A stretch of 51,828 nucleotides of DNA from Candidatus Fermentithermobacillaceae bacterium UBA3907 (GCA_002391545.1 DGFF01000011.1:1-51828), one strand, 5' to 3'. Positions 1 through 51,828 are shown, numbered from the stretch's first letter. Made by a program: numbers and translations. The notes: generated by a model from the sequence alone, not told the origin.

Positions 1-1139
1 TATGCGTGTGCAGAAATCCTAACCATTTTCATGGGGTAATCAGAAAACGTGACAACTGGAACCTCTATTTTGTACTCGTGAAAAAGAGTATCTTGCACCG
101 GATCAAAATATATGCTGCCCGTTTCATTGCCCCTATCATCAATCGGTGCAAAGGGAACGCATGCCATTGATCCAATCATGTTCTCGGGAGCCACAAGGGA
201 GGTATCCAATCTTTCGCTGAGCATGCGTGCTGCTTCTAGCGCTAAGTTGTGGTTTCGTTCTGCTAGTTCAGGCCAGCCACCTGGGAGAAGAGAGTTCAAA
301 AAATCGATACATTGTGGGATAAGCAAATATGGGGTGTAATCGTCTGTACCTGTCCAATCAAATTCAAGGTGCAAAAGACTCTTGTCTGTTCTGGTTGAGT
401 TCGCTCCATGGCTGGTTACCAGGGGTCTTATCAAATGTCTTCGATCTTCGCGAATGTACAAGAAAGCAGACCCTTTGGGTCCACAGAGCCATTTATGGCA
501 GTTGCCTGTATAGTAGGCCGCAGGTAAACTTCTCATACTAAGGGGGATCATTCCCAAAGCGTGGGCTCCGTCTATGAGCACGTCAATGCCCTGAGCAAAG
601 AGTTGGTCTACTATTTCCTCAATAGGGAAAATTACTGCGGTAGGACTGGTTATGTGGTCAATCAACACCAGTTTGGTTTTGCTTGTTACGGCATTTAGAA
701 CCCTCTCTACCACGGCCGCTTGAGATTCTATAGGCAAAGGTATATCTACAGTTCTTACTATCACGCCGTCTCTTTCAATTAGCGTATTAACGGCATTTCT
801 ACACGCATTGTAGATATGATTGGTTATGACTATTTCATCTCTTGGGGAAAACTTAAGGGATTTAAGCACGGTATTTACACCTGTGGTTGCGTTGGGCACG
901 AATACAATTCCTTCTGGATCTGCATCTATGAAACAAGACAATTCTATTCTAGATTCTTGGAGCATCCTATCTATCTCTCTGTTGAAGAACCGCACTGGTT
1001 GGCTTTCAATGTACAAATGCAGTTCATTTTGGGCATCCACAATTCTTTTGGGTACAGCTCCATAAGATCCGTGGTTCAAAAAAGTGAATGATGGATCTAA
1101 GGGCCATAAGTCTCGAAAAGCGCTAGATTCTGAAGTCAA
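1..1139 (-). CDS. Class V aminotransferase (isopenicillin-N-epimerase / cysteine-desulfurase-like PLP enzyme); 3' end lies beyond the left window edge
   Basis: Absent from the ORF track because it runs off the edge. I checked every minus-strand codon from TTG at 1139 (GGAGGG 9 nt upstream) down to position 3 and found no stop. Translation begins LTSESSAFRDLWPLDPSFTFLNHGSYGAVPKRIVDAQNELH. Later it reads FAQGIDVLIDGAHALGMIPL and the PLP-lysine block GNCHKWLCGPKGSAFLYIRED. Confidence 0.85.
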   Translation of the reverse strand, partial: MTSESSAFRDLWPLDPSFTFLNHGSYGAVPKRIVDAQNELHLYIESQPVRFFNREIDRMLQESRIELSCFIDADPEGIVFVPNATTGVNTVLKSLKFSPRDEIVITNHIYNACRNAVNTLIERDGVIVRTVDIPLPIESQAAVVERVLNAVTSKTKLVLIDHITSPTAVIFPIEEIVDQLFAQGIDVLIDGAHALGMIPLSMRSLPAAYYTGNCHKWLCGPKGSAFLYIREDRRHLIRPLVTSHGANSTRTDKSLLHLEFDWTGTDDYTPYLLIPQCIDFLNSLLPGGWPELAERNHNLALEAARMLSERLDTSLVAPENMIGSMACVPFAPIDDRGNETGSIYFDPVQDTLFHEYKIEVPVVTFSDYPMKMVRISAHA

Positions 1140-1297
1140 TTTGTAAGTACCCTCCCTTTTTGCAGAAACTGAGTATGAAACTTATTGACGAACGATTAGC
1201 TAAGGGGTAATTCGACATGTCAGATTAGAATCCCTTGCGAGACAGTACACGTAGGAGTTCCATGGTATTGTAAGAAACAGCGCACTGGGTTAATATG

Positions 1298-1326
1298 TTG
1301 AAATAGTGCGTTTGATAAGTTAAAAT
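1298..1326 (+). promoter_or_regulatory. Putative sigma-A type promoter for the CNNM-CNNM-YchF-like operon
   Basis: TTGAAA (1298-1303), 17-nt spacer, TAAAAT (1321-1326), about 40 nt upstream of the GTG start at 1368. Confidence 0.45.
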
Positions 1327-1367
1327 ATGTTCAAAGGAGAAAGTAAAGTTTCGGAAGGTGATGATTA

Positions 1368-2660
1368 GTGGACGACCCTGGGGGTAGTACGTACCTTTTA
1401 GCAGCAGTTTGCCTTTTACTCTCAGCGTTTTTTTCCGGATCAGAAACCGCAATTTTCTCGTCAGATGAAGTTCGACTTAAAACGACTTATTCGGGTAATC
1501 GCAGAGCAAAGAGAGTGCTCGAGTTTAAAGATGACCCAGATCATTTCTTATCCGCGGTTCTATTCGGCAATACTCTTGTCAATGTAGTATTTTCTTCATG
1601 TATTGCTTTGATCGCATATTCCTGGTTCCCAAGATCTAAGGGAATTGCCGAATTTGTAAGCACATTACTAGGAACGATGCTTCTGCTTCTGTTTGGAGAG
1701 ATTACTCCTAAATTTCTTGCTGCGTCCAATCCTGAAGGCTTCGCCGTTAGAGTAGCAACTGGAATAAGCTGGCTAAAAACTATTATGACTCCATTTTCCA
1801 GTGCCCTGGTTAATTTCGTCCAACTTTTCTCTCGGTTTCTGCCTGAGGCCGACGAGAACTCAGTAGATTTAGCAGAAGCTAGAGTCATGGCTGCCTTGGA
1901 ATACGGGAGGGCTTCGGGCGCTATAGGTATCGCTGAAACGGAAATCATTACAAATGTGATTGAAACCAGGGAACTTGAAGCTTCTGAAGTAATGGTTCCG
2001 CGGCCCAAGATGGTGGCAATTGAAGAAGACAGAAGCGCCTTGGAGGCTCTGATGCTCATGCTCGAGCATGGATTTTCCCGTATCCCGGTTTATCATGAAT
2101 CAAAGGATAATATAACTGGGATAGTGAATATAAAGGATTTAACCACATTTATTGGTGAACATTCGTACGATTGGGAAGACATCCTTTCAGGTATCCCTAT
2201 AAAGGATTTTGCAGTGCCTCCGTATTTCGTTCCTGAGAGTAAGAAAGTGTCAGATTTGTTATATGAAATGAAGGAATCTGGCGTGCCTATGGCAATTGTT
2301 GTTGATGAATTCGATGGTGTATCGGGCCTGATCACTCTAGAGGACCTCATAGAGGAGTTCGTTGGTGAAATAGAGGACGAATATGACATTGGAGACAAGG
2401 ATTTTGTGCAGTTACACGAGAGGGCCTGGTGTGTGCCTGGAAGTATGAGTCTTACCGATTTTGAGGACCTTACTGGGATTGAAATTGAGAGCGAAGATTG
2501 TGATTCTATTGCTGGCCTTGTAATGATGTGTTTAGATAGAGTCCCGGTTCCAGGCGACGCTTTTTGTCTTTTAAAACCGAAGGTGTGTTTTACTGTGAAG
2601 GAAGTTAGCGGACCTAGAATCACAAAGGTAATTGTGGAATTGGCTGAAGGGGAAGATTAG
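1368..2660 (+). CDS. CNNM/CorC-HlyC family transporter (DUF21 membrane domain + CBS pair + CorC_HlyC C-terminal domain)
   Basis: 430-aa ORF with GTG start. It has the FFSGSETAIFS motif at the end of TM1 and a hydrophobic N-terminal half. A CBS-pair region follows (VMVPRPKMVAIEED ... GFSRIPVY ... MAIVVDEFDGVSGLITLEDLIEE), then a C-terminal transporter-associated domain. Confidence 0.85.
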   Translation: MDDPGGSTYLLAAVCLLLSAFFSGSETAIFSSDEVRLKTTYSGNRRAKRVLEFKDDPDHFLSAVLFGNTLVNVVFSSCIALIAYSWFPRSKGIAEFVSTLLGTMLLLLFGEITPKFLAASNPEGFAVRVATGISWLKTIMTPFSSALVNFVQLFSRFLPEADENSVDLAEARVMAALEYGRASGAIGIAETEIITNVIETRELEASEVMVPRPKMVAIEEDRSALEALMLMLEHGFSRIPVYHESKDNITGIVNIKDLTTFIGEHSYDWEDILSGIPIKDFAVPPYFVPESKKVSDLLYEMKESGVPMAIVVDEFDGVSGLITLEDLIEEFVGEIEDEYDIGDKDFVQLHERAWCVPGSMSLTDFEDLTGIEIESEDCDSIAGLVMMCLDRVPVPGDAFCLLKPKVCFTVKEVSGPRITKVIVELAEGED

Positions 2661-2665
2661 TTACA

Positions 2666-3721
2666 ATGAGTGCAGATTTAATTTCTAACATTATAAGAGG
2701 GATTCTCCTTGTGTTCTCCCTTGTTGTCAGAGCGTTTTTCGCAGGTTCCGAGACCGCTTTTTTGGCCATGGATAAATGGGCTGTCGATAGTTTGGCGAAC
2801 GAAGGAGATGAACGAGCTCTTTTACTGAAGAAAATGAAGGAGAACTCGAAAAACACAGTCTCTGCGCTCTTAGTTGGTACAAATATTTGCACAATATTGT
2901 TTTCTGTGCTTGCAGTTTCTTTATCTTACGCTATCGGCCTTGAAGGTCCTGCTTATCTAGGTCTGGTTTCCTTGCTGACTACTGCAGTCGTGTTTGTGTT
3001 TTCAGATCTTATGCCGAAAACTTTTGCTGCGAAGGCGCCCACGCATGTAGCACTTTCGGTTGCAGTTCCGTTGGATGTTTCATTGAGGATTTTAAGCCCT
3101 GCAGCATATTTGATAGGGGCAGTGCCATCACTTTTGACGTCTCTTTTCTCCAGGAAACGCGGCAAAGTCCCTGATAAACCGCAAGAAGAAGTGTTGACTG
3201 TACTTGATATGGCTGAAGAAAATGGTTATGTGAAGCCTGAGGATAAAGATGTTATCGACAGCATTTTCGATATCAAGGATAAGAAAGTTAAAGATATAAT
3301 GACTCCTTTTGAAAATGTGGTTGCTTTTGAACCATCTACTACGATACTTACGGCGATAGAGTCGTTTAAAGAGCATGGCTATAGTAGGGTACCTGTGGTT
3401 TGTCCTGATACTGGCGAGGTAATGGGGGTGCTTTACATTAAGGATGCAGTGGGAGAAGTTGTAAGGCATCCTGAAAATGGTTCCCTTCCCATTACTTCAA
3501 TAATGCGTGAACCCTATATAGTTAACGCTAGCGACAGTATTTTGAAAGTGCTTTCCAGGCTCAAAAAAGACAAAGTTCACATGGCCATAGTTATGCAAGG
3601 CAGCTCACCTGTGGGCATAGTTACGATGCAAGATTTGATCGAAGAACTAATAGGAGATATATCTGAAGAAGTGCGTTCTCACAATGTTATATTGTTGCAA
3701 TATTCTGGGAGGCTTCAATGA
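2666..3721 (+). CDS. Second CNNM-type membrane protein (DUF21 + CBS pair, no CorC_HlyC tail)
   Basis: 351-aa ORF starting 6 nt after the previous stop. Motifs: FFAGSETAFLA, IMTPFENVVAF, GYSRVPVV, MAIVMQGSSPVGIVTMQDLIEE. Confidence 0.8.
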   Translation: MSADLISNIIRGILLVFSLVVRAFFAGSETAFLAMDKWAVDSLANEGDERALLLKKMKENSKNTVSALLVGTNICTILFSVLAVSLSYAIGLEGPAYLGLVSLLTTAVVFVFSDLMPKTFAAKAPTHVALSVAVPLDVSLRILSPAAYLIGAVPSLLTSLFSRKRGKVPDKPQEEVLTVLDMAEENGYVKPEDKDVIDSIFDIKDKKVKDIMTPFENVVAFEPSTTILTAIESFKEHGYSRVPVVCPDTGEVMGVLYIKDAVGEVVRHPENGSLPITSIMREPYIVNASDSILKVLSRLKKDKVHMAIVMQGSSPVGIVTMQDLIEELIGDISEEVRSHNVILLQYSGRLQ

Positions 3722-4740
3722 AGGTAGGAATAACGGGTAATCCTCAAGTAGGCAAAACAACTCTTTTTAGGCTGCTTACAGGTTCTAGTCCTGGGTCTAG
3801 CTTAAGTAGGGTTGGGGTCATGGAGGTTCCTGATGAGCGATTACCCCAGTTATCTAGGATATTTGAAAGGCCTAAGTCGACGTACGCCAGGATAGACCTG
3901 GTGGATATAATGCACCACAGAGGGCAGGACCTTCTAAATGAGGTCCGCAACTTGGATGCGGTTGTGATTGTTGTAGGCGCTTTTTTAGGTGAAGAGGAGG
4001 TTAAAGAGTCTCTAGATTTTGTGGATTCCCTTGTAACCGATTTCTATGTAGCAGATTTGGTGTCTGTAGAAAATAGACTGGAGAAACTGCAGAGCAAGAA
4101 GACGAAACCTGTAAATCAAATGGAGATTCCTTTCCTTATGAAGTGCAAAAGAGCCCTAGATGAAGATTTGTTGCTCAAAGAAGTAGAATTTGCCCCCCAT
4201 GAGATAGATTTCTTGTCGAGTTTTTCTTTTTACACACTAAAGCCCATAATATTAGCTGTAAACCTGTCTGAAGAACAACTTCTGTCTGGAACCTATCCAG
4301 GCATGAAAGATGTACGTGAATTAGCAGATGCCCAAGGGTATGAGGTAGTTAGATTCTCAGGTGTTCTTGAGGAAGAGATAAGCGCCTTGTCTCCAGAAGA
4401 CGGTTCTTTATTCCTACAAGAATTTGGCCTTGAGGAATCGGGTATTGCAAGACTTGCTAAGGTGACATATAGCGCCCTGGGCCTTATAACGTTCTTTACT
4501 GTAAGCGCAGATGAGGTTAGAGCTTGGAGCATACCGAAGGGCACTACTGTAAAAGAAGCAGCAGGCAAGATTCATACCGATTTGGAACGCGGTTTCATCC
4601 GTGCCGATGTAGTCTCATACCAGGACCTTATTTCGGCAGGATCTTTGAAAGCTTCAAAAGAAAAAGGCCTTCTTCGAGTAGAAGGCAAGGAATATATAGT
4701 GCAAGATGGGGACGTGATAAACGTTAGGTTTAACGTGTAA
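3718..4740 (+). CDS. Divergent YchF-family (DUF933) P-loop NTPase
   Basis: P-loop is GNPQVGKTT. The C-terminal block ITFFTVSADEVRAWSIPKGTTVKEAAGKIHTDLERGFIRADVVSYQDL...EGKEYIVQDGDVINVRFNV matches the YchF C-terminal signature. The start overlaps the upstream stop (ATGA at 3718-3721). Confidence 0.8.
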   Translation: MKVGITGNPQVGKTTLFRLLTGSSPGSSLSRVGVMEVPDERLPQLSRIFERPKSTYARIDLVDIMHHRGQDLLNEVRNLDAVVIVVGAFLGEEEVKESLDFVDSLVTDFYVADLVSVENRLEKLQSKKTKPVNQMEIPFLMKCKRALDEDLLLKEVEFAPHEIDFLSSFSFYTLKPIILAVNLSEEQLLSGTYPGMKDVRELADAQGYEVVRFSGVLEEEISALSPEDGSLFLQEFGLEESGIARLAKVTYSALGLITFFTVSADEVRAWSIPKGTTVKEAAGKIHTDLERGFIRADVVSYQDLISAGSLKASKEKGLLRVEGKEYIVQDGDVINVRFNV

Positions 4741-4747
4741 CCTTTTA

Positions 4748-5956
4748 TCAAATTCCCCCGCAAAGCCCGCAGCTTGCACATGACGGATTTGAGTCTAGAT
4801 ATACTCTTCTGTCGTTTAGAAGCTGATGGCAATTGGCGTTCTTTATTAGCCTAACAGGTATGAGTACTCCGGCTATAATAGTGACTGACCCAATCAGAAT
4901 CGACACTGCATATGCGCTCCATGGTAACGTCATTCCTTGTTCGAGGAATGTGGTGAGGTATCTTCCTCCAAATACTCCCAAAATAATACCTGGTATTCCC
5001 ATGTAAGCCGCCTCCACAAACATCATTCGTGCTAGGTCGGAAGTGGTGCCACCCAAAACGCGCATTATTCCCAAAGGACGTTTACGGTCGAGGAAAGCTA
5101 CTATCAGAACGCAGGTGATAGCTACAGCGGTTGCCATAAGCACTAGTATAGATACTACGTGCATTATCGAAAACGCGCCTTTGGCAGCTTTCTCCAAGGA
5201 AGTTTGTCCCGAAAACGGACTAACTATTATACTAGCTCCATATCGCTTATTTTCAATCTCTGCAAGCACTGTACCTTTGCTGGTTGAAAAACCTTCGTCT
5301 ACTTCCAGTATTACGCCAGGCAAAAAGCCGGGGATGTTCTCTATTGTAGATGGGTTCACTGAAGCCCAACCGTAAAGGGGGGAATGTTCCTCGCTTTGGC
5401 TGCTGTTAACGTTTACATGTTGCCATTGCAATTCTACTAAAGGACCATATTCATTCATATGCCATGCGATTATTTGCGGGTTGGATTCGCCCTTCGTTTG
5501 AGATGGCGATATAGGGAAGAAGAGCTCAATAGTATCATCGGGCAAATCTACACCGTCTCCAAGCAGGTACAGAGGTCCTACAGTGCTTTCCACTTTTAAG
5601 CAAGGCACTTGCGTCACATTTATTTTATGGGAAAGTTGGCGATAGTCGCCTTCCAGAAACGAGTTCAGGGCTCCTTCGCTGCTAAACACCATCAAACCGT
5701 CAAAGGGCAAAGCCCCCTGTTCGACTCGGGCAGTTATAGATTCTACGTTTCTGGCGATGACGGTTGTTACAAGAAAAGAGACAGCGACGCTTATGGTAAC
5801 GGCGATTAAAACGATGACTGCAAAAAAAGGAGTGTAGCGAATTCTTCGGCGAGCTATCAGACTGTACAAAGGGAACAAGTTCGCCTTTTCAGCTTTTATT
5901 TCCATAGCGCCCGCCGGTAATTGGGCTGCGTCTTGCGCTTTAGATGAGCCTGCCAT
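4748..5956 (-). CDS. ABC transporter permease, FtsX/MacB-like (1 TM + large extracytoplasmic domain + 3 C-terminal TMs) with a Cys-rich tail
   Basis: 402-aa ORF with AAAGGAGAG SD 6 nt before the ATG at 5956. Topology is an N-terminal TM ([20 protein letters not shown]), about 200 aa of soluble sequence, then a hydrophobic C-terminal FtsX-like block. It ends [13 protein letters not shown]. Confidence 0.75.
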
Positions 5957-6650
5957 ATTTGTCTCTCCTTTCCTCTATTTCGCCGTCTCTCAGTTTTACA
6001 GCAATATCTGCGTACTCCAAAAAAGATGGTTCGTGGGTAGCGACGATAAAAGTTTGGTCTTCTTCTTTATTAAACTTAGAAAAGAGTTCCATTATTTCCC
6101 TAGAGCGAGCTGAATCAAGGTTTCCAGTAGGCTCGTCTGCCAATATTACACTGGGTTTGGTAGCCAGAGCTCTGCAAATGGCAACCCGTTGTTGCTCACC
6201 TCCGCTCAATTCAGATGGATAGTGATTTTGTCTGTCTTCAATGCCTACTGCTTCTAGCAGAAATGAAACTCTCTCTGATACCTCTTTATCGGTATACCCC
6301 GCTAACCGCATAGGGAAACCTATATTCTCTACAGCGGTAAGCTCGGGCAAAAGGTTGAAGAACTGAAACACCATGCCTATTTCGGTCCTTCGCATTATGG
6401 CCAAGTCATCCTCTGAAAGGCGAGAAAATTTTCTGCCCTTTAGAATCACTTCACCATGGCTAGGTCTGTCTATACCCCCGAGAATATTCAAAAGGGTGCT
6501 TTTACCCGACCCTGATGGTCCCATAAGTACAACAAACTGACCTTTTTCAACTTCCAGGTCCACATCTCTTAACGCGAACAAACCATCACCAACAGCATAA
6601 AACTTTGATATTTCATGGCAACTGATAACGGGACCGACCCATTCACTCAC
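5940..6650 (-). CDS. ABC transporter ATP-binding protein (MacB/LolD-type)
   Basis: Walker [13 protein letters not shown], signature [11 protein letters not shown], Walker [12 protein letters not shown]. It overlaps both flanking permease genes. Confidence 0.92.
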
Positions 6651-8103
6651 GCCTTAGCACCTCCGAACATGGTAATTTAGAAGCCCAATATGCGACTGCA
6701 AAGCCAATACCTAATGAAAGGGCTAGAGAAAGCCCAGTGATTATGCCAAAGTCAGTTAATACTTGGATAAACCAGCTCTTAATGGGTATATCCGAACCCA
6801 GAAGCGACACAAGATATATCAAATCGCCAAAGATAGCCCCTGAGCAAGTACCCACGATAGAGATGTACCCGCACATAGTGAGTACATACTGTCTGATATC
6901 CTTGGAGGTGGCTCCTACAACTCGAAACAACCCTATCTTGCGTCTTTGTTGTACCGTAATGATGTATATATTTCCCGCAACTACAATAGAGGAAAATACA
7001 ATTAGAAGTACGGAAAACAGCTTGTGTAGGTCAGGAGGCATTACTACATGGCCTTTTGAGCTTACAGTGTAAATAACTTCAGGTATCGTATACACCCCGT
7101 AATCGCTGCCGAGTGCATTTCTGATAAGGGAAGTAGTCTTTTTGACTTCAGCTACAGTGTCTACTGTTACCGTTATCTGGTACGACGGAAACATTGTGCC
7201 AAATTCAACAAGGTAATGATCATCAACGTTAGAATCTATCTCTCGCATTATGTTTTCAAAAAGGTCCATGGGGATGAGAACTTCGGGTCTATTCCAGAAT
7301 ATCGGTATCGTAGGTGGTTCAGGAGACTCTATCTGGTTCCAGGTTTCATAGTCTATTTCCTCGCCTGTTTGAATCTTGTAACCGCCTTGAACTGATAGAG
7401 AATATTGAGCTACGTTCTTCCAGTTGATGCCCATGTTCAAAGCACCAATGCCACTGGCCGAAATGAATTCTGCTAATGTAGGTTCAGGGAGTACTATCTG
7501 GAACGTGTCGCCAATTCTAAGGTATGGAAAGTTGTCAGCGGCCAATGGGACTAAGGCTTCTTTATGCTGCGTAGCAGTTTCGGAGAAGTGGGTACCGTCT
7601 GTTATGTATGCGTCCAACGGGAACTCAGGACCTTGTTCAAATCCTCTAAGTACAGCTGGAAACTGACCTTCCTTTGTAACGATTAAGCACGGTAAGGATC
7701 TGTAAACGTGGACATTTTTCACATTTGGGATATCCTGTATAGAATCGAGGATCTCTTGAGGAATCATTGCTCGCCACCCGAGGCAAGTTTTTTCAGTGAG
7801 ATAACCTGTGGATTCAATATCAGGAAAATATTGGTCAATGTGGGATTGCCAATCGCTCCCTCGCCAGGCGTGCCACACTAGCGTAGAAGCATCTGATGAT
7901 GATAAAGGGCTGTTGGCTGGAAATATGATTATATCCCCTTGAGAAATTGTACGTTCTGGTCGCGCCATTTCTGCTCCGTAACCCTCTGGGAGGATTCGAA
8001 GGAAAATGATGATTATAGTTGCTATGGCAGTAACTACGACGGCTATCCGTGTTCTAGTGGGATCTCGCCGAATTTCTGTTATAGCAAGTCTTGAGAAATC
8101 CAA
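6643..8103 (-). CDS. ABC transporter permease, FtsX/MacB-like
   Basis: 486-aa ORF with TTG start at 8103, preceded by AGGTGA 6 nt upstream. It has an N-terminal TM, about 330 aa of extracytoplasmic region and a C-terminal FtsX-type 3-TM block. Confidence 0.75.
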   Translation of the reverse strand: MDFSRLAITEIRRDPTRTRIAVVVTAIATIIIIFLRILPEGYGAEMARPERTISQGDIIIFPANSPLSSSDASTLVWHAWRGSDWQSHIDQYFPDIESTGYLTEKTCLGWRAMIPQEILDSIQDIPNVKNVHVYRSLPCLIVTKEGQFPAVLRGFEQGPEFPLDAYITDGTHFSETATQHKEALVPLAADNFPYLRIGDTFQIVLPEPTLAEFISASGIGALNMGINWKNVAQYSLSVQGGYKIQTGEEIDYETWNQIESPEPPTIPIFWNRPEVLIPMDLFENIMREIDSNVDDHYLVEFGTMFPSYQITVTVDTVAEVKKTTSLIRNALGSDYGVYTIPEVIYTVSSKGHVVMPPDLHKLFSVLLIVFSSIVVAGNIYIITVQQRRKIGLFRVVGATSKDIRQYVLTMCGYISIVGTCSGAIFGDLIYLVSLLGSDIPIKSWFIQVLTDFGIITGLSLALSLGIGFAVAYWASKLPCSEVLRRE

Positions 8104-8339
8104 ATATTATCACCTGCCTGGTTTATGTGAAAAGGTGCGTGGTCATATCCAACGTGTTTTCCTATTTTACCATATAGGTCCTCTATATGTGAACATCTGC
8201 CAGCATTTTTCCATATAAATATAACAAGCAGGCCAGGTTATCGCTAATAGATGTGTTGATTTTGCAGGATTGCATCGAAGCGATGTTGAATGATATATAG
8301 AGACGAATCAGACTTTTGAGTGATTGGTGGTACTTGCTA

Positions 8340-9134
8340 ATGCATATCGCTTCTTTATCGAGTTCAAGCACTTGTGGAAACGCGTATGTTGTATGGGAAA
8401 ATTCCAAGAGGCCGCTGCTTATAGATTGTGGTTTGTCAATTACCAGGATTGTAAGTGGGCTGAAAGATCTGGGAATGGTTCCTCAAGATTTGGCAGGAAT
8501 ATTTATAACCCACGAGCATTCAGACCACGTGAGGGCCATGTGCTTAAAGACGCCTTTTCCTCAGAAGTTTCGAATTCCAGTATATGCTTCTCAAGGGTTT
8601 TGGGACTGGTACTACACTTTTCAAAGAAGCCATATCGATGATGAATTAGTTTATTGTGTTAAGGATGGACAGGATACACGTATTGCCGGCTACACGGTGC
8701 AAAGTTTTCTAAAACCCCACGATGCCAGAGAGCCTATGGGATTTAAAGTGAACGGATCCTCTGCAAGCGCTGCGTTTGTCATGGACTTAGGTTATGTGCC
8801 GCCTAAGATTGAGAATTTGCTTATGGGAACCGAATACCTTGTTTTTGAGGCGAACCATGATGTGACCATGGAACTCAATTCTGGCAGGCCCAAGTTTCTT
8901 TTGGATAGGATAATGGGAACCTATGGCCACCTTTCCAATGAAGAAGCTGGTAAGTCTTTACAGAGGATGGTTACTGAAACCACTAAGCGGATCATACTGG
9001 CTCACTTGAGCGTAGACTGCAATTCTCCAGATAAGGCAATTGCGGTTGTGACTGAAAAAATCGAGGAAAGCGGGTTTGCGCCGGAAGTAACTGTTGCCCC
9101 TCCTGGAGCCTTGAGACAGTATGGGGCAAAGTAA
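8340..9134 (+). CDS. MBL-fold metallo-hydrolase
   Basis: HEHSDH metal-binding motif, with a glycine-rich N-terminus (LSSSSTCGNAYVV) where this fold normally starts. The ORF track starts at TTG 8316. I prefer the in-frame ATG at 8340 (MHIASLSSSS...). Confidence 0.8.
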   Translation: MHIASLSSSSTCGNAYVVWENSKRPLLIDCGLSITRIVSGLKDLGMVPQDLAGIFITHEHSDHVRAMCLKTPFPQKFRIPVYASQGFWDWYYTFQRSHIDDELVYCVKDGQDTRIAGYTVQSFLKPHDAREPMGFKVNGSSASAAFVMDLGYVPPKIENLLMGTEYLVFEANHDVTMELNSGRPKFLLDRIMGTYGHLSNEEAGKSLQRMVTETTKRIILAHLSVDCNSPDKAIAVVTEKIEESGFAPEVTVAPPGALRQYGAK

Positions 9135-9141
9135 GCGCCTC

Positions 9142-10542
9142 TTATACCGGCACCACAACTTCTACATTGGTTTCTGCTACGTTTACTGATCGTCCGTCAT
9201 CAAGCCTAACCTTTATAGTTTCCATAATTTCTCCAGATTCTACAGGCGTTTTTTGTGTGATGTGATCTTCTACAATGCCCCAGAGGCCGAAATAAGGTTC
9301 TCGAAGACATCGAACCAGGTCTCCTGGCGCAATGCGTTGGCGTCTTGTCAATAAACGGTGGGTACTTTCTTCCCCAGGGTCAACTGGATGAACATTCATA
9401 TGCACGCCATTGCGCGAGCTATAATCGATGAAAGCCCATGGCCGCTTTATTTGTAAATCAAACTTTGTTACGCCATCTACAGAGGTGAGGAGGCCATTAC
9501 CTTCGTTTAGAATCTCCCACACCATGCTACTCATAGGCATAAATCCAGCGCCTTCAGTCATCATCAAAGCAAAATCTAGGCCCTCAATTTCTGTATTTTG
9601 CAAATCAATTTCTTGTCCTAGAAACGAAATGATGTCTCTTTGATTAAAGCCGCCAGCGATAATTCCCCGAGCGCCTAAGTCGAATGCACGCTTTATTGCA
9701 CCGAAGGTAGCGCCTGCTCCAGCTGCCAAAATCTTGCCTGCGACGTCGTTTCCTACGCCAGCTTCATCCAAAACGTCGTAGGGGTTCTGCGCTAGCACGC
9801 ATAGGTTTCCAAAACACTCGGTGCCAACGCCACAGACCCCTTCAAAGGTGCTCCCCAATCCTTCAATTATCGCTCCAGTGTGCTCAATTGTTTGTATAAC
9901 TCTACCTGGTATCTGAGCCCGTACCTTTAAGGTTTTCATAGGGCGTACAATGCTGATTGTGCCCGCGTACGGGCATATTCTCGTCACAATGCCACTTATG
10001 GGGGCATATACGATGTCGAGTTTGCCCTTGGTAGGTGACCCAGCTATTATTTCTCCTTCTGTAACATAGTCACCCTCTTTTACTCTTGCGACCGCTCGTA
10101 ATGAGCGGGGATTTATATTCAGAATGGAACTGACGTTAACAATTGCCATAGGCTGCATGGACTTAGGGTCTTCTAGCATGACTATTTTCCCGCTAAGCTT
10201 AGATACGTATTGAACTATGCCGTCGCACGGTGAGAGTACTTCTATTGTTTCCCCTGCCATGCTATTGGGAAACGCCGCCAGTACCTCGCCTTTATGCACA
10301 TAGTCTCCAGGTTGCTTAAGCACCACTTTTTGTACCATATCAGGGGGAATAGGTTGCTGCAATTCTGCATTGAGATCTACGACTCGAGGGCTCTCCCTTA
10401 GGAAGTCAGTTTTTGCCACAACAGCAGATGGACCGACAATATCGCCTGGTCGGACCAAGACCTCCCCAGGTGATGGGAGGGTTCGTTCTTTTCTTACAAC
10501 AGAATTCTTCCTTATTACTATATTTGAAAATAATGCCATCAT
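9142..10542 (-). CDS. Hypothetical multi-domain protein: repeated lipoyl/biotinyl-type barrel-sandwich motifs, glycine-rich Rossmann-like segment, C-terminal KOW-like motif
   Basis: Barrel-sandwich-like strings: VRPGDIVGPSAVVAKT, GDYVHKGEVLAAF...LSPCDGIVQYV, VKEGDYVTEGEIIAG...APISGIVTRI. Central segment: ILAAGAGATFGAIKRAFDLGARGIIAGG. C-terminus: GDLVRCLREPYFGLWGIVEDH...IKVRLDDGRSVNVAETNVEVV. The start is ambiguous (TTG 10560, ATG 10542 or ATG 10539). GGGTGA lies at 10550-10545. Confidence 0.55.
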   Translation of the reverse strand: MMALFSNIVIRKNSVVRKERTLPSPGEVLVRPGDIVGPSAVVAKTDFLRESPRVVDLNAELQQPIPPDMVQKVVLKQPGDYVHKGEVLAAFPNSMAGETIEVLSPCDGIVQYVSKLSGKIVMLEDPKSMQPMAIVNVSSILNINPRSLRAVARVKEGDYVTEGEIIAGSPTKGKLDIVYAPISGIVTRICPYAGTISIVRPMKTLKVRAQIPGRVIQTIEHTGAIIEGLGSTFEGVCGVGTECFGNLCVLAQNPYDVLDEAGVGNDVAGKILAAGAGATFGAIKRAFDLGARGIIAGGFNQRDIISFLGQEIDLQNTEIEGLDFALMMTEGAGFMPMSSMVWEILNEGNGLLTSVDGVTKFDLQIKRPWAFIDYSSRNGVHMNVHPVDPGEESTHRLLTRRQRIAPGDLVRCLREPYFGLWGIVEDHITQKTPVESGEIMETIKVRLDDGRSVNVAETNVEVVVPV

Positions 10543-10566
10543 AATCACCCTTTGCAGCAAGCAAAT

Positions 10567-12372
10567 TCAACATGTTTGCGAAGCATCTACCAAGGACTTT
10601 TGAGGATATGCACCTATTGCCTCATACCAAGCCTTAAGAGTTGCAATTCGTTCCTCGTCCTTTTTAGGCAAGGTGATAGGCCTACCTCTACCGTCTAGAA
10701 CTAACCCTATCTCGCTCCTGGGTAGGGTAATGTGGGTGGTGTTACCTTTACCTGCGCCAACATCGAAATCTCTTCTTGGAGCCACTTCAATTACCACAGT
10801 TGAATTAGCGGGAACAGGCACTACCCCGATTTGTCCTGCTATTATGTTGTATTCTTTGCCATCAATTACCACTTTGGCAATTGTGGAGCCAGCTTTCAGC
10901 TTCGGTCCCACAGGTGATATGCACGTAGCCAAAAGATGCAGAGGTGGACTATGCGCGAAACTATTTGGATCTATGATTCCAGTAGAAACTAAGCCGGCGT
11001 ATGGCAACAGTTCGCCTGTATCTACGTACACATTTGTAATTCCTTGGAGCTCTAAACCATCGATGATCATAGATAATGCCTGTGTACTACGGGGCGACTT
11101 GGTGAAAGATCCACCAAACGCTATTACAGCACCTATTTTCATCATATCCACTAGAGTGCCCCCAGTACCATATTGTGTGAAAATGTCACCAATATCCCTT
11201 TGGATCTTTACTCCTTTAAGGCCGGTTGCTACTTCTTGATGGTCTTTGTAAGCTAGCCTAATGGTTTCCTTGGCGAAAGCATGCTCTATCATAAGTTCTT
11301 CTACTGTCTGCGGAAGAGTGCTAGGCCGCAAGGTTTTATTCAATATCCAGTTACGGACTAGCGTGTCGACTTTAGCCTTAGGCATAGGTACCCAGCGCTC
11401 AACTAGGTCTGGATCGATTTTCTTGAGAGTTGTGCCTACGCTGTAAGACATGCCAAGGTTCGCCGAGACGCTGCGAAAGAACTGACCGTTGATTATGGAA
11501 AAGATATCTGTAGTTGCTCCACCAAGATCTACTGCTAAGATATCATGCTGGTACATATGTGCCAGGTGAACTAGAGTGTCTCCAATACTCACAGGAGTTG
11601 GTCTGATCCTGCCCCCCACCCAGGAATCTAACGCTGCGAATCCGGGCACGCTGGACATGGTATGTCTGAGGAAAAGGTCTTGGATTATTTCGCGGGCGTG
11701 TTCTAAAGATTCCTTTTCAACGGTGGGTCTTATGTTATCGATGCAGACAAGCTCCATTGAATCGCCTATTATTTCTCTTAAATATGGTCGCGCTTCCTTA
11801 TTGCCAGCGTATACCAAAGGGATTTTGTGACTGTTTGTAGGCGCGAATTCCTGAGCAGCCAAGCACAGAAACTCGACCAGGTACAAGACATCTTGTACGT
11901 TACCTCCATCAGTACCGCCTGTAACAAATATCATGTCATAGGGAGTATTCTTTATTCGCTCAATATTGTCGAATGCGAGGTTGGCTTCGTTAAATGAAAC
12001 TACTCCTGTTACAATGGCTCCTGCTCCCAAAGCTGCTCGTTGTGCCGATTCTGCAGTGATTTGTTCGCTAAGCCCTGCCGCCAATACCTTGAGTCCTCCA
12101 CCGGCGCTTGACGTTGCCGCAAAATAGTCTACACCTGAATTACCATTTGAGGGTAAGATGAGGCCGTCTGGAGAAATAAGATTTAATCCTGTCCAACGTT
12201 GAAGTTTCTCTATGGCGTTTTGCAGTCCTACCATTACGTCGCGATTAGGTTCGTCTAATGTGGTAGGATGAGCAGAAGATTCAAGAACGCGGATGCTTTC
12301 TCTTTCTACCTCAAGAAGAGACACGTTGGTAAAAATACTACCTATATCTGCAAAAAGTATTCGTTCAGGCAT
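10567..12372 (-). CDS. GlmL/MutL-family (glutamate mutase accessory protein-like) ASKHA-fold protein with about 140-aa C-terminal extension
   Basis: Motifs as I remember them for GlmL: ILFADIGSIFTNV, TSSAGGGLKVLAAGLSEQITAESAQRAALGAGAIV, MIFVTGGTDGGN, PLVYAGNKEARP, DLGGATTDIFS. Preferred start is ATG 12372 (GGGAGG 6 nt upstream). The ORF track starts at 12396. Confidence 0.7.
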   Translation of the reverse strand: MPERILFADIGSIFTNVSLLEVERESIRVLESSAHPTTLDEPNRDVMVGLQNAIEKLQRWTGLNLISPDGLILPSNGNSGVDYFAATSSAGGGLKVLAAGLSEQITAESAQRAALGAGAIVTGVVSFNEANLAFDNIERIKNTPYDMIFVTGGTDGGNVQDVLYLVEFLCLAAQEFAPTNSHKIPLVYAGNKEARPYLREIIGDSMELVCIDNIRPTVEKESLEHAREIIQDLFLRHTMSSVPGFAALDSWVGGRIRPTPVSIGDTLVHLAHMYQHDILAVDLGGATTDIFSIINGQFFRSVSANLGMSYSVGTTLKKIDPDLVERWVPMPKAKVDTLVRNWILNKTLRPSTLPQTVEELMIEHAFAKETIRLAYKDHQEVATGLKGVKIQRDIGDIFTQYGTGGTLVDMMKIGAVIAFGGSFTKSPRSTQALSMIIDGLELQGITNVYVDTGELLPYAGLVSTGIIDPNSFAHSPPLHLLATCISPVGPKLKAGSTIAKVVIDGKEYNIIAGQIGVVPVPANSTVVIEVAPRRDFDVGAGKGNTTHITLPRSEIGLVLDGRGRPITLPKKDEERIATLKAWYEAIGAYPQKSLVDASQTC

Positions 12373-12530
12373 TGCGTGCCTCCCAAATTGCATCATTAAA
12401 TGTATAATTTCTCGGAAGGATCAAGTTATCAATACACCAGATCATCAATGGTCATTTTACATCTTAACACAAGTTCTTTCTGTATGCTAAAGGTTTTCGA
12501 TATCCCCCAAAACACAATGGTTTTACTTGA

Positions 12531-12559
12531 TTGACATTAACGCCTGCGTACCCTAGAAT
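12531..12559 (+). promoter_or_regulatory. Near-consensus sigma-A promoter upstream of speH
   Basis: TTGACA (12531-12536), 17-nt spacer, TAGAAT (12554-12559), about 60 nt before the ATG at 12623. Confidence 0.65.
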
Positions 12560-12622
12560 TGGATTGACTCAGTTTAAATCTGGTCCTCGTTATTTTTTTA
12601 TAGAAAGGGGGCTGAGAGCAAG

Positions 12623-12994
12623 ATGCAGGGGCTGGGCCGTCATGTTCTGGCTGAGGTTTACGGATGCGGTTTTGACATCCTAAATGACCTCGAAGGGATC
12701 CGAGAGATCTTGGTCAGTGCGGCTCTCTCCGCCGGAGCGGAAGTGATAGAAACGACCTTCCACCGGTTTTCACCCCAAGGGATCAGCGGCGTTGTAGTCA
12801 TATCCGAATCACATCTCGCGATTCATACGTGGCCTGAGTATGGCTACGCTGCAGTGGATGTGTTTACGTGCGGCGAAAGAGTGGATCCTTGGGTGGCAGT
12901 AGAGGCCATAGTCAAGCAGTTCGGAGCTACGTCGGTAACGGCAACAGAAATTAGGCGAGGAGTTTTTTCAAAATCTGTAGAGGTAGCAAGTTAA
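12623..12994 (+). CDS. speH: S-adenosylmethionine decarboxylase proenzyme (small pyruvoyl type)
   Basis: 123 aa. [11 protein letters not shown]..., self-processing site and core [26 protein letters not shown]. Confidence 0.92.
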
Positions 12995-13061
12995 ACAAAA
13001 TAACAGGAAAGGTGAGGGACTATTGTAAGTTCAGACGATGACGACACACTAAAAGATTAGG

Positions 13062-13102
13062 CCCTGCATAAGAAAAACGGAAATGCAGGGTTTAATCTTT
13101 TT
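13062..13102 (+). terminator. Rho-independent terminator after speH
   Basis: CCCTGCAT (13062-13069) pairs with ATGCAGGG (13083-13090), followed by TTTAATCTTTTT. Confidence 0.7.
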
Positions 13103-13197
13103 AGACCTATCCTCCTGTAGTTTTGCAGATGTTTCTATATAATTGAACGTGGATCTTCAGGGTAGTTATCCAATATAGCAAAAGGAGAGAAGAACAG

Positions 13198-13650
13198 GTG
13201 GACGAGAGAACTCTTGTACTGGCTAAGCCTGATGCGGTGGCACGAGGATTAGTTGGAGAAGTAATTATGAGACTTGAGAAGAGAGGTTTGCGGCTTTGTG
13301 CTATGAAGATGATTTGGGTAGATGAAGCCCTTGCAAAGAAGCATTATTCAGCCCATGAGGGAAAGCCATTTTTTGACGGGTTGATAGAATACATTACCGC
13401 GCTTCCGTTAGTAGCAATGGTATGGGAAGGACCGTCTGCAATTAGGGTAGTTAGAGAGACAATGGGCGCTACGAACCCTCAAGATGCTCGACCAGGCACA
13501 ATTCGTGGCGATATGGGATTAGATATTTCCAATAATCTGGTACATGGATCAGATTCCAAAGAGTCTGCGGAGAAGGAGATCGCCTTGTTTTTTGAAGCGG
13601 ACGAGATATATAGTTGGGCAAGGCCCCACGAAAAATACATCTCTGGATAA
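13198..13650 (+). CDS. ndk: Nucleoside diphosphate kinase
   Basis: 150 aa, GTG start. ERTLVLAKPDAVARGLVGEVIMRLEKRGL, GTIRGD, active-site NLVHGSDS. Confidence 0.95.
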   Translation: MDERTLVLAKPDAVARGLVGEVIMRLEKRGLRLCAMKMIWVDEALAKKHYSAHEGKPFFDGLIEYITALPLVAMVWEGPSAIRVVRETMGATNPQDARPGTIRGDMGLDISNNLVHGSDSKESAEKEIALFFEADEIYSWARPHEKYISG

Positions 13651-13719
13651 TAGATTCGTCGTATAGTACTTTTCTGTAATGCAGGTGGTCGGGGGCCTAA
13701 GCGGTAAAGGAGGATTTTA

Positions 13720-14508
13720 ATGTTGTACGTAGGTACGGCTGGATTTAGCTATTCCGATTGGCGAGAAGTCTTCTATCCAGAGTCAGTCAAACCCCAGGAT
13801 TATTTGAGATTTTACTCGGAGCATTTTCCTTGCGTCGAGCTGAATTTTACATACTATAGGCAGCCTTCACCCGAAAACATGAGGAGCATGACTTTTAAAG
13901 TTCCTGATGATTTTAGGTTTACCGTAAAAGCCCATAAGACTATGACCCATGAAATCGGTTCGCAGAAAGAGTTAGAGCACGAGTTTGAAACCTTCAAACA
14001 GGGTGTTTGGCCCATGTATGAGTCAGGCAAACTAGGATGCATACTGTTTCAATTCCCTTGGTCTTTCAAACCCTCAAATTCCAATCTAGAATATGTTCTA
14101 TCCTTGAAAAAAAGAGTTCCTTACGCTCAAGCTGTGGTGGAGTTTCGGAACGCTCTTTGGGCAAATGATCAAATCTATCACTCGCTCGAGCGAGAAGGAA
14201 TTGGTTTTTGTTGTGTAGACGAGCCTGATTTGAAAGGTCTTTTCCCTAGGGTTTCTGTGGTAACTTCAGAGATTGGATATTTGCGGTTTCACGGAAGAAA
14301 CAAAGAGAAATGGTTCAACCACAAAGAGGCTTGGGAGAGATACGATTACCTTTACACTGACGACGAATTACAATCTTGGGTACCTGATATCGAAAAAATG
14401 GCCCAAACTAGTAAGGATATGTATGTAATTTTCAACAACTGCCACAGAGGTCAGGCCGGATTAAATGCTAAGCGTATGCAAGAGCTGCTTATGCTGCCCT
14501 TTGAATAA
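13720..14508 (+). CDS. DUF72 (YecE-like) family protein
   Basis: 262 aa. The N-terminus MLYVGTAGFSYSDWREVFYP and FPCVELNFTYY are typical of DUF72. AAAGGAGG SD. Confidence 0.85.
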   Translation: MLYVGTAGFSYSDWREVFYPESVKPQDYLRFYSEHFPCVELNFTYYRQPSPENMRSMTFKVPDDFRFTVKAHKTMTHEIGSQKELEHEFETFKQGVWPMYESGKLGCILFQFPWSFKPSNSNLEYVLSLKKRVPYAQAVVEFRNALWANDQIYHSLEREGIGFCCVDEPDLKGLFPRVSVVTSEIGYLRFHGRNKEKWFNHKEAWERYDYLYTDDELQSWVPDIEKMAQTSKDMYVIFNNCHRGQAGLNAKRMQELLMLPFE

Positions 14509-14518
14509 TATCTAGAAT

Positions 14519-15754
14519 TCACAATAATGTTGCTGCAATCCCAGCGTAAGCGAGCATGACGATACCTACTGCAAGCAAGATGGGCCAGTAAAGCTTATAT
14601 AGTTGCGAAAAGTCAATTTTGTAGTACTCGCATGTGAGCACCTGACACAAATGGAGGGGAGACGCAAAGTAGGCTAGGAAACCAGCCGCGTAAATAATAC
14701 AAGCGAGGTATAAGACTGCGCTACTGTGGGCTTCAGCAGGTATTAGAATAGGGACCAATACTCCCAGGGTGGTTGTGAGAGATGCGCTCACGTATCCGAA
14801 AAGAAGGGGCAGAACTACAGCCAATATAGGTGGCGATATTCCTAGAGAATTGGCGTGTTCTACCAAAGTTGGAAACACTGGGGACATTGTAACGAATTCT
14901 TTGAAAGCCATTATCCATAACATTGCAACTGCTTGGCTTAAATTTGCGCCCCTAAGAATGGTCGTCAAGGATGGAATGTCTACTTTTTCAAAGTGTGCCA
15001 TGACAATGCCTAGAACCAATCCTGTTAGCATTGCCGCCCATAGAGGCAAATCCAAAAACAGGCTCAAGCCGAGAGCCACAAGTAAAGGTGATCCGTATTT
15101 GAGGAAAACCAAAAAACTTTCTCCGCGTAAAGTTCCCGGTTGTTCTGATGATATTTGGTTCCCAAGACTGCTTTCTTTTCGAAGAAGAAACATGTACCCT
15201 GTTAGCCATAGGACTATGCCAAAAGGCCATAATCTGGACAGCAACGTGTTAACCTGTACGCCTATCATATTTGCCAATAGAATTAAGTTAGGTGAGAAAG
15301 GGAAGATGAAGAACATACCGTGACGGAACACAAGATTTACTGCCGCCTTTTTATCAGGTGTAAGGTGTAATTCTTCTCCCAATTTATCTACTAAAGGTGC
15401 GGATACTGCAGCCCCTCCCAGCACAGGCATGGATCCAATTAACGCAGGGACTACCATGATTGACGCTTTTAAGTTTCCAAGAAACCCATGCAGCCCTTGT
15501 ACCATCTTATCCAGGTATCCAGTTTCATTCATGATCGTCGAGAACAGACCGATAGCGATCACAGATAATACCAAGTTTATAGTGGAAGGGCTGATGAATG
15601 CGTTCCAGATAGTTGTTACAGACTGGGTAAACGATAGACCCGAACTAAGAGCCATCACCAAAGTAGATAAGAACATGACCTTGCTCAAAGCCACTTTCTT
15701 TATGGAAAGAACGATTATCAGTGCGATAGCTGCGACCACGCCTACAACGGGCAA
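14519..15754 (-). CDS. Polytopic membrane protein, DUF401-like putative transporter
   Basis: 411 aa, hydrophobic throughout. VPALIGSMPVLGGAAVSAPLVDKLG...VNLVFRHGMFFIFPFSPN resembles the DUF401 signature as I remember it. TTG start with GGAGTGG 6 nt upstream. Confidence 0.6.
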   Translation of the reverse strand: MPVVGVVAAIALIIVLSIKKVALSKVMFLSTLVMALSSGLSFTQSVTTIWNAFISPSTINLVLSVIAIGLFSTIMNETGYLDKMVQGLHGFLGNLKASIMVVPALIGSMPVLGGAAVSAPLVDKLGEELHLTPDKKAAVNLVFRHGMFFIFPFSPNLILLANMIGVQVNTLLSRLWPFGIVLWLTGYMFLLRKESSLGNQISSEQPGTLRGESFLVFLKYGSPLLVALGLSLFLDLPLWAAMLTGLVLGIVMAHFEKVDIPSLTTILRGANLSQAVAMLWIMAFKEFVTMSPVFPTLVEHANSLGISPPILAVVLPLLFGYVSASLTTTLGVLVPILIPAEAHSSAVLYLACIIYAAGFLAYFASPLHLCQVLTCEYYKIDFSQLYKLYWPILLAVGIVMLAYAGIAATLL

Positions 15755-15957
15755 AAAGCACCACTCCGATCATGTTTGATTGTTCCAAGAGCAAAGTACT
15801 ACGAATCTATACTACCGCAAACGTATCACACATGAAACTGGAAATGTTTGGATAACCCGTTCCCTCAATTCCGGCTCTTTTCTGCAGCGAAATGTTATAG
15901 TATTTAAGTGCAGACCTAACGTTTGGATAAATTGGAAGCGCAGGAGGGGTCACGAAT

Positions 15958-18456
15958 TTGACGTTATATACTAGGATTCCCGTCCCCGATTACGTAGCAT
16001 TTGACATTGAGACTACAGGCCTTGTTCCTGAGGAGGACCATATTATAGAAGTTGGTCTGGTTAGGTTCAAAAACGGAGAGCCGGTGGAAAGATGGACATC
16101 TCTCGTCAAGCCCGAAGGCAAAGTTGGTCTTAAGACCTTACGTTTGACGGGCATACCTCTGGAGGAATTAGAAGCAAGTGTAGGGATTTTTGATATATGC
16201 AGGGAAATAGAAGAGTTTCGAGGGGATTTACCCTTGGTGGGGCATAATCCCGAGTTTGATGTGGCTTTTTTGGCTAAAGTCATACCTAATTTCCCAGGAG
16301 TTGCAGTTTACGACACTCTAGAACTTGCTCGAATTGTATATCCTGGATTTGCAACCTATAGGCTGTCTGACTTGACTCAAAATTTAAATATTGTTCTAGA
16401 TGACGCCCATAGAGCGTGTGATGACGCTGAGGCCTCTGGCATTCTTTTTCGTCATATCCAGGAAAGAATTGTGTCTATGCCTGCTCATCTGCGAGATAAG
16501 ATTGTAGGTATTATGGGAGACAGTTGGGCTGCTGGCCATTTGTTCAAGCATGATTCCAATGCCGAATGCTATCAGCCGTCTTTATTCCCCAGTGAATACG
16601 TAACCCCATTTGAACTAGGTGGGTCAGGCGAAGTGCCAGATATGGATTTGCTTTCGTCTGAGGCAGAGGGTAATTGGTTCCAAGAGATACTAGGTCAGAA
16701 CTCAAAACTTATATATTTAGATACCCACATTGATTGTGACATTATAGAAGAAGTAGTGAAAGGCTGTGTGGAGGTTTCTGAGAATGGACCCAGGATTATC
16801 GTAGCTGGAGAATTTCGTAATTGTCCCGATATAGAACAGGGAGAGTGCCATTTATATCATCCAAGGGAATATTTGTGCGTACTTAGATCTACAAAAAGTT
16901 ACGAGCTAGCAAGACACGGGTTTTTAGCTGACTTAGATATCGATCTTAGGCGGTTTCTATCATCTGTTGCGGTGTGGGAAACGTTAACCGAAGATGGATA
17001 CTTTGGCGAGATTCAGGTTGTGGGTAGGTCCCGTGAATTACAAAGGGAGCTCAGTTGTACTGAAATTCCAGACTGTTTAGATTACTGTCCTTTAAAAGAG
17101 GATTGCTACTATCTTAGAGCAGTTAGAACTAGCGAATCTTGCAGCACGATCCTGACCCCATTGAATGTGTGTTTCGATCCACCTGTGCATGCAGATATCG
17201 CCGTTATTTTTGGAATCGATGATGTTTTGAACGCATGGGAGGCTAGGCAGCCCAGACTGGATTTGGGTAAGTTGGCCAACGCGCTTAATGAAGCAGGATA
17301 CTCAGACTGTGCGCAGCAGGCTGAAAACATCTCAAAGGAATGCTTGAATGTTTCTGGTGGTAGAGCAGACAGCATAATGCCACAAGAGTTCTTAGACTCC
17401 CTAAACTGTTTGCAGCAGGATCTTGGCAAAATCGTAGACGAATTGCGCAGTTCTCTTAGAGTTGAAACTGAATCTTTTATCGAAGTTCCAATGGACCCGC
17501 CCATTATGTCAAGCGTGCTCCATTCCCTTGAACATTGGCGTGACGAAATTATAAAAATTTCGTCAGACGATGTGCCTGGTCTAACGATTATATCTAAGGG
17601 ATATAGTTTTGGGAACCAGGTTACCGCCGTGCTTTCCAAAAAAACGGTTTGGCCTGCGTCTTACCTCAAGGATCGTCTTTTTGAAGTGTATAGGAATGTG
17701 GTATTTGTTTCCCCTCAAATATCTTTTATCAATAGGTACCAAGGGCTCAGAAAGTTATATGGGATAGACGAAGACAGTTTGATACTTAAAATACCTGATA
17801 GGAGTCGGGTGGCTTCTTGTAACAACAGTCAAGTGCTTTTGGTTTGTGTGGACAGCGGCAGGTTTCTTTCCGGGCGCGATCACGTGGAATTTGTTGGCGG
17901 CTTTTTGGAGAAGCTAATGACCAATATTCCTGAAAATGTTCTGTGTCTTTGCCCTTCCTATAGTTTTGCAAGGGATCTTAACGACGCAGTAGCGCCGAAA
18001 CTTGAAGATAGTTCCATAGCCGTTTTTGCGCAGGGCATAGATGGTGGGCCTCGAATACTTGAACATTTGATGGAGCCGGACACGCTTGTTCTATTGAGGT
18101 TTGGTGTTTCAATTGCAGACCCGGACAAGATCGGCCCGAGGATTCTGGCGATTCCACGGATTCCCTTTTCCCCGCCAAGTATAGTTTATGATCTCAGAAG
18201 GGAGGATCTTAATAGAATGGGTGTTGATGGTTTTTTGGAAGCCAGCGTACTCCCTGTAGCGTTATCCTTGAGGTCATATATAGAAACTATAGTGCGCTCA
18301 ACGGGCAGGTTAGCGGTTATATTCCTAGACCCCAAGGTTTTGCCTGGGCAAAGAGGATGGGGGAAAGACTTTATGGGAACTTTCGACGACATGAGCAAAG
18401 TAGTATGTCTTCCAGACGAGGCTGTAGCAAGGGTCGCTCAATGGCTCAAGGCGTAA
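15958..18456 (+). CDS. DEDDh 3'-5' exonuclease domain fused to a DinG/XPD-like helicase-derived region lacking ATPase motifs
   Basis: Exo I AFDIETTGL, Exo II GHNPEFDVAFL and Exo III HRACDDAEA are intact. The remaining 650 aa have no GxGKS/T Walker A or DEAH box. They keep a Cys cluster (CTEIPDCLDYCPLKEDCYYLRA) and a DinG-like C-terminal block (IPRIPFSPP...ETIVRSTGRLAVIFLDPKV). TTG start, GGAGGGG SD. Confidence 0.7.
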   Translation: MTLYTRIPVPDYVAFDIETTGLVPEEDHIIEVGLVRFKNGEPVERWTSLVKPEGKVGLKTLRLTGIPLEELEASVGIFDICREIEEFRGDLPLVGHNPEFDVAFLAKVIPNFPGVAVYDTLELARIVYPGFATYRLSDLTQNLNIVLDDAHRACDDAEASGILFRHIQERIVSMPAHLRDKIVGIMGDSWAAGHLFKHDSNAECYQPSLFPSEYVTPFELGGSGEVPDMDLLSSEAEGNWFQEILGQNSKLIYLDTHIDCDIIEEVVKGCVEVSENGPRIIVAGEFRNCPDIEQGECHLYHPREYLCVLRSTKSYELARHGFLADLDIDLRRFLSSVAVWETLTEDGYFGEIQVVGRSRELQRELSCTEIPDCLDYCPLKEDCYYLRAVRTSESCSTILTPLNVCFDPPVHADIAVIFGIDDVLNAWEARQPRLDLGKLANALNEAGYSDCAQQAENISKECLNVSGGRADSIMPQEFLDSLNCLQQDLGKIVDELRSSLRVETESFIEVPMDPPIMSSVLHSLEHWRDEIIKISSDDVPGLTIISKGYSFGNQVTAVLSKKTVWPASYLKDRLFEVYRNVVFVSPQISFINRYQGLRKLYGIDEDSLILKIPDRSRVASCNNSQVLLVCVDSGRFLSGRDHVEFVGGFLEKLMTNIPENVLCLCPSYSFARDLNDAVAPKLEDSSIAVFAQGIDGGPRILEHLMEPDTLVLLRFGVSIADPDKIGPRILAIPRIPFSPPSIVYDLRREDLNRMGVDGFLEASVLPVALSLRSYIETIVRSTGRLAVIFLDPKVLPGQRGWGKDFMGTFDDMSKVVCLPDEAVARVAQWLKA

Positions 18457-18556
18457 TGAGTCCTCACGTCCAGTGAGAGCCTATAGGAATAGAACATCAG
18501 AGATCATTGTGGGATATAATATATTCGGAAAGAATAGTCTGTTATGAGAGAGGTTA

Positions 18557-18853
18557 ATGCAAGTGTCCAAATTTCTGAGAGCCGGGATCTTAAGAGATAG
18601 GCTAAGCGATATCGTTGAAGCGTCGCGAATGCTGCAAGAGGCTCTAGACTCTGGCGAAGAAGGACCGCGTAGATGCAAGGAATTGGCAATGGATATAGAG
18701 TCTATGGCAAATGAGATCATTGATTTTATGTCTTATTGGAACTGTGAACCTCTTATTTACTTGGGTGAAGGTACAACCGATGAAGTAATAGGTTTTTTGG
18801 ATAAGCTTATCTATGAGGCTGAGGCTGGGAAAGGTAAAGATTCAGAATCTTAG
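18557..18853 (+). CDS. Hypothetical protein (98 aa)
   Basis: Open frame in an otherwise gene-free gap on the same strand as its neighbours. No recognisable motif. The start is uncertain (ATG 18557 or GTG 18563). Confidence 0.45.
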   Translation: MQVSKFLRAGILRDRLSDIVEASRMLQEALDSGEEGPRRCKELAMDIESMANEIIDFMSYWNCEPLIYLGEGTTDEVIGFLDKLIYEAEAGKGKDSES

Positions 18854-18878
18854 TTCGGTGTTGCGTGGAGGCGAGAGT

Positions 18879-19097
18879 ATGCCTATTTTTGAATACGAGT
18901 GTCTAAAGTGTGGCGAAAAATTTGAACTGCTCCTTATGGGAAGCGATGTGCCTACGTGTCCTAAGTGTGGGTCACGAGACCTGAAGAAACTTATATCTGT
19001 TTTTAACTCCAACGTGAAGAAAGGTTTCGCAAAAGGAAGCGGAGCGTGCAGTACATGTTCAGGAGGTTCTTGTTCTACGTGTGGCATAGTTAAATAG
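18879..19097 (+). CDS. FmdB-family zinc-ribbon protein (CxxC_CxxC_SSSS)
   Basis: MPIFEYECLKCGEKFE...CPKCGS plus a Cys/Gly/Ser-rich tail. ATG at 18879 with GGAGG 8 nt upstream. The ORF-track start at 18813 would overlap the previous gene. Confidence 0.85.
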   Translation: MPIFEYECLKCGEKFELLLMGSDVPTCPKCGSRDLKKLISVFNSNVKKGFAKGSGACSTCSGGSCSTCGIVK

Positions 19098-19171
19098 TGC
19101 GAGAAACTGTGGCGTGTATCACCGAGCATACGGAATTTCACTGCGGTATAAAGCAGAGGGGCGTGTAGTAG

Positions 19172-19525
19172 TTGATCGAGGAATCGCCTCAGAGAAAAAC
19201 TAAGATCTTTTTGGGCAAGATAGGGCAGACGATTAAATCAGGGGCAGAGACTCTGGTTCAGGAAACCCGAGAGCTTGGCATGCTTAGCAAGCTTAGACTG
19301 GATGTACTTGCGTTAGAAAATGAAAAGAGCCGAAAACTCGAGGAAATTGGAAAACTTGTATATGATATGTACCAAAAGGGACAAGATCTTCCTGAAGATC
19401 TACAGTATCTCTTTGAAGCCATAAATGAAATAGAGGCTAGTATTCGAGCCAAGAATCTTGAAATCGAGAAACTGCGGTCCCAGAATCAAGAAGCTGGTGG
19501 CAGCAATTTAAATGACCTACTGTGA
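19172..19525 (+). CDS. Hypothetical coiled-coil protein (117 aa)
   Basis: Charged heptad-like sequence (LRLDVLALENEKSRKLEEIGKL ... IRAKNLEIEKLRSQN). TTG start. No family recognised. Confidence 0.45.
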   Translation: MIEESPQRKTKIFLGKIGQTIKSGAETLVQETRELGMLSKLRLDVLALENEKSRKLEEIGKLVYDMYQKGQDLPEDLQYLFEAINEIEASIRAKNLEIEKLRSQNQEAGGSNLNDLL

Positions 19526-19547
19526 CCCTAGGAGGATGTGGATATCT

Positions 19548-19575
19548 TTGATTGTAAGCCTGAGCAGATTATAGT
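19548..19575 (+). promoter_or_regulatory. Putative sigma-A promoter upstream of folD
   Basis: TTGATT (19548-19553), 16-nt spacer, TATAGT (19570-19575). Confidence 0.45.
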
Positions 19576-19665
19576 TTAATTGCCCGGGTTTTTGCGTTTT
19601 TGGCCCATATTTTCAGTTTTTATTGTTGCAAACGTAGATTCTCGAGTAGAAAGGAGTGCAGCAAA

Positions 19666-20517
19666 GTGTCTGCCAAGATCATGGATGGAAAGAAAATTGC
19701 CTCAGAAATACTGGATGAGGTGCGTGCTGAAGTAAAGGCCCTTTCAGAACGAGGGATCATACCAAAACTTTCTGTAATTTTGGTAGGAGATGATCCTGCA
19801 TCAGTTATGTATGCTAGGTCCAAAGAAAGGGCGTGTAAGAAATCGGGTATCGACTACGAATTGATTACTTTCCCCAGTGATGCGAAAGAGGAATCAGTCT
19901 TACAGGAGTTGGAAAGGCTTTCGGTTGACCAGTCCTGTCACGGCATCATGGTGGAACTTCCCCTTCCTGAGCATATGAATAAAGACCGCATAATGATGGC
20001 AATCAATCCCCTAAAGGACGTAGATGGGATTAACCCGATAAACAGAGGGCAAATGTTCACCAAGAAAACAGGATTATTCCCAGTTACTCCCCAGAGCTGC
20101 ATAGAGATAATGAAGAGATCAGGCATAACAATTGAAGGGAAGAATGTATGTTTGATTGGACGTGGGGATACAGTTGGGAAACCCCTAATCTTTTTGCTCT
20201 TAAACGAAAATGCAACAGTGACAGTATGCCACACACGGACCAGAGATCTATCGTTCCATACTAAGAGAGCCGATATCGTTGTGGCAGCTGCTGGCAAACC
20301 TGACCTGGTGACTGAAGATATGGTTAGCCCAGGAGTTGTAGTGGTTGATGCAGGTATTAACCAGGTTGACGGCAAAACAGTGGGAGATGTGGATTTTGAG
20401 GGTGTCTCCAAGAAGGCGGAGGCCATAACCCCTGTGCCTGGTGGCGTTGGGAGTTTGACCACGGCGTTACTACAGAAGAACTTGCTCAAGGCTATTGAGT
20501 TGCAGCAAAGTCAATAA
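19666..20517 (+). CDS. folD: Bifunctional 5,10-methylene-THF dehydrogenase / 5,10-methenyl-THF cyclohydrolase
   Basis: KIMDGKKIASEILDEV, ILVGDDPASVMYARSK, GRGDTVGKPL, PVPGGVGSLTTALL. Preferred start is GTG 19666 (AAGGAG 9 nt upstream). The ORF track starts at 19600. Confidence 0.93.
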   Translation: MSAKIMDGKKIASEILDEVRAEVKALSERGIIPKLSVILVGDDPASVMYARSKERACKKSGIDYELITFPSDAKEESVLQELERLSVDQSCHGIMVELPLPEHMNKDRIMMAINPLKDVDGINPINRGQMFTKKTGLFPVTPQSCIEIMKRSGITIEGKNVCLIGRGDTVGKPLIFLLLNENATVTVCHTRTRDLSFHTKRADIVVAAAGKPDLVTEDMVSPGVVVVDAGINQVDGKTVGDVDFEGVSKKAEAITPVPGGVGSLTTALLQKNLLKAIELQQSQ

Positions 20518-20545
20518 CTTGGTTTTAGAGAAAGGGGGATGTAGG

Positions 20546-21178
20546 TTGAAGGAATTATTTTCTATGAGCCTGGAAGAAGTTATCAATCTTTCTGCATCTT
20601 CAGAGCCTACTCCGGGTGGAGGCAGCGTTTCTGCCATTTGCGCAGCTTTTGCCGGGTCAATGGCAGCTATGGTATGTAACCTGACAATCGGCAAGAAGAA
20701 GTACAAGGAAGTCGAAGAAAGGGTTATGGATCTCAGGGACGAGACTATGCATCTCATTTCTGAGTTTAAGAACCTAGTTTACGAGGACATGGCAGAATTT
20801 GAGAAACTTATGGATACATATAAGCTGCCCAAGTCTACCCCGGAAGAAAAAGAAAAGCGCGATGCAGCTTTGGAAGAAGCTCTGAAAGGCGCAACAGAAA
20901 CGCCGCTAAAAGTTGCTCGAGGATGCTTGAGGCTCCTCAGGATTGTAGATGAACTTGCTCCAATAGGGAATAAGATGGCTATAAGCGACGCAGGTGTAGC
21001 CGCCTATCTGGCTGAAGGGAGTCTCAGGGCAGTACTTTTGAACGTTGATATTAATATACCTAGCATAAGAGATAAAGAGTACGTGAGAAATGTGATGAAG
21101 GAGAAGGAACAACTTATTGCAGAAGCCCAGGAACTCAAGGAGAGATCCTTAGGTGTTGTAATGGAGCGAATGGGTTGA
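20546..21178 (+). CDS. fchA: Cyclodeaminase/cyclohydrolase family protein (FTCD C-terminal domain; methenyl-THF cyclohydrolase-like)
   Basis: SSEPTPGGGSVSAICAAFAGSMAAMV is the hallmark N-terminal motif of FTCD_C proteins. The length is about 210 aa from TTG 20546 (AAAGGGGGA 6 nt upstream). Confidence 0.75.
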   Translation: MKELFSMSLEEVINLSASSEPTPGGGSVSAICAAFAGSMAAMVCNLTIGKKKYKEVEERVMDLRDETMHLISEFKNLVYEDMAEFEKLMDTYKLPKSTPEEKEKRDAALEEALKGATETPLKVARGCLRLLRIVDELAPIGNKMAISDAGVAAYLAEGSLRAVLLNVDINIPSIRDKEYVRNVMKEKEQLIAEAQELKERSLGVVMERMG

Positions 21179-21240
21179 TTAATGAGGCTGCGTGGCCTCT
21201 CGTACCAGTTTTATCATTGAATGAATATAGGGGGAAGACG

Positions 21241-22173
21241 TTGAGCGTGGGTAGGGACATAGTGGTTTTGGGTAGCTTGAACGTCGATTTTGTCGTAAGA
21301 GTTTCGGAAAGACCCGGTATGGGTCAAACGGTGTTTGGGAAAGAGTTTTCGATATTTCCAGGCGGAAAAGGCGCTAATCAGGCTGTGGCAGTTGGCAGGT
21401 TAGGCGGGAACGTATGCATGGCTGGAAGGATCGGCGATGACGTTTTTTCTAGCATATTGCTGGAAAGCCTTACAAATGCAAACGTAGGAACTGATAATGT
21501 GCTAATAACCGAAAACATCTTTACAGGTTCTGCGTTCATTACCGTAGATGATTCAGGCGAAAACTCAATTATTGTGATTCCTGGTGCAAATAGCCAATAT
21601 TCTAAGGAAGATGTAGATGATTTAGCTACCTGTTTAAAAGACGCAAAAACCCTCATGCTGCAGTTGGAGATTCCCGTAGAATCAGTGGAGTATGCTGCCC
21701 AAGTGGCAAAATCCTTTGGCGTCACAGTCATGTTGGATCCTGCTCCTGCAATGTCTTTACCTCCCGAGTTATACAGGTTAATCGATGTGATTACCCCTAA
21801 CGAGCACGAAGCCTCATTGCTTACTGGTATACAAGTGCAAGATCTGAGTAGCGCAGAAAGTGCTGGTATGCGTCTATTAGAACAGGGTGTGCACAGTGCG
21901 GTCGTGAAGCTTGGGGCCCAAGGAGCATTTTACTGTTCGTCTACGGGGGATCGGGGCTATGTAAAAGGGCATCGCGTTAATGTTGTAGATACTACTGCAG
22001 CAGGAGACGCCTTTTCAGGTGCCCTAGCTTTGGCTCTTTGTGAGGGAAAAAGCATTGGAGAGGCGTGTGAGTTTGCGAACGCGGCTGCGGCTTTGTCTGT
22101 GACCCGCAAAGGCGCACAAACTTCCATGCCCAACTATGACGAGGTCGCTCGTTTTTTTCAATCTCTGGTATGA
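21241..22173 (+). CDS. rbsK: Ribokinase
   Basis: VLGSLNVDFVV, FPGGKGANQAVA, DTTAAGDAFSGALALAL. Preferred start is TTG 21241 (GGGGGA 6 nt upstream, giving 310 aa). The alternative TTG 21175 overlaps the fchA stop. Confidence 0.88.
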   Translation: MSVGRDIVVLGSLNVDFVVRVSERPGMGQTVFGKEFSIFPGGKGANQAVAVGRLGGNVCMAGRIGDDVFSSILLESLTNANVGTDNVLITENIFTGSAFITVDDSGENSIIVIPGANSQYSKEDVDDLATCLKDAKTLMLQLEIPVESVEYAAQVAKSFGVTVMLDPAPAMSLPPELYRLIDVITPNEHEASLLTGIQVQDLSSAESAGMRLLEQGVHSAVVKLGAQGAFYCSSTGDRGYVKGHRVNVVDTTAAGDAFSGALALALCEGKSIGEACEFANAAAALSVTRKGAQTSMPNYDEVARFFQSLV

Positions 22174-22238
22174 CAAGGCTGAAAGTGAGGGGATCTTTAG
22201 GAGGTGAGTTGAAGCAGTTTGATCAGTGCATCTCAAGT

Positions 22239-22266
22239 GGGTTTTTGGGGATGGGATTGGGTGGGG
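22239..22266 (+). other. G-quadruplex-type G-tract cluster overlapping the SD of the downstream gene
   Basis: GGGTTTTTGGGGATGGGATTGGGTGGGG has five runs of G3-4 with loops of 5, 2, 3 and 1 nt. The last run is part of GGGGAGGTGA, the SD for the ATG at 22279. Confidence 0.4.
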
Positions 22267-22278
22267 AGGTGATTCTGA

Positions 22279-23205
22279 ATGAAGTGGATTATAGATACGG
22301 ACCCAGGTATTGATGATGCTTCTGCCATTATTACTGCAGTCAATTCTGGAGCATTAGACATTTTGGGAATTACTTGCGTGCACGGCAATGTGGGTCTTGA
22401 GTATACTACTAGGAATGCGCTCAAGCTAATTGAGCTGATGGATGTTGGCATCCCTGTTTACGGAGGTGCTTCGAGACCTATTTTGCAAAAACCAGAGCAT
22501 GCTTCTTACGTTCATGGAACTGATGGTTTCGGAAATACCTTTCTGTCTGAACCTAACATCAAACTTGAACCTATTCATGCTGTAGACTTCATAATTGAAG
22601 CCGCATATGCTGATGACAAACTAGGTCTGCTTACGTTAGGCCCTCTCACCAATGTGGCTCTTGCCATAGCTAAGGACAGGTCGCTTGAGGACCGAATTGA
22701 TAGAATCGTTATGATGGCGGGTACTTCAAGGGCTAGGGGTAATACGAGTCCTGTTGCAGAGTTCAACGTTTTTGCAGATCCAGAAGCTGCTGCTGTGGTG
22801 TTTGATACAGGAATTCCCATTACCATGGTCCCATGGGAGACATGCCTTGACACGTTACTGGGCCCTGACACTATACGTGAATTAAGGAAAAGCTTGACTC
22901 CTGTTGGGCAAGCTTTTTCCAACGCCATGGAATTTACTTTAAAGGGAATAGAAGCTTCTATGGGTCAAGAATTTCTCGTATTGTGCGACCTTATTGCCGC
23001 GTGTGTTGCTATTGATCCTTCTGTGGTTAAAGAAAAGGCTTCTGTAACAGTGAGGGTCGAAACTTGCGGAAGATACTCTAGGGGGCTCACAGTTATCGAT
23101 GAGCGCAACATAGAAGGTGCAGAACCTAATGTGACGTTGTGCCTCGCTTGTGATAGAGAACAAATAGCGGGCATGTTTTTGAACGCAATTAACCATCAAA
23201 ACTAG
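22279..23205 (+). CDS. Nucleoside hydrolase (inosine/uridine-preferring family)
   Basis: N-terminal IIDTDPGIDDASAI aspartate cluster, EFNVFADPEAA and VPWE motifs. 308 aa. Confidence 0.9.
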   Translation: MKWIIDTDPGIDDASAIITAVNSGALDILGITCVHGNVGLEYTTRNALKLIELMDVGIPVYGGASRPILQKPEHASYVHGTDGFGNTFLSEPNIKLEPIHAVDFIIEAAYADDKLGLLTLGPLTNVALAIAKDRSLEDRIDRIVMMAGTSRARGNTSPVAEFNVFADPEAAAVVFDTGIPITMVPWETCLDTLLGPDTIRELRKSLTPVGQAFSNAMEFTLKGIEASMGQEFLVLCDLIAACVAIDPSVVKEKASVTVRVETCGRYSRGLTVIDERNIEGAEPNVTLCLACDREQIAGMFLNAINHQN

Positions 23206-23219
23206 ACGGGGGTGTCGAA

Positions 23220-24326
23220 TTGAAGAAGTCTATAAGCTTACTATTGATAGTATTGTTGTTAACCTCGGTAATGTTAGTTGGATGTGGCACAGATGAAGGC
23301 AATGGTGAAGGAGGAGAAGCTAAAAAAGCCGTACTTCTAGTTAGCGGAACCTTAGGAGATAAGTCGTTCTTTGATTCAGCTAATGAGGGTATGAAGGTCA
23401 TTAAAGAAGAACTAGGTTGGGAAACACACATAATTGAGATGGGAACAGATCCATCCAAATGGGAGCCTACTTTGACCGACGTTTCGGCAGAAGATTATGA
23501 CCTAATTATTTGTGGTACTTTTCAGATGCAAGAAAAGATAGAGGAAGTAGCCCCCAAATTTCCTGATAAAAGGTACGTAGTTTTTGACGTTTCAGTAGAT
23601 TATGATAAGGCGGACTACAGCAACGTATATTCGATTCTTTACAAACAAAACGAAGGGTCATATTTGGCTGGAGTCTTAGCTGCAATGGTTACAACCTCTG
23701 ATATGCCTAAGGCAAACGAAGAAAAGATCATCGGTTTCCTTGGTGGAATGAACATTCCGGTTATCAACGATTTCCTAGTAGGTTACGTCGAGGGGGCCAA
23801 GAGTATAGAGCCTGACATAAAAGTAGCAGTGTCGTATGTGGAAGACTTTGCCAATCCTGCCAAAGCAAAAGAAATGTGTTTAGCCCAGTATGACATGGGA
23901 GCGGATATAGGATTTAACGTTGCGGGAGGAAGTGGATTGGGCCAGCTAGATGCTGCAAAGGAGAAGGATTGCTACGCTATAGGTGTGGACTCGGACCAGG
24001 CCATGTTGTTCAAGGACACAGATCCAGAGAAGGCAGAACTGATTCTTACATCCATGCTAAAAAGGATCGACAATTCTTTGGTGCGGGCAGTCAAACTTTT
24101 TGAGGAAGATAAGCTACCGTTTGGTACTGTAGAGGTTTTAGGGCTGGCTGAAGAAGCAGTAGGCCTTGCCAAGAACGAGTTTTATGAACGGAACGTTCCC
24201 CAGGAGATTAAGGATAAAATCGAAGAGATTGAGGAACAAGTTAAGAATGGAGATATAACGGTTTCATCAGCATTCGATATGAGTGATGATGAAATGCAAG
24301 ATCTTTTGGAGTCGGTGCGTCCGTAA
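23220..24326 (+). CDS. BMP-family (PnrA/TmpC-like) ABC substrate-binding lipoprotein, probable nucleoside binder
   Basis: Signal peptide with lipobox LVGCG. Also FFDSANEGM and GGMNIPVINDFLVGYVEGAK. TTG start with GGGGGTG SD. Confidence 0.85.
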   Translation: MKKSISLLLIVLLLTSVMLVGCGTDEGNGEGGEAKKAVLLVSGTLGDKSFFDSANEGMKVIKEELGWETHIIEMGTDPSKWEPTLTDVSAEDYDLIICGTFQMQEKIEEVAPKFPDKRYVVFDVSVDYDKADYSNVYSILYKQNEGSYLAGVLAAMVTTSDMPKANEEKIIGFLGGMNIPVINDFLVGYVEGAKSIEPDIKVAVSYVEDFANPAKAKEMCLAQYDMGADIGFNVAGGSGLGQLDAAKEKDCYAIGVDSDQAMLFKDTDPEKAELILTSMLKRIDNSLVRAVKLFEEDKLPFGTVEVLGLAEEAVGLAKNEFYERNVPQEIKDKIEEIEEQVKNGDITVSSAFDMSDDEMQDLLESVRP

Positions 24327-24337
24327 AGTTTTTCTAG

Positions 24338-24369
24338 GTTGCAGGAGGCCGGTTATTGCCTCCTGCAAC
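24338..24369 (+). promoter_or_regulatory. Intercistronic perfect stem-loop between the binding-protein and ATPase genes
   Basis: GTTGCAGGAGGC (24338-24349), loop CGGTTATT, GCCTCCTGCAAC (24358-24369). This is 12 perfect base pairs with no downstream T-run. Confidence 0.6.
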
Positions 24370-24452
24370 CCTTTCCAAAGTTTCCAAATGGGATGAGGTG
24401 TAAGAGATTGGAGGGTGGAAAGGAATCTCAAAGAGAAGGACCCATTCTGCTC

Positions 24453-26000
24453 ATGGAAGGAATAACGAAGATCTATCCCACCGGGTTGGTTGCAAACTCT
24501 AATGTAACATTTGAAGTGCGAGAAGGAGAAATTCACGCGCTCGTTGGCGAAAATGGCGCAGGAAAAACTACCCTAATGAAAGTGTTATTCGGTCTAGAGA
24601 AACACGATGCGGGGAATATTTTTGTAAAGGGCGAGCAGGTTAATATTACATCGCCAAGACAGGCAATTGGGCACGGCATCGGTATGGTACATCAGCATTT
24701 TATGCTCGCGCCTTCGCTTACTGTAGCCGAAAATATTGTCTTAGGTCAGGAACCGAGAAAAGGTATCTGGTTTGATCAGAAAAAGGCTGCGGAAACTTGC
24801 ATAGATCTTGGGAAGAAGTACGGACTAGAAGTGGATCCCTACGCAAAGATCGCCGATGTTCCTGTAGGTGTTAAGCAGAGGGTCGAAATTCTAAAGGCGC
24901 TGCTGCGGGGGTCAGAGATCTTGGTATTAGACGAACCTACTGCAGTTTTGACTCCTCAGGAAACTGTCGAGCTGTTCGCTGCACTCAAGGCTCTTAAAGA
25001 GGGCGGGCATACGATCATCTTTATATCCCACAAATTGGCAGAAGTCAAAGAGATTTCAGACAGAGTGACAGTAATGCGTTCTGGTAGGGTTGTGGGAACC
25101 AGAAACACTGAAGAGATCAGTATACGTGATCTTTCTAATATGATGGTGGGGCGTGACGTAGAATTAGAATTGCCTAGGCCTAAAATGTCTGCAGAAGATC
25201 GCAGGGAGGTTAGGCTTTTAGTTAAGGACCTCAAGTATGTCCGCGATAACAAGGATGTACTGAAAGATATAAATTTGCAGGTGAAATCGGGAGAAATAGT
25301 TGGTATTGCAGGTATTGAAGGAAATGGTCAAGCGGAACTGGTGGAAATTCTTACCGGTCTTTGTGAGTGCCATGAAGGAACTATACAGATTTGCGGAGAA
25401 GACGCGACGGAGAAAAAGCCCGGAGAGATAAGAGAATTGGGCTTGTCCCATATTCCTCAGGATAGGATGACTTTCGGTGTGGCTGCAGAAGCGTCTGTGG
25501 CTGAAAACCTCATATCTACAAGGTACAATAAACCCCCTATTTCAAATGGTTTTCTTTTGAATTTAAAAGCTATATTTGCTACTTGTCTAGACCTGATAAA
25601 CAAGTTTGAAATCAAGGCTAACGACCCTAAGCAGCCAGTTAATACTCTTTCAGGAGGCAATATACAAAAGGTTGTTGTTGCCCGAGAGTTTTCTACTGAT
25701 CCAGAGGTGATAATTGCCAATCAGCCTACTCGAGGTATAGACATAGGGGCTAGTGAGTCTATTCACAAATACTTGGTAAACGCGACAGAAAATGGTGCTG
25801 CAGTGCTTTTGATATCTGCCGATCTAAGCGAAGTTATGGGGCTATCTAACAGACTCTTGGTGATGTATGAAGGTAGAATAGTTGCTCATTTTCCAGATGC
25901 TGAAGCGGTCACCGAAGAAGAACTAGGCCTCTACATGCTTGGAGTAAAACACCAGGAACCAGACGAGATTGTCGCATCGCTAATGGGGGAGGCCGGTTAA
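24453..26000 (+). CDS. ABC transporter ATP-binding protein with duplicated ATPase domains (BMP/nucleoside importer type)
   Basis: Domain 1 has GENGAGKTTLMK and LDEPTAVL. Domain 2 has GIEGNGQAELV and LSGGNIQKVVVARE. The start is uncertain (ATG 24453 preferred, ATG 24393 possible). The ORF-track TTG 24339 lies inside the hairpin. Confidence 0.88.
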   Translation: MEGITKIYPTGLVANSNVTFEVREGEIHALVGENGAGKTTLMKVLFGLEKHDAGNIFVKGEQVNITSPRQAIGHGIGMVHQHFMLAPSLTVAENIVLGQEPRKGIWFDQKKAAETCIDLGKKYGLEVDPYAKIADVPVGVKQRVEILKALLRGSEILVLDEPTAVLTPQETVELFAALKALKEGGHTIIFISHKLAEVKEISDRVTVMRSGRVVGTRNTEEISIRDLSNMMVGRDVELELPRPKMSAEDRREVRLLVKDLKYVRDNKDVLKDINLQVKSGEIVGIAGIEGNGQAELVEILTGLCECHEGTIQICGEDATEKKPGEIRELGLSHIPQDRMTFGVAAEASVAENLISTRYNKPPISNGFLLNLKAIFATCLDLINKFEIKANDPKQPVNTLSGGNIQKVVVAREFSTDPEVIIANQPTRGIDIGASESIHKYLVNATENGAAVLLISADLSEVMGLSNRLLVMYEGRIVAHFPDAEAVTEEELGLYMLGVKHQEPDEIVASLMGEAG

Positions 26001-26004
26001 TCAA

Positions 26005-27063
26005 ATGAAAACAGATAAAAGGTTCGAGATTTTGCGAACGGGCGTAGCTATAGGGGTGGCGCTCCTCATAGGGTTTATAGTCACATGTTTAGTGTCAGAG
26101 GCACCTCTAAAAGCGTTTGGATATTTCCTTAGGGGACCTTTTACGACTACACGTCGATTCGCGGCCTTTCTTGAGGCGGCAATTCCTTTGACTTTCACTG
26201 GGCTTGCGATATCCTTGGTGTTTTCCGCAGGTCAATTTAACCTAGGTGCTGAGGGGCAATTCTTTATCGGGGCAGTTGCCGCAACCGCCGCCGGAATATA
26301 CTTAGATTTACCTCCGGTCATACACACTTTGGTTTGCCTTCTAGCGGGAATTGCAGCAGGTGCCGTTGCAGGATTCATCCCAGGTATTTTAAAAGCAAAA
26401 TGGAATGCTTCAGAATTAGTTTCGTCGCTGATGCTCAATTACGTATTTCTAAAGTTAGGAATGTACCTAGTAACGTACCATATGCGAGATCAGTCAGTAG
26501 GAGCTTTGGTATCTCTTCCGCTCAAAGAGACTTCGTTGTTAACCCAGTTTATTCCCAACACTAGAATTCATACAGGTGTGTTTATACTGCTCATAACCGT
26601 TTTATTTTGCTACTACTACCTTTTCAGGACTAGTCAGGGTTATGAAGTCAGGATGACAGGTCAAAACATAGAGTTTGCTCGATATTCGGGAATTCCTGTT
26701 CTATCAGTGATTTTATCGGTACAGGTGTTGGCGGGGGCCATCGCCGGTCTGGGCGGGGCCGTCGAAATGCTAGGTATCTACAAGCGCTTCCAATGGTTGG
26801 CAAGCCCAGGGTACGGATTCGATGGTGTTATTGTCGCTACCCTGGCAAAGAATAACCCTGCTTTAGTGCCCGTTACCGCTCTTTTTCTTGCGTATCTTAG
26901 GGTGGGCGCCGATGTTATGGCCATATACTCAGATGTGTCCGCCGAAATGGTAGCCATTATACAGGCTGTGATTATTCTACTGGTTACTGCAGAGGCCTTT
27001 TTATCTGGTTACAGACGTCGGATGTTGCTAAGAGAGGTGAAGCAAAGTGCAAGCGCTTCTTAG
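26005..27063 (+). CDS. ABC transporter permease (BMP/nucleoside importer, subunit 1)
   Basis: 352 aa, polytopic. It follows the ATPase gene by 4 nt. FNLGAEGQFFIGA motif. Confidence 0.85.
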   Translation: MKTDKRFEILRTGVAIGVALLIGFIVTCLVSEAPLKAFGYFLRGPFTTTRRFAAFLEAAIPLTFTGLAISLVFSAGQFNLGAEGQFFIGAVAATAAGIYLDLPPVIHTLVCLLAGIAAGAVAGFIPGILKAKWNASELVSSLMLNYVFLKLGMYLVTYHMRDQSVGALVSLPLKETSLLTQFIPNTRIHTGVFILLITVLFCYYYLFRTSQGYEVRMTGQNIEFARYSGIPVLSVILSVQVLAGAIAGLGGAVEMLGIYKRFQWLASPGYGFDGVIVATLAKNNPALVPVTALFLAYLRVGADVMAIYSDVSAEMVAIIQAVIILLVTAEAFLSGYRRRMLLREVKQSASAS

Positions 27064-27967
27064 GGCCATATTATCTCCTTCCTTTGCAGCTTCGATCTTG
27101 CGCGTGACTACGCCTATTTTATTTGCCGCTTTAGGAGCTGTAGTGGCTGATCTATCTGGGGTCGTAAACATAGCGTTAGAGGGCACCATGCTGTTTTCTG
27201 CATTTACAGGGGTTGCAGTTTCAGCCTTTACCCAATCTGCATGGTTAGGTCTACTCGCAGCAGTTGGAGTGGGGGCCCTGGTAGGGTTAACCCTAGCATA
27301 TTCTCACCTAAAATTAGGTACAGATGCTGTTTTGGCAGGAATTGCATTGAATCTGTTGGCAGCTGAAGGAACAGTTTTCCTTTTGTACGTTGTAGCTGGA
27401 GACAAGGGAGTATCCAGTTCTCTCCCTAGCAAAGTGCTGCCCGATTGGCATATACCTGTAATAAAGGAAATACCGGTTTTGGGCGCTATCTTGGGAAAGC
27501 AAAATGCGCTTACGTATATGTCTTTAATAGCAGTAGTATTGGTCTATCTGTTCTTATTCAAAACTTCCTTCGGGCTAAGGCTTAGAGCGGTGGGGGAGAA
27601 CCCTGACGCTGCAGATTCAGTGGGAATTTCAGTTCATAGGGTTCAATTTGTAGCGTTAGCTATTAGCGGCGCTTTGGCTGGAATGGGTGGAGCCCACCTC
27701 TCCATGGGATACGTTAGTTGGTTTTCAAGGAACATGACTTCAGGTAGAGGGTTTATAGCTCTTGCTGCAGAAACCCTAGGTTACAGACACCCTGTAGGAG
27801 TATTCTTGGCGTCTCTATTGTTCGGATTTGCAGATGCGTTGTCTAACTATATGCAGAGTCTGCGGGTTCCCGGCGAATTTGTACAGATGATTCCGTATTT
27901 GTTGACTTTGGTAGCCTTGACCATTTATTCGGGCCGCCAAAGAAAAGGCAGGAGGTCTTCTAAATGA
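27047..27967 (+). CDS. ABC transporter permease (BMP/nucleoside importer, subunit 2)
   Basis: 306 aa, polytopic. GTG start overlapping the previous gene. NIALEGTMLFSAF motif. Confidence 0.85.
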   Translation: MQALLRAILSPSFAASILRVTTPILFAALGAVVADLSGVVNIALEGTMLFSAFTGVAVSAFTQSAWLGLLAAVGVGALVGLTLAYSHLKLGTDAVLAGIALNLLAAEGTVFLLYVVAGDKGVSSSLPSKVLPDWHIPVIKEIPVLGAILGKQNALTYMSLIAVVLVYLFLFKTSFGLRLRAVGENPDAADSVGISVHRVQFVALAISGALAGMGGAHLSMGYVSWFSRNMTSGRGFIALAAETLGYRHPVGVFLASLLFGFADALSNYMQSLRVPGEFVQMIPYLLTLVALTIYSGRQRKGRRSSK

Positions 27968-28908
27968 GGGATGGCAAAATTCCAGTAATTATTGATTGCG
28001 ATCCAGGCCATGATGATGCAGTAGCCTTAGCATTGGCGTTTGGTAGCGGTCAATTTGATGTTAAAGGAGTTACTACAGTTGCAGGTAACAGCACAGTAGA
28101 TAATACATATGCCAATGCGTTGAAGTTCCTTTCGTTCATTGGTGTTTGTGTAGAGGTAGCAAAGGGTGCGGCGAAGCCTTTGCTCCGCCAGCTAACGGTA
28201 GCCCCTAACGTGCACGGTACAACTGGACTAGACGGGACCGATCTTGGAGATTCGCGTTTGAAGGGCTCGGGTCGTTCCGCAGTTGAGCTTTTGACAGAGA
28301 TTTTGCGTACCTCAAGTGAGAAAATTACCTTGATCCCGACAGGCCCTTTGACCAACATTGCTACGCTTTTTTTAGCCGCACCAGAAGTAAAAGAGAATGT
28401 AGAACAAATAGTACTTATGGGTGGAGCGGCGTTGGAAGGGAACTGGACGCCTGCAGCCGAGTTTAATATTTTTGTAGATCCTGAAGCGGCAAGAATTGTG
28501 TTTGAATCAGGAGTGCCTATAACCATGGTTGGGCTTGACGTTACACACAAAGCCCTTATCTACCCTGATGAAATTGAAGCCCTTCGTAAGCAAGGGCGGA
28601 TAGGTAAAGCCATCGCCGAGCTTATGGACTTTTACGGGATCTTTTACCGCAAGCAGTTTAAGGGTAATCCCGTCCATGATGCAGTGGCAGTGGCTGCTGT
28701 TATGTGCCCAGATATTATCTCTACGCAGCATCTGAACGTTTCTGTAGAAACTTGCGGCGAATTTACCCGAGGGATGACGGTGGTGGATTTTAGAGGGGTT
28801 ACAGGCAAGGACCCCAACTGCAATGTTGCCCTAGGTCTGGACAGAGAATCATTTATCGACCTTATTTTCGATGCGGTTAGAAAGTTAGATGAAAGTGGGG
28901 CAGTCTAG
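27964..28908 (+). CDS. Nucleoside hydrolase, second paralogue
   Basis: VIIDCDPGHDDAVALALAF, EFNIFVDPEAA. AGGAGG SD. ATGA overlap with the permease stop. Confidence 0.9.
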   Translation: MRDGKIPVIIDCDPGHDDAVALALAFGSGQFDVKGVTTVAGNSTVDNTYANALKFLSFIGVCVEVAKGAAKPLLRQLTVAPNVHGTTGLDGTDLGDSRLKGSGRSAVELLTEILRTSSEKITLIPTGPLTNIATLFLAAPEVKENVEQIVLMGGAALEGNWTPAAEFNIFVDPEAARIVFESGVPITMVGLDVTHKALIYPDEIEALRKQGRIGKAIAELMDFYGIFYRKQFKGNPVHDAVAVAAVMCPDIISTQHLNVSVETCGEFTRGMTVVDFRGVTGKDPNCNVALGLDRESFIDLIFDAVRKLDESGAV

Positions 28909-30320
28909 TGTCACGTAGCCTTATCCTTTCAAACAGTAACGTGATACGTTCTGATGGATCGTTACTCTATAGGCACGATATTGTCATACGTGACGGTGTC
29001 ATTCAGAGCGTCCTTCCAAGTACGGAACATGCCGTAAGCGATTGCCATCTTTCATTAGAAGACATGGAAGTCTATGATTGTTCTGGATGTTTTGTAACTT
29101 CTGGTCTCGTTAACCTCCATACACATTCTCCTATGACTGTTTTAAGGGGAATAGCTGAAGACGTTAGCGTAGATCGGTGGTTTAATGAAAAGATCTGGCC
29201 CTTTGAGAGTATCCTTACTCCCGAAGATATTTACGTTGGTGCTAAGTTGGCTATTTATGAAATGTTAGATTGTGGTGTTACGGCGTTTTGCGATCATTAT
29301 TTCTTCGCCGAGAAAATTGTAGACGCTGCTATGGAAGCTGGAATAAGGGCCGATATTGCTCCTACAATCTTTGGCGCGTTGCCAGATTGGCGAGATGACC
29401 TTGATGACGCATCAATTTTGATCAAAAAGGTAAATGATAAAACCGACGGCAGAGTTAAAATGAGTATTGGTCCTCACGCACCTTACACGTGTCCACCAGC
29501 AGTTCTTGCGGCTTGTACCGAAAGAGCTATAGAATTAAAAGTAGGAACACACATACATGTGTCTGAGACGTACGATCAAGTTCAAGAAAGCATAGAACAG
29601 TATGGAAAAACCCCCTTTGTCGTGCTCAAAGAAGTCGGGATGTTGGACATTCCGTGCATTATTGGTCACGGAATATGGATTCAGGAGGAAGAGGTTTTCC
29701 TTTTGGGAGAGGACTCAGTGTTTGCCGTATGCCCGAAAACATATCTTAAGTTATCTTCAGGGTTTGGGAACTTGTACAAATTACAATGGCATTGCCTTTC
29801 TAATCATCATACTCCCGATTCTTACGGGTTTGTGTCTCAATCTGGCGAAGGTTTAACCTCTGAGTCCGGAGGGCAAAGATTAAGAGTTGGGATTGGCACA
29901 GATGGAGCTGGGAGCTCCAACACATTGAATCCTATAGAGCAAGTTAGGCTATATGGTCTTTTGGCCAAGCATCATCTTGGTGATGCATCAGCTTTTCCAT
30001 GCCATGAGTTGTGGCGTATGCTCATGAATGGTTATGCGGTGTTGGACGATAATATTGGTGAAGTAGCACCTACCTACATTGCAGATCTAGTAGTGTGGGA
30101 TTTAGCGACTTGTCATACTTGGCCGGTGTACGACCCATTAGCAGCTATCATTTACTCGGCAGACGCTCGAAATGTAAGAGATGTACTTGTTGAAGGGGAA
30201 TTTAAGAAAAAGGCAGGGAAAGTGCTTATATGTGACGAGGAAGAACTTTTGCAACAGTCTGGCGGAATTAAGGAGAGGCTTTTAGCCGCAGTACCTCAGG
30301 CATCGAAAATAAAATATTGA
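28908..30320 (+). CDS. Amidohydrolase-superfamily deaminase (MtaD / SsnA / guanine-cytosine deaminase-like) with an internal insertion
   Basis: Metal-binding NLHTHSPMTVLRG, HVSET and GTDGAGSSN motifs. 470 aa. GTG start overlaps the previous stop (TAGTG). Confidence 0.8.
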   Translation: MSRSLILSNSNVIRSDGSLLYRHDIVIRDGVIQSVLPSTEHAVSDCHLSLEDMEVYDCSGCFVTSGLVNLHTHSPMTVLRGIAEDVSVDRWFNEKIWPFESILTPEDIYVGAKLAIYEMLDCGVTAFCDHYFFAEKIVDAAMEAGIRADIAPTIFGALPDWRDDLDDASILIKKVNDKTDGRVKMSIGPHAPYTCPPAVLAACTERAIELKVGTHIHVSETYDQVQESIEQYGKTPFVVLKEVGMLDIPCIIGHGIWIQEEEVFLLGEDSVFAVCPKTYLKLSSGFGNLYKLQWHCLSNHHTPDSYGFVSQSGEGLTSESGGQRLRVGIGTDGAGSSNTLNPIEQVRLYGLLAKHHLGDASAFPCHELWRMLMNGYAVLDDNIGEVAPTYIADLVVWDLATCHTWPVYDPLAAIIYSADARNVRDVLVEGEFKKKAGKVLICDEEELLQQSGGIKERLLAAVPQASKIKY

Positions 30321-30348
30321 AGCCAAATGAAAATTGGAGGCGTAAAGC

Positions 30349-31542
30349 ATGGATAAAGATGACATGCGACTTGAAACCAAAGCTACACATGTAGGTCAAG
30401 AACCAGACCCACTAACAGGTTCGATTGTTCCCCCCATTTATCAGACTTCCACTTTTGTGTTTCCTAACGTAGATGAAGGAGCCGCAAGATTTAGAGGAGA
30501 AAAAGATGGCTATATATACACTAGGCTTGGCAACCCTACGATTACAGCACTTGAAAGAAGCGTCAGTGCGCTGGAAAATGGCGAAAAGGGCCTAGCGTTT
30601 GCATCAGGAATGGCGGCCATATCAAGTGTAATAATGGCGATTGTAAGCGCGGGGGATCATATTATCGCCGACAAATGTGTGTATGGTTGTACCTTTGCGT
30701 TTCTTACAGAAATCTTGACTAGATTTGGAGTGAGCGTAGATTTAATCGACTGTTCAGACTTGGAGCAGGTTGAAAAGAGTGTGAAACCTAACACCAGGAT
30801 AATTTATTTTGAGACGCCTGCTAACCCCACATTGAAGATGGTAGATATGGAAGGTGTAGTACGTATTGCTAAGAAGAATGGAATAACAACTGTAGTAGAT
30901 AACACTTTTATGAGTCCAGTGTTCCAAAGACCAATTGAATGGGGAGTGGATGTAGTAGTACACAGTGCTACTAAGTTCTTAGGTGGCCATGGCGACCTTA
31001 TCGCCGGAGTTGCCGTAGGCCGAAAAGAGTTCATGGATCACGTGGCAGAGACCACCCTAAAGGATATAGGCGGGGTTCTTTCTCCGTTTGACGCTTGGCT
31101 TGTGCTTAGGGGCATAAAGACCCTTCCTGTGCGAATGAGGGCGGCCCAAGGGAATGCAATGGTGATAGCGAGGTTTTTAGAGCAGCACCAGGGAGTCGAA
31201 AGGGTGTATTATCCTGGGCTATCTTCCCATCCCCAACACGAACTGGCTAAGAAGCAAATGTATGGATTTGGCAGCATGATCTCTTTTGAACTCAAAGGAG
31301 GTTTCGATGCGGGAAAGAAACTTATGGACTCTGTGGAACTATGCCATCTTGCAGTTAGTTTAGGAGAAACAAGCACTCTTGTGGAACATCCTGCATCTAT
31401 GACCCATTCATCAATGACTCCCGAAGCTAGGGAAGCTGCAGGTATTGCAGATGGACTAGTCAGAATATCTGTTGGGTTAGAGCACGTAGACGACCTTATT
31501 GCAGACCTTAGCCAGGCGCTAAAAAAAGCTACTGGGTTTTAA
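30349..31542 (+). CDS. Cys/Met-metabolism PLP enzyme (methionine gamma-lyase / cystathionine gamma-synthase family)
   Basis: ATHVGQEPDPLTGSIVPPIYQTSTFVF, YTRLGNPT, PLP-lysine block HSATKFLGGHGD. 397 aa. Confidence 0.88.
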   Translation: MDKDDMRLETKATHVGQEPDPLTGSIVPPIYQTSTFVFPNVDEGAARFRGEKDGYIYTRLGNPTITALERSVSALENGEKGLAFASGMAAISSVIMAIVSAGDHIIADKCVYGCTFAFLTEILTRFGVSVDLIDCSDLEQVEKSVKPNTRIIYFETPANPTLKMVDMEGVVRIAKKNGITTVVDNTFMSPVFQRPIEWGVDVVVHSATKFLGGHGDLIAGVAVGRKEFMDHVAETTLKDIGGVLSPFDAWLVLRGIKTLPVRMRAAQGNAMVIARFLEQHQGVERVYYPGLSSHPQHELAKKQMYGFGSMISFELKGGFDAGKKLMDSVELCHLAVSLGETSTLVEHPASMTHSSMTPEAREAAGIADGLVRISVGLEHVDDLIADLSQALKKATGF

Positions 31543-31563
31543 GGCGATCTTACTGTTTATTGA

Positions 31564-31604
31564 AAGATGGTAGAGACGGCAGATGCGGCCTTCTCTACCA
31601 TCTT
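31564..31604. terminator. Hairpin between convergent genes (possible bidirectional terminator)
   Basis: AAGATGGTAGAGA (31564-31576) pairs perfectly with TCTCTACCATCTT (31592-31604), giving 13 bp and a 15-nt loop. The flanking T-runs are weak. Confidence 0.5.
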
Positions 31605-31609
31605 CATAG

Positions 31610-33829
31610 TCAATCTGGAATTTTAATAGCCCATAAAGTTCCCCTACTGTCACCTTGAATCACAAGGTAGGGACCAGTAGAGTCTTTTGTTTGCGGCTCG
31701 ATTTTGATTACCAGCGAGTCTGTGAAAAGAAATGTGTCTCTAACTTTGTAATCTATTTGCTTAGTCCCTATGTGTATTGCGATTGTACCGGTCGACCCAC
31801 CGGTTATGTATATTCCATCCAGGTTAGGCACGCCCGAAAACAAAGTTGGGTATCCTTGAATGCGCCATGGGATATAGCCGTCGTACACGTAATAAGGTGT
31901 AATGCGTCCACCTGTATCGGGAACCAGAATGTGTCTTAGGGATGCGGCAAGTTTAGATTGAGAATGAAGGGGTACACAGGGTTCTAGAAAAGTACGGAAG
32001 TTTACGCTCTTCCAAATTTGGGAGCCGTCGTAAGGGTCGAGGGCATACAGAAAGCTTCCCCCGCTGTGCTTATCAGCTGGGGTTACGGTAAACACGCGTC
32101 CAGAGTGAAGCAGGGAGTTTCCCGCAGGAGAGTAGTATATCTGGCGTCCCAATTTCTTTTTCCAGATTTCCTGGCCGGTCTGGGCATCAAGAGAGTAAAA
32201 TGTATTGTCCCACGCGCCGAAGAAGATCATGCCTAATCCGGTTGAAGGCGTGTTGGTGACTGCGCCTGTGGCTCGATAAATCCATTTTGTGGTTTTTGTA
32301 TCGGCATCTAAGGCATACACTCGACCTGAAGGAGAGCCGACGTATATGAGCGTTTGCGAGGTAGTGCGCCATACTGCAGGGGGCTCAACGAACCCTTCTG
32401 GATCTTGGTGTTGCTTCCATACGAGTGTCCCGTTGTTTTTGTCTAAACAACACATGTCGCCTGATGCAGTGCCAAAGTATAATTCTTCCTCGTTTATAAC
32501 ACCTCCGCACCAGGACGAGCCTGCATCGTATTGCCACAATATGTCTCCAGTTTGGGGGTCAATACAATATACGAAACCGTTTCGTGTCCCTGCAATGATT
32601 CGACCACATGAATCTGAGAGCAATCTACCTGTTAACGCGCTTCCCAGGTCTGTCTTCCAATAGACAAAGTCCTCTGTATCCTTTTCAAACTCGGCAACTT
32701 TGACGTATGGTCCATCGTTACCTGTTGCTTTTAGCCTTAATGTATGAATTCCCGGCGCGTGACAAGATATGTCAACTGAGAATTGATGTGTCCCTGTCTC
32801 AAGATTGCCAAGATCGTTGTATATTCCATCGTCGATTTGAAATTTCAAAGAAGCGGGATCAGAGAGGGAGAAGCGGCACAGAAGTTTTCCATCGCTAATC
32901 GTAGCCTCCAAAGTGCGAATAGGGTTTTTGAAAGAAGAAACGGGTCTTGCTGCAACCTGGCCCAGGAGAGACTCGATGTAGTTCGAGTTTGTGCCAGGTT
33001 TTACGGCGTAAACATCCATCTTTTTCTCGCTTACTTCTACTACACAATAGGCGTTGTCCATAAGAGCGCCTACCATGAAGCATGATTTACCTTGAAACTT
33101 CCACGGTATAAAAGAGTGTCCGTGACCGCAAAAAAGGACCTGTATCGGGTATTTTTCAATTATATCTAGGAACTGATCATCGGCATCCTGGAACCTGTTG
33201 GCTTGGTAAAATATAGGGTGATGGGAAAATATGGCTACCGGCGTGTTTTTAGGTATAGATGATAGATCTGCGTCCAGCCAGGAAAGTATCGATGGGTCCA
33301 CTGTTCCATAGGTTTGCTCAGGGTAAGTTGTATCTAGGACTACGAAGTGCCATCCCATATAGTCAAATGAAAAATTTGAATAACCCAGATAGGTGGCAAA
33401 TTTGGCTGCAAAAGGATCTTGCCACCTAGATTCGTGGTTGCCTGCAGTACCTAGGATCGGGAAAGGTAGTTTTGCTGTAATATTTTTAAAACAATCGTAT
33501 TCTTCCTTCGCACCTGTTTCAGTTATGTCTCCAATATGAATCATAAAAGCAGCGTCTGAATGTTCAGCTGCCATATGTTCGATAGCCAGGCGAGAATTTT
33601 TGTTTCCTTGCGCAGATCCCAAGTGGCTGTCGGCTGCTACTATAAATTTGAAAGATGCTTTTTTCTCCTGATTTTCTGAGGTTGACAGATTTCCCAAGTA
33701 ACCAGGTTTTTGTGGTATGTGATTGGGATGACCTGAAGAAACGGTAGTTGAAGCTAGGACCGTTGCCATAACTAATAGGGCAATCCATAATAACTTGATC
33801 TTATGTGCGTAAGCTTTATTCAAATACAT
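31610..33829 (-). CDS. Secreted calcineurin-like metallophosphoesterase fused to a PQQ-like (BamB-type) beta-propeller
   Basis: It has a signal peptide. Metallophosphoesterase motifs are VAADSHLG, IGDITE, GNHES and GHGH. The C-terminal half carries repeated PQQ-type strings (VYCIDPQTGDILWQY, CCLDKNNGTLVWKQ, VYALDADTKTTKWIY, FYSLDAQTGQEIWKK, LYALDPYDGSQIWKS). Confidence 0.8.
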   Translation of the reverse strand: MYLNKAYAHKIKLLWIALLVMATVLASTTVSSGHPNHIPQKPGYLGNLSTSENQEKKASFKFIVAADSHLGSAQGNKNSRLAIEHMAAEHSDAAFMIHIGDITETGAKEEYDCFKNITAKLPFPILGTAGNHESRWQDPFAAKFATYLGYSNFSFDYMGWHFVVLDTTYPEQTYGTVDPSILSWLDADLSSIPKNTPVAIFSHHPIFYQANRFQDADDQFLDIIEKYPIQVLFCGHGHSFIPWKFQGKSCFMVGALMDNAYCVVEVSEKKMDVYAVKPGTNSNYIESLLGQVAARPVSSFKNPIRTLEATISDGKLLCRFSLSDPASLKFQIDDGIYNDLGNLETGTHQFSVDISCHAPGIHTLRLKATGNDGPYVKVAEFEKDTEDFVYWKTDLGSALTGRLLSDSCGRIIAGTRNGFVYCIDPQTGDILWQYDAGSSWCGGVINEEELYFGTASGDMCCLDKNNGTLVWKQHQDPEGFVEPPAVWRTTSQTLIYVGSPSGRVYALDADTKTTKWIYRATGAVTNTPSTGLGMIFFGAWDNTFYSLDAQTGQEIWKKKLGRQIYYSPAGNSLLHSGRVFTVTPADKHSGGSFLYALDPYDGSQIWKSVNFRTFLEPCVPLHSQSKLAASLRHILVPDTGGRITPYYVYDGYIPWRIQGYPTLFSGVPNLDGIYITGGSTGTIAIHIGTKQIDYKVRDTFLFTDSLVIKIEPQTKDSTGPYLVIQGDSRGTLWAIKIPD

Positions 33830-33908
33830 AAAGTGGAAGCCTCCTTGGATAATTGTGCCACAATAATAAGACGGGTCTTGTAACGCTGGGGTTTCTTCTT
33901 CTCGTGTG

Positions 33909-35051
33909 TTACTTACAATCTATGAGTTCACAATAGACTTGTTCGGTGGATTTTGCCACACTCTCATCTGAGTGACGCTCTAGCACTACTTGTCGACCCA
34001 ACCGAGAAACTGAGTCCATCTTTTCGGGATTGCTCAAAAGATCTTCTATGAAAGCGGATAATACGTCGGGTGTAGAGGGGAAAGGAGCATCAATGCAAAT
34101 ATAGTTTCTTTCTTCAAGGGAATCAATGATATCCTCAGATATAGGTCCAAACGTACCGTTAGGTCCAAATATCACTACAGGCTTACCGGAAGCCATAGAT
34201 TCTAGGGCGACTCTAGACATACCAAGAACGATGTCTGACGCAGCGTATAAAGTAGGAGTGTCTAAAACGAACCCAAGGGGACGTACTACTTCTTTCTGGC
34301 ATTTTGCGTTTATCTCATCAGCTTTAGACCTGACGGAGGACAGTTTAGGACCGTCTCCTGCAATTAGCAGCATGACATTGGGATAATCGTGAAAAAGCCG
34401 AAATACTGCCTCCTGGGCTGTTACTGCTGCTTCAGCCAAATCCCCTTCGATTCTGGATACATAAGAAATGATAGGCCCTCGATGGGGAGGAATATTCAGA
34501 AGTGAACACGCCTTACACTTTTCATCCTGACTAACTGGGTGAAAGAGTGCAACGTCAATACCGTTGGGTATAACTACGATGGAGTCTGGGTGGAACTTAA
34601 ACTTTTCAACGATGTACTGTTTTACGGCTGCGCTTACCGCTATAGTCTTATCGCCAGGCTTAGTGAAAAACATCCATGGGAATCCCGCCTTAAATTGGCC
34701 GTGATATGTAGCTACTAATGGGATTCCCTTTTTACTTGCGACCTTCTCAGAAATCCATATAGGTATCCTGGCATGGGCATGAATTATATCAATATCATGG
34801 GTATCTACGATACGAGATATGATCTTGTACGCCTTTAACATATCTGTAGGCAAACGTGAATTGAGCGGTGCATCAAAATGTGGGATGCCGAACTCTGTGA
34901 GCTCCTTTACCCTCTCGCCACCGCTAGAAGCTACCAATATATTCCAACCTAGGGATCTGAGGCTTTTCGAGAGGCTAATCACGTGGGTTTCTGCACCACC
35001 TATCCCTAAACCCATGGGTAGCATAAGGACTTTCCCCTTCGACGTTGCCAT
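33909..35051 (-). CDS. Glycosyltransferase family 4
   Basis: GIGGAETHVISLSKSL N-terminal motif, C-terminal SRVALESMASGKPVV. Preferred start is ATG 35051 (GGGAGGAAG upstream, 380 aa). The 55-aa N-terminal extension in the ORF track looks non-coding. Confidence 0.85.
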   Translation of the reverse strand: MATSKGKVLMLPMGLGIGGAETHVISLSKSLRSLGWNILVASSGGERVKELTEFGIPHFDAPLNSRLPTDMLKAYKIISRIVDTHDIDIIHAHARIPIWISEKVASKKGIPLVATYHGQFKAGFPWMFFTKPGDKTIAVSAAVKQYIVEKFKFHPDSIVVIPNGIDVALFHPVSQDEKCKACSLLNIPPHRGPIISYVSRIEGDLAEAAVTAQEAVFRLFHDYPNVMLLIAGDGPKLSSVRSKADEINAKCQKEVVRPLGFVLDTPTLYAASDIVLGMSRVALESMASGKPVVIFGPNGTFGPISEDIIDSLEERNYICIDAPFPSTPDVLSAFIEDLLSNPEKMDSVSRLGRQVVLERHSDESVAKSTEQVYCELIDCK

Positions 35052-35254
35052 GTAAAAACCACTTCCTCCCGATATGCACCGTAGGCGGTACCTGAAGTTA
35101 AGATAACGTGAATGCCGGTTCCGGTCAAGAGTAGTATATTTTAAGAGCGAGCACATGTACGGAACTTGAAGGGAAAGTATCCGTCTAAAAAACAGGAAAG
35201 GGCCTAGAAGTTGCATGGGTATTACAGGTGGTCCAGTTTGATGGGGGGGTAATT

Positions 35255-36304
35255 ATGGGAGTAGGGGATGTGCGTTATAAAGTCCTAGTGGTGTCAGCGC
35301 TTATTTTATCTTTGGTGCTTACAGGATGTGGCACAAAAGACCTGGTTTCCCTAGCTGGTCTGGACCAGGCGGACTTGTATGTGGGAGACCGATATGGGAA
35401 CAAAATAAAAATCGACGATCCTCAAGAATTTCTGAAAGCTTTTAAAGCTGCGAAGTTTGTTAAGGATCCTAAGAACGTAAAAAGCGAAACCGAAGCAGAC
35501 TATGTGTTTTATTCGGGTGATAAAAAGATTTACTACGATGCCCAGGGGAAGTACTTAATATTTATAGATAGCGATGGGAAGCATGTTTATTCTGCCGATA
35601 TGGATATATTGCTGGCAGAAATAGAATATCTTCCTCCTGCAGTTTCGGTAGGTTTCGAAAATGAAGAATTGGATCGGTGGATGGAGGATTTGTGTAAAGT
35701 TCAGGAACCTGCCGCCCTGCTTTTCGAAGGCGAACAGGATTGTGTGCTTGTAGTTGTAGCAGGAGAAAAACCTACAAATGGGTATTCCATGAGCCTGGAG
35801 CATGTAACTGTTGAAGAGTCTGGTATCGTTGTTTCTGTTAGATTGGTGCCGCCTCAAGGTCAACAGAGCCAAGTGGTCACTTATCCATATGTAGGTTTTA
35901 CCATTAGCAAAAAGGCAGATTTATCAGTTGAGTTAATAGTCCCTGGAAAAACAGGCGATCAGATTTTTAAGCTTCCTGTAGCTCACGTTTCACCAGATCA
36001 AAGAGTGATATTACTGAAGCCTGCGCAAGGGTCTATTCTTACAGAAAGCGTTAAAATGGCAGGGTTTGCCAGGGTAGGTGAAGACACTCTTATAATCGAG
36101 GTTGAGGATGGCCATAACGTTCTAGGAATTGAGCAAGTCACTGCTTTCCAAGAGGGGGACGGGGAATGGAGATACTTTGAGTTTTGGATGGATTTGGAAG
36201 CAGCTACCAGTCCCTATGGAAGTATAATTTGCGTGACTTATTCTACGCCAGACGGGACTAGGGTCGAAGAGTTGTTAGTACCCGTAGGCTTTGGAGCTAA
36301 GTAG
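35255..36304 (+). CDS. Lipoprotein with PrcB_C-like and Gmad2 Ig-like domains
   Basis: Lipobox LTGCG. VVAGEKPTNGYSMSLEHVTVEESGIVVSVRLVPP is PrcB C-terminal-like. The C-terminal SVKMAGFARVGEDTLIIEVEDGHNVLG is Gmad2-like. ATG 35255 is preferred over GTG 35228. Confidence 0.65.
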   Translation: MGVGDVRYKVLVVSALILSLVLTGCGTKDLVSLAGLDQADLYVGDRYGNKIKIDDPQEFLKAFKAAKFVKDPKNVKSETEADYVFYSGDKKIYYDAQGKYLIFIDSDGKHVYSADMDILLAEIEYLPPAVSVGFENEELDRWMEDLCKVQEPAALLFEGEQDCVLVVVAGEKPTNGYSMSLEHVTVEESGIVVSVRLVPPQGQQSQVVTYPYVGFTISKKADLSVELIVPGKTGDQIFKLPVAHVSPDQRVILLKPAQGSILTESVKMAGFARVGEDTLIIEVEDGHNVLGIEQVTAFQEGDGEWRYFEFWMDLEAATSPYGSIICVTYSTPDGTRVEELLVPVGFGAK

Positions 36305-36347
36305 ATTCTAGATAAAACGTGCAGATAGACAAGGGCACTATAAACTC

Positions 36348-37007
36348 TCAGCCGATTTGAGGGTAATATCGTTTTGACATTAGGGCGTTAACGAGATGTT
36401 GGGGTGTATATATGGGAGCTCTAAAGATGGTAAACGCCCTACCTACATTCTCAGGCGTATGGGCGTCACTTCCTCCTATCGCGCCCAGGCTCTGTTCTCT
36501 GGCAAACGTCCCGAGGATTTCATGAACGATGGGATTGCCCGCCTGCTTACCATTGCAAACTTCAATGGCAGTTAGGTTTTTAAGGTTGGCAACTCTATCG
36601 TCTACGCTTACTATTAAGCCGTTTTGATCGCCTGCGCCACGGGATATATGCCAAGGATGAGCCGGGATGGCTATTCCGCCCAGTTTTGCAACGCGGTCAA
36701 TCAGTTCCTGGGCGTTGCATATTCGGTCTTTCCCCCAATCATCCCATGCCTCATCATCGACTCCATACACAAGCATGTGCCCAGCGTCAGTGGCAAGCTC
36801 AACGCCTCTAAAAATTAGTAAAGGGTATTTATTTTTAAGCTCCTCGAAAGGACGACTAACGTAAAGGCTTCCATGTTCAGTAATACAAATCCCATCTAGG
36901 CCCTTTTCCAATGCGCACTCGATGATCTCCTTGGGTTCTGCCAGAGACTCCCCTGAATATTTAGAATGTACGTGCAAGTCTATTCGAAATTGAGATTTTC
37001 TAGCCAT
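36348..37007 (-). CDS. PHP-domain metal-dependent phosphoesterase
   Basis: IDLHVHSKYSGES, ICITEHG, IPAHP, GGSDAHT histidine/aspartate motifs. 219 aa. Confidence 0.85.
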   Translation of the reverse strand: MARKSQFRIDLHVHSKYSGESLAEPKEIIECALEKGLDGICITEHGSLYVSRPFEELKNKYPLLIFRGVELATDAGHMLVYGVDDEAWDDWGKDRICNAQELIDRVAKLGGIAIPAHPWHISRGAGDQNGLIVSVDDRVANLKNLTAIEVCNGKQAGNPIVHEILGTFAREQSLGAIGGSDAHTPENVGRAFTIFRAPIYTPQHLVNALMSKRYYPQIG

Positions 37008-37039
37008 TGACTTCCCTCGCAGGTCTACATCATCTCATC

Positions 37040-37861
37040 CTACTTAATCTGCCGCCAAAAGGTTTGTTTCAAAATAGGTTCGTAGAATATCCGACCCTTG
37101 TCAGCAGTTTTCTGACTCAGAAACGCTCCTCTTATTATATCAACGTCTTCTGAGATCTGTGAAATATTATTAACCAAATAATCGGCGAAGAAGCCGGAAA
37201 ATTCGTCTTCGCTAACTTGCACTATAGTTCGGATCTCACTTTGAGTGATGCTTTCGAATACCTCGATGGCCGCCTCAAGTATTTTTTCTCGTTGTCTAGA
37301 ATAATTTTTGAAATAAAGCTCAATAGATGAAACTCTCCCTGCTTCAGCTGCATCTTGCAGTTTGAGAAGAAATCTATAAACGTTTTGGCAACGAGGGTCC
37401 AAACTAGCTCCAAAATCGAACCAGACTGGAATTCCAGACACCATGTACATGTTTCTATCTCCGTCATCCCAATTTCTGACCAAAATGTCCAACACGATCT
37501 GGTATCCCATGGCTGTCTCAGGGTCTTTATGGGGAAGTGTATCCGGAGTGTATTGGTATGCTGCCCTGGAGAAGTAGAATTCAGGGCCTACCATTTCTTG
37601 TAGCATTTCAAATTCTTCAAAAGTAAGATGCATTTCGTGGGCTAGTTTTACGGTGACAACGTTGCATCGTCCTAGCCCCAGCAAACTCACGATTTTTTCG
37701 ATAGGGCCGTAACTAAAGAATCTCTCAGGCACAAGCAATTTTTGCGATGTGCGCTCAGTTACAGGCGGTATAGATGGAGGAAAGTGTTGTTTTACGTAGT
37801 ATATTTCACCATCTGAGGTTATGTACTTTACCATGCCTCGCTCTATCTCAATTGTGCCCAT
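37040..37861 (-). CDS. Hypothetical protein with atypical-kinase-like motifs
   Basis: No family recognised with certainty. LVRNWDDGDRNMYMV followed by IPVWFDFGASL resembles a catalytic-loop plus DFG arrangement. Preferred start is ATG 37861 (GGAGGA 11 nt upstream). The ORF track starts at TTG 37897. Confidence 0.4.
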   Translation of the reverse strand: MGTIEIERGMVKYITSDGEIYYVKQHFPPSIPPVTERTSQKLLVPERFFSYGPIEKIVSLLGLGRCNVVTVKLAHEMHLTFEEFEMLQEMVGPEFYFSRAAYQYTPDTLPHKDPETAMGYQIVLDILVRNWDDGDRNMYMVSGIPVWFDFGASLDPRCQNVYRFLLKLQDAAEAGRVSSIELYFKNYSRQREKILEAAIEVFESITQSEIRTIVQVSEDEFSGFFADYLVNNISQISEDVDIIRGAFLSQKTADKGRIFYEPILKQTFWRQIK

Positions 37862-38135
37862 ATATAGCGATATCCTCCAGAGAGCTGCATTACGCAACTG
37901 CCATGAACTGCGCCACCCATTCCTCGTAGCATGTACATTCTAACATAAATAAATAGTATTAAATTGTCGTGCCCAAACTGGTGGCTAAAATTTGTAGCAC
38001 AGCCGTGAAAAAATATGTATATGCGCCATATTTGTAATATACTTAATACTAAGTATGCGGGGAAATATTTTGTCCATGAATCAAATGGCACATGCAGGTA
38101 ACAGTTGGTATAGGGGTATAGGGGGGAATAGGTAG

Positions 38136-39038
38136 ATGGGATGCACTCAATGCCCTCGGTATTGCAATGTAGATCGTTCCCAAGGAGAGTTGGGTTTTTG
38201 TAGAAGAGGAATGCTTCCCGAGGTCGCCATGGCAGACCTTCATTTCTGGGAAGAACCGTGTATTTCGGGGAGTAATGGTTCTGGCGCAGTGTTTTTTTCT
38301 GGGTGCAATTTATCATGTGCGTTTTGCCAGAATTACCAAATAAGCCAAAGCGGTCGCGTTGGTAGGGAGTACAGCGTGGAAGCGCTGGCGAGCATCTTTC
38401 TTATGCTCGAGGGTCGGGGAGCCCACAATATAAACCTTGTTTCTCCGACTCATTTCTCCGAAAAAGTAGCCGAAGCCATTCGGCAAGCCAGGAATATGGG
38501 CCTTAAGATACCGTTTATCTATAATTCCAACGGGTATGAATCACTTGAAACTTTGCAGATTATGGACGGACTTATAGACGTATATCTTCCAGACTTAAAG
38601 TATTTTTCTGATGAAATCGCAAGAAAGTACTCTTCTGCTCCTTCTTACTTTGAGCACGCTTCAAAAGCTATCCTAGAGATGTCAAGGCAGGTCGGGATTC
38701 CCCAGTTTGATGAACAGGGTGTGATTCAGAGGGGCCTAATTGTTAGACATTTGGTTTTGCCAGGGCAGATTGAGGATTCGAAAAAGGTTCTGCGGTGGAT
38801 TAAAGAAGAACTGCCTGAGGGAACCTATGTGAGTTTGATGGCACAGTACTGTCCGGTGCATAGAGCAAAGCAGTATCCGGAGATAAATAGGACTCTTACA
38901 TGGCGAGAATATGATGAGATAGTAAAAGAACTTTATGACTTAGAATTGGAGGATGGCTATATTCAGGAACTTGCATCTGCAAATACTGAGTTCATACCAG
39001 ATTTCGGAGTTGAGGCGCACGAACCGAATGTGATGTGA
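38136..39038 (+). CDS. Radical SAM protein (PflX-like, homologous to pyruvate formate-lyase activating enzymes)
   Basis: N-terminal Cys motif CPRYCNVDR...GFC and the radical SAM cluster motif CNLSCAFCQN. 300 aa. Confidence 0.8.
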   Translation: MGCTQCPRYCNVDRSQGELGFCRRGMLPEVAMADLHFWEEPCISGSNGSGAVFFSGCNLSCAFCQNYQISQSGRVGREYSVEALASIFLMLEGRGAHNINLVSPTHFSEKVAEAIRQARNMGLKIPFIYNSNGYESLETLQIMDGLIDVYLPDLKYFSDEIARKYSSAPSYFEHASKAILEMSRQVGIPQFDEQGVIQRGLIVRHLVLPGQIEDSKKVLRWIKEELPEGTYVSLMAQYCPVHRAKQYPEINRTLTWREYDEIVKELYDLELEDGYIQELASANTEFIPDFGVEAHEPNVM

Positions 39039-39102
39039 TATTATTTTACTTAACAGCCCTTTGATACATAGTTGGGTTGTTTTCTCGAGGAGGTGGGCGG
39101 GA

Positions 39103-39891
39103 GTGAACAAGATAGCGAAGCTGGCATTGATTCTTGCGTTCATATGCGCGCTATCCGGTTTGGGATTAGCTGCAGTTTACAATACGACGAAACCCATCAT
39201 TGAGCAGCGTGCCGAGGAGGACCTTATCAACGCGGTCAAGGAGGTTTTGTCCGAAGCCACTGAGATAGAGCAGCATGAAGAAGACGGGGTAGTGTACTGG
39301 ATAGGAAAGGCAAACGGGAAAATAATCGGCGCCGCTATGGAGGTAGAGTCTCATGGCTACGGCGCTGAGCCCATAAAAATGATGGTCGGAATAGATTCCG
39401 AAGGAAAGGTAACTAAAGTCAAAATTATGTCCTTATCGGAAACTCCAGGCATAGGCAGTCGCGTCAATAGCGAAGAGTTTTTATCTCGGTTTAGCGGAGT
39501 AGATAACCCGGCCAAGGTAGAAGGTATTTCTGGGGCTACAGTATCTTCCGGCGCAGTTAAGGGAGGAGTTGCCAGCGCTGTAGAGTTCCTGAAAGCGATT
39601 GTTGCGCCAGAAGAAGAGCCGATAGATATAGGGTTGGTCGCCGACGGTACGTATGAAGGAATAGGAGAGGGATTATTTGGACCGATAAAGGTATCTGTCA
39701 CGGTTCAGGGAGGAAAAATCATCGAAGTAAAAGTGATAGAACATAGTGAGAGCGAAGGAATAGCTGACCCTGCAATTTCAGGTATTCCAAAGGCTATAGT
39801 TGAAAAACAACAGTTAGATGTGGATGTAGTTTCAGGTGCGACTTTTACGAGCAAAGGCATTATTGAGGCGGTAAAAAACGCGTTGAAATAG
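39103..39891 (+). CDS. Membrane-anchored RnfG/NqrC-like protein with two FMN-binding domains
   Basis: N-terminal TM anchor. GYGAEPIKMMVGIDSEGKVTKVKIMSLSETPGIG ... ISGATVSS forms the first FMN_bind domain with an S/TGAT flavinylation motif. A second VVSGATFTSKGI follows. Preferred start is GTG 39103 (GAGGAGGTG 7 nt upstream). Confidence 0.75.
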   Translation: MNKIAKLALILAFICALSGLGLAAVYNTTKPIIEQRAEEDLINAVKEVLSEATEIEQHEEDGVVYWIGKANGKIIGAAMEVESHGYGAEPIKMMVGIDSEGKVTKVKIMSLSETPGIGSRVNSEEFLSRFSGVDNPAKVEGISGATVSSGAVKGGVASAVEFLKAIVAPEEEPIDIGLVADGTYEGIGEGLFGPIKVSVTVQGGKIIEVKVIEHSESEGIADPAISGIPKAIVEKQQLDVDVVSGATFTSKGIIEAVKNALK

Positions 39892-39915
39892 GTCCATGAT
39901 GTAAGCGCAATCGTA

Positions 39916-39944
39916 CCCCGGGCATCCGGGGTTTTTTTATTTTC
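39916..39944 (+). terminator. Rho-independent terminator
   Basis: CCCCGG-GCAT-CCGGGG hairpin (39916-39931) followed by TTTTTTTATTTT. Confidence 0.8.
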
Positions 39945-39946
39945 TC

Positions 39947-39975
39947 TTGACTTCCACTTTTGGTGATATTACTAT
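39947..39975 (+). promoter_or_regulatory. Sigma-A type promoter of the imuB-like/dnaE2 operon
   Basis: TTGACT (39947-39952), 17-nt spacer, TACTAT (39970-39975). Confidence 0.55.
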
Positions 39976-39984
39976 TTATTTGAG

Positions 39985-39998
39985 CGAACAAATGTTCT
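39985..39998 (+). promoter_or_regulatory. LexA (DinR) SOS box, Cheo-box type
   Basis: CGAACAAATGTTCT matches 13 of 14 positions of the Gram-positive consensus CGAACRNRYGTTYC. It lies 10 nt downstream of the -10 element and 19 nt upstream of the ATG at 40017. Confidence 0.75.
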
Positions 39999-40016
39999 AT
40001 AAAGCAGGTGATCCCC

Positions 40017-41330
40017 ATGAGAGATGTGTATTATTTTAAATTCATAGGCGCAAGAACACGTCAAGAAAAGGCTGATAGCGCTGCTCACTCTAGATTCCCT
40101 ACTGCTGTGGCTTTTCAGGATATTATCTTAGATTGTGACGAAAAGGCTTTTAAAGAAGGAGTAAGGCCTGGAGATACTGTTAGACAAGCTCAATTGGCTT
40201 CACCTTCATGCCAAATAATTATAACTTCCGATAAAAGTCCCTATGTGTTAACCAGCGTAATCGACGTGCTATCTTCTGTAACTTTATTTGTTGAACTTGA
40301 TGAAAGAGATTGCGGGGTGTTTCTGCAGGACCCAGATAAACCCTTAACCGAAGTGCTCTCTCTTTTAGACGGCATGTTCGACATGGCCATTGTTACCAAA
40401 AGCAGATCTAAATTCCTAACAAAATGTTCTTCTATTTGGGTATCCCAAAAGGTATTTAAGGGACATAAGATATTATCTTCTAAGAAATCATGGGGACGCA
40501 TTGAAGTAGGTAACAATTACATTTTAGTAGATGTGGAACAAGGAAAGGAAAAGACCTTTCTAGCAAATATGCCCCTTGCTCTTCTGTGGCCCTTACCGCC
40601 AGATGTAATATCTATTTTATATTCCTTGGGCTTTAAAACTTTTAAGGATCTACAGCAAATTTCACCTTCTCAGTTAACTTATCAAATTGGAGATTGGGCG
40701 CATACGGTTATTAACTGCGTAAATGGTGAAGATATTTCACTAGTAAATCCGCTTACCGCGAAACTATGTATAGAAAAAATCGTGGAACTTGAAAATATGG
40801 ATTTAGATAAGGCGCTAAAAGAGGTCGCCGAAGAGTTTGCACAAAATGGCCTAGGAGCTAAACACATAACTGTAACTTTGGCAGGGGATTTTCCGCCTGT
40901 TGTGAGAGAAAAGAAATCGATTCGTCCTTTATACAGTTTTGAATCGTTAAAAAGTGTCGTGTCCAATCTAATCCAAGAGGTAGCTAACGATCTTGGTAAC
41001 TTCTCTTTTCGCAAGCCATCGACTGTTTCTATTTTCTTCAGAGATATTGAACAAGTATCGGTGAGACAAATGTTTTTAATGGAACATTTCACTGGTAATC
41101 GAGAGAACCGGCGCTTAGACTTGGGTAATTCTGAAGCGTCAGTTTCTTTGGAATCTGTCCTTTCAGATATAGAGAAAAAGTACGGGGAGTCGGTTCTGGC
41201 ATGGGGATGGGAGTGTGAACAGAAACAAAGTGATGTTTTCAGGCCAGAAATTTTGCGGCGCGAGAAGATGCTATCTTTTTGGGATCCTACTAGGTTTAGG
41301 GAAGGGGGAGAGTTTACGTGTCCAAGGTGA
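40017..41330 (+). CDS. imuB: ImuB-like Y-family DNA polymerase homologue lacking the catalytic acidic motif
   Basis: The Y-family thumb/HhH-like block MPLALLWPLPPDVISILYSLGFKTFKDLQQISPSQL is present. The N-terminus has no DxD...FFASVE-type motif. The gene sits directly upstream of dnaE2 behind an SOS box. ATG 40017 (AGGTGA 5 nt upstream) is preferred over GTG 40008. Confidence 0.6.
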   Translation: MRDVYYFKFIGARTRQEKADSAAHSRFPTAVAFQDIILDCDEKAFKEGVRPGDTVRQAQLASPSCQIIITSDKSPYVLTSVIDVLSSVTLFVELDERDCGVFLQDPDKPLTEVLSLLDGMFDMAIVTKSRSKFLTKCSSIWVSQKVFKGHKILSSKKSWGRIEVGNNYILVDVEQGKEKTFLANMPLALLWPLPPDVISILYSLGFKTFKDLQQISPSQLTYQIGDWAHTVINCVNGEDISLVNPLTAKLCIEKIVELENMDLDKALKEVAEEFAQNGLGAKHITVTLAGDFPPVVREKKSIRPLYSFESLKSVVSNLIQEVANDLGNFSFRKPSTVSIFFRDIEQVSVRQMFLMEHFTGNRENRRLDLGNSEASVSLESVLSDIEKKYGESVLAWGWECEQKQSDVFRPEILRREKMLSFWDPTRFREGGEFTCPR

Positions 41331-41557
41331 TAGACCAGCCTGTTCTAATGGTAGTTGAAGATGGAGAACCTAAACGATTCTTTTGGATAAAAAAATGGGT
41401 GAATGTAAAAGATGTGGTAGATAAATGGAGCGAATCTGGGCGATGGTGGGATGAAGAAAGAGAAAAGACGTTTTACAGGGTTTTAGGGGGCGAAGGCGGA
41501 GTATATGAGATTTACTTCGATAATAAACATTGGAAACTTTACAAGGTGTTTGACTAA
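41318..41557 (+). CDS. Small Trp-rich protein of the mutagenesis cassette (79 aa)
   Basis: GTG start with GGGGGAG 7 nt upstream. It overlaps the imuB-like stop by 13 nt and ends 2 nt before dnaE2. 6 Trp in 79 aa (FFWIKKW, GRWWDEE). Confidence 0.6.
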   Translation: MSKVIDQPVLMVVEDGEPKRFFWIKKWVNVKDVVDKWSESGRWWDEEREKTFYRVLGGEGGVYEIYFDNKHWKLYKVFD

Positions 41558-41559
41558 AT

Positions 41560-44500
41560 ATGTTTACCCATCTTCATGTTCATAGCCCTTTTTCCTTTTT
41601 AGACGGGGCATCGAGCATAACGGAACTTGTAACAAAAGCGGCGGAGATAGGGATGACTTCGTTAGCTATTACCGATCATAACAACGTTTCAGGTGCAGTA
41701 AGGTTCATCAAAGCCTCACGCGAAGCAGGCATAAAACCTATAATCGGATGCGAAGTTACTATGGAAGGCGGTTTCCACCTTACTTTGCTGTGTAAAAATG
41801 ACGCAGGTTATAGAAATCTTTGCAGTATTTTGACTGATGCGCATTTATCCAATAAACGTGGACAGCCTGAGGTAAGTTTAACTTCTTTGGCCCTTCACAA
41901 AGAGGGACTTTTTGTCCTTTCAGGATGTAGGAAGGGACTAATCCCTTCTTTGATCTTGCAAAAAAGATTCAAGGAGGCTTTAGAAATAGCCCAAGATTAC
42001 AAAAATGTTTTTGGGAAGGAGTCGTTTTTTATTGAAGTTTCTGAGTCTCTTCTCCCAGGTTCTATGAGCCTGAATAGAAATCTTTGGCAATTGGCTGACA
42101 TTGTGGATTTACATAGTGTTGTAACAAACAATGTGCATTACGCCGAAAAAGAAGATTTCAAAATTCACGATATTTTAACCTGTATCCGCACGTCAACCAA
42201 ACTAGAAGATGTCCATCCAGAAAGACGCCTTAATAGGGAAAACTATTTGAAGACAGAAATGGAGATGGGAATAGAACATGCAGATTATTGCGAGGGCCTC
42301 CACAATTCCTGGGCTTTAGCCAAAGAATGTGAATGCCCTTTAGAATTAGGCACGCCGAATTTCCCTGCTTTTGACTACTATGAAGGATTCAGTTCTGCAA
42401 GTCATTTTTTGCGTCATCTAGTGTATCTAGGGGCGGAGCAACGTTACGGAAAAGTGACGTCTGATATAAAAGCGCGGTTGGACCGGGAATTAAACGTAAT
42501 AAATCATTTGGGCTACGCAGATTATTTTTTGGTAGTATGGGATCTTGTGAAATTTGCTACAAGATGTGGTATTCGGCATGCAGGAAGAGGCTCAGCTGCC
42601 GATTCTGCAGTGGCGTATTGCCTTGGCATCACCGATGTAGATCCTATTGCCCAGAACCTTTTATTTGAAAGGTTTATGAGTCTTGAGCGAGGGGAAAAAC
42701 CTGATATCGACATCGATTTTGATGCAAGGCGAAGAGACGAAGTTACAGCGTATGTGTACAGCAAGTACGGGGATGAACATGTGGCGTCAGTAGCTACATA
42801 CAATACTTTTCAAGGTCGTTCGTCCATTAGGGAAGTAGGCAAGGTTATGGGGTATTCCCCTGACGAGATAGACTTAATAGCAAAACGTCTACCTCATGTT
42901 CCTGGCTATATGCTGGAAAATGTATTCAAAACATTGCCTGAACTGAAAAACTTAGATATTCCTGAAAAAAGGCTTAATGTTCTTGTTGAAACTGCATCGA
43001 AGCTTAGCGGTTTACCACGATATCTAGGTACTCATCTAGGTGGAGTAGTTATCTCTAGGAATCCTATTACGCAGTTTTCACCGTTAGAGAAGTCGGCCAA
43101 AGGGGTCAAAATATTGCAGTTTGATAAAGACGATGTAGAAGATTTGGGACTTGTGAAAATCGACCTCTTGTCTTTAAGAACTTTAGGCGCAGTTGAAGAT
43201 TCACTGAGGTTTGCCGGAACTGGTTCGGGACTTGATTATGATGGTATACCCCTAGACGACCCAGACACTTTTAACAGGCTAAAGTCTGCAGATACTGTAG
43301 GTATTTTCCAATTGGAAAGTCCTGCTCAAAGGGGACTTCAAGGGAGGCTAGAGGCTGAAAACATAGAAGACGTAGTAGCAAGCGTGGCGCTGATAAGGCC
43401 GGGGCCGATCAAAGGCAATATGGTCGAACCTTTTATAAAACGTCGCAAAGGGGAAGAAGAAGTAAAATATTTGGACCCGCGCCTTGAAGGGATTTTGGGA
43501 AAAACGTACGGGGTAATATTGTTTCAAGAACAAGTTATTGAAATCGCTTCAACTATTGGAGGATTTACCCCAGGGGAAGCAGACAATTTGCGAAGAACCA
43601 TGACACACGGTAGATCTGTTGAGGAAATGGAAAAGATAGGTGAAACCTTTATTGAAAGGGCGGTGCAAAACGGAGTCCAGGAAGAAGCTGCTCGCGAGAT
43701 ATTTGAGTGTATGAAAGGATACGCAAGTTACGGTTTTTGTGAAGCCCATGCCCGGGCTTTTGCCACTACTGCTTACAAAACAGGTTACCTGATTCAGCAC
43801 TATCCCGCCGAATTCTACGGAGCTATATTAAATAACCAACCTATGGGGTTTTATCCTGTATCTACTGTATGTGTTGAAGCTGAAAGGCATGGCGTAGAAA
43901 TCCTAGGTCCTTCAGTGAATCAGTCGGAAAAAGAGGTTTCAGTGAAGGGAAACGGCATTCGCATTCCGTTTAAAATGATAAAGGGAATGACCGAAAGAGC
44001 CATGGAATCAATAATTTCTGAAAGGGAAAAGGGAGGGAAGTTTAGTTCCGCAAATGATTTTATGAAACGAGTGAAGTTAGATAAAGATATTATGCGAAAT
44101 CTTATCTTATGCGGTGCGTTTGATGAATTTGGGGTTTTTCGGAGAACCCTTTTATGGCAATGCAAAGATTTGTATCTTGCCGATAGTAGTGGGCAGAAAG
44201 AAACTTTGGTCGAACCTTCTTATTATGAATATCCAAATATTTCTGAGGCAGAGTTTTCTTTAGAAGAGAAAGTATCTTACGAGTATGAAATACTTGGGTT
44301 TGGAATTTCTGCCCATCCTATGGAAATATGGAGAGATAAACTCAAAGAGAAAGGATTCACGTCTAGCCAAGAGATTTGCATGGTTAAAGCAGGTGACTTT
44401 GTCAAAGTTGGAGGCATTCCTGTGAGACCTCATAGACCTCCTACGAAAAGCGGAAGGACTGTAGTATTTCTTTCTCTAGAAGATGAGTGCGGATTAGTGG

Positions 44501-44658
44501 ACGTAACGTGTTTCGAACAGGTATATGCCAAGTATGGAGAATTTCTGTTTCCAGGGGAACGTTTGCCTTTAGGGATATGGGGTCAAGTTCAAAAGCGCGG
44601 TAACACGTTTTCCATAGTAGCTAAGACCGTGTTCCCTCTGTCGTATGTCCTGTCTTAA
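41560..44658 (+). CDS. dnaE2: Error-prone DNA polymerase (DnaE2-type Pol III alpha homologue)
   Basis: N-terminal PHP motif HLHVHSPFSFLDGAS...AITDHNN and Pol III alpha core (GRGSAADSAVAYCLGIT, PDIDIDF, FQLES). The 1032-aa length and the SOS-box/imuB-like context fit DnaE2 rather than the replicative DnaE. Confidence 0.82.
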   Translation: MFTHLHVHSPFSFLDGASSITELVTKAAEIGMTSLAITDHNNVSGAVRFIKASREAGIKPIIGCEVTMEGGFHLTLLCKNDAGYRNLCSILTDAHLSNKRGQPEVSLTSLALHKEGLFVLSGCRKGLIPSLILQKRFKEALEIAQDYKNVFGKESFFIEVSESLLPGSMSLNRNLWQLADIVDLHSVVTNNVHYAEKEDFKIHDILTCIRTSTKLEDVHPERRLNRENYLKTEMEMGIEHADYCEGLHNSWALAKECECPLELGTPNFPAFDYYEGFSSASHFLRHLVYLGAEQRYGKVTSDIKARLDRELNVINHLGYADYFLVVWDLVKFATRCGIRHAGRGSAADSAVAYCLGITDVDPIAQNLLFERFMSLERGEKPDIDIDFDARRRDEVTAYVYSKYGDEHVASVATYNTFQGRSSIREVGKVMGYSPDEIDLIAKRLPHVPGYMLENVFKTLPELKNLDIPEKRLNVLVETASKLSGLPRYLGTHLGGVVISRNPITQFSPLEKSAKGVKILQFDKDDVEDLGLVKIDLLSLRTLGAVEDSLRFAGTGSGLDYDGIPLDDPDTFNRLKSADTVGIFQLESPAQRGLQGRLEAENIEDVVASVALIRPGPIKGNMVEPFIKRRKGEEEVKYLDPRLEGILGKTYGVILFQEQVIEIASTIGGFTPGEADNLRRTMTHGRSVEEMEKIGETFIERAVQNGVQEEAAREIFECMKGYASYGFCEAHARAFATTAYKTGYLIQHYPAEFYGAILNNQPMGFYPVSTVCVEAERHGVEILGPSVNQSEKEVSVKGNGIRIPFKMIKGMTERAMESIISEREKGGKFSSANDFMKRVKLDKDIMRNLILCGAFDEFGVFRRTLLWQCKDLYLADSSGQKETLVEPSYYEYPNISEAEFSLEEKVSYEYEILGFGISAHPMEIWRDKLKEKGFTSSQEICMVKAGDFVKVGGIPVRPHRPPTKSGRTVVFLSLEDECGLVDVTCFEQVYAKYGEFLFPGERLPLGIWGQVQKRGNTFSIVAKTVFPLSYVLS

Positions 44659-44693
44659 AAGCTCAAACCCCCCGCTTATTATGAAAAACTATC

Positions 44694-45266
44694 TTATTCG
44701 ACGACGTCAACAGGTTTTTTGACATAAGTAGTTATTCTAGTATCCCCGTATTTGTAAGTCTTTTTCACCTCTAAGGCTCCAGAGGATTCAAAGGGTGTCT
44801 CTCCTGTTGACTGCTGCAGAACCACGATACCGCCTGGTTTTAAGAGGTCTCCCGATGATATTTTTTTCATAGTGGAGATGTCCAATCCTGTAAAGTAAGG
44901 CGGAGCCACAATGATAATATCAAAGGTCTTTCCTGCTTTTTTCAGCTGGTCTATGGTATCCAAAACGTCAGCGCGTATGACTTTAACTTGGTCCTGTAAT
45001 CCCATTCGCGCAGCGTTTTTCGTTATGACCTCTATAGCTTTTGGGTTTTTGTCAATAAGCACTGAGGTCTGGGCCCCCCGAGAAATCAATTCAAAAGAAT
45101 AACTGCCTGTGCCGGCGTAAAGGTCTAATATTTCGGCTCCTTCAGTGTAGTGTTGAAGGATATTTGCTACTGCTTCCCTAACCCTTGCAAGGGGTGGTCT
45201 AGTTTTTTCACCAGGCACAGATAAAATATTTCTTCCCGACAAATATCCACCGGTGATTTTGAGCAT
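44694..45266 (-). CDS. rsmD: 16S rRNA (guanine966-N2)-methyltransferase
   Basis: MLKITGGYLSGR N-terminus, SAM motif DLYAGTGSYSFELISRGA and the substrate motif variant VAPPY. ATG 45266 (GAGGTG 9 nt upstream) is preferred over GTG 45278. Confidence 0.85.
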   Translation of the reverse strand: MLKITGGYLSGRNILSVPGEKTRPPLARVREAVANILQHYTEGAEILDLYAGTGSYSFELISRGAQTSVLIDKNPKAIEVITKNAARMGLQDQVKVIRADVLDTIDQLKKAGKTFDIIIVAPPYFTGLDISTMKKISSGDLLKPGGIVVLQQSTGETPFESSGALEVKKTYKYGDTRITTYVKKPVDVVE

Positions 45267-45319
45267 GTGATCTAGCACCTCATTCCTTTCTTATCGCTCA
45301 TGTGTTTCTCAGCATTATA

Positions 45320-45347
45320 TTACAATGCTTCTGCCTGATGTTATAAT
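45320..45347 (+). promoter_or_regulatory. Putative sigma-A promoter with extended -10
   Basis: TTACAA (45320-45325), 16-nt spacer ending in TGT, TATAAT (45342-45347). It leaves a leader of about 100 nt before the ATG at 45447. Confidence 0.5.
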
Positions 45348-45446
45348 ATACATAGATGCGAAATATATCGATTACACAATTTCTCACTTGTTACAGAACA
45401 AACACATCAAACTTGAAGATATTTTCCCAACGAGACGGAGGCAATT

Positions 45447-46472
45447 ATGGATAGAGACATGAAACTTGAAACGGGCAAGATTCCCATGCACATTCTTGAG
45501 GAAATTGTGTTTCACAATATCGGTAAGGCAAGGGAAGAGGTTGTGCTTTCGCCAGGTATCGGTGAGGATGCGGCAGCCATTGATTTGGGATCAGAGCTAC
45601 TTTTGGCAACTACAGATCCTATTACTGGCGCGCAGGAGAAAGCGGGATGGTTGGCAGTCAAAGTGTCACTAAATGATATTGCAGCAGCCGGCGGAGAACC
45701 AATCTGTTTACTGGTTACTCTGTTATTGCCAGAAGACGCTCGATTGTCGGACCTATATGAGATAGTAGCGGATATAAACGAGGCTTGTCTGGAAGAAGGG
45801 GTTCAAGTAGCGGGAGGACATACCGAAGTTACTCCTGGTTTGCTGCAGCCAGTGATAAGTGTGGCTGCCCTTGGCAAGACAAGAAATCGAAGGATTTTGA
45901 GTTCTGCAGATGCGAAAGTTGGCGACGATATTGTGGTCACCAAGTGGGCCGGAATGGAAGGTACATCTATACTGGTGCGAGATTTCAGGCATATTTTCCG
46001 AGAAATTCTCGATGAAAGCGCTATAAGGGAGGCTGAAGACCTCTTCAAGATGATAAGCGTTACTAAAGACGGGAAGATTGCAGCGGAACACGGTGCAAAT
46101 GCGTCTCATGACGCTACCGAAGGCGGGGTTCTAGGCGCCATATATGAGATCTGTCAGGCATCGGGTTTAGGGGCTATAGTTTACGGTGATGAAATTCCTG
46201 TTCTTCCCGTAACCAGGGAAGTGGCTGAATTTTGCAATATAGATCCTTTGAAGTTGATTTCATCTGGATGTTTGGTGGTTACTACTTCTAAGGGTACAGA
46301 GTTGTGTAAGGCGTACGAAGACATGGGTATTAATGCAAGTGTTGTAGGTGTTATTACGTCAGGGGAAATGGAGATAATACGACGTCATGGAAATGCTCCC
46401 CTGGGTCCTCCTGGACCGGATCATCTTTGGTACGCTAGGAGGTATTTGGAGAGTTTAATTCAAGGGCAGTAG
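45447..46472 (+). CDS. AIR-synthase-related protein (PurM/HypE/ThiL superfamily)
   Basis: SPGIGEDAAAIDLGSELLLATTDPITG, SLNDIAAAGGEP, GGHTEV, HDATEGGVLGA. 341 aa. Confidence 0.8.
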   Translation: MDRDMKLETGKIPMHILEEIVFHNIGKAREEVVLSPGIGEDAAAIDLGSELLLATTDPITGAQEKAGWLAVKVSLNDIAAAGGEPICLLVTLLLPEDARLSDLYEIVADINEACLEEGVQVAGGHTEVTPGLLQPVISVAALGKTRNRRILSSADAKVGDDIVVTKWAGMEGTSILVRDFRHIFREILDESAIREAEDLFKMISVTKDGKIAAEHGANASHDATEGGVLGAIYEICQASGLGAIVYGDEIPVLPVTREVAEFCNIDPLKLISSGCLVVTTSKGTELCKAYEDMGINASVVGVITSGEMEIIRRHGNAPLGPPGPDHLWYARRYLESLIQGQ

Positions 46473-46534
46473 TTTTAGCGGTTTCCCCCAGAGCAGGGCC
46501 TACAATCCTTGCAGGGGACGCGAGGTGTTAAACG

Positions 46535-47398
46535 GTGTGGTTTGTATGGTTTCCTATAGGGTTAGCTGTCCTTGCATGGTTTGGGTATGTATGGATAAAA
46601 ACTCTTGTAACTAAATATGAACATACAATAGAATCTATAATACTCCTCGGTGTACTCTTAGTTACAGGTGTAATTCTAGGTTTGAACATTTCCTATGCTG
46701 TTGCCCCCGAGTGGACGTTGTGGCCAAGGATTGTTCTAACGGCAAGTCTAGGCTTTGGTCTTTTCATTGTTTTTTCTTACGTGGCGGTGAATCTTTGGTG
46801 CTCACTTTTGGCAAGCGGGTTCGATGAGAAAATCGAACTTCTTGAAGAAGAGGCTGCTAAAATTGAGCAACGTTTGGCATTCCTCCGCTTGGCCGAGGTG
46901 AGCAAAAATGATAGAAGTTACTCTCCAAAGGTAGATTATGAAAAAGAGGCCCAAGATGTGGTTGACATAGATTCGCTAGAAGAACTGAGAAAGTTTGTTG
47001 AGAGTTGGCAGCAGGCTGGGGGCGAGGCTAGGGTTCGTTCAATTAAAGTAACGGAATGGCGAGAAGAAGTAGTGCGAATGTCAGACCAAGATCTCAAAGA
47101 TGAGGAAGAGGCCCTCATTTTGGAGATTAATAGCGAGGTTGACGAAGGAAAGAAGGATCAGGCTCAAGCACGATTGGCTGTGCTAAAGATCGAGAGTCTG
47201 CGACGGGATATGAGGCGTTCTACCAGACGTGAAGAACGTCAAAGGATTGAAGGACCAACAAAGATCTACCCAACATCTGAAATGGAATACCTGCATAATA
47301 GGCTGCGGGAGATAAATGCTGAAATTCAGCAGATAGAAGAAGAGAAACAAGCGTTTTTTGAAGGCATAATTAAATTATCATGGAGGGAACGTCCATGA
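46535..47398 (+). CDS. Membrane-anchored coiled-coil protein (3 predicted TMs plus charged helical C-terminal half)
   Basis: Hydrophobic segments are FVWFPIGLAVLAWFGYVWI, IILLGVLLVTGVILGLNISYAV and IVLTASLGFGLFIVFSYVAVNLWCSLLA. About 190 aa of E/K/R-rich sequence follow. GTG start, GAGGTG SD. Confidence 0.6.
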   Translation: MWFVWFPIGLAVLAWFGYVWIKTLVTKYEHTIESIILLGVLLVTGVILGLNISYAVAPEWTLWPRIVLTASLGFGLFIVFSYVAVNLWCSLLASGFDEKIELLEEEAAKIEQRLAFLRLAEVSKNDRSYSPKVDYEKEAQDVVDIDSLEELRKFVESWQQAGGEARVRSIKVTEWREEVVRMSDQDLKDEEEALILEINSEVDEGKKDQAQARLAVLKIESLRRDMRRSTRREERQRIEGPTKIYPTSEMEYLHNRLREINAEIQQIEEEKQAFFEGIIKLSWRERP

Positions 47399-47835
47399 GC
47401 CATATAAGCTCGTACGATACTGACATAGTGCTTCAGACGGCGGTCCTACATGGCCGTCCAGTTGAAGAAGATCCAGGGTGGGAGATACTTCAGGAAGCCA
47501 TCTATGCGTGCGCTGAGGAGATGGATTTGGAGGTGGGGCGCACCATAAGAGATTACTATGGGAGACTTGTCTATTGTGATTGGTCCCTATCTGGCCCTAC
47601 TTTTGATCGTGGTGTAGGAATAAAGGTAGATAGAAAAACAGGCAGGGTCATGTTTCTGTGCGATACCTACGGTGGCTATGATCTACTAGCGAGAAGAATT
47701 AGGGATAGAATTGTCCAAAATTTCACGGCGCTATGTGTGACAAAGGCCCTTTCTGCTCTCAACTACGATGTTGAACTGGAGGAACTGAGGGATCCGATTG
47801 AGGGCAAGAAAGTGTTTGTAAAGGGAGTGCTGTGA
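47395..47835 (+). CDS. DUF1257 (Ycf35-like) family protein
   Basis: Begins MSHIS, the N-terminus I associate with DUF1257/Ycf35. ATG 47395 overlaps the upstream TGA (ATGA) and has GGAGGG 7 nt upstream. The ORF track starts at 47380. Confidence 0.6.
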   Translation: MSHISSYDTDIVLQTAVLHGRPVEEDPGWEILQEAIYACAEEMDLEVGRTIRDYYGRLVYCDWSLSGPTFDRGVGIKVDRKTGRVMFLCDTYGGYDLLARRIRDRIVQNFTALCVTKALSALNYDVELEELRDPIEGKKVFVKGVL

Positions 47836-48071
47836 TGACGAGGGAGATACGTATTAATATTGGGGCAGAAGGGCGCATGACAATAGAATTCGTAGGATTT
47901 CCAGGAGAAACTTGCTTTGACGAAGCTGAGCTCTTGGCTGGCATTTTAAAAGAAATGGGCCTGTGGGCAGTTCCGATAACAGTGACCCCGAAAACTGCTG
48001 AGGAGATAGCTTTAGAAGTAGACGAAGCTGGGCAAGAAATTGATGAAAAAAAGAGGGTGTCTCATTCTTGA
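47835..48071 (+). CDS. DUF2997-like small protein
   Basis: REIRINIGAEGRMTIEFVGFPGETCFDEAELLAGILKEMG fits the DUF2997 pattern (I.I..DG.V...V.G..G..C......L...LG) as I remember it. The start overlaps the upstream stop (TGATG). AAGGGAG SD. Confidence 0.55.
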   Translation: MTREIRINIGAEGRMTIEFVGFPGETCFDEAELLAGILKEMGLWAVPITVTPKTAEEIALEVDEAGQEIDEKKRVSHS

Positions 48072-48235
48072 CAGTGACCACTATTCCGCTAGAGTCGTAT
48101 ATCGAAGTAGAAATAGAAAATGATGTTATTGTGATTTTCGAGAGAGCAGGCGATGGTAAGACCCAGGAGCTTGTAGATTTGCTTAGGCGGTACGGGTTGG
48201 ATTTGACTGTTCGCGTTAACGCTCTTTGTGGTTAA
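48068..48235 (+). CDS. Small ORF (55 aa) below the ORF-track length cutoff
   Basis: My translation is MTVTTIPLESYIEVEIENDVIVIFERAGDGKTQELVDLLRRYGLDLTVRVNALCG. The TTG start overlaps the previous stop (TTGA). It exactly fills the gap to the AAA+ gene, whose SD overlaps this ORF's stop codon. Confidence 0.5.
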   Translation: MTVTTIPLESYIEVEIENDVIVIFERAGDGKTQELVDLLRRYGLDLTVRVNALCG

Positions 48236-48246
48236 GGAGGTATAAC

Positions 48247-49953
48247 TTGTACGAAAACTATTTAGATGATTCCTGGATAAGGCAAGGGGTGGTTAAGCGC
48301 AAAGCCAATTATTCTCCTATTATATGCTTTGAGACTGTAGACCCTAAAAGGATATATCAACTTAAGTCTTTTGCATTGTCGGATCCAGATTTTGCGCATA
48401 TTGAAAACATATTCTTGTACGATCCATGGGACGGATTGGGCATGCTTAGGATGGGCAGCGAGGGTCCGCGTTTTGAGCCTATCAAGAAGCGGATCCCTAC
48501 ACAAACTGCATTGTCCTCTAGAACTAGGACAGAGGTTTCCACTGATATACAGGCCCTTAAGGCGGCTTTAAAAGAGGTGGACAGCTACTTAAAGGTGTCC
48601 CCTACCCTTTTTATTCTGCAGAATCTTTCTGAGGTAAGGGAGTACGACACCGGATTCCAAGCGGCTCTAAGGGCGTGGGCAATAGATCCGTATATTACTG
48701 CTAAAGGCTCCTCGGTCATGATTCTTACTCAAGATGTGTCTCGTCTCATGGACGAATTTACCAAAGAGTTTTGCGTCATCATTGAAGTGGATCCTTCTAG
48801 CCATGATGAAAGATCGAAACTCATAGAGTCTGTCGCTATGGAACTTGGGGTATCCATAGATGGCTCGAAATTGGAAGCTGCAACGGTAGCCATGTCTGGG
48901 CTGAACTTGCATCAGATCGAAAGCATTTTGCTTGAGTCGTATCAAAGGACCAAGGATTTTGATCCCAATGTGATGAAGGAACTTAAATCTGAGATGGTGA
49001 AACGATCTAAAATACTGGAGGTGCGGGATCCGCAATACACGTTTGGCGATATTGGCGGTTATCACGCGATCAAGGACTTTATCATAAAATACATGATTAA
49101 CGTGCTTAAGCGGCCGGAGAGAGCCAGGCATTTTGGACTTGGCTTGCCGAAAGGGCTTTTGTTTTTCGGACCTCCTGGTACAGGAAAGAGCTTGTTTGCC
49201 AATGCTCTTGCCAGCGAAGTTCAGCTTCCTTTCATAAATCTGGTTACAGAGAACATATACTCAAAATGGCTAGGTGAGTCAGGACAAAACATGAAAAACG
49301 CGATTACTTTGGCAGAAAAAATGTCTCCTGCCATAGTTTTTGTTGATGAGATAGATAGGTTTGGCAAGAGAACTGGGGCAGCGGCAGGTTCGGCTGAAGA
49401 AGAAACTCAGAGGGTGTTTTCCCAGTTTCTCGAGTGGCTAGGTATGCCTGATAGGTCTGCCATAATAGTTGGTACTACTAACGTTCCAGAGCACTTGGAT
49501 GACGCGTTTTTGCGGGCAGGGAGATTTGATTACAAGATTCCCTTTTTGTACCCAGGACCTCAAGCTAGGCACGAGATTCTCATGGTACACTTAGGATTAA
49601 CAGAAGGGTCCAGCAAGAAACGGGCTCCTCTGGAAATCGGAGAGGACGAGATCGGAGATTTTCTATGGGAAGAGATCGTACCGTTGACCCATAATTTTTC
49701 CTGTGCTGAGTTGGAAGAATTGATAATTAGGTCCAAGAGGATTGCGTTTGATAAAGAGAAAGATGCGATTGGAAAGCAAGAAATTTTACAGGCTACGAAG
49801 ACCTTTAGAATTGATTCGTCATACCGAAAGCATGTAGTTGAGATGTGCATGCAACAGGCGAGAAGGTTTACTGACGATCAGTCTTTTCTTGACGCTATTG
49901 AAGAAGAGAATAGAATGTATGAGAATAGTAGGAAGAGTTCTTTGGCGCGATAG
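48247..49953 (+). CDS. AAA+ ATPase, Ycf46-like (single AAA module with about 290-aa N-terminal domain)
   Basis: Walker A GPPGTGKS, Walker B IVFVDEID, arginine-finger region RAGRFD. The N-domain strings SPIICFETVDPKRIYQL and FLYDPWDGLG resemble Ycf46. TTG 48247 with a perfect AAGGAGG 6 nt upstream is preferred over TTG 48226. Confidence 0.75.
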   Translation: MYENYLDDSWIRQGVVKRKANYSPIICFETVDPKRIYQLKSFALSDPDFAHIENIFLYDPWDGLGMLRMGSEGPRFEPIKKRIPTQTALSSRTRTEVSTDIQALKAALKEVDSYLKVSPTLFILQNLSEVREYDTGFQAALRAWAIDPYITAKGSSVMILTQDVSRLMDEFTKEFCVIIEVDPSSHDERSKLIESVAMELGVSIDGSKLEAATVAMSGLNLHQIESILLESYQRTKDFDPNVMKELKSEMVKRSKILEVRDPQYTFGDIGGYHAIKDFIIKYMINVLKRPERARHFGLGLPKGLLFFGPPGTGKSLFANALASEVQLPFINLVTENIYSKWLGESGQNMKNAITLAEKMSPAIVFVDEIDRFGKRTGAAAGSAEEETQRVFSQFLEWLGMPDRSAIIVGTTNVPEHLDDAFLRAGRFDYKIPFLYPGPQARHEILMVHLGLTEGSSKKRAPLEIGEDEIGDFLWEEIVPLTHNFSCAELEELIIRSKRIAFDKEKDAIGKQEILQATKTFRIDSSYRKHVVEMCMQQARRFTDDQSFLDAIEEENRMYENSRKSSLAR

Positions 49954-50021
49954 CAGTTTATATATTACTTGAATTATCACAGATTATTAAAAGATTATTA
50001 CAAAGGAAGAAGGAGTGTTAG

Positions 50022-50261
50022 GTGAAGGAAAAGGTACAAGAAGTTTTGGAGAAAATCAGACCATCTCTCCAGTTTGATGGTGGGGATGTAGAATTGGTTG
50101 ACGTAACTGAAGATGGAATTGTGAAGGTGAGGCTTACCGGTGCATGTGGGTCGTGTCCCTTTGCTACCATGACGTTGAAGGCTGGAATAGAGCGCATTTT
50201 GAAGCAAGAGATTCCAGAAATTAAAGAAGTACAAGAAGTAAGTGCTTCACGGTCTATCTAG
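50022..50261 (+). CDS. NifU-like Fe-S cluster scaffold domain protein
   Basis: 79 aa. [17 protein letters not shown]...[18 protein letters not shown] with the CxxC motif. GTG start, GAAGGAG SD. Confidence 0.88.
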
Positions 50262-50379
50262 GATAGCATCAAAATGATACCATTAAGAATCGGCGTGGTA
50301 CCTTATAGGCGTACTGCTTAAGTGGGGTCATCGTTTCCCACCCTTATTTATTGGGGCATCTGAAAGAGGTGCTTACCAG

Positions 50380-51456
50380 TTGGAAACAAATGGGGAGAAG
50401 TTCTCAGTGGATGTAAAGAAGATTATTGTAGGTGGCTTAGTGTCGTTAGCGCTAAGCCTATCTTGTATATGGCTAATTATGAAATTCACTGGCGCTGAAA
50501 GTATACGCATGAACCTTTCTACAATTGGTTTGTCTACGATACTTTTTTCGCTTATGCTTGTGGCTGCAAGTTGGGTAGTCGATGCTATGAAACTAAAGAT
50601 CCTTAGCGCTGCCATGGGCGGGCATGTGGGTATTTGGGATGCAATCAAGATAACAGTTGCAGGTTCCTTTGTTGCAGGCATTACGCCGTTTGATTCAGGA
50701 GGAGAGCCTCTCAAGATTTATTTTCTTCACAAGCGCGATTTGGGCATAGGGGGAGCTACTGCAGTTGTCACTTTAGGCGCTCTCTTGCATAGCATTGCCC
50801 GTTTCATTTTGTGGCTGTCTGCACCAATTTTGCTGTTGGTAACAGGCACCAAGTTAGGGTTTTCCGCCGCAGCCAAGACTACGATTGCAATTGGTGTGTC
50901 CTTATACATGCTTTTGATGGCATTGATAATTGCAATGATAGTATGGCCTCAGTGGGTCGAAATAGTTACCAAGAAGTTGCTGGGCATGAAGGTAATAAGG
51001 AAAGTGGTGCCGGAATCATTAGTAAATTCCATAATTGAGAAGGTAGAAACCAGCGTAAAGGAGTTTAGGGAAGGGATAGATAAAGTAAAAGAAAGTGGTA
51101 GCCACGCAGTAATCGCGTTGGTTCTGAGTATAGCGTATTGGCTTTTGATCATCTCTGTCCCTGTTCTCATAGTTCGTTCCATGGTTCCGCAGGTTTCGTA
51201 TGCTGAAGTTTTCTTTGTGTCTATGACCGTTTATCTTGTTATGGCTTTTATACCTACCCCTGGTTCAAGTGGAGGAGCAGAGGCTGGATCTGCCTTCTTC
51301 TTTTCGACCATATTGCCTTCGAGGCTGCTAGGGGCTTTTGTAGTGATTTGGCGTGTTATCACTTATTACTTTACAATGGTAGTAGGAGCCATAGTAATTG
51401 CTTCGGAGACTATAAGTTGGTCAATGAAAAAGTCCCAGCCTAGTGAGTTAGATTGA
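50380..51456 (+). CDS. Flippase-like membrane protein (LPG_synthase_TM / UPF0104 family)
   Basis: 358 aa, about 8 TMs. GITPFDSGGEPLKIYFL and IPTPGSSGGAEAG motifs. TTG start, AGAGGTG SD. Confidence 0.72.
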   Translation: METNGEKFSVDVKKIIVGGLVSLALSLSCIWLIMKFTGAESIRMNLSTIGLSTILFSLMLVAASWVVDAMKLKILSAAMGGHVGIWDAIKITVAGSFVAGITPFDSGGEPLKIYFLHKRDLGIGGATAVVTLGALLHSIARFILWLSAPILLLVTGTKLGFSAAAKTTIAIGVSLYMLLMALIIAMIVWPQWVEIVTKKLLGMKVIRKVVPESLVNSIIEKVETSVKEFREGIDKVKESGSHAVIALVLSIAYWLLIISVPVLIVRSMVPQVSYAEVFFVSMTVYLVMAFIPTPGSSGGAEAGSAFFFSTILPSRLLGAFVVIWRVITYYFTMVVGAIVIASETISWSMKKSQPSELD

Positions 51457-51535
51457 AGTATCGGGAACCCTTTTGGGATATAATAATGATGTGGTCAGTG
51501 TTTTTACTGGGTGAACATTTGCAGGGCTAATTTGT

Positions 51536-51564
51536 TTGACGAAATCCTCTGCTTTAGGTATACT
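51536..51564 (+). promoter_or_regulatory. Sigma-A promoter of the tRNA cluster
   Basis: TTGACG (51536-51541), 17-nt spacer, TATACT (51559-51564), 30 nt before the first tRNA. Confidence 0.6.
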
Positions 51565-51593
51565 ATCTCACGAGCCACTTATGTGGCGTACTT

Positions 51594-51668
51594 GGGCGAA
51601 TAGCTCAGCGGGAGAGCACCTGCCTTACACGCAGGGGGTCACAGGTTCAATCCCTGTTTCGCCCACCA
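51594..51668 (+). tRNA. tRNA-Val (anticodon TAC), CCA encoded
   Basis: Hand-folded cloverleaf: acceptor GGGCGAA/TTCGCCC, D arm GCTC-AGCGGGA-GAGC, anticodon arm CCTGC-CTTACAC-GCAGG, T arm ACAGG-TTCAATC-CCTGT, then A-CCA. Confidence 0.9.
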
Positions 51669-51678
51669 ACGAGAACGC

Positions 51679-51756
51679 GGAGGCGTGGTGTAGCCGGTCT
51701 AACATACGTGCCTGTCACGCACGAGATCGCGGGTTCAAATCCCGTCGCCTCCGCCA
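51679..51756 (+). tRNA. tRNA-Asp (anticodon GTC), CCA encoded
   Basis: Hand-folded cloverleaf: acceptor GGAGGCG/CGCCTCC, D stem GTGT/ACAT, anticodon arm CGTGC-CTGTCAC-GCACG, T arm GCGGG-TTCAAAT-CCCGT, then G-CCA. Confidence 0.88.
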
Positions 51757-51803
51757 TACTATCTCAAGGGGTAAGAGGTGTACTGGCTAGGACAAGAGGT
51801 TAT

Positions 51804-51828
51804 GCCGCGGTAGCTCAGTCGGTAGAGC
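51804..51828 (+). tRNA. 5' part of a third tRNA, cut by the window edge (identity undetermined)
   Basis: GCCGCGG-TA-GCTC-AGTCGGT-AGAGC is a canonical acceptor 5' strand plus a complete D arm. The anticodon lies outside the window. Confidence 0.7.

Follow-up and report, generated by a model that had tools for sequence, protein, structure and literature searches.

DUF1257 (Ycf35), DUF2997 and Ycf46 are long-standing orphans of cyanobacteria and algal plastids, and to our knowledge none of them has a known mechanism. The window, that is, the whole stretch of DNA analysed (51,828 nucleotides from Candidatus Fermentithermobacillaceae bacterium UBA3907, GCA_002391545.1 DGFF01000011.1:1-51828), carries five genes on one strand at positions 46535-49953 (Table 1). 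A sequence-only reading had proposed that these genes, encoding a membrane coiled-coil protein, DUF1257/Ycf35-like and DUF2997-like proteins, a 55-aa ORF and a Ycf46-like AAA+ ATPase, form an uncharacterised membrane-associated remodelling machine.

All coordinates given in that reading agree with the sequence. The chain of five ORFs, its three start/stop overlaps and the Shine-Dalgarno sequence of the ATPase gene lying across the P4 stop codon are present where they had been placed, and a Shine-Dalgarno-like sequence precedes the start codon by 6-8 nt in each of the five genes. The tight coupling recurs elsewhere, the gap between P2 and P3 having a median of -1 nt in other loci (n=74). As judged by their conservation, in 75 loci each for P2 and P3 and in 68 for P4, the three small ORFs are real genes.

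Table 1. Features of the five-gene locus, in positions of the window.
Feature	Position	Strand	Size or sequence	Description and basis
P1 SD	46522-27		GAGGTG	
P1	46535(GTG)-47398	+	287 aa	predicted membrane anchor; ORF and hydropathy
P1 hydrophobic region	46535-46822		residues 1-96	three hydrophobic segments
P1 cytoplasmic motif	47006..47059	+	W-x3-GG-x-AR-x-RS-x-KV-x-EW	residues 158-175; columns at least 90% conserved in 70 P1 homologues
P2 SD	47382-87		GGAGGG	
P1/P2 overlap	47395-47398		ATGA	
P2	47395-47835	+	146 aa	divergent DUF1257 (Ycf35) superfamily protein, by transitive link
P3 SD	47821-27		AAGGGAG	
P2/P3 overlap	47833-47837		TGATG	
P3	47835-48071	+	78 aa	DUF2997 protein, at family level
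P3 Cys27	47913-47915			in GFxGxxC loop
P4 SD	48053-59		GAGGGTG	
P3/P4 overlap	48068-48071		TTGA	
P4	48068(TTG)-48235	+	55 aa	predicted short DUF2997-like paralogue; stop TAA 48233-48235
P4 C-terminal Cys-Gly	48227-48232			
ATPase SD	48234-48240		AAGGAGG	overlaps P4 stop codon
ATPase	48247(TTG)-49953	+	568 aa	
ATPase N-half	48247..49011	+	residues 1-255	predicted degenerate D1-like AAA module without Walker motifs; AF2 and structure comparison
ATPase C-half	49012..49953	+	residues 256-568	active classic-clade AAA module and C-terminal helical extension; PF00004, E=2.5e-31
Walker A	49168-49191	+	GPPGTGKS	ATPase
Pore loop	49264-49275	+	KWLG	ATPase
Walker B	49345-49350	+	D367/E368	ATPase
Arg fingers	49513-49515, 49522-49524	+	R423, R426	ATPase

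The module is conserved as a unit. Among 71 loci with enough flanking sequence, P2 and P3 lie directly 5' of the ATPase gene on the same strand in 68, and all four partners do so in 60, while the flanks change (approximately 28 upstream and 31 downstream neighbour families) and no further gene family is broadly common to the loci. The module ranges from Bacillota to Acetothermia, a deltaproteobacterial MAG and Archaeoglobus, and the core trio of P2, P3 and the ATPase is kept in archaea. Furthermore, 150 representative clusters include 11 independent P2-P3 fusions and one P2-P3-P4 fusion, and P2 and P3 are also fused in loci L074-L076. In the triple fusion (P0189), P4 forms the C-terminal part (P4 HMM, E=3e-8), and an ATPase 46% identical over its full length is encoded 10 nt 3' of it; the order of the fusions always leaves the P4 C-terminus free. 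The proposal of a conserved operon joining a membrane-associated AAA+ protein to small partners is thus borne out, but the suggestion that the upstream AIR-synthase-related gene belongs to it is not: that gene adjoins the module in the closest clade only (34/82 loci) and lies outside it, the five genes persisting in about 28 other upstream contexts. As no terminator was found, read-through transcription may occur in the present genome. A NifU-like gene 3' of the ATPase is likewise confined to the close clade (40/82 loci). The module lies in chromosomal settings with stable synteny within the clade, and a search for phage, plasmid or viral relatives found none; together with the conservation of the ATPase (53-82% identity across Bacillota loci), this is housekeeping-like behaviour.

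P1 is predicted to be the membrane anchor, with approximately three transmembrane segments ahead of a cytoplasmic domain, about 190 residues long, that is charged and coiled-coil-like; the hydropathy profile shows the three hydrophobic segments and the charged stretch much as the first reading described them. Homologues of P1 lie directly 5' of P2 in 70 loci, and a remote one is present in locus L075 (E=4e-18). The conserved cytoplasmic motif of P1 matched no known family, and the protein as a whole gave no consistent Pfam family, only coiled-coil noise matches. A membrane protein nonetheless adjoins the module in every individually checked locus: archaeal loci have non-homologous polytopic membrane proteins in the position of P1, and in locus L086 the coupled gene lies downstream and encodes a polytopic coiled-coil protein.

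The relationship of P2 to DUF1257 is a remote one. P2 has a conserved Met-Ser-His N-terminus, but the window copy has no match to Pfam DUF1257/Ycf35 (PF06868) even at E<=10, and none of 37 close homologues carries the DUF1257 label. A search with the P2 family profile, in turn, retrieved 246 representative proteins, and Pfam DUF1257 was found in 18 of the 104 matches scanned. Five of the proteins matched by the profile (P0188, P0191, P0192, P0198 and P0203; E 1e-16 to 1e-13) pass the DUF1257 gathering score, at 22.5-29.7 bits. Since the family profile reaches proteins above this threshold, P2 is placed, by the transitive link only, as a divergent member of the DUF1257 superfamily, and the assignment first made for it holds in this indirect form. 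The AF2 model of P2 (pLDDT 95; topology beta-alpha-beta4-alpha-beta2) has no significant match in the PDB, and the confidently predicted fold may represent a new, structurally unmatched cofactor fold without a solved relative.

P3 and P4 carry conserved thiols. The window copy of P3 matches DUF2997 (PF11211) below threshold (14.9 bits against a gathering score of 24.1 bits; E=0.025; model positions 1-25 of 47 only), but 36 of 49 P3 homologues match the model (E<=0.01, best 2.6e-7). At the family level, P3 is on this profile evidence a DUF2997 protein, as had been proposed. Neither window copy, of P2 or of P3, shows the significant direct profile match that the first reading had set as a check. 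Its invariant residues are G21, C27, L38, G42 and K53, of which Cys27 is found in 49/49 homologues and is kept in all fusions. P4, previously entered simply as a 55-aa ORF, is a conserved gene whose product is, by profile comparison, a short DUF2997 paralogue of P3 (hhalign probability 90%, E=1.4e-6), and 67 of 68 P4 homologues end in Cys-Gly. P4 is not present in the most divergent modules (archaea, Acetothermia, L075 and L076), which keep P2, P3 and the ATPase. The invariant thiols of P3 and P4 suggest chemistry beyond a pure adaptor model.

By its motifs, the ATPase has the full set of a classic-clade AAA+ translocase: Walker A, Walker B, an aromatic-hydrophobic-Gly pore loop and the arginine fingers of the SRH. 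The GPPGTGKS, VFVDEID and RAGRFD motifs noted earlier are all present, and 20 homologues (55-81% identity) all keep GPPGTGKS, VDEID, KWLG and R423/R426. The protein had been read as a single-module AAA+ ATPase with a long N-domain. This view probably requires revision, as the N-terminal half is modelled as a degenerate AAA module of the D1 type, which would give a Cdc48/p97-like tandem. Its AF2 secondary-structure order is that of an AAA+ core with a 4-helix lid, and the full-length model, of moderate confidence (mean pLDDT 76), aligns with D1-D2 of Cdc48/p97/Rix7 over approximately 600 columns (Foldseek, TM ~0.6). A conserved CFETxDPxR stands where the P-loop would lie and QNLSE where Walker B would, and no sequence-level similarity was found between this half and AAA modules, including the protein's own. 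Neither a protease domain nor a transmembrane segment was detected in the ATPase. P2 and P3 are missing beside its most distant relatives (36-38% identity), which occur in other gene contexts; one of these, in Verrucomicrobia (36% identical), adjoins a JAB+E1-like fusion. Some homologues are labelled "SpoVK/Ycf46/Vps4 family" by JGI, a generic COG name.

Cdc48, p97 and VAT, type II classic-clade AAA+ unfoldases, are among the known systems closest to the module. Their D2 modules are the closest solved sequences to the active module (E ~1e-86), which has, as they do, a pore loop of the KW[LF]G type and a pair of Arg fingers. Like Cdc48/p97, the machine appears to rely on small cofactors of its own and on a membrane partner, the latter as in ERAD. 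It differs in that the ATPase has no N-terminal double-psi barrel and, in the model and by Pfam, starts directly with the D1-like module; that module lacks Walker A/B; and the partners are DUF1257/DUF2997 proteins rather than UBX/SHP/VIM-type cofactors. Curated families were rejected on score and coverage: Cdc48 (TIGR01243; 137.4 bits, residues 244-492 only, cut-off 802.65 bits); FtsH (TIGR01241; 142 bits, cut-off 600 bits, no M41 protease domain); the PAN and Mpa-ARC proteasomal ATPases, which have a coiled-coil + OB N-domain (78-152 bits, AAA module only, curated 500-750 bits); and IetA/IteA (NF042959; 91.8 bits, cut-off 510 bits; PADLOC match to residues 279-524 only, no IetS partner).

The unity of the operon, the gene fusions, the integrity of the motifs and the adjacency of a membrane partner are computational observations. 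We infer that the five genes on balance probably encode one membrane-associated AAA+ protein-remodelling machine, an unfoldase that has a three-protein complex of its own as cofactor or client. The motor would be a Cdc48-like tandem, presumably hexameric, in which an inactive D1-like module is stacked on an active D2-like module whose aromatic pore loop would thread polypeptide. P2, P3 and P4 would form a stoichiometric heteromeric complex serving as the motor's dedicated cofactor, or possibly as its obligate client, and this complex would dock most likely on the inactive D1-like ring, by analogy with p97 cofactors on the N-D1 face. P1, by way of its transmembrane segments and coiled coil, may anchor the assembly at the cytoplasmic membrane or target it there. 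The substrate would probably be a membrane or membrane-proximal protein, and the role one of housekeeping or stress. No published description of this module was found in the literature searched.

That the genes are mere neighbours, held in local synteny without a common function, might be argued from the closest genomes, in which unrelated flanking genes (RsmD, the AIRS-like gene and NifU) are conserved as well. The fusion and context data all but refute this explanation: the five genes remain grouped as their flanks change, their starts and stops overlap, fusions have arisen independently more than once, and archaea keep the core trio. It is possible, though unlikely, that P2-P3-P4 is cargo instead of an adaptor, a thiol-bearing complex that carries a metal, Fe-S cluster, sulfur group or acyl group, with the DUF2997-loop cysteine and a swinging P4 Cys-Gly arm as its thiols, and that the ATPase loads, unloads or recycles it at a membrane client defined by P1. 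Penultimate-Cys C-terminal arms are sulfur carriers in DsrC/TusE, a parallel that serves as a lead only. The near-universal cysteines, the free P4 C-terminus and the NifU-like neighbour point the same way, as does the clustering of cyanobacterial duf2997-ycf35 with the ferredoxin gene fed7 (PMC4284462). Against a carrier, the most divergent modules dispense with P4, the NifU adjacency is limited to the close clade, one cysteine per protein makes no recognisable cluster-binding motif, and there are no matches to known metal- or sulfur-carrier families.

Quite improbable, and compatible with the remodelling machine, is the proposal that the module is the non-photosynthetic counterpart of a cyanobacterial and plastid stress checkpoint, in which the ATPase, as an orthologue of Ycf46, would remodel regulatory proteins during stress and have Ycf35/DUF2997-type proteins as partners. 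Ycf46 is described as a stress-induced, KaiC-interacting AAA ATPase encoded in a three-gene operon (bioRxiv 10.1101/2025.07.21.665879; PMC7496141). By description, Ycf46 (slr0374/Synpcc7942_0417) resembles the present ATPase in its length (~500-570 aa), in having its one recognisable AAA domain within the C-terminal half and in its small operon, but slr0373 and slr0376, its known partners in that operon, are not reported as DUF1257 or DUF2997 proteins. The family membership of P2 and P3 and the JGI label favour the proposal, the label being generic. So does the presence of ycf46 with ycf35 in red-algal plastomes; in our count from Table S3 of PMC5940233 (n=127), 98 have both, 8 and 3 a single one and 18 neither (Fisher p=5e-13, phylogeny not corrected for). 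The genes ycf34 and pbsA show a similar plastome pattern. The adjacency of P2 and P3 recalls the duf2997-ycf35 pair, but the pair is here sub-threshold for both Pfam models, is found in a non-photosynthetic Bacillota lineage, and has an AAA+ ATPase, a membrane protein and a third small paralogue as its partners, whereas in cyanobacteria it clusters with fed7 and not with ycf46 (PMC4284462). No cyanobacterial locus occurred among the 80 best genome matches of a scan by narrow peptide patterns. That the module serves in anti-phage defence or conflict, with an IetA-like ATPase at its centre, is highly improbable. The ATPase and IetA/IteA of the Ietas anti-phage system have similar AAA modules (PADLOC IetA models, 108 bits; NCBIfam IteA, 92 bits), and the Verrucomicrobia relative has a defence-like context, but these matches span the generic AAA module only, 92 bits compares with a curated cut-off of 510, the N-half differs, there is no IetS-like protease, the other four proteins have no PADLOC match, and the ATPase is highly conserved in stable chromosomal synteny outside any mobile-element context.

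A bolder extension of the remodelling machine, which we regard as quite doubtful, would see one ancient, undescribed machine common to bacteria and archaea, in which a dead-D1 AAA+ motor works with a DUF1257-DUF2997(-Cys-Gly tail) complex and a membrane partner, with Ycf35, the DUF2997 protein and Ycf46 as its photosynthetic version and with the invariant thiols of the small-protein complex carrying a cofactor or modification that the motor would deliver to, or strip from, membrane proteins.

What emerges from the analysis is an AAA+ subfamily of bacteria and archaea whose D1-like ring is predicted to be inactive. Taken with its relatives across two domains of life and with the naturally occurring fusions, the operon provides genomic evidence that proteins of the DUF1257 and DUF2997 families act as a single complex, that this complex works with a Cdc48-like AAA+ motor, and that the motor works at a membrane. 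The two orphan families thereby gain their first link to an ATP-driven machine, and the open annotation problem of DUF1257, DUF2997 and Ycf46 becomes experimentally addressable.

The module lies in an unremarkable region of a Bacillota chromosome. The sequence-only reading had described five co-directional ORFs chained by start/stop overlaps, and its coordinates match the sequence. An SD-like sequence precedes the start codon of all five genes by 6-8 nt, no terminator-like site is found inside the module, and the first such site on the plus strand lies 3' of the NifU-like gene that follows the ATPase gene. ORFs antisense to the ATPase gene, like the one in the window, were seen in other loci, where they produced spurious "families" when neighbours were clustered; in all likelihood they are non-coding shadows of a conserved gene. 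The cassette upstream of the module looks like a mutasome, as judged by synteny with Pfam-labelled genes in two of the fetched genome loci (L001 and L002).

Coordinates of the module genes and of other features in the window
Feature	Position	Strand	Length	Remarks
ImuB-like / small DUF6504 / DnaE2-type cassette	40008-44658			upstream of module; error-prone polymerase of 1032 aa with PHP domain
P1 (membrane protein)	46535(GTG)-47398	+	287 aa	
P2 (DUF1257-like)	47395-47835	+	146 aa	junction ATGA 47395-47398
P3 (DUF2997)	47835-48071	+	78 aa	junction TGATG 47833-47837
P4	48068(TTG)-48235	+	55 aa	junction TTGA 48068-48071
ATPase	48247(TTG)-49953	+	568 aa	AAGGAGG (48234-48240) overlaps P4 stop
ORF antisense to ATPase gene	48667-49131	-	154 aa	
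First plus-strand terminator-like site	50322-50341	+		
tRNA-Val (tac)	51594-51668			window end
tRNA-Asp (gtc)	51679-51756			window end

The conservation of this gene order was examined in 80 genome loci fetched around relatives of the ATPase (36-82% identity) and searched iteratively with each window protein; upstream partners were counted in the 71 loci that offered 1.9 kb or more of upstream sequence. P2 and P3 are encoded directly upstream of the ATPase gene on the same strand in 68 of these 71 loci, and all four partners in 60. The three loci without upstream P2 and P3 carry the most distant ATPases (36-38% identity). No other gene family was found to be broadly common to the loci, which are flanked by about 28 neighbour families upstream and about 31 downstream. 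The AIRS-like gene (AIR-synthase-related) just upstream, which had been suggested to share a transcript with the module, was rejected as a member: it accompanies the module solely in the closest clade (34/82 loci), while the flanks elsewhere vary. The NifU-like gene is likewise confined to this clade (40/82 loci). Since the spacer between the AIRS-like gene and the module contains no terminator (fold z=0.38), read-through into the module is possible in the window genome. The module of one MAG is interrupted between the P4 and ATPase genes by an IS607-like insertion (L031, 4202-5854), which consists of a serine-recombinase TnpA fragment and a 283-aa TnpB-like ORF. An ATPase of 36% identity from Verrucomicrobia (L078, 3510-5784 minus strand; 5842-7623) has no DUF1257 or DUF2997 partners and adjoins a 521-aa JAB/MPN+E1-like fusion protein and a 240-aa protein. 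This neighbourhood, on a distant branch of the ATPase family, resembles those of ubiquitin-like conjugation or of defence.

The first product had been read as a membrane protein with a coiled-coil, and P1 indeed possesses about three TM segments; the domain that follows them is charged and coiled-coil-like and contains a single strongly conserved motif, W-x3-GG-x-AR-x-RS-x-KV-x-EW. In direct Pfam and NCBIfam scans P1 matched no known family. P1 homologues occur in 70 loci, including a remote one in L075 (E=4e-18), and two archaeal loci (L080 and L081) have a non-homologous protein of about 4 TM segments at the P1 position, directly upstream. A membrane partner is thus present in every locus examined individually.

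The assignment of P2 to DUF1257 and P3 to DUF2997 stands at the level of families, whereas neither window protein gives a significant direct match, the outcome that the sequence-only reading had named as refuting it. In the Pfam and NCBIfam scans P2 and P4 were unmatched, and P3 reached DUF2997 only below threshold (E=0.025). As a word-indexed homologue search returned the query alone, P3 homologues were taken from the related loci, and 36 of 49 match DUF2997 (best 2.6e-7). P2 belongs to a small, tight family: among 5.8 billion proteins it comprises 37 clusters, all of them without a Pfam label. The family profile found 246 proteins among 1.84 billion representatives, and 18 of the 104 of these that were scanned are DUF1257. 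Because several matches of the P2 profile (E 1e-16 to 1e-13) exceed the DUF1257 gathering score, P2 is, by profile comparison, a divergent member of the DUF1257 (Ycf35) superfamily. Its AF2 model (pLDDT 95) has the topology beta-alpha-beta4-alpha-beta2. In a Foldseek search of the PDB no solved structure matched it significantly (best E=0.15), and the TBP-like resemblance seen at this weak level, to RnlA N-domains and a phosphohexomutase C-domain, is not claimed. The fold has one unnamed viral match, and PDB sequence searches with P2 and P3 gave nothing meaningful.

P4 is, to judge from its sequence, a short DUF2997 paralogue; hhalign of P3 against P4 gave a probability of 90% (E=1.4e-6; P1 control, E=0.32), and 67 of 68 P4 homologues end in Cys-Gly. 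The P3 profile also aligns weakly with a beta-hairpin and the next helix within DUF1257 domains, among them that of the public-collection protein P0188 (residues 58-73 and 100-121; HMM E=5e-4) and window P2 (residues 71-131), with E=0.008 by hhalign, which hints that P2, P3 and P4 all descended from one beta-beta-alpha-beta unit.

P2 and P3 form a single ORF in three loci (L074-L076) and in 11 of the 150 best representative DUF1257-like proteins (P3 HMM E 4e-19 to 2.5e-6). One of the 150, P0189, is a P2-P3-P4 triple fusion with the C-terminus ...RSMCG (P4 HMM E=3e-8). Its gene is followed after 10 nt by that of an ATPase, 46% identical to the window ATPase over the full length; the ATPase gene overlaps one for a polytopic membrane protein whose long tail is a coiled coil. 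In every fusion order the conserved start of P2 (Met-Ser) and the Cys-Gly at the end of P4 remain free. These natural gene fusions are genomic evidence that P2, P3 and P4 work jointly. An apparent "AAA-P2 fusion" (P0036) was dismissed as an adapter/assembly chimera, DVYKRQ at its joint being translated Nextera transposase adapter. In another locus (L088, 2705-6904), a DUF1257-DUF2997 fusion adjoins a different AAA ATPase of 635 aa, 26% identical and with another N-half, so the pair may partner more than one AAA subfamily; another neighbour in this locus is vWA-like and carries DVTGSM, a MIDAS-like motif.

Direct Pfam scanning recognised only an AAA domain in the module (PF00004, E=2.5e-31). 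Residues 258-526 of the ATPase are nearest the D2 modules of VAT, Cdc48 and p97 (E ~1e-86), and homologues of 55-81% identity all keep Walker A, Walker B, the KWLG pore loop and a pair of arginine fingers unchanged. The protein scores far under the curated CDC48 cut-off, as it does under those for PAN, FtsH, CdvC, IteA and Mpa. For its first 255 residues no sequence search gave a match. In the AF2 model (mean pLDDT 76) their secondary-structure elements follow the order of an AAA+ core with a four-helix lid, and the full-length model can be superposed on the Cdc48, p97 and Rix7 D1-D2 tandem (~600 columns, TM ~0.6, E ~1e-22). On these grounds what had been taken for a long N-domain is read as a D1-like module, degenerate and devoid of Walker motifs. 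A conserved CFETxDPxR holds the P-loop position of the N-half. Since hhalign detects no similarity between the two halves, the D1-like assignment is a structural one.

The computed basis for a working model is a translationally coupled, widely conserved set with fusion-linked P2, P3 and P4, an intact motor and an adjacent membrane partner. We propose that the ATPase would form a double-ring hexamer, in which the inactive D1-like ring could serve as a docking platform for a P2-P3-P4 complex, by analogy with p97 cofactors on the N-D1 face. The D2 ring would thread a protein substrate, and P1 would tether or target the assembly to the membrane. The P2-P3-P4 complex would be either an adaptor of the ATPase or its client. 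The invariant thiols, Cys27 of P3 and the Cys-Gly terminus of P4, hint instead at carrier chemistry, a reading that is worth testing because duf2997, ycf35 and fed7 are clustered in cyanobacteria (PMC4284462) and the close clade has a NifU-like neighbour, although the most divergent modules lack both P4 and NifU. A role in defence was also considered and is unlikely, since no partner protein matches PADLOC, sequence conservation is high, and no mobile copies were found: the ATPase had no matches in phage, plasmid and IMG/VR searches, and P2 had none in the phage search.

Ycf46 is a stress-induced, KaiC-interacting AAA ATPase encoded in a three-gene operon (bioRxiv 10.1101/2025.07.21.665879; PMC7496141). 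By our own count from Table S3 of PMC5940233, which ignores phylogeny, 98 of 127 red-algal plastomes have both ycf35 and ycf46, 8 and 3 have a single one, and 18 have neither (Fisher p=5e-13). This association fits a shared function without being specific to the pair, because ycf34 and pbsA behave similarly.

The motor itself is of a known kind. What is new is the predicted dead-D1 architecture, a set of cofactors that includes a fold with no structural match, and a membrane partner that is obligatory in the loci examined; our literature search found no link between DUF1257 or DUF2997 and an AAA+ ATPase. Experiments can thereby address what three orphan "ycf"-type families do.
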